NCBI GenBank assembly: GCA_050575255.1
Contig: JBNZDD010013689.1
Location: forward strand, 948,841-1,012,840
Direction: 5' to 3'
From: Harriotta raleighana
Lineage: Eukaryota
DNA length: 64,000 bases
Shown here: positions 1 to 64,000 of the stretch, piece by piece
How positions within the stretch are numbered: position 1 is the stretch's first letter
How the letters are laid out: each line of letters begins with the position of its first letter
The notes under the pieces: model-generated
What the model was told of the DNA's origin: nothing
The model's database searches: none
Seen by the model: the letters and a program-made list of their open reading frames with translations, nothing else
Position numbers and translations under genes: made by a program

Positions 1-2367
1 TTGACATTTGGGGAGTTTTCTCAACAACAACGATATATATAGCGCCCTCCGCGCCGGATGAAGTCATAGAGCGTTTCACAATAACGGATCCCGGGACCAA
101 GCCAGGGTTAGAAAGGTGACCAAAGGCACGGTCGAAGAGAAAGGTCTTTAGCTGAGATTGCAGCATCTTTGTACAGATCATATTTTAGGTCAGTGAGACC
201 CGAGTGAATGATTCAGAGGGGCTGGATGTGCTTTGTGGGACGATAATCTTCAACAAGAGGCTTCGACCTGTTAATTTCTTGGCTTTTAGGGTCAGTGATT
301 GGGGCTATACTGATCCACTCCATGTGTCACTCGGCAGCAATGCTCAGCAGTAAACACCAGTTTGTACAGTGGCCAGGATTCAGATCACATCCTCCTGCAA
401 TCATTCAATGAGATTAGACACCCAAACGGTTGCAAATTGACCGTAAAGGACACTCTAAGGGTTATTATTCTCTGCCGATCGGTAAATTTATCAAACATTT
501 CTAATGTTGGTAATCCAATTGCCAATTCCCCACCCCCCCCAACCCCCACTTATCTTTAGTTCAAAGGTTGATGGACTAGTTCAACAAAAAATTACTATTT
601 ATTTAGTGCCTTTCACAAGCGAGGACATTTCAAAGTGCTTCACACAGGTGAGCTCAGTCTCGGTCAGTCAGTCTCAGCTGGTTCATTGACATAGTCTTGT
701 CTTTAGAAGCACAGTTAAGTCTCAAATTTACTGGAGGTCATTTCCCTGCCAGCAACATCTGGTTTGTGTTAAAGATTCAAGTTGGCCAACAGTCACGAAG
801 GAAGTAACAAAGTCAGTGTCCTTCAACGAATTATTCAAAGCTATTATTCCTTGGGAATTATTTTCATCGGGGCTCATTTGGGGACAGAAATTCCACTTAC
901 TATAAGTATGATACAAGCATGTGTTCTGTTTACATTAAGGAGTACCAACAATGTTTATCCATTTGTCTGTGCCCTTTCCCCCCCAACATTGCACAGAGGT
1001 TTCAGTGAATGTGAATAGAATGACTCTAAAGGCTGTGCTGCACTCCAGAGGTTGCTGGCGGATAGTTATTCCTGTGTTGAGTTCAGGGCAATGGAAGAGC
1101 ATTTGAATCTCTCCAGAATCATTAAAATACAGTATATGTACAATCTGTGCTCCTCGTTGCTGGATAACGCGAATATGTTTCTACCTTTTGAACAAAGTCA
1201 GCATTGACCAACATCATCAGAAGGACGAAAGGAAATCTACTCTCAACCACATTGAGAGCGTTTCAAAGGCGCTCGACAAGTTTTGATGGCTTCAGTAGGC
1301 CAATGGAGCAACCATTTGTGCAAGTAACATCTCACAGACCTCTAATGAGATGAATGATGAATTTATCTAGAAGAGGATTCTTGGCCAGTACACGCTTCCT
1401 TTACAAATACAGTCATGAGAATTTCCATGTCCAGCTGATCAAGTAGACGCGACCTTAGTTGAAAGTTTCATCCGAGTTACAAAAGTCTGAACAGTTCCAA
1501 CTCTTCCCAAGAAAAGGCTGTGTGAGCTCAAGTCTTACTATGCTACTTGTCCCGTTAACTGTACGAGCCAATGGTGAAGGGGCCACTAACAGAGCCAACT
1601 GGATGTGTTCAAAGGGGATTCAAATTAAAAGGAATTTAAACCGTTGAAATGACTTTCACAACCAAATAAGCACAAGCCTCAAAACGTTTCATGCTTTGCA
1701 CGTATGGTATTCTACTCCAGTCTTCAGCATCACATGAATAGCTCAGTCTATAATGTTTAATTGCCAGCTGTGCAAACATAGCAATAGCCACAACATAGAA
1801 ATGCCTATTGAATAACTGTAAAAAAATGTAATTATAGTCTTAAAATAAACGAGGGGGGGAGGGGGGGAGGAGGGAACTTTCATAAAAAAATAGCATTAAG
1901 TGCAAAAATATCCCAATTCTGTGTAAATAAAGTCTGGATTTAGTTCAATAATCCACAGTGGTTTGAGGATCTTGTACAATTAATCACAGCTGCCTCCCCC
2001 CTCATCTGTGTATGAAACACATTATGTGTTTCATACACATCATTCAAAGATTCCTTTCGTCTCTTAATTGCGTTGAAGGCAGTTTTTTCTCTTCTTTCCA
2101 TTTGAAACAGAAACACACACACACGTTAACGTGGGACAACCGACAAGGCTGTCACTTCCACCCAGGGCTGCAATGAGTTTATTGGAGTTGACTGAAAGCT
2201 TCACATGCATTGCACACTCTGCTGCTTACAATCTTACTCCCTCTCCCTCCCTCTCCCCCTCAAACACCTGTAAAGACCAGGAGACACATTTCTATAGCTT
2301 TAAATCAATCCATGTCGAAGCTTGAGCTCCCTAAAGTACTGTACTGAGGAGAGGTCAGTTTCAAAAA

Positions 2368-2401
<34 letters not shown>

Positions 2402-2449
2402 CACATAATTAAAAGAAATTAACTCTGTAAATTCGTAAGATCACTTTAC

Positions 2450-2850
2450 CTTCAAGAAAAGTCTTTCAGCTCCTTTCAGTGCAGCAGGATAACAAAGAAC
2501 ATTTGGCTGGCAGTCCACAGCTTAAAGGTATCCAAAGCTGCAGTGAATGAAGCCCTCAATTCACTCGACAAAGTAGTCAGCCAGCTCTGCCTTCCTGGAT
2601 GAATTTCACTAGGTTTATCAGTGTGTGTGTGTGTGTCTCTCCAAACAACAGCACACACACACACATACAGCTGCCAATGCAGTCCTTTTCCCAAGCTCTG
2701 CCAATACCTCTCCTTCCTGTCTCACTCAATCTTTCCATTCCCAGCAAGAAGAGAAACACAGCGAGGAGCGACCCACTGCAACCGAAAGGAAAGAGGCTGT
2801 ATAGCAATGAAGCTCAGAAGGGGTTCTCTCGTTGCTTTCAGTGACTGTCC
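2450..2850 (-). other. Candidate non-coding 5' exon of a gene continuing left of the window (SPATS2L by synteny)
   Basis: Minus-strand donor GAAG|GTAAAG at 2450/2449 below a GA/GT-rich, UTR-like stretch. In human, SPATS2L follows MAIP1 in the same orientation. No SPATS2L coding sequence was recognised and the left-hand 5' boundary is a guess. Confidence 0.25.
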
Positions 2851-3699
2851 AACTTAGACAGGGACATAGCTAGCAATAGGAGAGGAGCAGTCTGCTTTCA
2901 CAGTGGATTCCTCGATTCTCAACTATGTTTGAGGGTGTTTCTCTTCTGCAAGTGTTGAGGTGAAACGCAAGGCAAGTCATTTTCGTGATGTTCAGTGGTG
3001 CCCATAAAATACTCAGTCGATAATTTACCTTCCAATATACTCTGTGAAGCACTTTTGAGTCGCCTGGGCCACCTGACTAGGCATTATATCAAATGCAAGG
3101 ATTATTATTAGATTGCATTGTGTGGATAGCTGTGATTTGCTGACAATGCTTCCATTTCATACAATACCAATAGAGTTGGAGTGTCTCAAAGCACTTCATT
3201 ACTGTAGAAATGGTTGTGTATTTCTGTTTGTAGGAGATTGCTGCAGTAGAATTTCACACAGCCAAGAGATGAGTGAGCAATTTATCTCCACTATTTTGTA
3301 ATCTGTGGTCAACATTTTTATCTTAAATCATCTGTCCAGCGCCTTGGGACGTCCTCCTGACGTGAAACGCGCTCTATAAATGTAATTTTGTTGTTGTTGT
3401 TGTTGTTGTTATCTTGGAGGCTTCTGTCCACTGCAGCATCGCAGTGTACAAAGTTTAGGGTCGAACACACAGCACATGTGAGTATTTTGATGATGTGATG
3501 TTTGCAATAAAATATTGTGATTTACAATGACTTATTGAAAGGTTATTTCATTTCCTTTATTTCGGGGGAAAAAAAAATGCATTCACCCTTGTTTTTTGTG
3601 GTGTCGATACCAGAGGCACCATTTTCAGAGATACTAATACTTGCATTTAATATAGTGCTTTTTCACGTCTTCCAGACCACAGCAAAATTACGCTTGTGT

Positions 3700-3925
3700 A
3701 GCGTCTTTCACATCAGGAGGATGTCTCAAAAGTGCTTCACAGAATGTACTGTAAAGTGAATTGACTGTATATTTTGTGGGTGAAATGCAGCAGCCATTTG
3801 CACACTACAATGTCCTACAAACAGTTGTGGTTTGAAATGACCAATTTTTTTTATTCTTCTTCTTTTTTGAGGGATTATTATCAAGCGTGTGGAGTAAGGA
3901 AACTTGCCTAAGGTTTTGCCCTCAA
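3700..3925 (-). mobile_element. Deu-domain tRNA-SINE copy (partial)
   Basis: Reverse complement of the family core (gtgaattgactgtatatt...gcagccatttgcacac...gagtaaggaaacttgcc). Confidence 0.75.
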
Positions 3926-4761
3926 TTAATACAGAAATAACCTGGAGAGTGGTCAGTTAATATAATGGTCATAAGGTTAATTAATTCAGCAGTGACTAGG
4001 TTAGAGATTAACTAACATAGCCACAGCCAGGGTAAATTAATACACCAGATCAGTACAATAATAAATTTTATGCTTAAAAGTTCTCTTCTCTGTGTTTACG
4101 TAAATAATTAACTTGCAAATTAATTCACAATGATAAGCACACAAATAACTGCAGGAAATCTGAAATAGAGACAGAAAATTCAGGAAATGCAGTGCCTTGT
4201 GATCAGAAAATGAATCAAACGGAAGTTTGGGTTGGAATAGGGTGATTTCTGCCCAAGGAACACAATGAATACCTTCCAAAAAACAATTCACTATTAATTT
4301 ACCCGCCTCACCCTTTCTCTTTCTGTCTGAGTCCCAACTCCAATCCTACCTGACAGAAAGCACCGCCCTTCCACCCCCCTCCCCTCCCCTTGCTCGGTAT
4401 CCAACCCATCCATGAAAAACACACCAAGAAAACAACAACAACTTGCATTTATATCGTGCTCTTCATGTTACGCTAAGTGAAGGGCGGGCGCCACATAAAT
4501 TGAAGTTGTTGCTGTTGTTGTTCTGTTATAAAAGTTTACAACACATACTAGGAAAGAATGAAAATGACCACAGTTAATTTTTAGAGCACGAAGGAAAACA
4601 TTCAGAATTTAGTAACAGTGAACCAGTTAACATCCATTGCCAGACCAGCTGCTGAAGGGAGCCCTCAGATCCCTCAAGCTCAACTCACCATCTAGGTTTA
4701 TTTTTAATTATAGACAGCAATTTATTCTAAAGAATACTGAAAAAAATCTTCTTTCTCCTGT

Positions 4762-5080
4762 GTGGAGCTCAGTGGTTAGAGCACTCGCCTTACAAGTGTG
4801 AGAGGTGTGTTCGAATCCAGGCAGATCAGGGCAAAACCTTGGTCAAGTTTCCTTACTCCACACGACTAATAATAATCCCTCAAAAAGACACACAATAATA
4901 AAAAAATGAGTCATTTCAATCCACGACTGTTCGTGGGACATTGCTGTGCGCAATTGGCTGCCGCGTTTCACCCACAAATATACAGACAATTCACTTTATA
5001 GTATATTCTGTGAAGTGCTTTAAGACGTCGATAAGATATGAAAAGCGCGATATCAAATGCAAGGTTTATGATTATTATTG
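4762..5080 (+). mobile_element. Near full-length tRNA-headed Deu-domain SINE (representative of ~20+ copies in the window)
   Basis: tRNA-like head with A box (agctcagtggttagagc) and B box (gttcgaatcc); core gtgggacattgctgtgcgcaattggctgccgcgtttc typical of DeuSINEs; tail tatcaaatgcaagg(att)n. Confidence 0.85.
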
Positions 5081-7749
5081 TTTCTCACTCTCTTAGTCTT
5101 CATTTTGGACTCATGACAGCTTTTAATTGACATCAGTTCTATTCTTCATTCAGCTCATTGCTGAAGTTTTTAAATCAGCTTCCAAATTATCTATCTACTC
5201 AAGAGTACAAAGGCCTTTTGTTTAAAAAAAGGAATGATTTATAACTCTATGGAACAATAGAACTTCCATACTGATGCCTATTTTAGTGCAACCCAAATGG
5301 ATGCAATAGTAGCATAATAAATCTTGCATTTGATTTAGCAGCTAAACATCAAAATGTCTCGAAGTACTTCACAGATAACTGCTGTCAAGTTAAGTGGCTG
5401 TATTTTTATGAGGCCTACAGGTTAAGTAACTATTTCCACCCTTTAGAGAAGTTGTTACAAACCCACAGCCCCTGTAAGGTGCCCCTCACTATAGCACATT
5501 TTTCTGTTTGGCTAGCAAACACTCTGAGATTTCTACCTTAGCACATTTTAAAGTGTATATTGAACCACCACCCTCTCCTTCTGAATTGTTTTCTGCAGCC
5601 AAGATTTTTGAAGCAAGCTCCAGTTTTAAACAGCGAATGACTGGTTCAGTGTTGTATTTCATTGAGGTAACTGAGCCTGGGAAGTGCCTCAGCTCCAATC
5701 CCCTTTCTGTGGTGAGTCAACTGATCTCTGTCAGTGTCAACTGGCAATGCTACCTTTGGCCTCAGGACCTTGGGGTTAGGTTGGGGGGAGGGGGCGGAGA
5801 GGAAATTAGCCAGAGTCAAGCTGCCTATCACTATCCGACAACACTGGGAGGAAGTGTGCGTGTGTGGATGGCAAGGGGTGAAGAAAACAGGTGGTGGAAA
5901 ATAAATTAAATTCCTGAAATCTGTCATGGGATGCAATTGTATTTTGTGATGCTTTGCTTATGTGTGTCCATCCTTCAGGTAAGATGTTAAACCAAGGTCT
6001 CGTACACCTACTTGTTAAAGATCCCATTGCACTATATACAAAAAGAGAAGTGGGGGTGGGGGAAGTGGGGCGGTTTTCAATTAGTCCCCCGGATAAAGTT
6101 GGGCATTCGTTTTGTTGCTGTTTCTGAGGCATTACTGTGTGGAAGTTAGTTGGCACAAGTGCCCACCTAATTACTACCCTTAACAACAATTACCCGTGGA
6201 AATCTTTGAGGTGGCTGGCATTAGACGAGCTACACCAAGTGCAGAAATTGTTATTTAGATAACCAATTATTATCTAAATGGTTAATTAATCCAGCACTTT
6301 GGGACATCCTTCTGATGTGAAATGTTCTACATACTGTATATGTAATTTGTCATTTGTTGTAATTGGCTGTGGACCAAAATGCCTTGTATTGCTGTATTGC
6401 TTTAAGTCCGTCCCAGCCCCCTGCTCTTGCGCACCAAAACACAGATGCCCAAAACACAACAGCTTCAAAACTCTGGTGCTGTTCTCACTGGGAATCATAA
6501 GAAACCATATCTGAAGCTGGTTTCCTTTTCGTAGCCTGTTTCGCTCCAGTTGGCTTGCAGCGTTCCTGGGAAGCTGAGAGGAGGCAAAGCCAAGGGGCAG
6601 GTGACGACAGAACCAGACCTGCTGCCCACGTGTGGACTCAGCAGTGAGCAGCTGCTTTCCACTGTTGGATCCCTGGCGGGAAAAGCCTCAAGAGACAGAA
6701 ATTCCGTTGAAGATTCATTGAAGAATTTCAGTCCCAGGAGGCTTGTGAAGTTCATCTGCAGTTGCAAAAGACAAACTGGTTTGAAATGTCCCACGTGTGA
6801 TTGTTTTGTGTGTGTTGGAAATGACTTGGTGGTATCCCTGATGACTCAGTTCTTAAAATCACTGAAAACTGATCCCCCATTGAGTTTGGAAGGCCACAGA
6901 TTCGAGCCCCACAATGGGCTGATCTCAACCGGGGAAGTACAGTAGTTGGGATAACATTTGCTCCCGTAACCTGGACTGTGAAGAGATGAAACTACAGCAA
7001 CCCGGGATTCTACTCTAGCTCATTTATCTAGTGAACAATTTCCCCACCATAACCACCATTGGAAAGGAAATGGAGATGATGATATGATCTGACTGTTTTG
7101 TGTCTCTTTCCACCCCTTCCCTGTGATGCTATACTCAAGGAGAGAAGAGAAGAAATTGGGAGGGAGAAAAACAGCAAGTTCGGTTTCAGAAATGAAACTG
7201 CTGATAATTCAACGCAATAATAACAATAATAATAAAACTTGCATTTGATAAAGCACTTTTCAAGTCTTCTAGATGTCTCAAAGTGCTTCACAGGAAATAT
7301 TGTAAGGTTTCACCATGCTGGGAATCAAGCTGGGAACCAGATCTCTTGCTTGTGAGGCGAGTGCTCTAACCCCTGAGCTACAGGACTCTGTGTAACTCAG
7401 GAAGCTGCATTTTTGAAAGTTAGCCTTTCAATTGGGGTATCAAATAATCTGCCAGTTCAAGTGGAGTTTAAAATACCACAATACAATGTTAAAGTGTAGA
7501 GTTACCTCGGTACCCTGGCCAATATTCTTCCCTCATTTCATTGCTGTTTATCACTGTTCCTGACGGAGATTTAATCTCATAATAACACTCACTACATTTC
7601 AAAGTAATTTATTGTATGAATATTGACATGTAAATGTATCATTTCAAACTGCAAATACATGATTTTACTTTGTTCAGCTGGGTGTCTGACATATGTGGAA
7701 ACCTATCCCCATGCTTAAGGATACGGTAATAGATTTCTGTAGCTTAGCA

Positions 7750-8096
7750 GAGACCAGTAGTTTAGTGATAGACCACTTGCCTCGCAAGTGGAAGGACCTG
7801 GGTTTGATTCCCGGGCAAAATGTTGGGCAAGTTTCCTTACTTCATACGTCTCTGAATATCTAGCCGTGAGTAGGAACCCAGTTGTTATTTGGTTTCCCGG
7901 GATAGGAATTTCTTCTAAGAAAGTAATAAATAAAGTACAGTAATAATCATTTGGTCACTCAATCCATCACTATATGTGGGGCATTTAGGTGTGCAATTTC
8001 ACCCACAAAATATGCAGTCAATTCACTTTACAGTATATTTTAAAATGTCTTGAAGAAGTGATAAGGCACTATATCAAATGCAAGGATTATTATTAA
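7750..8096 (+). mobile_element. Deu-domain tRNA-SINE copy
   Basis: tRNA-like head, gggcaagtttccttact motif, cagtcaattcactttacagta core, atatcaaatgcaaggattatt tail. Confidence 0.8.
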
Positions 8097-9889
8097 GAAT
8101 GTCTAACCAAATTGAGAATTCCATACATCATGCATACACATGGAAATTATAGAGATAGACTGTTGGAATGAAAAGAGTATTCTTTACCTAAAAGGACACA
8201 TCCTGCTTATCCAATTCTGGAAAGTATTGGGCATAGGTTGGCAAGAGCCAAGGCTTGCAAACCTGATGCCAAAGCAGGATCGTAAAGGATGATAGAGAAA
8301 ACAAGGCCATTTTCTATAATATGGCCCATTAAACGATCAACATACTACAGTCCACGACAGTCCATCCTTAAGAAACCATCCCTTGATGCATCGCAGCTTT
8401 CAAGCTACCGGTCCATCTCCAACCTCCCTTTTCTGTCAAAGGTTTCAGCGCCTTAGGACGTCCTCCTGACGTGACTAAATCAATGGCATTTTGTTGTTGT
8501 TGTTGCACTTTCTGTGAAATTGTACTGAATCCTTGTTGGCATTGGTGTGACCAACAACTCTGCAAACTGACGGGCAGATTTTGATCAGAGGCTTGATCTC
8601 AACTGCTGTCTTCTGAGTCACTCAATCCACTCCCTCAGATACTCATGTACTGGTAACTGATAGTAGTGAAAGCATTTTGTGAAACAAAGTGTGTGCGTTT
8701 TCGAGTAAAACATTTCAGCATCTGGTGTAGTGCAATAGGCTTTGCACTAAGCCTATCGCACTCGCGTGCTTGAAACAGTCTGTGATTCAGGTACTGTATT
8801 CACCCAAGTCTGGGCCAAAGCAAGCCAGGCTGAGCAAAGCAAGTCACGGAAATAATAATAAATAATCCTTGCATTTGAGATAGTGCTCATCACATCTTCA
8901 TGACATCTCAAAGCGCTTTGCAGAAAATACTGACAAGTGAATTGACTGTATACTTATGGGCGAGACTCTGCAGCCAATTGTGCGAGCAGTGTAGGTTACC
9001 AGTTTGAGATGCCATTTGTCGGGTCAAAAGATTGGATGTGGTGCTTTGAATAGTGTAACACATGATGCAAATTCTACTTACTGAAGTCTGGGAAAACTAT
9101 TGGGTACGGCAGTTGTATGCACAGACATTAAATCAAAGAAATTCCATTACTGTCACCTTGACTGAGATCCATAAATAACCACACAAGGAGATTCAATACT
9201 GCCAGTGCAAAATATTGAACACTCTGACAAATGCCCTTTTGTGGCAATTTTCACCGTAAACTGTTCCCGCAGGGAATTATCAGCACTAGCCTGACTTGAA
9301 GCACTGAGCACATCCTTTCTGCTGTGTCCATCAATAGCATCAGGCTTCTGACTACTGATAAGGTATTGACAAGAGAAGCAGGATTGTCACATTATAAAGG
9401 CTCCTGGAGTCAATTGATGATGATTTTAAATCTATTTATAAGGCGATAAAATAAAGAAAAGAATAACTGTATAATTATCCACAACTGCTCCAACCATCCA
9501 TATATTACCACCCAGTTTAAGATGCCCTAAGCACTGGTTGAGTTTCTAGTTGTCATTCTTGAATGCGATGAAGACTGATGACTGAAAGCACCTTGAAATG
9601 AATTACCTCTGTACTTCGATGACCTGTTAATGTTGGATAAAGGGAGTAATGTGGACTACATAACTATATATATTTCTGTCCGAAGTGAGATGTACTTCAC
9701 TGTATCTGAAGCTAATAATTTATATTATTAACTGGAAATACCTCGATGGGTAGTTCACCATTTTGCCAAGGCTGTTTCCAAACCATTTCTCTCCTTACAT
9801 AACAAATAGAAATAGCAAAATAATTTAAGTGAAAACATTTTGTTTTCCAAATAATTCAATACCTTGTGCTATTGTAAGGATGATCTTGC

Positions 9890-10370
9890 TGAGCAATATT
9901 GCCAGACTCCGCCACTCCTTCACGCTCCATGTCGCCAAAACCCTCATTCATGCCTCTATCACCTCCAGGCTTGACTACGGGAACTCTCTCCTCGTCAGCG
10001 TTCCCAACTCCTCCCTTCAAAGGCCGCAGATCATTCAGAATTCTGCAGCTCGTGTACACTCCCGCACCAGGCTTCGTGATCACATCACTGCCACCATCGC
10101 CCGTCTCCACTGGCTCCCCATCTCCCAGAGAATCGAATTCAAGATCCTCGTCCTCACCTTCAAGGCCACAGCCTTGCCCCCGCCTATCTCTCTGACCTGC
10201 TGTCTCCCTATCAGCCTGCCCGCTCCTCCGTTCAGCAGACTCAGGCCTGCTCCGCGACCACCTCCCTAATCGCTCGACCATCAGTGGCCGGGCTTTCAAT
10301 CTCTCTGCCCCCACACTTTGGAACTCCAGCCCACAGTCTTTCTGCCTTGCTTCCTCCCTGTCTTGTTCCA
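9890..10370 (+). mobile_element. L2-clade LINE 3' fragment (degenerate C-terminus of ORF2)
   Basis: Translation NIARLR...TLIHASITSRLDYGNSLL...QIIQNSAAR...LHWLPI.QRIEFKIL matches the hallmark C-terminal region of L2 ORF2; frameshifted and truncated. Confidence 0.9.
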
Positions 10371-13300
10371 TGTTAAAACATCTTCATGGCCTAAATGCTT
10401 TTATATTGCATTGAGCTTGGGGAGCAAGAGATATAGTTTGATGCAAACTGGCAGCGAACTGCAACATTCAGTATTGAGCTGATATAGGTGGTCAATTGGG
10501 ACAATAATGAAGGTAATTTTTGAAGAGTTCTTTTGTTATATATCTACCATCTTTCTTCGGAATTATTACCATGGTTTTACCCCAGTCCAGAGCAAGCAAC
10601 TCATTCCTGGAAACTGAAGAAAATTTGCAACTCTTCTAGAAAAGTATAATTGAACTGCAATTTCACTCAGTCGGGTATTTCCTATTGTAGTATATAAATA
10701 AAAACATTAAAGAAAGCTTAATTCACTATATCATGCAGACATCATTGTCTAGACCTTATTAACTTCTGCAATGAATATAGGCCTATGGTATTTTTAGACC
10801 ATGGGAATTGGATGTGCATGGTTGAGACTTCAGAAGGCTGTAAAAAAAACACAAGATTTTCTTGACATCTTGAAATCTCCTAAATGAATGCCAGAAAATC
10901 ACTGTATTAAGTTGAGGTAATAACTGTTTGGGAAAAACACAGGAACTGCCACAGAATCCACTGCTAATTTTGGCAACCTCATTTCAAGTTCTTAAATGGA
11001 AATTCAGACTCAGACAAATGTTACATAAGTTCACTCCCTCGTAAGACAAAAAGGAATGTAGAACATTTATTCTGTGGCTGTGGTCAGTGATGAGCACATT
11101 TAGTAACAGATATAAATGTTCCGATTCCCATCATTAAATGTGGAGGCAGACATGCCTGGGTGAACAAGGGGGAATAAATGATAGGCCATTAATGAAGGCA
11201 CAGACTGTGAGACTCCAAATTTGTAGCACAAAAACACTCACTGGCTCATACTGATGTGGTTCACACCAAACCTTAGGAAGACCAGAGGCTTTCAAAATAT
11301 GCTTTGCGATTATTTTTCTCTGCTCTCTTTCTCTGTCAACAAACCACATTCGTTGGTATCCGTATCAGATACAGAGAAAGAAACAATGCAGAATCTGTGT
11401 TCAAAAAAAAAGAACACCAAAAGAACTGAATAGTATTTTCTATACTTCCATCCTCTGCTCTCTTTCATATCCGTGAAGCACTTTGAGATGTTCGACCTCC
11501 ATGAAAGGCATTACATAAGTGTACATTGCGATGTACATTTTAGCTGATCGAGTTGGAGCCTCTGCTCACTGAAGAAATGGATGCATTTATCTAAGATATT
11601 TTGCACTCAAACTGCTAACTGTTTGTAAGGAAATTTTATAAACTTTGCACTAAGTTCCAGGGAATAGACATGACGTTGTTTGTATGACTCATCGCCTGCC
11701 TTCAATTCTCTTTCCAAAGTGACAGGAAAATGAACTGCCAGATGCTCAGTGAAACACGGGTAGATAGAACAGGAGAAATCCAATATCATAAGATCATGGA
11801 AAGAATATATGAAAAAGCCTTTTTGATTCATCAAGCCTATTTCTTTCATTGAATTATATGTAATCCAAGTTGGCATGGACTCACTAACTTATTTTATCAC
11901 CTAAAGGTAGATAGTAGATATTCTCCATAGGAGACTTTCAGGAAAATTTCTCTCAAGTCTTTAAAACATCGAGCTAAGACCAAATGAATATCCATCAAAC
12001 ATTATTTAATCTGACCAAATATACTTAACATTCTCTTGACATGACGTAGATCTAACTGCACTCCTTCACCAATACTTAGTACTTTTCAGAAAATAATATC
12101 TATTTGTACCTTCGAAAAAAAACTTTTGTGAAAACTTTCTTCACATTCTTTCTGCATTTTCTTCTCCCAAAGCTAGATTTGATGACCTGACAGTAAAGTG
12201 CTTTGTTGGTGGTGTCTGGATTTTATTTTATAATGGGAACTCAATCATTTTCAGGTCCTCTGACAATTCATAGTTTAGTAAAGCTACAATCAGCCACTGT
12301 AACCTCAGCAAGCGAAGACTATTAACATGGTAGTGAGAATACTACTGTAGATGTAACTAACCACATTCCAGCAAAATGGGTATCCGGCTATAGTTCAAAA
12401 TTAAATACTGCTTCTCTCTTCCATTCAGCAAAGGATGGCAGAATTGTAGCCAGCTTGTCTATGATAAGAGTCCAAAGAAATTTGCATCCAAAGGAACAAA
12501 GGTATTTAACATCATTCTGTGAAACCTTCACACAATACATTCAATCGGGGTTTCCATAGTGCAGGCAAAATGTAACACTGTATTTTAGAATTAATTTCAC
12601 TGTAACAATGTGTGACTATAGGTTTACCAAAAGGTTTTGTTTGGGACTAAATTTATGCAGAATTTGCTATATAGAACCAAGTACTTCTTTCAGTAATCTG
12701 ACGATCTTTTTACTTTCTAATGAATTTGAATCATATTTGAAGCATATGCCATTGCTAGTCCCTTCATCCTATCCACCTGTTTGGCTATCTTGAATACAAT
12801 TTGGTAACCTTGCACAAAATTACCAAGAACGTTACTTAAGATTGAGAGATCACTGCAATAACAATCAAATTCTCCTGAATCAAGATGGATTAATCATGTT
12901 ATAAAAGGCCTGCTATATACGATGGACAGATGTCTCTGTCTATGTAATGAATTGCTCTGAAATGACACACTGCCCAGCCAATGGGATTTTTCATCCTCTG
13001 TACCCCACAAGGATGTCTCCGAGTACCAATGAGTCAGCATTTACTATCCCTGTGAGAAGCCAGCAACATCTGAATAGGCTTTTCATGCCTGTTGGTGAGC
13101 AAGAATTGAATGCAGACTATTCAAACATAATGTCTCGAGTTTTGTACATAAGAAAGGAAAGCATAAATGACAGGTCTAATGCATGTCTCAGCCTGAATCA
13201 ACAGACTGCAAAGCAAAAGACCACCCATAGAACTGAGCAGCCCGGGTGGGGGTGGGGGAAAAGGGATGGCGGGAGCTTTGTAAAGTATAACTTTAATTTA

Positions 13301-25801: not shown

Positions 25802-26720
25802 GTAAGAGCAACGAGGCCCCTTTAAACGCCTCAAGCTAACGACGTCGTTGGGACGAGCGGCCGCTGTATAAACAAATGCAAGTTGTCGTCGTCGTTGAGA
25901 CACGTCTTGAAGTGCTTCGTAGCAAATATATACTGAAGTGAAGTGACTGTGCGTGTTGTCCTTCCTCTCCCACATCAGGCTCCACGACCCCTATCAGGAC
26001 CCCCACACCCTCGCCCGACTCCATCACACCCAGACCCTGGTCCTCACCTGCATCACCTTGACCCCACACCCCGCACTACCTCTGTGACCTCCTAACCCCC
26101 TCCCAACCTGTCCGCTCCCTCCACTCAGCAGGCTCCGGCTTGCTCTTATGTGTGTGACCCCCCCCACACCCCCACATCCCCCCCTTGAAATTCCTTCCCG
26201 CAGTCCCTCCAACTCCCTCCCTCCCTCGGACACCTTCAAGTCCCGCCTTCTCAAGACGCTCCTTCCCAACGACGCCATCATTCACTCACCCTCCCCGACT
26301 TCCCTCCACCTTCCCCGACTTCCCTCCACCTTCCCCTCCCCCCCCGCCTCGGAGTCCGAAACACTGGCCGCCCAGCTGGTTTGGGAAACAACCTCGCAGT
26401 GGGAAAGGTGCCGTGCAAACGCGGGCTTTGTGTTCGGTCGCGTCTTGTGGGTGGAACTCGCCCTGCCCGGCGGCGACCCACGAACAGCCGTGCGTCGGCC
26501 CCGTTTCTCAGTGGGATTATTTCTCCCGGGAAGTGACCCGCCAGTCGGCTAATACCCGAGCTCCCACCTATTGCCGGGTAAACAGGCATGTGGAGTAAGG
26601 AAACTTGCCCCTGACACTAAGGTTTCGCCCCCTCACCCACAAATCGAGCCCAGGGTCCTCTCGCTTGCAAGTCGAGTGCTCTAATACAAAACAGGACTCT
26701 TAAGAGCTTCGCAGGATATA

Positions 26721-26769
<49 letters not shown>

Positions 26770-27557
26770 CATACATATATAACCCCCATTCAGTTGTAAC
26801 TGAATGTAATATAAATGTTGTAACTGTCATGTGTTTCATGTTCTAATAGCCCTGTATAAGAAAAGCTTCTAACCATTTTTATGAATCTAGTAATTTTTAT
26901 GAATCTAATAATCAGTATTGAATTCTACTTGTGAGTCATGTTGTCAATAAATAATAACAATCCTTGCATTTGATATAGCGCTTTTCGCGACTTCTAGACG
27001 CCTTAAAGCACTTCACAGAATATACTGTAAAGTGAATTGACTATATATATATGTGGGCGAAATGGAGTTGTAGAGTATATATATATATATATAAAATGGA
27101 TTCACTGTATATTTTGTGGTAAGAGAGGAGAGTGTACACACAGCGAGTTTCACCGTGGAAAACTGATATTAAACTGCATATTGAATTTATTTTGTATGGG
27201 CAATATGTTGGGCAAGTTTCCTTACTCCACAAACACACCTCTGTTTACCTAGCAGTAAGTTGTTAGTTGAATGACGAATCGCTTTTCCAGGGTTAATAAT
27301 GCCTTTTTAAAAATTGCTCACTTTAATCTATGACTGGGGAACACTGCTGTGTGCAATTGGCTGCAGCGTTTCGCTCACAAAACACGAAAACACACCTTAC
27401 AGTGTATCCTGTGAAGCGTTTTGAGACACCTCAACAATATAATACAGCATATCAAATTATTATTATTTGTGTTCAACAAACACAAAATAAAAAAAATTGC
27501 CTCATATTTGCTTTTATTTTTCCACAAAAATCACAAACTGATTCTCTTTATGAGGTA

Positions 27558-27850
27558 CAGTAAAACCCTGTTTATCCGGCACCCACGGGAGCTGGCCAGT
27601 GGCGGTTAAACTTTTTTTCCGGTTGAATGGATTTATATTTTTTTAAATTATTTTAACACATGCCATATTAATAAGGGACTAAATAATAACAGAATATTCT
27701 ATTCATACATTATTATTTATACTTAACTTTGCAATCGCAGCATTGATTCAACGGGAGGTAAAAAACGTGACTTTAAAAAGCAATGAGTTTAGACCTAACG
27801 GCCAACAAACACACAGAGAGACACACAGACATTTTAAAAAAAAATTAAAA
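27558..27850 (+). mobile_element. pogo/Tigger-like non-autonomous DNA transposon (partial)
   Basis: ta|cagtaaaaccctgtttatccggcacccacggga end, identical to the element at 39744. Confidence 0.7.
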
Positions 27851-29240
27851 ATCTGCCCCCATATCTGCAACACCAGCAAATTAGATGCTGTGATATTGAT
27901 GCTATGATTTTGATGCTAAAAAGTATGCCCAACAGTACATTAGCTAGTATACACAGAATATGATTTTTTTCTAATTGAGAGAAAAATGGCCAATGTCATA
28001 TTGTTGACCAGCTAATATTGATCTGTGGATTTAATTACCCAATAAATGTTGTAACTTTCATTGGTTCATGTGTTTCATGTTCTAATAACCCTGTATAAAA
28101 AAAGCTAACCATTTTTATGAATCTAATAATCAGTATTGAATTCTACTTGTGAATCATGTTGTCAATAAATAATAACAATCCTTGCATTTATAGTGCTTTT
28201 CACGTCTTCTAGAAAAGCACTTCACAGAATAAAGTGAATTGTCTACACTGTACATATGTGGGCAAACTGCGGCAGCTAATTGCGTACAACAGTGTCCCAC
28301 AAACAGTCGCTTATAAGGCGAGTGCTCTAACCACTGAGCTACAGGACTCCACCAATTCACCACCAATAATAATTTTCTGTTATCCTCTTAAATCAGCCAT
28401 AATTTTAAGCACATATTAGATACTCTCCTATTTTTCTCTACTCTGCAAGCTGCACTCCCAATTCTTAAACCTTACATAACAACTACAGTGTATCATTCCA
28501 ACCTTGGCATCATCTCGGTCAATCTATTAAATTGATTAAAATTAGAAAAATATTTCCTCTCACAAGCAAGGCACAGGATCTGAATTCAATATGTATTTTC
28601 AGTGCAGTGCTTATTTGTGGAGACTACCTATTGTTTATGAATGATAACAAATGTGCCAACAAGGGTTTTTAATCATTGGATTGGCCTTTCAAATTTGTAA
28701 TACAGGATATTTTGTGTAAACCAATTTTGAGATGAGACACTATGCTGGAAGCTGCCTTGTGAACAATCCAGCATTTCTTTTCAAAGATTAAATTAAAGTA
28801 TAGGGGGCATTATGAGCCACATAGCAAGAAGTTTGCACCAACATTTAACAACCAATTATTTTGGAATTAAAAGTTTCAGAAAAACTAATATCCTTAGTCC
28901 ATTTTCGATATGGTTTGATTTAAAGGTAATATTAAGAAATAATGAGGTGTGAACATTTAAATCAGCTTTCCCAAGTGTGTGGATCAAAGAGATTGGTTTA
29001 ATATATTTGGGTTTATTCCCCTGGTTATTGGATAGTATTCAACTGGAGAATGTTCAGATATGAAAGTCATTAGCCTGTGGGATTTTATAGAAATGGCTGA
29101 TACCACATAGCACTATTCAATAATGAGTCCTGAAAAGTCAGGAAAGTGAATGCTTGCTGCAAAGATAAACAGTGATGGTTTCAAAATATTTTAACGGTCT
29201 TTACATTCAGTTTTAGTTAGGAGTTTGATTATTCAGCAGT

Positions 29241-29613
29241 ACAGTAAAACCTTGATAATTCGACATTGCGAATGCCAGCAACTCCCTAAAACCGGCAAGA
29301 TTTCAAAATACATATAGCATTAATTTTTTTCCAATGTCCGGCAAATCTCCCAATGTTCAGAACAGCTGCTTGCAGTTCATGCTGGCGCCGCTCTGTCATC
29401 TGTCGCTATGGTTGAAGCTCAGGCATTGCTTTACTTCAGTGCTGTGTTTATAGCACGCGTGGTATATGGAGCCAATTCTAGGATAGATTCTAAATACCGA
29501 AATCCAGGAGGTGAGTGGGCCCAACTGTGCCGGATTATCAAGCTTTTACTGTATATACGNAAATCCAGGAGGTGAGTGGGCCCAACTGTGCCGGATTATC
29601 AAGCTTTTACAGT
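29241..29613. mobile_element. pogo/Tigger-like MITE of a related subfamily (right end duplicated across the N at 29560)
   Basis: ta|cagtaaaaccttgataat ... attatcaagcttttactg|ta terminal inverted repeats. Confidence 0.7.
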
Positions 29614-31578
29614 ATATACGCATCCCTTTGCTCAGACCCACTGTAGTTTCAATACCTTTGATGAGATTAACCTTGTTCACTGACCTAGACATGTTAGCTC
29701 AGAGTCTCTTGTCAAAGCCATTTGGCTTTTAAAGACCGGGGTCTGTTCAGCATGTTTTGATTAATTTAATGACAGAATGCCACCGTGTGGTAGAATTGTT
29801 GTACAGTATATCGGAGACATTCATCTTAAATTGAGATTTTTCAAATATTTCCTTGCGTACTTGTTTAATTGTAGTCATAACTGGTATTTGTCAATATATC
29901 TAAAGGAAAGGCACACAATGACAAACAGTCATTTTGGCTTGTAGTTATTGCAAAAAATAAACTGGATTAATATGTCCGAGCGACATGTCTGCCCACGAAC
30001 ATTTCGCAGTGGTTGAGAAATATACAGATGGTTAACTGGAAAGGTGACTTCAAATTGCTTTATAATAAAAATAATCCAATTTATGAATAACCAGAGGTCA
30101 CCTTTTGAATTTTTGTTAGCACAAGCCTTGGAGAGTATTTACGCCGAAATCATGGCTGTGTCTCTAGGTACTTGTAAAATTTAAATCACAGCTGAAAACA
30201 AAGAATTTTCACTAATTGAATTTTGTTAGTGACAAGGTCCAGGGCAAAATTTCACCCAATACCTAAACTAAGATAGAGCTAGGATAATGTTTTTAAAATT
30301 ATAAAATAATACTTTAATTATCAAGCCCAGGCATAAAATAAGTCTGTCATTTGAACTGTAAGCACCAAAAACATTGTGGATATCTGCTAATTTCTCTATT
30401 ATTTTGCTATTAATCTGCTGTAGATTGACGATCTTCATTCACCTATTTACAGAAAGATTTTCTTCTTGATGTTTTTAAACGCAGTGGGAGAAGTAATGTT
30501 CAAGCTATTGACGTCAGCGTTCATGCTAAAATGTGTACCTTGGAGCAGAATGGTGCAGTTGGATAGAAAAGTCACTTTAGATGAAGCATTCATTGATTTT
30601 TCTTGCCCCTTTCATCCCAGGGGTTCCTACTGATCTAAACAGTAGCTGTAATGCAGGAAATTAGACTTCTACCGATTTATTTTAGTAATGGCCATCGATA
30701 TTTAGAAATTTGTGGTTCTTCCTTATTGTTGCAGAATTTCACATACAACATCCTTGGAGTTTTACACCATTACACCCTTTCTCCCCCGGCCCCATTTCCG
30801 TGGCTGTTTGTGGGACACTGCTGTGCGCAATTTGGCTGCCGCATTTTGCCCCCAAATATACACCTGGTTTTCCTGCTGTCTTCCCCCTATCTTGACCCCT
30901 CCCCTTACCCTCTTTCCCCCTTTCATCCCTGGCCACCTCGCTTCCATGACTGTGTGTGGGACACTGCTGTGCGCAATTTGGCTGCCGCGTTTCGCCCACG
31001 AATATACAGTCAATTTTTCCTACTTTTCTTCCCCCTCCCCCCACTTCACTGTACAGTGCCTTGGGACATCCTCCTGACGTGAAAAGCGTTATATAAATAT
31101 AAATAAATTTTAAAAAAAATNTTTGGCTGCCGCGTTTCGCCCACGAATATACAGTCAATTTTTCCTACTTTTCTTCCCCCTCCCCCCACTTCACTGTACA
31201 GTGCCTTGGGACATCCTCCTGACGTGAAAAGCGTTATATAAATATAAATAAATTTAAAAAAAAATTACAATGGTAGGCTGGATGGAACAATAGTTACTTC
31301 TACCTGTAACTGTTATATTGTTAGAATGTTTAAGGTATTTTAGAAACATAAAGCATAATCCAAGGTGCACATTGTGTTACATCGGGAGCAATCCATAGTC
31401 CTATAATTTTGAACTACCCTGGACAAACAATGTACAGTACGCATTTACTTTCCTATGGCACCTTTCAAATCAGGATGACGTCCTGATATGACTCCTACAT
31501 TGCATTGCTATACTGCAGGGAAACTACAACTTGGCGGTTTGTGAGTACAGTTTTTAAGCTTTTTTTTGTAAACCACAG

Positions 31579-31733
31579 AGAAAACCAGCAATTCTTAAAG
31601 ACATTCCCCTCGGCCCATGCACCTCAAAATGGACAGCGGATTACCTCAGCACACAAGGAGGAAGTCAGGAGGTCAAGGTCCATGCATCACCGGTGCCACA
31701 ACTGGATTTTATCAATAAAAATTTTATTTACAG
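31579..31733 (+). CDS. TYW5: TYW5 exon 2
   Basis: cacag|AGA...AG|gtact, 155 nt; [52 protein letters not shown]. Confidence 0.95.
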
Positions 31734-32092
31734 GTACTAACTTACAATCTTTTTTATTTCAGTTGAATTTACTGAAATATTTGTGTTTAGGTATTCCAAA
31801 TAGGATGATGAAACTCTTGATAAAACTATTAAACCTGGCAATTTTAAAATTAATTATGTTCCCTGGGAGTTCAAACAAATTGCTATGTTTTTAAATGAGG
31901 ATGTCAGTTCCTTGCCTAGTTCTCATCTACCTTACTGGACTTTTTTGAAAATAAGCACTGAATATCAATATTGTTAATAAATGCCATTAATACATTTGGG
32001 ATATTTAGCCATTGTATTGATTTGCTGCAGTTGTTTATAGTTTTTTGATTTTATACTTTATCTTCTTTCATCGAACAAGTTCTTGTTTCCAG

Positions 32093-32162
32093 AACTTTGC
32101 CATTTGATACGTTTGTCAAGCGTGCTGCCGAGAAAAAGCATACTGAGTACTTCATATCCCAG
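32093..32162 (+). CDS. TYW5: TYW5 exon 3
   Basis: ttccag|A...CAG|gtaatt, 70 nt; TLPFDTFVKRAAEKKHTEYFISQ. Confidence 0.95.
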
Positions 32163-32781
32163 GTAATTCTGCAACTTCTTTTAAGCCGAGTGTTAGTTCA
32201 CTGCAGTACAGTATGTGCTTATTAATAACTCATCAGCTGCATTGATAGGTTAAATTGTATTTTACTCTGGATAGGTATTTTGAGAGAAAGAAGATTAAGG
32301 GATATGGAGAACTGCAGGAAAATGCGATTGAAAGAACTGCCATGATCTAGCAAAATGGTAGAACAGGCAGAGTGGGCTGATTGATTTGCTCATGTTCCCA
32401 TGTTACAATAATGTTCCAGTGAACCTCAAATCTTTATATACCTGAATATATATGTTATCAACTGATTTCAAATCCATTTAAATGCACATTAAATGTAAAA
32501 GTCATTTAGTGCTCCATTATACTTGGAAGCAAAATAAATCTGTGACTCCACTGATTCTATATCAGTGTGAATTTATTTGACACCTATTTGTTCTATCCAT
32601 GAGCACTTTTTCTAATGTTGCTTTGGTAATTCAGCAGGGAGCAGCAGTGGAAAGGGCAAGGCTATAAAGCAGCTTCTGTGAACTTTGAAATAACTTCATG
32701 AAACTTTAATGACTCCTGTAACTCGCATAGATGTAAGCGTTGAGCACCCTTATGACTAATATGTTGATGTTGTGTGTTCAG

Positions 32782-32826
32782 GATGAGAAATATTACCTAC
32801 GGTCGCTAGGAGAAGACCCACGGAGG
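32782..32826 (+). CDS. TYW5: TYW5 exon 4
   Basis: ttcag|GAT...AGG|gtgagt, 45 nt; DEKYYLRSLGEDPRR. Confidence 0.95.
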
Positions 32827-33371
32827 GTGAGTGACTGAGCAATCACATATAAGGCTTTATATCACAATCCACACACATATGTTCATCAAGGGAATTTAAC
32901 CATAACAACTGATTGATGCTCATGTTTTTTGACCTAAATAATTTTGATTAAATCTCGTTAGATGGGCTCATACTGCAGTTAGTTAAGATGCTTGCAATGA
33001 TTCATATGTACTGTGCAGATGACTTGCATTTCTTTGAATCAAGATTAAATGCAGCACAATCAGGAGGGTGTTCAAAGTCAGAGGTAATTAATCTGCTTTT
33101 ATTAAAAGATGCATACTTCAAATAGGTACAGAAATGGAGAGTTAAGGTCATTTGTTTATTTTGTTTCTAAGGAGAGTGTCTACATACAAAATATTCACAG
33201 TTGCATTCATCTTTATACAGTACTCCAGTCCAGTTTCCATCATCACACAACACTTAGTCTACAAACAATTGAAATGTATTTAAAAGACTGAATATGTTTT
33301 AAGTGCTGACTTTTTAAGTAAAATAAACCTTAAAAACCAGCTCCACTATTAAAAGATCCAACTAATTCAGA

Positions 33372-33855
33372 ACACATAATTACCCAGAGCAGATTTCGTA
33401 CCCACATCTCGCCAATTCTGGCCAGACTCCACTGGCTCCCCATCAACAATAACAAAATTACATTTATGGAGTGCCTTTTATGTCTGGAGGACTGAACGGA
33501 TTGACTTCAAGATCCTCATACTTGTGTTTAAATCCATTCACTCTCTGGCACCTCCCTACCACTCCATCCTCCTCATTCCCCAATCCACCACCAGGTGACT
33601 CTGCTCGACTGGCGCCAGCCTCCTGTTTGTCGCTCGCACTCTCCTCCCCACACACGGAGGTCGTGCTTTCAGCCACCATGCCCCAACACTCTGGTACACT
33701 CTCCCTCAAACCTTCTGCCTTGCCCCACTCCTCTTTTTCAAGTCCCGCCTGGAAACCTTCCTCAAACCATGCTCAGAACCAAGCTCTGCCACTGTTAAGC
33801 ACTCTGAGATGCTAGCCTGCATGGAGGGCGCTGTATTGCAAGTTATTGTTGTTAA
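33372..33855 (+). mobile_element. L2 LINE 3' fragment, interrupted by a short tail-derived insertion
   Basis: ctccactggctccccatc...gacttcaagatcctc...ctctggtacactctccct matches the L2 3' end. Confidence 0.75.
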
Positions 33856-36303
33856 GAAGAGAAAAGGTTCTCAAATGTATTTGGGGAGATTGGAGAACAG
33901 AATCCAAAAGTTGTAGAAGTGACTTGGTAAAATTGACAATGGAGATGCAGTACTAGGTTTTGGCTTTGCATTGAAATGTGAATACCTTGGGGAAAAATAA
34001 CTGATCGTTACCCTAGAGCATCAGACATGTGTCTGTTTCCATTTTCTATTCTCAGTCTGAAACAAACTGGTGTTTGAAACAGCAATTAGTTTGGCCCCTT
34101 GTAATGTTTTACAGAATACAATAGCTAGATTTACTCCTTTTTGGGTTGGGAAGATTAAAAACCTTTCAGCTGATTTAAGGGCTGATTTTACAGAAATCTT
34201 GAGAGAATGGAGGTAATTGTCACTGGAGAAAAGAATGGCACTTTTATATATCTCTTTCCGACCTGCCCAATAAAGTCCTTCACAAGTCCCTTGTGCATAA
34301 AATAAATGTTTTGATTGCAAGATTGTTCTTGTCAGTATAATATATTGGAAGCTTTTAACTGTTTGACTACTTTCTCTCAATTTTATTGTGAAGCATCTCT
34401 TTTGTATATATCATGTACAAGTGACACACAGGCACAAGATCTTATTGATTACCTTAAAGTAAAACCACATAGTGTCAAAAGTAGAAAGATTTACACTGCC
34501 TAAGGGAGCATTTTGTTAACAAATAAATGCTGGTTTGTGCCACTGAAAGGATTAAAGGAGCAGTTTTTCATTCAGAACGTTTTTATGGTCAACATCAAAA
34601 AGATTAAAGGAAAATTAAGTTGTAGCGGTTATTTGAAATGGGATGCTTCAGTAAAGGCAAGGCATTGGCCTTTTTGGTCTGAATTTCTTTGCAAAATATA
34701 ATACAGTGTAAGCATGCTTTTTGTATATAATATCTGATGAAAATTTCAGTTTTTCCTAAATGTTATAATCAACAATTGTAGAAAATGTACAAAACAGTCT
34801 GCGACCTAACTGTTCAGTGCCTTGGGACGTTCTCCCAATGTGAAAGGCGCTCTATAAATGTCATTTTGTTTGTTTGTTTGCATTTGTAGTATTTTGTCCA
34901 ATTCAAGTTATTAGATTTTATTGAAAGATCAGAAAGCGTAGAACAAGAAAGGGGCAATTTGTCCATCAATCAAAGTATTCCATGAAGAATAATAACGACT
35001 TGCATTATGCAGCACCATTACCTCAAAGAACATCCAAAGTGCTCAAAAAAGTGTACAATGAAGAATGAGTAAGAGGTGGAAGTCAATTGCACTTCCGTGG
35101 AACTACCCAACCCAGCCTCCAGCCAAAGGTTGTGTTAATCTTTTCACTTCCCACACCCAAATTCCAGATTATCTGTCTAAATTTATATTCTATGTTATGA
35201 AGTATCCTTCATAGTCAGGATATTTCTATGATTTCAGCAGATTGTATTCTACGCAATGCAACATTGTCCTAAATGCCCTATCTTTTGTTCCATTTCTGAT
35301 ACATCCATGCCTTTTCTTTAAAGTGCGAATTTGCACACTATTGACTGCTCAACTGCTCCACATTTCCACTGTGCGAGGGAAAAGAAAATACCTTTTAATT
35401 TCATGAATTCCAGTTGATCAACAAAGGTGTTGTGACGTGGACATGGTTTTCAGAGAGAAATTAGCAAAGTAATTTTATTGAATATATTTTATCTTTAGAG
35501 ACATCCAATGATTGATTTGGAAATAATTGTTTACATGAATGTTTTCATTTATGTCTTAAATGACAACATTTCAGGATTTGAATCCAGTCCCAAGCAGATC
35601 AAATCATGTCATAAACAGAACAGTATGGTGATACAAGTCGATGGTGATTTTATTGGATTTGTCAGGCTATCATGTTAGCCTCCCATCACGAGTATGATCC
35701 TGTTTGTTACTTAACACCAACTTTAACAATCACTGGTACAATTTTAATCCACAAAAGGACTTAGTAAAATGACAATTGTTAAATTAAATGCGGTTTATAA
35801 AAGTGAAGAACTTCAATATTAGGCTAATTTATGCTCCCTTGGGTGAGGTTCAATTTATACATTGTTCCCTTTTTTGCACAGCCAAACAACAAAATTACAT
35901 TTGTATAGTAACCTTCAATGTTGGGAGGACGGCCAAATGCACTGGACAAACAGTTACACATATATACTCCACCTACACATGTAAAATGAAAATTGCTTGC
36001 TTCAGTTTACCTAGAAGATGAAACAGGCATATTTGTAACTCTTTAACGGCTGGGTTAAATTTAGTGCACTTTAATAGTATGTAACATTAATGAAACATTC
36101 CCTATTCCTGAGCATCTATTTTCTTTACCTACAGAATAGAAACAGATCTTTTTGGCAAGAGGGGGAAACCACATGATGAGAAGTAGCACAACTTTGATGA
36201 TCACATTGGATTGAGAGTTGTTTTATATTAGATGTTTTGTATTGCTTTGCTGTGATTCACAGAGATAAAGCTGATAACCTCTTTCTTTAATAATGAAAAA
36301 TAG

Positions 36304-36441
36304 GATATTGCTGACATCAAAAAACAATTCCCATCTTTGGCCGAAGATATCGAAATTCCGGAATTCTTTGAGAAGAATCAGTTTTTCTCCAGTGTTTTTC
36401 GAATCACCTCACCGGGTTTGCAGCTATGGACACATTATGAT
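36304..36441 (+). CDS. TYW5: TYW5 exon 5 (JmjC HxD motif)
   Basis: aatag|GAT...GAT|gtatgt, 138 nt; [46 protein letters not shown]. Confidence 0.95.
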
Positions 36442-37107
36442 GTATGTAACATGACTACATCATGCGCCTAATTTAGCTTGAAAGCTGGAAGAGCTAGAAA
36501 AATGAAAATTGTTTCTCAATGTATCAAGTTCTTTGTGTATAGTAGTTAACAGATGAGTATATGAATGCAATCCTCTCAATCATCTGCTCCACAGAAAATT
36601 AGCTTCATGTGGTCACTGAGATCCATCTCTTAGAGTTTTTTTAAACTTAAGGTGACGTTTTAAAGGTAAAATAAGATAAAACTTTTTAGGCTTTGGCACT
36701 GATATGAATATGATTCCCACTCTGTCAACAGGAATGAATGACAGCACCGATAGAATAGAGGTTGGCATTTACTTACATGGCTATTAGACTTAATTTCTGG
36801 GAATTCGTGGCTGTTGATTAAAGAAAGTATATCCAATCTAGATGAATATCAAGTGATCGCCAATGTTTAATGGCTTCTGACTGTGAGTATTGGTCAGAGA
36901 ACTCGCCCTCCGATTCCTGGTCCAGGCAAAATATTGGGCGAGTTTCCTTACGCCTTTGTTTACCTAGCAGTAAGTAGGAACCGTTAGCACATTAGCGGAT
37001 CACTTTTCGGAGGGTAATAATTCCCTAAAAAAAAAACAAAAAAAACTCTTTGGTCACCACAACTGTTGTGGGCAATTGGCTGTCTCATTTTGCCATACTC
37101 TATACAA

Positions 37108-37395
37108 TGGAGTCATGTAGTTCAGTAGTTAGACCACTCGCCTCGCAAGAGAGGGACGATTCCTGGCAGGGCAAAACTTTGGGCAACCCCCCATATTCCA
37201 CGCGCCTGATAATAATCCCTCAAGAAAAAAACCAAGGATAATGATTTGGTGGGATATTGCTGTGCACAATTGGCTGCTGTGTTTTGCTCACAAATTATAC
37301 AGTCAATTCATATCACAATGTATTATTTGATATGCTTTGAGATGTCTAGAGAACATGAAAAGCACTATATTAAATGCAAGGATTACTATTATGAT
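37108..37395 (+). mobile_element. Deu-domain tRNA-SINE copy
   Basis: tRNA-like head, Deu core and aaatgcaaggattactatt tail. Confidence 0.8.
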
Positions 37396-39215
37396 TAATT
37401 ATGCCAACCCTACATTCATTTGTCCTACACAATCTAAAACTTTCTAACAAGTAGGATATATTTTCATGAATAACTTCATATGACATGGGTAGAATGGGGA
37501 TTTGTTTTACTTTGAAAATCTTGTCTCCTTCTTTACTGCTCCAATTTAATTATGTGCTGCTTATGTCCAGGTGAGTTTTGGAAACTCGATTTAAATATAA
37601 TTTTGGGGGCCACTTATTAGATTTTGTCTTTGATGTTTTTGTAATCATAGAAACTCAATGATGCTGTTACGATTAGGAAACCACAAATGAGAGATGAATG
37701 AATCACCATGCCCTTTGCTGCATCTATCACGTTCAGCTGATTATGTCACATAGCCACACATCTCCCTAGGGAGTTTAGCGTGTTTAGCACTCATCTCCTT
37801 TTATATTATTAATGAAAGGTACAAGAGGTGGAATAAGTGCAGTAAAAAGCAAATAAATGGACTTTACTACACCAGAAAACAGTGATATTATTGAAGCTTT
37901 GATGTTTCAAGCAGGAGAGCAAGATAAAGGTAAAACTGGGTACAGTTTTATCAATTGTACGTGAGAAAGGGAAAAGCATTCATCTTATCACATTAAATTA
38001 GAATTTTCCAGGAACGATTGCAAAACCTGGTGTGCCTCATTAATATTCTGTGGTAGCTCAGGAGAAGATTATTTTTGCATTGTTTTAAAATTGCATACAA
38101 ATAAAAATATCAACTCTTCATGGTAGGATCCAGATGTGATGGTGAAGCATAATATTCAATATGACTTAACTTTGATTTGCAAAGAGACCGCCTGATAATT
38201 TTAGTTGCAACATCACTGAACAAAAAGATTGATGAATCAGTCACCAACAATAACAACAACAAAATTACACTTGTATAGCGCCTTTCACGTCGGGAGGACG
38301 TCCCAAAGCACTGAACAGTCAGCCGAGCGGGGGATGGGGGTTTATATTTGGAATTTAAAAATTTGTAATTAGCAGTTGACGGATTTTCACACATGAAATC
38401 GGATTTAAAGCAAGTCTACTTGAAAGACATCAACAGTTCTAAATTTTAAGACGTGAAGAACTTTGATTTATATTAATCATGTCAACCAGGCACCAACAGT
38501 AAGAATTTGTTAACTTTTGTAGGGGCATGCCCTTTGTTTGTGCACTACAACCTTCAATGGGAACTTCTAAACGTTGTTGACGGGCAGATCTTTCTCCATT
38601 CATGACTAGCAAGAGAACAGAACAACAGCAATTTACATTCAAACAGCATCTTTCTTTGTAGGAGAACTGTCAAAGCACTGCTTACTGTGAGCTTGAACTC
38701 ACGAAGAAACTGGGTTGGGGAAGATTGCTGAAATCTTGTGATTTAATGCATTTTTATGAAGGTCAAACTTTTTTTTGTGGTTATCACTGCCCCAGCATGT
38801 TCAACTTGTTTTTGAAAAATATGTTGATTTCTCATTTATTGGATGTTCCCGATGATGCCTTCTGGTGTGAAGGACACTATACAAATGCAATTTGTTGTGT
38901 TAATTTCACCAGGTTGCTACTTGATGTGAAGTTTGTACCGTTATATTATTCATTTAACTCCATACAATGTCAATGGCCAATGTGATGTGCAATTGGAGTT
39001 TTAATAGCCAACAGTGTTTTATTTATAATCTTTGGATACAATTAAATGCTATTCAATTTTAAAAAGAAAAAGTTAATTCATTTCATAACTGTGAGGGAAT
39101 TCTGGGCAAAAATTGACATCCGTATTCACCTATAAATCCAAATAGATTCTCACTATACTTCACAGAAATCTCTGAAGCACTGTGAGATGTTTCAATGCAA
39201 CATTTGTCTCCACAG

Positions 39216-39303
39216 GTTATGGATAATCTATTGATCCAGGTAACAGGAAGAAAACGGGTAGTGCTTTTCAGCCCTCGGGATGCGCCTTACTTGTATTTAT
39301 CAG
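39216..39303 (+). CDS. TYW5: TYW5 exon 6
   Basis: cacag|GTT...G|gtaagg, 88 nt; [29 protein letters not shown](G). Confidence 0.95.
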
Positions 39304-39743
39304 GTAAGGATGACATCAGGAGATGATGGAAGATGGCAGTTGTGAAAAAATGTTTTCTAAAAATGAGTAAGTCAGTGTGTGTCAGGCTGACACACTACCT
39401 GGTTCCTGTTCCAATAAAATTTCCTTTTGCGGTGGGTTAGGGTTCGGAACTGAATTCCTGTAGATTGGTGCAATGTTCCCCCACTTGTCTGCCGAAGAAC
39501 TTCCTTGTGGGAAATACATTTTCAATTTCAAATCCTATTAGAGACTGTTCCACGTCTTATTCAATTGAAAATTATTAAGCATAATTGAAATAATTATTTC
39601 TAAAGCTGCAAAGAACATTCATTGTGGAGGCATGGTGTGAGGTAATTAGTTGTGTCTGCTGAATGTTCAGTGAATATTAATACAGAAGTAAGAGTTAAAT
39701 GAAAGTATTTAATGTTACCGTTGACCCATTTGTTTTCTAGGTA

Positions 39744-40352
39744 CAGTAAAACCCTGTTTATCCGGCACCCACGGGACCTGGCCAGTGGCAGTTAAATGGT
39801 TTTCCGGTTGAACGCTTTAATTTTTAATTTTTTTTANGCACCCACGGGACCTGGCCAGTGGCAGTTAAACGGTTTTCCGGTTGAACGCTTTAATTTTTAA
39901 TTTAATTTTTTTTAAATAGAATATTGTATGGCTATTTTATCGTAAACATTATACACTACTACTGTATATAAATAAGATTATAATTGAGTATATCATTTAA
40001 TAGACTAAATACACTAATAACACATACTATAATAACAGAATATTGTATTAATACTTTATTATATTTAACTTCGGAGCATTGAGAGGGAAAAAAACCCAGC
40101 AAAATGGCGACTTTTAAAAAAAAACAGCAATTATCGTGACATTTCAAAGGAGCAGGTGGAAGTTTATACTTGATTAGCAGCCAGCCGAAATACCTGCACC
40201 AGTACTCGCATGCGACAATCGATTCATTAAATGCGTCATCACTCTTTTGCCGGATAACTTCTGGTTTATCGAATCGGGACTTTTTTTTTCAAAGGTTCCG
40301 GTTCAACGGGATTTCCGGTTCAACGAGTCATGAATAAACGAGGGTTTTACTG
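39744..40352 (+). mobile_element. pogo/Tigger-like MITE, complete
   Basis: TIRs cagtaaaaccct.tttat / ataaacgagggttttactg flanked by TA target duplications. Confidence 0.85.
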
Positions 40353-41065
40353 TACATGCTTTCTCAAGATTTAATTCATTTAATTATCTCTTACCTTTAA
40401 GTGACTTAAAGGGCTAAAGTAATCAGACCTATATGTGTACAGTATGTGGTATACTAACAGTACCCGTTGCACTTGCAACCATAGGATCCAATATGGAATG
40501 TGAATTTCACTGATACCACTCACATGCAACACTGTGTGTTCACCTTAACCAAAATTGCCATACGTTTAGGTAAAGCTCATGAACGATAGAAGACCCACAC
40601 CCCCAAAAACATATGCCTGTGACACTTTTCCAAGCATGACTTTGTCATGTCTCTATGTTGCAGCTATGCTTGCAACCAGAGGATGCATATAGAATGCAGA
40701 TTTTATCATTATTATACTTTATATTAGATTATTATACTTTATATAAGATCTGTTCAATGAGGTATAAATCATGTCAACCGGTCGTTAAGTTATTAGCTGA
40801 CAGACACACAGAAAAACAGGTATACGTCAATTGTATGGTGTGTAATTTCCTCTACTTTGTTGCAGAATACAATGCATACCTCATATTTTGAGGCGTAATT
40901 AAACCAGTTTTAAAGTATAGCTCATCAACGATGGGTGATCCCCAAAAACGATATGCCGATGACACTCTCCCATGCAAGACCTTTTCAATGAGATATAAAT
41001 TATATCTAGATATTCTTGGTGGACAGACGCACCTAAAACATTTTGCCATTGTTAGTATAGATATA

Positions 41066-41474
41066 CAGTAAAACCTTGTTTATCCGTGACTCGATCAACC
41101 GGAAAACCCGTTCAACTGCCATCACAAAAAAGAGTCCGGATTCGATGAACCGGAAGTTATCCAGCGAATAGTGATGACCCGTTTAATGGTGCAGGTACTC
41201 GCGGCTGGTCACTAGTCGGGTCTAAACTTGTTCCTGCTCCTTTTAAAAGTCGTTGCCGCTGCCGTTTTTTTTCCTCTGTAGGATACGGGCCGGGATTGAG
41301 AAGTTAAGTAAAAATAATAAAGTACTAATACAATATTCTGTTATTAATTAGTCTATTATTAATATGGTATGTGTTAAAATAATTTGTAATTTTTTTAAAA
41401 AATTAAAAATCCGGAAAACCGTTTAACCGCCACTGGCCAGGTCCCGTGAGTGCCGGATAAACGAGATTTTACTA
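41066..41474 (-). mobile_element. Second copy of the same pogo/Tigger-like MITE, inverted
   Basis: The right end ccactggccaggtcccgtgagtgccggataaacgagattttacta is the reverse complement of the left end of 39744-40352; TA flanks. Confidence 0.85.
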
Positions 41475-41594
41475 TACATGTGTATTGTATGTACCCACAA
41501 TGTGAAATGAACAGCTCATCACTCTTTCTTTGATGGATTGTTGTAATTTGCTTTTAAGTCTTGCATTCTGATTCTTTTCTTCGATTTTGTATAG

Positions 41595-41711
41595 GTGATA
41601 AATCTCAAGTTCTGGATGTGGACAATCCTGACCTGAGCAAATATCCAGAATTTGCAAAAGCCCAATGTTATGAATGTCACCTGGACCCAGGTGATGTGCT
41701 TTTCATTCCAG
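41595..41711 (+). CDS. TYW5: TYW5 exon 7
   Basis: tatag|GT...G|gtaaag, 117 nt; [38 protein letters not shown](A). Confidence 0.95.
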
Positions 41712-42473
41712 GTAAAGTGTTTCTTTACCAAAGTTATTTTAAGGTTTTACTTGTTTGGTGAACCCTAAATTCTCCATTCTGGTTGCATTGATCACATTTT
41801 CAGCATTGAAAGCTTACAAAATTGTTTTGTGGGGAACTAATAGAAAACATGTTTGCACCGACAAAAGGCATTCAATATCTGGGAGTTAAATATTCTTTAT
41901 ACAATGTGACGATGGTGTGTGCATTTTAAAGTTACAAAAGCATGTTGTAACGGAAGCATAAGCTGATCTAGTTATTCAGTGCTTAGTGCAGTTCCTAGCA
42001 CTATGTTGCAAATATTGTCAGTTCTAATCACGGCTGACGTCACAAGATTTCTGGAGGGACTCATCATCTCAAAGGTTATCCTACGCTTTACCCCTGCCCT
42101 CCTTCCACCCCCCCAAAAAACACAGCCTGCACTTTACCCCCACTCCCCGCTTGTTGAAAAAAAATCCTTTCTGTTTTAAATTTTCTGCATCCCAGCAAAA
42201 CGTTTAAATAACTGCAGGCTCCCATGTTGGGCAATGAATATCATTTGGGGGCCAGGTTTGATGATGTCTTAATGCACAGTATTATGCCAAATCAAGATTT
42301 ACCAATTCATTGGTTTACCCTGGTTGACGATCGTCAACAACGACTTCTGAATCGAGAAATCAAGGTCTCAATTTGTATTGTTCCGTTTGCTATATGCAAA
42401 CTGTCTTCCAAAATCATCACAATTTATTTAAATGTGTCTTAATTCCCGTGAATGCTCTTTTCCTCCCTCGCAG

Positions 42474-42730
42474 CACTGTGGTTTCACAACACTGTCGCTG
42501 AAGAATTCAGTGTGGGAGTCAATGTATTTTGGAAACATCTTCCAGCAGACTGCTATGATAAAACCGACATGTATGGAAATAAAGATCCCACAGCAGCCTC
42601 AAGAGCCATACAGATTTTAGACAGAGCCCTGAAGACATTGGAGGAACTTCCTGAAGAATACAGAGACTTTTATGCTCGTCGAATGGTCCTACGAATTCAG
42701 AGCAAATCATACAGCAATAATTATGAGTAG
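42474..42730 (+). CDS. TYW5: TYW5 exon 8, terminal (distal His of the JmjC iron triad)
   Basis: cgcag|CA...TAG; [44 protein letters not shown]...[23 protein letters not shown]. Spliced CDS is 954 nt (317 aa). Confidence 0.96.
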
Positions 42731-42891
42731 TGACTGTATCCTTCTGTTGATCAATTCATATATAATGATACAAGTATGGTATATCTATTTAATGTCAGAA
42801 GAAAAATTATCAATTGTATCCATTAAAATAATTTGTGATTTTCTTCAAGTTACATCTTTAAATGATCAGATTAACTTAGTGGTACATTAAC

Positions 42892-42897
42892 AATAAA
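42892..42897 (+). terminator. Candidate TYW5 polyadenylation signal AATAAA (alternative at 43253)
   Basis: First AATAAA ~160 nt after the stop codon. Confidence 0.45.
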
Positions 42898-45518
42898 TTA
42901 GTCATTTCAAACGCAGGAGAGCGTTTATATTTTTCTTTATATTGTAATCCTTTAAGGATTATTCCACTAATATTGCTTTTAATCAAAGCACCATTAAATA
43001 TTCCCATATAGTGTCTTAATACTGTGTCATGCACAGTCAATAGTGAAGTCTCATGGCATACGTTTCAAATTATGTATGAAATTGCCCAATTTTGCTCTGC
43101 TTATAAATGGCAGTTTTGCAAATTTTATAAATGGAAAGTAACACCCAATTAAGAGAATTTTTAAATGATGAAATCTATTTTGTGCCTGTAGCTTAATACT
43201 GTAGAGGGATTTGACAAAGCTACAAAGTTCTATAAATAATTTTCTGGTAAAGAATAAAATAAAGCATTGCTAGTGATCTTGATCTAGCTTTTTAATTCAG
43301 TGATACACACACACATAAACGAGCATTTTATCCAAAAGACAAAAATAAGCTGAAGTGCTATTCAGCTCCGCTCATGATTTAATAAGGTTCTTAATGTTTT
43401 ATTACTTTTGTTTGTAAGTTATGAGCACTGTTGTGCATTTCATCCACTGTATGGAATACAAGACAACAGATTACATGCTACAGAGTGAACCTTAGATAGA
43501 AGCTTGGGAATGGTCGTGGGAACTAGTTCTGAGAACTGAACTTGCTGTTCTGCTGAGTTTTCCCACCAGTTGGGGTTGAGGAGCTTTTAATTCAAGGTGT
43601 GTGGAGACCATTTCTTTTGGCAAGGTGAAGGTGTCCCAATCACACATGGTGAAACCTGACTTAGAAAGTGTTTCTCATATTGCCATCACCCTTTGGTAGC
43701 AGGGTTAGGAATTTGGAGGGGGAGAGCGGATGTCAAAATCTGTTACTCCTTCCATTTTAAATAGCACATGACTTTTTCAGACCGGATTATTTTCCAGTAG
43801 AGCGCAAACACAATAACCTGGTTGGATGCTATTTGAGTAAAGCCAGTTCAGTTGTGTATTTCCTGACCACTGTTGCCGGTAGAGCTGGATGGCTTTGTTA
43901 GAGGTGTATAGGACTGTGCCCTCTCCAGCTGCATCATCTCCTAGGACATGACCGTGTGATTTCATGGGTACCTTCAATAAGTGAATGGCCATAAAGCAAC
44001 AAGTTTTCTTTCCTCTCTCAGCACCCCCCTCCCACAACCACATTATAATAGAATCATAGAATATTACAGCACAGAAGGAGGCCGTTCAGCCCATCGTGCC
44101 TGTGCCAATTCGTTAAAAGAGTTACCCAATCAGTCCCACTCCACCACTCTTTGGGACTAGCTATTCAGAGCCTGTGTCGCCCAACATTAGTGAGTGTGAG
44201 AGGATGAGGTCTTGGCTATTCAGTATATGGCATCCAAGTGTTGGGTTTAAATGGTAACATCAAGTACTGTAATGGAATATTTGGGATTGGGAGAGCTGAT
44301 GATTTTCAATGAAAATCTCTTATCAGTACCGCTAAGTAATAATACTTGCATTTTGTTTTGACTAGTTAATATCGGGGGATATCCCTAAGTGCTTCATTTA
44401 CTGTGGCATGTCTTGTGTATCTGTGGGTGCAAGAGGCAGACAATCTGAGCATGGCAATGGGCCACAAACATCCATAAAGTCAAACGTCAATTTTATTTGG
44501 AGGATTGCTGGCCAGGACAGTGGGAGAGAATAGCTTCCACTTTCCCCTCTGAGCAGACAGATCAGGTTTAACATCTCCACAAAGGACGGTACCTCCAACA
44601 TTGTAGCACACCCCGGTACAGTACTGATGTGTCAGCTTAAGACTTCTGAGCTAAACTCCTGATGTGGGGTTTGAACCCACAACCTTCTGACCCAGAGATG
44701 AGAATGCTACCACAAAGTGCATCTGTGATTCATTGTGACAGTTGCTGCAATGTAATTACAGATAAATGAGGAAATTAACAGGAAATATGCAGATCAGATG
44801 GGCGAATATGGATTATGGGACAAGTAAAATATTAACACGATTAATAGTACTGGGTGTAAAGGTTATTCTGTATAGCGACACTTCGCAGACAAAGGAACAT
44901 AAAGGAGCTCACCATAGATATTTAAATTGTTTTGACAAATCTGAACAAAAGTCTGTAGAATAGGAGAGCCAAAAAACATGATCTTTTCACTAGAAATAAA
45001 TTAACTGTCTCAATGATACGTTATATACTAGCGGGATTGATACCATTGTAGGCGATTTTCTAATGCAAAAACCATATGTAATATGCAATATAATATATAG
45101 ATATATATATATATCCTTGGCTCTGGGTATTAAGAGTTTTTGATTCCCTGTATTGAGTGTTTTTCTAACACCCTGATTATATGTGTTAGGCACCGACACA
45201 CTAAAAAAAAAGTTCTCGCTTGTCACTCGAAATGAGGATCTCGACTCCAAACGCCTAACGCCTGTGATTATACTGTACATCAATATTTTTACAACATTGC
45301 AGTTATCACAGGCCAACCCTAGCTTAACGTTAAGTTTATCAGCTCTTGACAGCAATGTTTGTTTGCAGCCGGTTCCCACCAGAATGCCCTCACAGCACAT
45401 TACTGTACACCCAAACCGTGTGTACATCAAACGTATACTTTCCGTTTTGTTTATATATATATATGTATATATTTAAAAGAACACAGGAAAACACGTGCGT
45501 GTCACTGATCAATTGACT

Positions 45519-45524
45519 TTTATT
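45519..45524 (-). terminator. Candidate polyadenylation signal of the orexin-like gene
   Basis: tttatt (AATAAA on minus) ~800 nt downstream of the stop codon at 46322. Confidence 0.4.
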
Positions 45525-45789
45525 CCGTCTAATTCCTTGCCAGTGACTTTAATCACCCCCAAGCACTGAGTGCGAAAACTGACTTACAGAAGAAGCATAG
45601 GACAAGTGTAATTTCTTGGTAAGATAATTGTCTTAATAGCTGGACTCATATTATAATAATAATCATCATCATAACACTGACCCTTGCAATTGAGATAGCG
45701 TTTTATCATATACCATTTGTCATGGGAATTACACACGAACACTATTAAATAGGAACATGATACAAAGATATGGATTGTTGTTGGGAAAC

Positions 45790-46182
45790 ATCACACACAC
45801 AGCGATTACACATGCTCACACACACACGACTAGATACACACATACACACACAGCGACTACACATACACATACACAGCGACTAGACACGCACACATGCATA
45901 CACAGCGACTACACACACACAGCGACTAGACACACATACACAGCGACTAGACACACACAGCAACTAGACACACACATACATACAGTGACTACACACACCC
46001 AACGACTACACACACAGCAACTATACACACACACCCCACACACAGCCACTACACACACAGCAACTATACACACACACCCCACACACAGCCACTACACACA
46101 CAGCCACTATACACACACACCACACACACAGCCACTACACACACACACCCACACAGCGACTATACACACACCCACCCACACC
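45790..46182. repeat. CA-rich minisatellite (acacagcgactacac-like units), in the putative 3' UTR of the orexin-like gene
   Basis: Directly visible degenerate tandem units. Confidence 0.9.
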
Positions 46183-46321
46183 CGCTTGTTATCAATAACA
46201 CATTCCTGCCCACTAACGGGTCGCTCCTCGGCAAGTGGCCTCGGTTATCCGGACCCACCGGAACTCGTTGCCGAGTGTTCTCTCTCTCTCTCTCTCTTTT
46301 TATATGAATATATATATATAT

Positions 46322-46735
46322 TCAGACGGGATCACCGCACGGTTTCGCACCGTACGACCCCGGGTCGGCCCCGCGGCAGGAAAACCGTCCGTCTCTCCTC
46401 CTCTCCCTGTCGGGAAACACTGCGCGAAGCCGCGGAGGCTCGAACTCCCGAACAGCGGCGGAGGAGGAGGAGGAGGAAGAGAGGGGTTTCTGCCTGGGGT
46501 CGATGTCAGGAACAACAGCAACAACAGCCTCGGCCGGGAGCGACGCGAACGACTTTCCGGATCCCGAGCTACGTTTTCCCAGCGTGAGGATCCCGGCGGC
46601 GTGGTTCCCGGAGCCGTGCAGGAGTTCGTAAAGTTGACATCGACATTTCCTCCGGGAACAGCAGCCGGGAAAGCTCCTGGTCTCCGGGAGAGCGAACAGC
46701 AGCATCCCGACCAGCAGCAAGACTTTGCTCACAGC
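46322..46735 (-). CDS. Prepro-orexin/hypocretin-like precursor, exon 2 (signal peptide core, orexin-A-like peptide, GKR, C-terminal extension)
   Basis: Acceptor ctctctccag|GCT; [55 protein letters not shown]. The CC-x4-C-x-C spacing is the same as in orexin-A, and [18 protein letters not shown] differs from human orexin-A by one residue (A>S). HCRT family is clear, but paralog identity is unresolved, so no symbol is given. Confidence 0.93.
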   Translation of the reverse strand, partial: [137 protein letters not shown]

Positions 46736-46765
46736 CTGGAGAGAGGGGAGGGGGACACACACACN

Positions 46766-46910
46766 ATCGACATTTCCTCCGGGAACAGCAGCCGGGAAAG
46801 CTCCTGGTCTCCGGGAGAGCGAACAGCAGCATCCCGACCAGCAGCAAGACTTTGCTCACAGCCTGGAGAGAGGGGAGGGGGTGGTGGGGGGGGACACACA
46901 CACACACAGC
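46766..46910. other. N-flanked redundant copy of the 5' part of orexin-like exon 2 and its acceptor (contig overlap)
   Basis: Repeats 46639-46764 immediately after the single N at 46765. Confidence 0.8.
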
Positions 46911-47571
46911 AATAAGCAAACAAGTTATCAACACTCTGGGACCAAACACAGGATCGAGCAAAAAAAAATAAACCCCCCACCACAACCACAGCGACATCTG
47001 TTTATATATATATATACAGAGAGAGAGAGAGAGAGAAATTAATTCGCGTTAATTCGCATTCATCCGCGTTAAAAGCCTCGGAAAACTCCTCTGTTCAAAA
47101 GCAAACACTCTACATACACACCTATATATACTGGACACATATCTATATAACAACAACTAAATTACACTAATATAATATATAAATATATAATATAAATGTA
47201 TATATATATATACACACTGTGTGGGTAAAACTGTGTGTCCAACAGCAGGATTGTGTTTTTGTTTTGTGCAGTGTTGTGCTGATATACTCTGAAAGTGCAA
47301 ACTAACTCTGGATTAACTACTGTATTTCATTGAGATGAACGCAGAACTCTGCACATCTGGGGAGGGGGGGGGGGAGCCGGATTGGAAATAACAATTTCTG
47401 CTTTTAAACAAAACAAGAACAAACCACAACAACAACAACAACAACAACAACAACAGCCCCCGTCTCCGGAGAACACTCCCAGACACGTTTAACATCCTCT
47501 GTTGCTGCTGAAGTTGTGATGCTTAGCATTAACAGTGTTTGAAGCCAGTGCTAACGAACACTCACACTTAC

Positions 47572-47610
47572 CATCCTCTTTGCTGTCAGAGCAGATGCAC
47601 AAGTGGGCAT
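47572..47610 (-). CDS. Prepro-orexin-like precursor, exon 1 coding part
   Basis: ATG CCC ACT...AGG ATG|GTAAGT with a consensus donor; [13 protein letters not shown], phase 0, joins exon 2 in frame. This mirrors HCRT, whose short exon 1 encodes the start of the signal peptide with a phase-0 intron. Confidence 0.85.
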
Positions 47611-47679
47611 CCCTCCCTCTCTGCCTCTCACACAGCTTTTGCTGGCTTGTGACTGTTCGAGTTGGGTTGGGAACTGATC

Positions 47680-47720
47680 TGAGCTTCGATACTGTCAGAT
47701 AGGAGTCTTTATCAGGCAGT
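47680..47720 (-). promoter_or_regulatory. Candidate core promoter of the orexin-like gene (TATA-like GATAAA at 47708-47713)
   Basis: GATAAAG ~100 nt upstream of the ATG on the minus strand. Confidence 0.35.
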
Positions 47721-49139
47721 GAAATCGACACAGAGTGAGGAGGGGGGGGGGGTGGGGGGGTCGTGTGTGACAGAGAGAGAGAGAAAAAGGGGGGAGTCAT
47801 GTGTGTATGTGTGTGTGTGAAGGGGAGAGACTGAGAGAGACAAACTGATTGAATATTTCCCTCGTGTGAATCACACGTTTGCAAAAAAAAAAGAGAGAGG
47901 TTGGACTTTTAACACACAATCAAATCAAAACCAAATCAAACCCACCACTTCCCACCCAGGATAATCGTGAAGTTTCTCCACACTTCTGTCCTGGATCTTC
48001 AGAAAAAGCTTCTTCTATTCGAGTGCGATTGCCACTAATCCTTGAACAAAAAAAACACTCCCAAAAAAGCCCCTTTTTGCTAAAAGACGAAAAGAAACAT
48101 ATCAAATTCACAACAACTTTCACAATAAAGCCCATAGTATTCCTATAGCATTCAGATGCAAGGCTTGTTATTATTATATTATGATTAATATTATGAATCG
48201 CTTTAGATGACGGTTTCAGTTACAAAACGGACATCAAACGCTTTCCAGGGTAGAAACACAAAGTAATAATAATATTACTAATTAAGTAGATCAAAAAACT
48301 GCGGTACAAATCGATTCTGTGGATCTTCCACAGATGACTGTGGGCTGGGGGACAGAGGGATGTGATTAGTTCCACACCTATCGATCACTTTCATCGATCG
48401 ACTCAGCAATATTGGTCCCTTGGGAGTGATAGTTGTCTTTGTTATATAGTTATCTAGTTATGTAGTTAATCGAAACAGATTCGATTCCACAGTCTTTCAA
48501 TTCGAGGTGGGGCTTTTGTGTGTGATTCGTGTCAACATTGCCCCAATATTCTGGAGCATTGAATCGATGCAAGTCAATGATCTTCAGTTCACTTCCAGGC
48601 GTTTGGACCAGAGGAAAGGGCTGCCAACGAATGCCCCAAGAGATTCTGCTCCAAACCCACAGATCCCACCTACCGGTTAGCACAGTGATGGCAAAGGCAA
48701 CTTTCCACCACAGGATCTGGAATGAGGTTTGGCCGCGAAAGATTTCGCATTTAAACATGAGATGGTTTTTTTTTCTTTTGATTCTGGCGTGAATCCGGTT
48801 TCTTTCTGCCGTCACCCGTGGCTTGAAACTCGGGAGAGGTTTACCCTTCAATTTATTCTCTTGTGAACCCATGCCAGCTTTAGAATAACAATAGATGAAA
48901 GCATTGATACTGTACCTTGTGCAAACATCTCAAAGCATTTCACCAGATACACTGCAATGTGGATTGACTGTGGCTTTGCAGGGTAAAACGCAGTAGCCGG
49001 TTGTGCCCAGCCCAGTGTCCGACAAACAACCATAGAGTGAGCGACGTATTTTATTAGGGGGGGATTTGTTGGCCACCAGTTGATAGAGAATTACAAAAAC
49101 TGGATTTGAACAACAATATTGGTCTGTAGGCCATTGACT

Positions 49140-49442
49140 ACTAAGCCCAGTGGTTGGAGCACTCTCGCCTTGCAAGCAAGAGACCTGGGTTCAATTCCCA
49201 GCAGAGCGAAACCTTGGGAAAGTTTCCTTACTCCCACATGCCTGATAATAATCCCTCAAAACAAAAACTACGAAAAATGTCTTCACTCAATCCACGAATG
49301 TTTGTGGCTCTCTGCTGTGCACATTTGGCTGCCGCGTTTCGCCCATAAAATGTACAGTCAATTCACTTTCCAGTATAGTTGTGCTTCGAGACTAAATGAC
49401 GTGAAAAGCCCTACATCAAATGCAAGGATTATTGTTATTAAT
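49140..49442 (+). mobile_element. Deu-domain tRNA-SINE copy
   Basis: tRNA head (cagtggttggagcac...ggttcaattccc), Deu core and caaatgcaaggattatt tail. Confidence 0.85.
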
Positions 49443-50715
49443 TAGACAGCTCTAGAGTTTGCTTTTGATCTCTACTGTCATAGAGATGGAGGCCCCATTT
49501 GGTGGAACGTCGCTCCCATTCTGAATTAGCCCATTGATATGAAATTTGTCTATTTATACAAAAAGCCCAATTACACGGCAAGCCTGTAGGGAACTGTTGA
49601 AATTACCATAATTGGGCCCCTCAAACCATTCAAATCATTCCAAGCCAATAACTCTGCTGCCATCATCTCAATGTGATCTGTCGTGCTGATCGAATGCCAT
49701 AACCAAGCTCAACTTCAAACTTCACTCGATCTCAACACAGAGCCAAGAAGCAATCTGACACAATAGCAGAAGTTATTTTCCCTCATGGGATAATTCTCTC
49801 TGTCAGTCTCTATATTCTCTTGCCTTATTCTCTCTCTCTCTCTCTCTTTGAAAGGAGCCACGTATGGCATCAATATTCCTGTGAAGCAATGCTGGAGTTA
49901 TCCTCCCAGCATCAGACACGGATAGGAGACACCATCTATGACTTGCAGCCTTGAACAAAGGCTTAACAAACGGCATTTATTTATCACTCCCTACCATAGG
50001 ACAGACATTCCTAAAGATTCAACGTACACTAAATGGGACAGAAAACAGCAAGTTGAATGCAGTAGTTGACGTGTCTTGTAAGTCAGAGCATTCTTCATAG
50101 GTATCTCTGCCACTCACTCAGGTAACAAACTCTTTTTTCCTTGTTTGAGGTGCGAAGGCCGGAGGTGTAGAAACAGAACAGAGTTCTGGAGCACTGAGGG
50201 AATGCATATTCCTGTCACCCCTCAATTTCGTGAGTTTTCTAATCCAACCACATTACCCACTTCCTCTGGCAAGCAACTTGTAGTAACTTGGTGGCCAAAC
50301 TCTCATGTACTGTGTTCCTTTTGGCATTACTCATGACTTCACTGCCAAAACCATGTGCCATGTATTTATATTACCATTTGCCAAAAATTACAATAATGAA
50401 AATCTATTCATTGGATGCATATGATGCTGTCGAAACATTTCAAAGAGCTTCACAGGAATTACTGCCAAGAGTAGTGACTGCCTCGTTTTTGTAGGTCAAC
50501 GCAGCAGCCAATTTGCACCATCTCCCAAACAGCCATGAGGGGAAAGGGCAGTTTTATTGGGGAATTGCTGGCCAGGTCACTAGGAGAAAATCCCCTTTTC
50601 AAAAAACAATAGTGTCCTTTAACGTCCACCAGAGCGGGCAAGATAGACATTGGTTTAATGTCTCACCCAAAAGATGAGACTACAGTGTGCTGCTGTAGAA
50701 TTGTGTTTAACTCTC

Positions 50716-50886
50716 CACTCAGCAGGCTCCGACCTGCTCCATGTCCCCAGACTCACCCATCCCACCATTGGCAGGCAATCCTTCAGCCACTCTGCCCCCA
50801 ACCTCTGGAACTCCATCCTGCAATCCCTCCGCCTCACCTCCTCCCTGTCCTCCTTCAGGTCCCATCTCAAGACCCTCTTCTTCTGA
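50716..50886 (+). mobile_element. L2 LINE 3' fragment
   Basis: Translates as ...GRQSFSHSAPNLWNSI...SLSSFRSHLKTLFF, the terminal motif of L2 ORF2. Confidence 0.85.
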
Positions 50887-52688
50887 TTCAGAGTTGAGAA
50901 TGCTAAACTGAACGAGTCGATCGCCTCTTCTCCTGGGTTTGTTTCCACTCTGAAAAAGTCATGTACAAAACAAGTTCTTGACGTTCCTCTTAGCATGGAT
51001 GTGAAAATTAACTTTTACCTCCCAAGTTTTCTTGGTAGAAAGGCAAAAATAAGCCAAGCGGGTCGAAAGCAACAAGAGCATTTTGTAAATGGAATATCAA
51101 TGAAAACATTCACTTAGTAATAGTTACAAGTATTTTTCCTACATGAGCAGACGATTCTTCAAATAATATTTAATTATTGTTACCACAATAGCTTAGATGA
51201 AATAATACATCAATTGCAGAATAGTGAGTAATGCTGTCGTTATACTACAACAGACATTTATTTGAAATAGTGTGTGGTCTCTGTTTATCATTACGTTGTC
51301 AATGGAATTTCAGTTTTACATTTAATGAAAGCTTTAACTCTGATTGTTGAACTAATTACGATGAATAACGTAATTATGGTATGTGGATTTGACTAAGAAA
51401 ATTGCTCATATCAACGATTGTAGGTAACTGATCCAGGAGTAAAGACTAGGCGAGGAAATAAGATTGAAAAGATTAAGAGCCTCCATGAACTGATAGATAA
51501 GTGAAGCAGGCTGGATAGCTAAATTGCTCCCCGTATCATTAACCTTTTGTATTTAGAGGTGACAAAGCAGCAATGTTGAGAAATTCCTGCAAAGGCTCCA
51601 GGAGAGAGGAGGAGAAATAGGAAATTTATGCTTCCATTTCATGCAAATATTTTTAATGCATTTTTGTTTATGCTTCCAACAAAATTTCATCTGCTTTAAT
51701 CTATTATTTGACATAGATTCAGGACAGGCAAGGACGCATGTGATTTTTATATAATAATGCAGGAGAATGTAAAGGCAGAATGCACGTCATCTTATAATAG
51801 AACCTAATAACATTCCCCATCATTCAAAGCTAGAATAAGCTGTCTCTGGTTTACACTGTGAACAAATCATTTTTTATATACACATATATTTTTCTTATTC
51901 ACCTACAAAAATATAGAGTTACTATAATTTACAGTAAATCCTGAGAAGTGTTTCGAGAAGTATTCCTGGTGTGAAAGGCACTACATCAAAATTACTATTA
52001 TAGGTATGATGTAAGGATGAGCAATCTTGCACCAAATTAGAATTGTAATATCCATGATTAATACTGAGAACTGCCCTTCGTATTCACAGATTTATGATTG
52101 GAGAGAGCAGAAAAGCCAGCTGAAACCTTCAGGTCCCCTGACGGAAAGTGTCACATTTATCAGATCATTTCTGTGAAGAAAAAAAAAAAATGCTGCTTCA
52201 GACGACTTCTAAATCAAGTTGGCAATGAAAATGTCATGTGTCAAAAAATGTACCATTTACCACGACCCATTTAACCAGCATTGGCATAAGGACCTGATGT
52301 TTCCATGGTTTTTCAAGTGAAACATTAAAGGTGCTTTATATCCGCAGTAATGGTCAGTATTAAACAAACAATATTTCCACCATAAACCGCAGCTCAAGGT
52401 TCCTTCAAAAAGCCCGACAATTTCTCATTGCAAGGAGATTTGATTGCAAATCTGATCGGGATCCCTACAGTCTGTCCAACAGCCAGCATTCATCTTAGTC
52501 CAGTAATCAGGAACTGTTCTTTTATTTGAATCCTGTTCCTATGAAGTTTCACTGTGGAAGAACAGACCAAAGTTTCCCTTTACACTCCTGATCCTTCTAC
52601 TCTTGAAGAATGCATAAGTAATTGACTGTGATAATACTGCCCAAGAACATTAATTTGTAATAACATAACAATATTTATAATCCTTGCA

Positions 52689-52921
52689 AAAACACAAAAT
52701 ACTGCAGATGCTGGAAATCTGAAACAAAAACAGAAATCACTAGGCACACTCAGCTGGTCAGGCAGCATCTATGGAGAAAGGAAAGTGAGTCAATGTTTCG
52801 GATTCACGATCCTTCGTCAGAACATGTGACAAAGGGTTGTGGACCAGAAACGTTGACTCACTTTCCTTTCTCCATAGATGCTGCCTGACTAGCTGAGTAT
52901 TCCCAGCGATTTCTGTTTTCG
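52689..52921. mobile_element. Palindromic (hairpin) non-autonomous element, copy 1
   Basis: caggcagcatctatggagaaaggaaagtgagtcaa ... ttgactcactttcctttctccatagatgctgcctg long inverted arms. Confidence 0.8.
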
Positions 52922-53796
52922 TTATTAACAACCCTTGCATTTGATGTGGTGCTTTATCACATCGTTGAGGCGTCTCAAAAGCGCTTCATAGAATATACAG
53001 TACTGTAAAGTGAATTGACTGTATATTTTTATGGGCGAACACCCAATCTTTAAGATAACATTGACAAGAGATTCAAGTAGGCGTCTGTTCGGAACATCGA
53101 CCACTTTGAGATCAAAGTTTCCTCCCGGCAATGAGGTAGAAACCTTGGTATTAGAACAGGATTCTTCTGTTTCAGTGACATGGTAAACCATACAGTTACT
53201 GGAATCGTTCAGGAAGTGTGATCGTTTTCAGGATTAACAAGTGTTTCCAAGTTTAAAACCGCCAGATTGCATGATGAACTCCACACGTGAAAGCGGTTTG
53301 TGTGATCAATTCCAGACCAATTAAGCAGCAAAGCCACAAAGCAGCTTTTGTTCATCGTAAATGCATTTGGAATGCTGTTCCCAACCCAAAAAGGGCAGGT
53401 GTGACAGAAAGTAACAAAATGTGTAGCTTGTATGTTTCTTCCAGTAATTTAACATATTTGCTACTACACCGCAATGTGCACTGCATGATATCAAGCCCCC
53501 AGTCTCGAGAAACTGATCATTTAGTCAATGTTATTGGGTAGTATTATCAAAGTCAGCCATTTGAAATAGGGCTCATACTTTAAAGCACTCACAAATGTTA
53601 CTTAACCCTCTGGTGACTTTTATAGCAGTGGATTTTCTAAGTACTGTGTCTTTAGAAATCAACAATTATTAAGATATTGTACCTGAAAAAGCTAAAAGGA
53701 TTATGAAGGGGGAAATTCAAAATTACCGGCAGCTATATTGGTCCATGTGTTGCTGAAAGTACATTTTGATTTAATTATCTACTAATAGAAATGGAG

Positions 53797-53930
53797 GTTG
53801 CTGGGAAAGTAGGTCAGGCAGCATCTATGGAGAGATGTGACTTTCCTCTCTCCATAGATGTTGCCTGACCTGCTGAGTGACTTGTTTTTATTTCAGGTTT
53901 CCAGCATCTGCAGTATTTTGCTTTTTGTTC
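53797..53930. mobile_element. Palindromic element, copy 2 (internally deleted)
   Basis: ggtcaggcagcatctatggagaga...tctctccatagatgttgcctgacc. Confidence 0.75.
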
Positions 53931-54077
53931 AATTTACTTACTTGCAATCCTGTAATTGAGATACATTTTATTTCTACTGTGTCACCATCAGAACTCATTA
54001 GGCACTGAACTGCTTTTATATCTCTGCAATTTGTACAATCATTAAAAAAATTCAGCATAGAAGGTCATTCAGCCCAT

Positions 54078-54330
54078 TTTGGAACTCCATCCCCCAGTGC
54101 CTTCACCTCGCTTCCTCCCTTTCCTCTTTCAAGGCCGGACTCAAGACCTTTCTCTTCGACCGTGCCTTCAACGCCCCTCTCGAGTCTCTACCCCCTCCTT
54201 GCTCCCACCCTTCCCCCCCTCGCCCTGAACATTTTCCCTTGCTCGGGTTCTGAACCAATCTGTCCAGCGCCTTGGGACGTCCTCCTGACGTGAAACGCGC
54301 TCTATAAGTGTAATTTTGTTGTTGTTGTTG
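54078..54330 (+). mobile_element. L2 LINE extreme 3' end with (GTT)n tail
   Basis: tggaactccatcccc...ctcaagacctttctcttc...cagcgccttgggacgtcctcctgacgtgaaacgcgctctata(gtt)n; related copy at 54688-54922. Confidence 0.8.
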
Positions 54331-55232
54331 TTTGTCTGTGCTGTGCTGGTTCCCCATTCACTGCTCTCTCCTCATAGCCTTTTATATCTGCAATAGAATC
54401 ATAGAATTTTAGCACAAGGCACTTTAAAATTTATTGACTAGGATGAGGTGATGAGAGGTGACCTATTTCCTGATTATGAAAGGAAACTAAGATGAAAGGA
54501 ATATGGAGCACATTGGCAGGGCCATTAAGTCCTTTTGATATTTGAATACCATCTCTCATCAGAGTAGGACCTTGGATAAACCAAGCCTCTCAAAGGTTCG
54601 TCCATCGCTGAAGTGCCCTACTAGTGAGATGTTGTGCTGAACTAATGAGATGTGACCAGAAGTTATTTTCCCATTTTCACCATTGGCTGGTAAGCCTTTA
54701 GCTACTTTGCGCCGAACCTCTGGAACTTCATCCCGCAGTCCCTCCACCTCGCCCCCTCCCTGCCTCCTTCATGTCCGGCCTCAAGACCCTCTTCTTCGAG
54801 GTTCCCATCGGTCACTCCAAATCCCCACCTTTCCCTCCACCCTCCCTGTACCCAGCTCGGGTCTGAAACAATGTCTGTCCAACCCCTCGGACGTGAAAGG
54901 CGCTATACAATGTCATTTTGCAGTAATGAACAGGCTGCTGCTCAGTCCTATTAAGACACCCAATTCACACGATTGTATCCATTCTCGTTTTTATTGCGTC
55001 AAGTGTAGCACATCACACACCCGAATGCAATGCAAGGAAGCTGCATTAACAGTACTTCAACGTACAAACAATTCAGACTCTGGCAAAGGTGTGGTTGTCA
55101 GAATGAACAGGTTCCAAAGGGGAAATCTACACAGATTCACCCGTCTATTTATCGTCCAGCTTAGCATGTCAAGATCCTGTTTTCACGTGTAATTCTACCA
55201 TTCCAATCGGGAAGGAACACTCAAGACTGCCC

Positions 55233-56006
55233 TCAGAACATTTTGAGGACTCGAAAGTGGTTGTTGAGTGAGGGCGGCTGATTCTCAAAGTGAAGTTGGT
55301 CCGTTACGTTTGCGTCGAGCTCCCGAAGGAGACGGACAAATATTTGGTGTTCCTTCCCGATCCAAGCCCTCATGCTGTCCTGCACTTGGTAAGGCGTCAC
55401 GTGGGTTTGCACGGGGATCCCAGTCAGAGCCAACTCTCGCAGGACCTCAGGGCTGGTCACCCAGGTGTTGCTTCCCCCGGCATGACCCCCGTCCAACCAG
55501 TACACTTGGCTGATGGTCTGAATGAAGGCTGCCAGTTCCTCGTCCTGCCGAGCTTGGCCCAGCTCATGCAGGAGCTGGTTGAGAACCACGCAGCCTTTAC
55601 TGAACCCGATCAGGATCGACCTGAGCAGCGCATCGCCGTCTTTCTCACACTCTCTCCCGGTGTCCGTCCCGCTCGGAGCCGCCACCCCGTTTGGGGTGTG
55701 AGCGGACGCTCCTCGGTCGGCCCGCCCCGGGCACAGGAGGCCGACGCTCTGCTTGGCAGCATTGCTCAGCAGCGCACGGAGGTGCCTCAAGGCCCCGTGG
55801 TCCGGGCTGTGCTTGGGCGCACCGAACAGATCGCTCTCCACAAAGTTGTCGAAGCAGCTGAACTTGTGCAGGTGCATGCGCGAAGCCTTCACAATCCAGA
55901 CATGGCTGCCGGGGAATCTCCGCAGAAGCAGGGCTGCCGTATCCTCCAGGCTCCATTGCTGCCAGTGGGCATTCTCTGTGTGGTGGGACATCAACTCCCG
56001 GTAATT
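55233..56006 (-). CDS. C2orf69: C2orf69 (UPF0565, mitochondrial esterase-like protein) exon 2
   Basis: ttgtag|AAT; NYRELMSHH.EN..WQQWSLE...RMHLHKFSCFDNFV...LIGFSKGCVVLNQLL.EL...YWLDGGHAGGSNTWVT...HVTPYQV.D.MR.WIGKEH...NHFRVLKMF*. Confidence 0.95.
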   Translation of the reverse strand, partial: NYRELMSHHTENAHWQQWSLEDTAALLLRRFPGSHVWIVKASRMHLHKFSCFDNFVESDLFGAPKHSPDHGALRHLRALLSNAAKQSVGLLCPGRADRGASAHTPNGVAAPSGTDTGRECEKDGDALLRSILIGFSKGCVVLNQLLHELGQARQDEELAAFIQTISQVYWLDGGHAGGSNTWVTSPEVLRELALTGIPVQTHVTPYQVQDSMRAWIGKEHQIFVRLLRELDANVTDQLHFENQPPSLNNHFRVLKMF

Positions 56007-56559
56007 CTACAAACAACAAGACACCGATAAGCAGAATGGCCAGAAATTAAAATACCTTTTGCAGCCCAAAGTCCACTAAATGTTAGCCACAAAGGTACGT
56101 AATAATAATAATAATAATAATAATAATNNNNNNNNNNNNNNNNNNNNNNNNNNNNNNNNNNNNNNNNNNNNNNNNNNNNNNNNNNNNNNNNNNNNNNNNN
56201 NNNNNNNNNNNNNNNNNNNNNNNNNNNNNNNNNNNNCTCTCTCTCTCTCCATCAGAGTCCCAAAGACATGATAAGGCCGTATATCAAATTTAAGGATTAT
56301 TATTATTATTATTATTATTATTATCATCATCATCATCACAACGTTTCTCGCATTCAGCTTTCGGGCTGGGAGGCAACATCAAAATAATCACAATAATATA
56401 CAGCCTTCCTCTGCCATCAACAAATCATAGAGAATACAATGAAATAATACTGTAGTTCATCGCAAACTACACATCCCAAATCCACCCACAATTGCGCACA
56501 CCTAGAGATTGCAAAAGTCAAAATCTAGAGACTGCATGTGCTGTAATACAGATTCTGTG

Positions 56560-57510
56560 GGAAGTATATCTATAATAATAACAGTAACAATACTATAAGA
56601 ACAACAGCTATTGTTGTAATAATAACACAACAATAGTGATAAAAGTAACATGAATAATGGTAATATCAGTAATATTATTAATAACAAACTCAAAAGCGTG
56701 AATAATAATTTTTAAAATTACATCTCCAGAGCTGCTTTCACGTTGAGAGGATGTCCCAAGGAGCTGAATATTAATAATAATGTGAATAATAGTAATAATA
56801 AGCAATTCAATAACAAGTGTTATTAGTAATAAGAATTAAGAATCAGATCAATAATTACAATGCTAGCATGAATTAGCATATTAATAGTTATATTCATAAT
56901 AATCATATCAACAACAATAGTGCTGATAGTACTCACTAGTAGTAATAATAATGTGAATAATAGTAATAAGCATATTGTTAATAAGTTGTTAGTAATAAGA
57001 ATATTAATAATCACATCAATAATAACAACGCTAGTACAAATTACAATATTAATAGTTATATTAATATCAATAATAATAGCACTAATAGTGCTAATTAGTA
57101 ATAATCATGTGAATATTGGTAATAATAATCACATCAATAATAACAATGATAATACGAATGAGATATTACTAATAATCATATCAATAATGGTACTAATTAG
57201 TAATAATAATGTGAAAAATAGTAAGAAGAAGCATATCAATAATCACAGCATTAGTCCCAAGAATATTAATAATCACATCAATAATTACAATGTTAGCACG
57301 AATGAGCGTATTAAGTTATATTAAGAATAATCATATGAACAACAATAGTACTAATGGTACTCATTAGTAATAATAATGTGAATAATAGTAATAAGCGTAT
57401 TGTTAATGAGTTATTAGTAATAAGAATATTAATAATCACATCAATAACAATGCTAGCACGAATGAGCATATTAAGTTATATTAATAATATCAATATTAAT
57501 AGTACTACTG
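56560..57510. repeat. AAT-rich degenerate tandem/low-complexity region in the C2orf69 intron
   Basis: Recurrent aataataatgtgaataatagtaataagc units. Confidence 0.85.
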
Positions 57511-57525
57511 ATGATGAAGCCACAC

Positions 57526-57940
57526 AGTGAGTGTTAGTGTGAGTGTGTGTGAGTGTGTGAGTGTGAGTATGAGTGTGTGTGCGAGTGTGTAAGTGTGTGT
57601 GTGTGAGTTTGTGAGCGAATGAGTGAGTGTGTATGAGTGTGTGAGTGAGTGTGTGTGTGTGAGTTTGAATGAGTGTATATGTGAGTGAGTGTGTGTGAGT
57701 GTGAGTGAGTATGTGTGTGAGTGTGANTGTGTGTGTGTGTGTGTGAGTGTGTGTGTTTGAATGAGTGTATATGTGAGTGAGTGTGTGTGAGTGTGAGTAT
57801 GTGTGTGTGCGAATGAGTGTGTGTGTAAGTGTGTGTGTTTGAATGAGTGTATATGTGAGTGAGTGTGTGTGAGTATGTGTGTGAGTGTGAGTGCGAATGA
57901 GTGAGTGTGTGTGTAAGTGTGTGAAAGTGAGTGAGTGTGT
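57526..57940. repeat. (GT/GAGT)n microsatellite
   Basis: Directly visible. Confidence 0.95.
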
Positions 57941-57974
57941 GCTCTGCAGTGAGAGCTGCAGTGAGAGCTCAGAC

Positions 57975-58160
57975 CTGCACATCTCCTGGGAAGTAGATGA
58001 CTTGCTGTGTGTCCGCGGGCCGCCCTCCCCCTCCGCTCACACCCAGCAGCAGGTCATTCCTCCTGCCCGGCTCTCGGCCCGACACCCCGCTCAGCCTGAA
58101 CACCTCAAGCCCGGGCTCTCGCCACAAGCAACTGGGAGGCTCCCAACCGGGCCTAGTCAT
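57975..58160 (-). CDS. C2orf69: C2orf69 exon 1
   Basis: GCGGCCATG start; ...RRNDLLL...QQVIYFPGDVQ|gtctga, phase 0; the YFPGDVQ/NY junction is conserved in C2orf69. The start codon is less certain. Confidence 0.88.
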
Positions 58161-58500
58161 GGCCGCGGGGACAGGAACAAAGAGACAACACCAGACGGCT
58201 CCAACTGGGGACCCTCCCGATCGCTAACAAACCCCCCCTCGCCGGGCAACAGCGACCCCCAGCGGCCGCCGCCCACCACTGCAGGTCAGTGCAAGGGTAG
58301 TGCAGGGAGGGGATGGGGCAGGGGGATGGAGGAAGGGGGTGGTGGGGGAATGATACAATACATAACTCAGCAAAGACAAACCCAACATTATTAATAAGAA
58401 TAATCCTGGCATTGGATATCGCATTGTCAACACATCTTATAAGCGCTTCACACGCTGTAAATAATTATAATAATAATGATAATTAACAATAATCCTTGCA

Positions 58501-58712
58501 AACAAACACAGAAGTTGCTGGGGCAAACGCGGCAGGTCAGGCAGCATCCATGGAGAGCGGAGAGCGAGTCAACGTTTCGGGTCCACGACCCTTCGTTAGA
58601 AGTCGTTGACTCGCTTTCCTTTCTCCATGGATGCTGCCTGAGCTGCTGAGTCTCCCCCAGCAACTTCTGTTTTTGTTTGAGATTCACAGCATCTGTGTTT
58701 GTGTTTTGTTTA
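58501..58712. mobile_element. Palindromic element, copy 3, inserted in a SINE tail
   Basis: Inverted arms aacacagaagttgctggg...caggcagcatccatggaga / tctccatggatgctgcctg...ccagcaacttctgtttttg, flanked by direct repeats aataatccttgca. Confidence 0.8.
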
Positions 58713-58935
58713 TAATAATCCTTGCATTTGATATAGTGCTTTTCACACCTCCTAGACGTCTCAAAGCGCTTCACAGAATATACTGTCAAGTGAATTAGCT
58801 GTACATTTTGAGGAGGAAACGCGGCAGCCAATTGCACACACAGCAGTGTGGATTGAAATGACCAATTTATTATTGTTCTTTTTTCAGGGATTATTATCAG
58901 AAAGGAAACTTGCCCAAGGTTTCACCCTGCCTGAA
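58713..58935 (-). mobile_element. Deu-domain SINE copy
   Basis: Reverse complement of the family tail and core, through aggaaacttgcccaagg. Confidence 0.85.
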
Positions 58936-61227
58936 ATGGATTGATAAAGTGTATTTCCTACACGAAACCTGACAACCAGTTTGCACACAGCAACGTCCCA
59001 CAAACAGCCATGGAGCAAGCAATTTTACTTGGGGGATTGTTTGGAAATCCATCCCATATTCCCTTCGCCTTCCCTTTTCTTCACCCATACCTTCAGCTAC
59101 CCTCCCACTCTCTCCGCCCTCCACCCTCCTTGATCCATACCACAACACACCCCATTCCACGCCTTAACCCCACCAGCTGAATGTCTGCCCAGTGTCTTGG
59201 GACATCCTCCCGATGTAAAAGGTGCTCAGTGTGTGCTGCATTGCTTGACTGGCATTCCTTCAGATGAGACATTGAGCCAAGGTTTGGGCTGCCTGTTTAG
59301 GTGTCTGTCAACCCTCCCATGGTCATCTTGCTGGTTTTCTGACTCATCTTCTGTCACCCAAATTGAGCAGAAATGGGATGAATTGGTTGCTTCTCGTGTT
59401 ATTGGGTGTCTAGTAGATGTGAAATGCGCTATATTATTGTTTGTGGAACAATTGTGTTGCAAATTAGGAGTCTATATTGTAACAGTCACTATATTCAAAA
59501 GGAACTAATTTGTAGAAACCATTTGAAAGTTACGACATGCTATCAATTGCCAAAGTACTATTTATTATTATAATTATTCTTAGTGATTCCGGGCAAGAGG
59601 GAAATAAATCGAGGGTTCCTATTCCTAATAATGTTGTCTCAGGTGTGGACAGGATCATGCCCAACTACAATTACCCCCAGGCCTGATTAGTCAAATCGTC
59701 TGCCATTAGTCAAAAATGTAATTTCCAATGGGATGGGGGATGGCAACTTGTATCCAAAGAACCATAACTTAGTAACATTAGACATTTATAAGGAGGAGCG
59801 GGGAAGCCGTTACGCACAGGGCAATCAGTTTTAAAATATACCTTAGTCTGAAAAAGGAACGCAAATTAAAGACAGGAGCTTACCATCAGGACTCTTTTGT
59901 CAAACATCAGACAAGTTCAAAGAGCCATCATTATCATTAATATTCCTTTGCTTCGCTCTGACTATTTTGGGTTCAAACCACAATGGGGTTAAAGGAGTAG
60001 TGCACTTGAGAGGAGGAGCCATATAAATGTGACAGTGTTGAAGCTGTGCTTTTAGGACTTAAATCTTGGAAGGTTATAATTTTTGTGATGGGTACACAAT
60101 TTGTCAGTAATGCTGCTAGTAATTTAACTCGAGGATTTATTTTACAGCAACCTAGTAATGTTCGAAATATTCCTGCAGCAAAATGCTGCTACCGATCGAA
60201 AATGACTGGAACTATGAATTTCACATCTGGAATTAAATATAGTGTCTTCTTCTCAAATAGTAAGGTATGATTGAGCAGCAATAATAAACGTTCCCATACT
60301 GTACCATAGCATTAAATTCATTTAAGGTCTTCAGCTTGCTCCTGGGCTTTAATCCGCCCAGCTAAGCATGGTCGCCATAACATTGCAAGTTGTTTCACGA
60401 ACCAGACAAGGTTGGTTTTAACAAAACAAACTGCATCCAACACCAGACAAATGGCAAAAGATCATCCCGATATCTGTTCGGGTAAATGTGAAAACAGAAA
60501 TGAATGCCCTCTTTTTAATTCTGTACACACTCGGAGCAAATAAACGCCCTTTCTCCATGTTACCGTCGTTGGTGGAATCAGCAGGGTGCTCCAAACTCCA
60601 GTCATTTGTACAGAACTCGTTTCATATTGCTCTGATTGATTGACCTACAGAGAGGTGCTGTGCATGTGTGGCAGGAGGGAAACTGCTCTCACCAGTTTTT
60701 TCTTCCTCCCACAGATCGGCCAAGACTGGAGAGACACTCTAACCATAGGATGTTCAAATGCAAATATAAATCAGTACAATTTAGGGATTTGAGTTTGTTT
60801 CTCACGATCAAGAATTCAATCCACTACTATTGCAATGACTAAATTAACCCTAGTAAAAACATTTTGTATAAATTCTAGCTTTTTTTAAAACACGTAACAA
60901 ATTTATTGACAGTATTAATCCTTATTCCTTACTATAAAATGATGTTTATTCCTTAAATAAACATGTTTCCTTCTCACCCTATGGTTTTACTCCACTTTCC
61001 ATTATCTTTTATTTTCTCTCTCTACACTTCATATGATTCACTGTAAAGTGCAGTGACTATTTTCTTTGATGTGTGGTTATGCAAACAGAACCAAACCCAA
61101 TCTCCAGCTCATTGAGAAAATTGGATCACAGGGAGTCTCGACATAGTGTTTTAATAGCAGTTCATTCACCATTGTAGAACTACACACAGTTCTCAACATT
61201 ATAACAATAAGGGCACCTAGATATAAT

Positions 61228-61488
61228 AGTAATAATAATAATCTTTGTATTTTATATAGCGTTTTTCAAGTCTTCTAGACGTTTCAAAGCACTTCAGAGA
61301 ATATGTTGCAAAGTGAATTAACTGTCTATATACAGTATATGTATATTGTTTTTATATTGTTTTTATTTGAGGGATTATTATCAGGCATTTGGCGTAAGGA
61401 AACTTTCCCTAGGTTTCGCCCTGTCTGGAATTGAACCCATGTCTTTCGCTAGTAAGGCGAGTGCTCTAACCATTGAGCTACAGGACTT
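61228..61488 (-). mobile_element. Deu-domain tRNA-SINE copy
   Basis: Tail plus tRNA head (gtgctctaaccattgagctacagga). Confidence 0.8.
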
Positions 61489-62519
61489 CAGATCCCACAG
61501 GAAGTGCATGTAGCTGATCCCCAGTTTTAGAGGTTTGAGCTATGAGGAACAGCTAGAATTTCATTAACAGCTAGATAGGTTACTGGGAAGCTTGGGTAGA
61601 GGCCAGGACACTGGGTCTATTTAAGAAATATCAGGTTGGCCACAGTGGTAAAGAGGGTTGGTTGGGTAATCTGCAAGGACTGTTTGTGGGGGACGCTGCT
61701 GTGCGCAATTGGCTGCGTTTTGCCCACAAATATACANTCGATTCCTGGATCATTTTCTTTGATACTTGACAGTATATTCTGTGAAGGGCTTTGAGACGTC
61801 GATAAGATGTGAAAAGCGCTAGCTCAAATGCAAGGAGTATTATTATTATTATTATCAGCTGAAATGGGCCAAAAGGCTTTCTTCAACTGAACATCTTGTG
61901 ATCCTGAACTGCTGGTGAATGTGCCAATGCACTAACACATCCATTAGTAATAATATAACAATAATATTTTGTCAGATTACAGCAAGAGAGATGATGCATC
62001 ATTTTATGATACACTGTAAACCATAGGAAACTATATAGGGTAATGTTTAAATTCTATATTTCACCAATCGCAATGACATGTTCATTTTCTTTGATCCTGC
62101 TATTAAGTCACCTTTTTTTGCAAGATAAAACAACACAATATTTGAACTGTACAGCTGCTGAAAATAAAAATAAACACTTTGATTTAAATGAAGTCGGTTT
62201 GTTTGATGGCTTAACCTAACTGTGGATTTCAGTTGGTAGGCAAAAAACAATTAGATTGAAACACAATACAACATTTACATCTGCACCTCAGGGATACTTT
62301 GAAAGAATAATTTCAAGGTCCGTTATTTATTTATCTATGTATTTATTTTTCTTGGAGCGACATGGAGGTTTCAACCCCTGCTTCGTATGCCTTTCCAACT
62401 CAAAACAATTCCTATGATGGAATTAAATATTTGGGGTCATTTGGATAAACATTTGTGTCTCACTCAGCACTTTGTGATTTCAATCTCACAGCTAAACAAA
62501 ATCAATCAATCAATAATAA

Positions 62520-63045
62520 TAATTTGGTTACTCAATCCACGACTGTTTGTGGGATACTGCTGTGGCTGCATTGGCTGCTATGTTTTGCCCATAAATATAT
62601 AATATATAATATAATAAACATTGCATTTGATGCAATGCTTTTTCACGTCTTCTAGATATCTCAAAGCGCTTCACAGAATATACTGTAAAGTGAATTGACT
62701 GTATATTTGTGGGAGAACTATGGAAGCTAACTCCGCCCAGCAGTGTCCCACAAACAGTCGTGGATTGAAATGACCAACTTTATTATTGTGTTCTTTTTTT
62801 GGAGGGATTAGTATTATTATTGGGCATGCGGAGTAAGGAAACTTGTCCAAGGTTTCGCCCTGACCTGCCTGGATTCGAACACACGTCCCACAACTGTTTG
62901 TGGCGACACTACTGTGTGTGCAATGGGCTGCCTTGTGTCTCCCAGAAACATACAGTACAGTCAATTCACTTTACAGTACTCTATCTTCTGTGAGATGTCT
63001 TGAAGACGTGAAAACTGCTATATCAAATGCAAGGATTATTTTTTT
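62520..63045. mobile_element. Cluster of three SINE fragments in alternating orientation
   Basis: Plus 62520-62600, minus 62620-62885, plus 62890-63045; each matches the family core. Confidence 0.8.
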
Positions 63046-63427
63046 TTACCAGACGGGGGAGCAGTTTGGTACATTTTGTGCTGTTCTGCTTGCCTTATCC
63101 TGGAGGCCTGTGTTCTGTGCGATTAAAGGTCCAAAGATCACAACCATTTGAGTCCTGGTAAGCGATCAGCCTCCCCGAATGTATAGGTCAAACACCTACG
63201 AACTCCGCGTTGCGGGCAGCAGAGTGGTCACTAATGTGTGGGGTAATCCGCATCTATCCAGGGCTGTTCAATCTGGCAACAACACTAACAACAAAACCAC
63301 ATCGCTTCACATGAAACACAAGAGAATCAATATAAAGTCACCGTACGAGTGGCCCCTCTTTCTTTACGGTAGTTTAGTCGCTGGGCTTTGCTGGTCTGTA
63401 CAGGGCTGTGCTGGGCAATGTAGGGCT

Positions 63428-63466
63428 TGTGTTGTGTTGTGTTGTGTTGTGTTGTGTTGTGTTGTG
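63428..63466. repeat. (TTGTG)n microsatellite
   Basis: Directly visible. Confidence 0.95.
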
Positions 63467-64000
63467 TAATGCAAGCCTAATACAGTCTTGGGTTGCAAAA
63501 TGGTATATTTCTGCCTTCAGTGCATTATCCTGCTTATCTCCCCAAATCAGCAACACAGTTGAAATGATTGTGTAAAGCCCCAAAATGATTCAAAACAAAC
63601 AGTCGATTGAATGAGCACCAGATCCCCCACGTGAGGAGCCATGGCGAGCAGACGTGCTCGGCGTGAAACCAACTGACTCCCGAGGGAGACGTCCATTAAT
63701 CTCACGGCTCTCCCTGAATCCGGGCGTTCCCAGTATCGTCAGTTGAATCTTAAGGAAAACCGCAGCAAGCTGTCGCGGTGTCCGGTACTTTTTTTTAATG
63801 ACATCATTGAATTCCGGAGTTTATTAACTTGATTAACTTTTTAAGCAGGAAACCAAGAACAAAGGGTTTCACAGTCTTCACTGACGCTAATATTAATGAT
63901 GGACTATTTCTTTCCAAAGGTCAATTGTATATTAATCCGGAGATCCTTGTGTACTCAATAACAGTTACCATCCCAAATAATAGTGCTCACATGTCATCAC

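What the first reader, a model, noticed from the sequence alone, without database searches (positions are those of the whole stretch)
46322..47610. Intact orexin/hypocretin-family precursor gene hidden between TYW5 and C2orf69
Seen in the sequence: two exons with consensus splice sites (ATG|GTAAGT; ctccag|GCT, phase 0) build a 150-aa ORF. It reads [34 protein letters not shown] (hydrophobic signal-like), then [31 protein letters not shown] (46580-46672), then GKR. Established knowledge: human orexin-A is [35 protein letters not shown]2, with the same CC-x4-C-x-C disulfide scaffold, a GKR amidation/cleavage site and the same two-exon layout. Inference: this is a functional neuropeptide gene producing a ~31-aa amidated orexin-A-like ligand. 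It is easily missed because it is short, lies among microsatellites and is split by an N-join.
Basis: partly seen in the sequence, partly recalled or inferred. Interest (0 to 1): 0.95.

Follow-up and report, generated by a model that had tools for sequence, protein, structure and literature searches.

The report
Second orexin gene in a chimaera
An intact two-exon gene in a chimaera-like fish genome is a second, ancient copy of the orexin (sleep and appetite hormone) gene that encodes only one orexin-A-like peptide, predicted to be amidated and likely to act on the fish's orexin receptor; sharks, gar and paddlefish have similar one-peptide genes, and the usual orexin gene of this genome looks eroded.

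Summary
The gene is real: two exons, a 150-codon frame, Pfam Orexin E 1.7e-17, a 31-residue peptide with all four cysteines and G-K-R. It is not the ordinary orexin gene. That gene lies on another contig (G000:C13467) among its textbook neighbours. The window gene is a second copy in a parallel block (PLCL-orexin-KCNH in the same order and orientation), so likely a leftover of vertebrate genome doubling. It encodes one orexin-A-like peptide and no orexin-B. One-peptide relatives exist in two sharks, gar and paddlefish, and amphioxus has the same layout; a tree rejects a chimaera-only duplication (p-AU 0.004). The exon-2 start repeated across the N is most likely an assembly overlap (48 of 75 single-N sites show one, 0 of 200 controls). 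The genome's ordinary orexin gene has lost two cysteines of orexin-A and the cleavage site of orexin-B. An 'HCRT2' is already named in a 2017 review table, so this is a new member of a known but little-studied kind. Expression and receptor activation are untested.

The parts
47572..47610 (-). Coding part of exon 1, 13 codons; both its first and its last codon are in-frame ATGs
   Evidence: ATG contexts. From the second ATG the first cysteine pair lies 25 residues on, as in the catshark and amphioxus one-peptide precursors
46863..47571 (-). Intron (GT-AG, phase 0), 709 bases if the overlap is collapsed; microsatellite-rich
46766..46881 (-). Second copy of the acceptor and 5' end of exon 2, most likely an assembly overlap
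   Evidence: 115/115 identical; overlap pattern at 48 of 75 single-N sites vs 0 of 200 controls; contigs of runs X1 and X2 run on into the CA repeat instead
46765..46765 (.). Single N between the two copies
46673..46735 (-). Exon 2, predicted signal peptide (hydrophobic core, then a small-residue -3/-1 site)
   Evidence: Kyte-Doolittle peak 3.2; aligned with the same region of shark, gar, paddlefish and amphioxus precursors; SignalP not run
46580..46672 (-). Predicted mature orexin-A-like peptide, 31 residues, cysteines at 4, 5, 10 and 12
   Evidence: 22 of 31 identical to a primate orexin-A, 17 of 31 to the genome's own canonical copy
46571..46579 (-). Gly-Lys-Arg amidation and convertase site
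   Evidence: consensus described in PMC7365868 section 5
46322..46570 (-). C-terminal tail (82 codons) and stop; no orexin-B repeat
   Evidence: orexin-B profile finds nothing in three frames
41595..42726 (+). Last two coding exons of the downstream neighbour TYW5
   Evidence: exon scan; Cupin_8 E 8.5e-9; gene name recalled
55233..56006 (-). Frame holding the last exon of the upstream neighbour C2orf69
   Evidence: Pfam C2orf69 E 8e-85; best homologue Callorhinchus milii 83%

Best explanation
This is an intact second orexin gene (HCRT2-type), likely kept from early vertebrate genome doubling, that encodes a single orexin-A-like peptide predicted to be cut out, disulphide-bonded, amidated and to activate the fish's type-2 orexin receptor. 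Shown: the frame, splice sites, peptide and G-K-R site; absence of orexin-B; a separate canonical gene; the parallel gene order; one-peptide relatives in other jawed fishes; an HCRTR2-type gene in the same genome. Inferred: transcription, signal-peptide cleavage just before the Phe, C4-C10 and C5-C12 bonds, amidation, secretion from neurons, receptor activation. The one-peptide layout is most simply the ancestral one (amphioxus has it), with orexin-B added later only in the canonical copy.
For: Two orexin loci in the genome. Canonical locus flanked by STAT5/GHDC/PLCL/KCNH/KAT2/DHX58-like genes, the block given for kcnh4 in PMC13398235. Window contig: PLCL paralogue at 1,324 kb (-), SATB at 1,064 kb (+), this gene at 995 kb (-), ELK-type KCNH at 697 kb (-), i.e. 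PLCL, orexin and KCNH co-oriented in the same order as on the canonical contig; a third contig has PLCL, SATB and KCNH without orexin. One-peptide relatives in Scyliorhinus torazame, Chiloscyllium punctatum, Lepisosteus oculatus, Polyodon spathula and Branchiostoma; both sharks and the gar also have a separate canonical-type record, partial in the catshark. Tree: 16 canonical-type precursors form one side of a branch at 97/98 with the window gene outside; window + own canonical copy + C. milii rejected as a clade, p-AU 0.0044. Of 19 codons with the same residue in the two copies, 10 differ silently, and no gene-scale DNA similarity remains. The last 13 positions (11 peptide residues plus G-K... 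through R) match the commonest residue of 148 stored orexin-A segments; this is the part seen in the receptor pocket (PMC10987541 section 9). Seven HCRTR2-type exons on C13710.
Against: No transcript, peptide or assay. The tree rests on 56 columns; the five one-peptide vertebrate genes are neither shown nor rejected as one clade (p-AU 0.11), and their gene neighbourhoods in other species could not be read, so they might come from more than one duplicated locus. The N-terminal loop differs from canonical orexin-A at 7 of the first 13 positions where the window residue is in 3% or fewer of 148 stored segments, and holds an internal R-R-K that a convertase might cut. The tail is not conserved among the one-peptide genes. 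No C. milii record of this gene came up. Jawless fish were not sampled, so loss of orexin-B from this copy is not excluded.
Confidence: 0.82

Rival explanations
1. The gene is an ancient paralogue but is silent or disabled in this species, for example because the repeat of the exon-2 start is real and splicing to the first acceptor gives a frame-shifted product without the receptor-binding end.
For: Read from the upstream acceptor, the frame runs through the N into a different frame and lacks the active C-terminus. Raw reads were too thin to call variants (15 and 8 reads laid).
Against: Such repeats flank 48 of 75 single-N sites and 0 of 200 N-free sites; contigs of X1 and X2 match 46488-46764 with no other letter and continue into the CA repeat (one study, possibly the assembly's source). 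Frame open for 137 codons with all four cysteines and G-K-R kept.
Confidence: 0.08
2. It works like orexin in outline but has been redirected: expressed outside the hypothalamus or acting mainly on another receptor, for instance an HCRTR1 that this assembly lacks or that my search missed.
For: Divergent, basic N-terminal loop. HCRTR1 is reported in gar and coelacanth (PMC6008884 passages); gar also keeps a one-peptide gene.
Against: The pocket-binding C-terminus is unchanged; the HCRTR2 exon query found no second receptor above 37% identity, though absence from a 13,732-contig assembly is weak.
Confidence: 0.06
3. A recent, chimaera-only duplication or transposition of the ordinary orexin gene that then lost orexin-B.
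For: Two copies in one genome; the canonical copy is eroded, as can follow a duplication.
Against: Rejected by the tree (p-AU 0.0044 and 0.0002); no gene-scale DNA similarity between the loci; parallel gene order; two kinds of record in sharks and gar.
Confidence: 0.02
4. It is simply the ordinary HCRT orthologue of this species.
For: Its peptide is closer to tetrapod orexin-A (22 of 31) than the other copy's is (19 of 31).
Against: The other copy sits in the canonical block and pairs with C. milii prepro-orexin at 99/94; the window gene has no orexin-B.
Confidence: 0.02

Closest known systems
HCRT2, listed as a post-2R member of the hypocretin family in Furlong and Seong 2017, Table 1 (PMC5207463), which draws on Yun et al. 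2015 (PMID 26337547, not held)
   Same: A second vertebrate orexin gene attributed to genome doubling.
   Different: The table gives a name only; species, locus and peptide number were not visible to me, so identity with this locus is likely but not checked.
One-peptide orexin-like database records: S. torazame GCB75871.1, C. punctatum GCC27540.1, L. oculatus XP_015214290, P. spathula XP_041116246.1
   Same: One four-cysteine peptide with a Gly-dibasic site, no second peptide, similar signal-peptide end; nearest rows to the window gene in the tree.
   Different: Tails unrelated; peptide ends vary (Val or Met in three of four, Leu here); neighbourhoods unread; named hypothetical, uncharacterized or orexin-like.
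Vertebrate prepro-orexin (HCRT; Pfam PF02072)
   Same: Two exons with the intron in the signal-peptide region, orexin-A directly after the signal peptide, cysteines at 4/5/10/12 as in Xenopus orexin-A, G-K-R.
   Different: No orexin-B; different chromosomal block; different loop residues.
Amphioxus orexin precursor (Branchiostoma, e.g. AYA73845.1)
   Same: Single four-cysteine peptide beginning Phe-Pro-x-Cys-Cys, 25 residues from Met to the first cysteine, G-K-R.
   Different: Peptide C-terminal half is more divergent; predates the duplication.

Membership tests
Orexin precursor family (PF02072) | Profile score above the curated cut-off | tested here: met
   64 bits vs 22.6
Orexin precursor family (PF02072) | Four-cysteine orexin-A scaffold and conserved C-terminal motif followed by Gly-dibasic | tested here: met
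Orexin precursor family (PF02072) | Cleavable signal peptide directly before the peptide | tested here: inconclusive
   hydropathy peak 3.2 and alignment with relatives; SignalP not available
Orexin precursor family (PF02072) | Amidated peptide activates an orexin receptor | not testable with these tools
   receptor gene present; no assay
Canonical vertebrate HCRT | Orexin-A and orexin-B in tandem | tested here: not met
   no B repeat in three frames
Canonical vertebrate HCRT | Position in the STAT5-GHDC-KCNH4-KAT2A block | tested here: not met
   that position is held by the copy on C13467
Canonical vertebrate HCRT | Two exons, intron in the signal-peptide region | tested here: met
   phase 0 in both copies of this genome
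HCRT2 (genome-doubling paralogue) | Lies in a block paralogous to the HCRT block | tested here: met
   PLCL, orexin, ELK-type KCNH in the same order and orientation
HCRT2 (genome-doubling paralogue) | Older than the split of cartilaginous and bony fishes | tested here: met
   outside the 16-row canonical clade, 97/98; chimaera-only origin rejected; 56 columns only
HCRT2 (genome-doubling paralogue) | Same locus as the shark, gar and paddlefish one-peptide genes and as the published HCRT2 | not testable with these tools
   no vertebrate genomic context available; monophyly p-AU 0.11; Yun 2015 not held

The most novel reading that the evidence does not exclude
The one-peptide gene preserves the pre-vertebrate orexin layout, so orexin-B arose after genome doubling in one copy only; and in this chimaera lineage it has taken over as the main ligand of the only orexin receptor, because the canonical gene has lost orexin-B's cleavage and amidation site and one of orexin-A's two disulphides.
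Probability: 0.22. Interest if true: 0.72.

Novelty: new member of a known kind. Interest (0 to 1): 0.5.

Why it matters
The passages I read describe one vertebrate prepro-orexin with two peptides (PMC7365868 section 5; PMC6008884 introduction). A second, one-peptide gene kept in chimaeras, sharks, gar and paddlefish gives a handle on when orexin-B arose, a question raised by the one-peptide precursors of amphioxus and tunicates (PMC10987541 passages). In this genome the ordinary gene looks eroded while the second keeps the textbook peptide, which makes hand-over between duplicates testable with two synthetic peptides and one receptor. It also warns that orexin antibody staining and expression work in cartilaginous fishes may be reading two genes. 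It is not a new kind of system.

Tried and rejected
RNA: no RNA holder listed; not evidence either way. Word-indexed protein searches (119 and 83 hits) returned none of the one-peptide fish or amphioxus genes; only the full HMMER scan did. Atlas: the window protein could not be read; with the C. milii homologue it gave only orexin and other neuropeptide clusters. Metagenome scan: one weak hit, L041, 20 residues, taken as chance and not examined further. Weak genome hits (E 0.05-5.7) not followed; none is on the third block's contig C13697. First tree had a python row cut at the wrong peptide; dropped and rerun. Three single-stretch hits (camel, white-eye, pigeon models) carry the canonical tetrapod peptide and were left out of the tree as probable faulty models. 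No fold or complex prediction: a 31-mer this close to solved orexin-A adds little, and no spliced receptor protein was on hand. Yun 2015 and Hara 2018 not held; one supplement of PMC13450315 had no HCRT entry. Earlier scan findings: nothing relevant.

Full report
OBSERVATION. On the minus strand, 47610-47572 encodes 13 codons ending at a GTAAGT donor, and 46735-46322 begins after a ctccag acceptor; together they give 150 codons with no stop. Exon 2 scores 64 bits on Pfam Orexin (E 1.7e-17, cut-off 22.6) and the peptide matches human orexin-A chains in the PDB at E 5.5e-13. Its cysteines sit at 4, 5, 10 and 12, the positions given for the 31-residue Xenopus orexin-A (PMC7365868 section 5).

THE N-JOIN. 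The acceptor and the first 96 bases of exon 2 are present twice, on either side of the single N at 46765 (115 of 115 bases identical; exon starts at 46862 and 46735). This is a habit of the assembly: 48 of 75 single-N sites in the window and 26 fetched 10-kb stretches have an exact non-repetitive duplicate of 40 bases or more across them, against 0 of 200 N-free sites. Contigs from runs X1 and X2 match 46488-46764 with no other letter and then continue into the CA repeat of the intron rather than into the second copy; both belong to one study that may be the assembly's source, and the raw reads of another sample were too few (15 and 8) to add anything. I read the repeat as an overlap artefact; collapsed, the intron is 709 bases.

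HOST AND SECOND LOCUS. The neighbouring C2orf69 exon is 83% identical to Callorhinchus milii and 55-60% to the sharks and rays listed, so the host is a holocephalan other than C. milii (inference). Three searches of the genome (window peptide, Pfam profile, C. milii precursor) each gave two strong loci: this one and G000:C13467:240 kb. The latter is flanked by STAT5-, GHDC- and PLCL-like genes on one side and KCNH4-, KAT2- and DHX58-like genes on the other (exons; domains; gene names by recall of the sequences), the block that PMC13398235 gives as stat5-ghdc-plcl5-kcnh4-rab5c-kat2-dhx58 (passage). That human HCRT lies between GHDC and KCNH4 is recalled. This copy pairs with C. milii prepro-orexin at 99/94. 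It is the canonical gene; the window gene is not.

ORIGIN. The PLCL exon finds three loci, the ELK-type KCNH exon three close ones (86-100%, next 55%), and the SATB domain two. On the window's contig the order is KCNH 697 kb (-), orexin 995 kb (-), SATB 1,064 kb (+), PLCL 1,324 kb (-); on the canonical contig PLCL 225 kb, orexin 240 kb, KCNH 250-267 kb, all (+). PLCL, orexin and KCNH thus have the same order and orientation in both. A third contig (C13697) has KCNH, SATB and PLCL in the same arrangement with no orexin hit. This is the pattern expected of blocks made by whole-genome duplication (inference; PMC13398235 assigns the ELK genes to it). The two orexin copies share 17 of 31 residues; 10 of the 19 codons with an unchanged residue differ silently, and blastn finds only short repeat-like matches between the loci.

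RELATIVES. A full HMMER scan gave 43 hits. Eleven match in one stretch only; I looked up ten (the eleventh is a rodent model seen). Four are one-peptide precursors of jawed fishes (S. torazame GCB75871.1, C. punctatum GCC27540.1, L. oculatus XP_015214290, P. spathula XP_041116246.1), two are amphioxus, one is a partial canonical catshark model, and three are camel or bird models with the ordinary tetrapod peptide, which I left out as probably faulty. Both sharks and the gar also have a canonical-type record. In a tree of 23 rows and 56 columns rooted on amphioxus, the 16 canonical-type rows form a clade at 97/98 with the window gene outside it, its nearest rows being the two shark one-peptide genes; grouping it with the genome's own canonical copy is rejected (p-AU 0.0002; with C. 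milii added 0.0044). The five one-peptide vertebrate rows are neither shown nor rejected as a clade (p-AU 0.11). Whether they share one locus could not be checked.

ANATOMY AND MECHANISM. A profile of 148 stored orexin-B segments finds nothing in the tail in any of three frames: the precursor carries one peptide. From the second in-frame ATG the first cysteine lies 25 residues on, as in the catshark and amphioxus precursors, and the peptide opens Phe-Pro-x-Cys-Cys as in amphioxus, gar and paddlefish. Predicted route, from established neuropeptide processing: signal-peptide removal before the Phe, two disulphides, convertase cut at Lys-Arg, amidation from the Gly. The last eleven residues and the processing site equal the commonest residues of 148 stored orexin-A segments (these were picked by the C-terminal motif, so conservation at those positions is partly built in). 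That end is what the orexin-B/OX2 structure shows in the pocket (PMC10987541 section 9). The genome holds seven exons of an HCRTR2-type gene on C13710, with the N-terminal motif reported for cartilaginous fishes; one exon used as query found no second orexin receptor (next hit 37%). So the likely target is HCRTR2. Against a simple reading: the cysteine loop differs from canonical orexin-A and contains Arg-Arg-Lys, though C. milii canonical orexin-A has the same triplet. Nothing here shows expression or activity.

THE CANONICAL COPY LOOKS ERODED. Its two exons, splice sites and frame are intact, but orexin-A has lost the second and fourth cysteines, i.e. one whole predicted disulphide, and the Asn of the C-terminal motif, seen in essentially all 148 stored segments. 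Its orexin-B differs from C. milii at 7 of the last 13 positions and has no dibasic site after the Gly, followed shortly by a stop. No N lies in that exon, but it rests on one assembly. This raises the possibility that the window gene now supplies the main ligand; untested.

PRIOR KNOWLEDGE. Furlong and Seong 2017 (PMC5207463; passages and the table section read) list HCRT and HCRT2 as post-2R members, without species or locus; their source Yun et al. 2015 was not held, nor Hara et al. 2018, whose shark gene sets probably supplied the two shark records (inference), and their supplements may describe this gene. PMC7365868 (passages and section 5) and PMC6008884 (passages) describe one precursor with two peptides; PMC10987541 (passages, section 9, supplement passages) notes that invertebrate chordates have only the A-like peptide and uses only the canonical C. 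milii sequence in the places shown. Ten full-text searches listed no paper on a one-peptide second orexin gene of cartilaginous fishes or its locus; the library lacks most subscription journals.

VERDICT. Real, intact-looking, and a member of the orexin family, but a paralogue: an HCRT2-type gene, probably from genome doubling, with one amphioxus-style peptide. New member of a known, little-studied kind; interest 0.5. The bolder reading (ancestral layout plus hand-over from an eroding canonical gene) has probability about 0.22.

Noticed in passing
G000:C13467:239378-240371 (L038 3378-4371; L002): Canonical orexin gene with intact frame and splice sites but orexin-A lacking two of four cysteines and orexin-B lacking its dibasic site.
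   Followed up: partly
G000:C13689 about 680-717 kb (L042-L045): An ELK-type KCNH gene (73-88% to the KCNH4-like exons) lies on the SATB2/C2orf69 contig, about 300 kb from the window gene. By recall human 2q33 has no such gene; it may be KCNH3 in an older position or a fourth ELK duplicate.
   Followed up: partly
G000:C13467:225-229 kb (L009): A third PLCL-like gene beside the canonical orexin gene, matching the plcl5 named in PMC13398235.
   Followed up: partly
G000:C13710 about 1,087-1,132 kb (L031-L036): Seven exons of an HCRTR2-type receptor; no HCRTR1 found with one exon as query.
   Followed up: partly
window single-N sites, e.g. 13854, 14209, 24964, 25057, 29560, 31121, 46765; also L013 4411-4926 and 6338-6853: The assembly repeats 50-170 bases across many single Ns (7 of 13 in the window); a KCNH4-like exon also appears twice in L013. 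Apparent tandem duplications in this genome should be distrusted.
   Followed up: partly
window 25126-25632 (-): First exon of a gene recalled as MAIP1, head to head with TYW5; no Pfam hit.
   Followed up: no
P0284 (Lepidochelys kempii XP_073182227.1) and P0001 (Condylura cristata): Database prepro-orexins with five and three peptide repeats: real expansion or assembly error.
   Followed up: no
window 46882: T>G in 6 of 9 reads of run X5, in the C-rich tract before the upstream acceptor copy; an allele or reads from a similar repeat.
   Followed up: no
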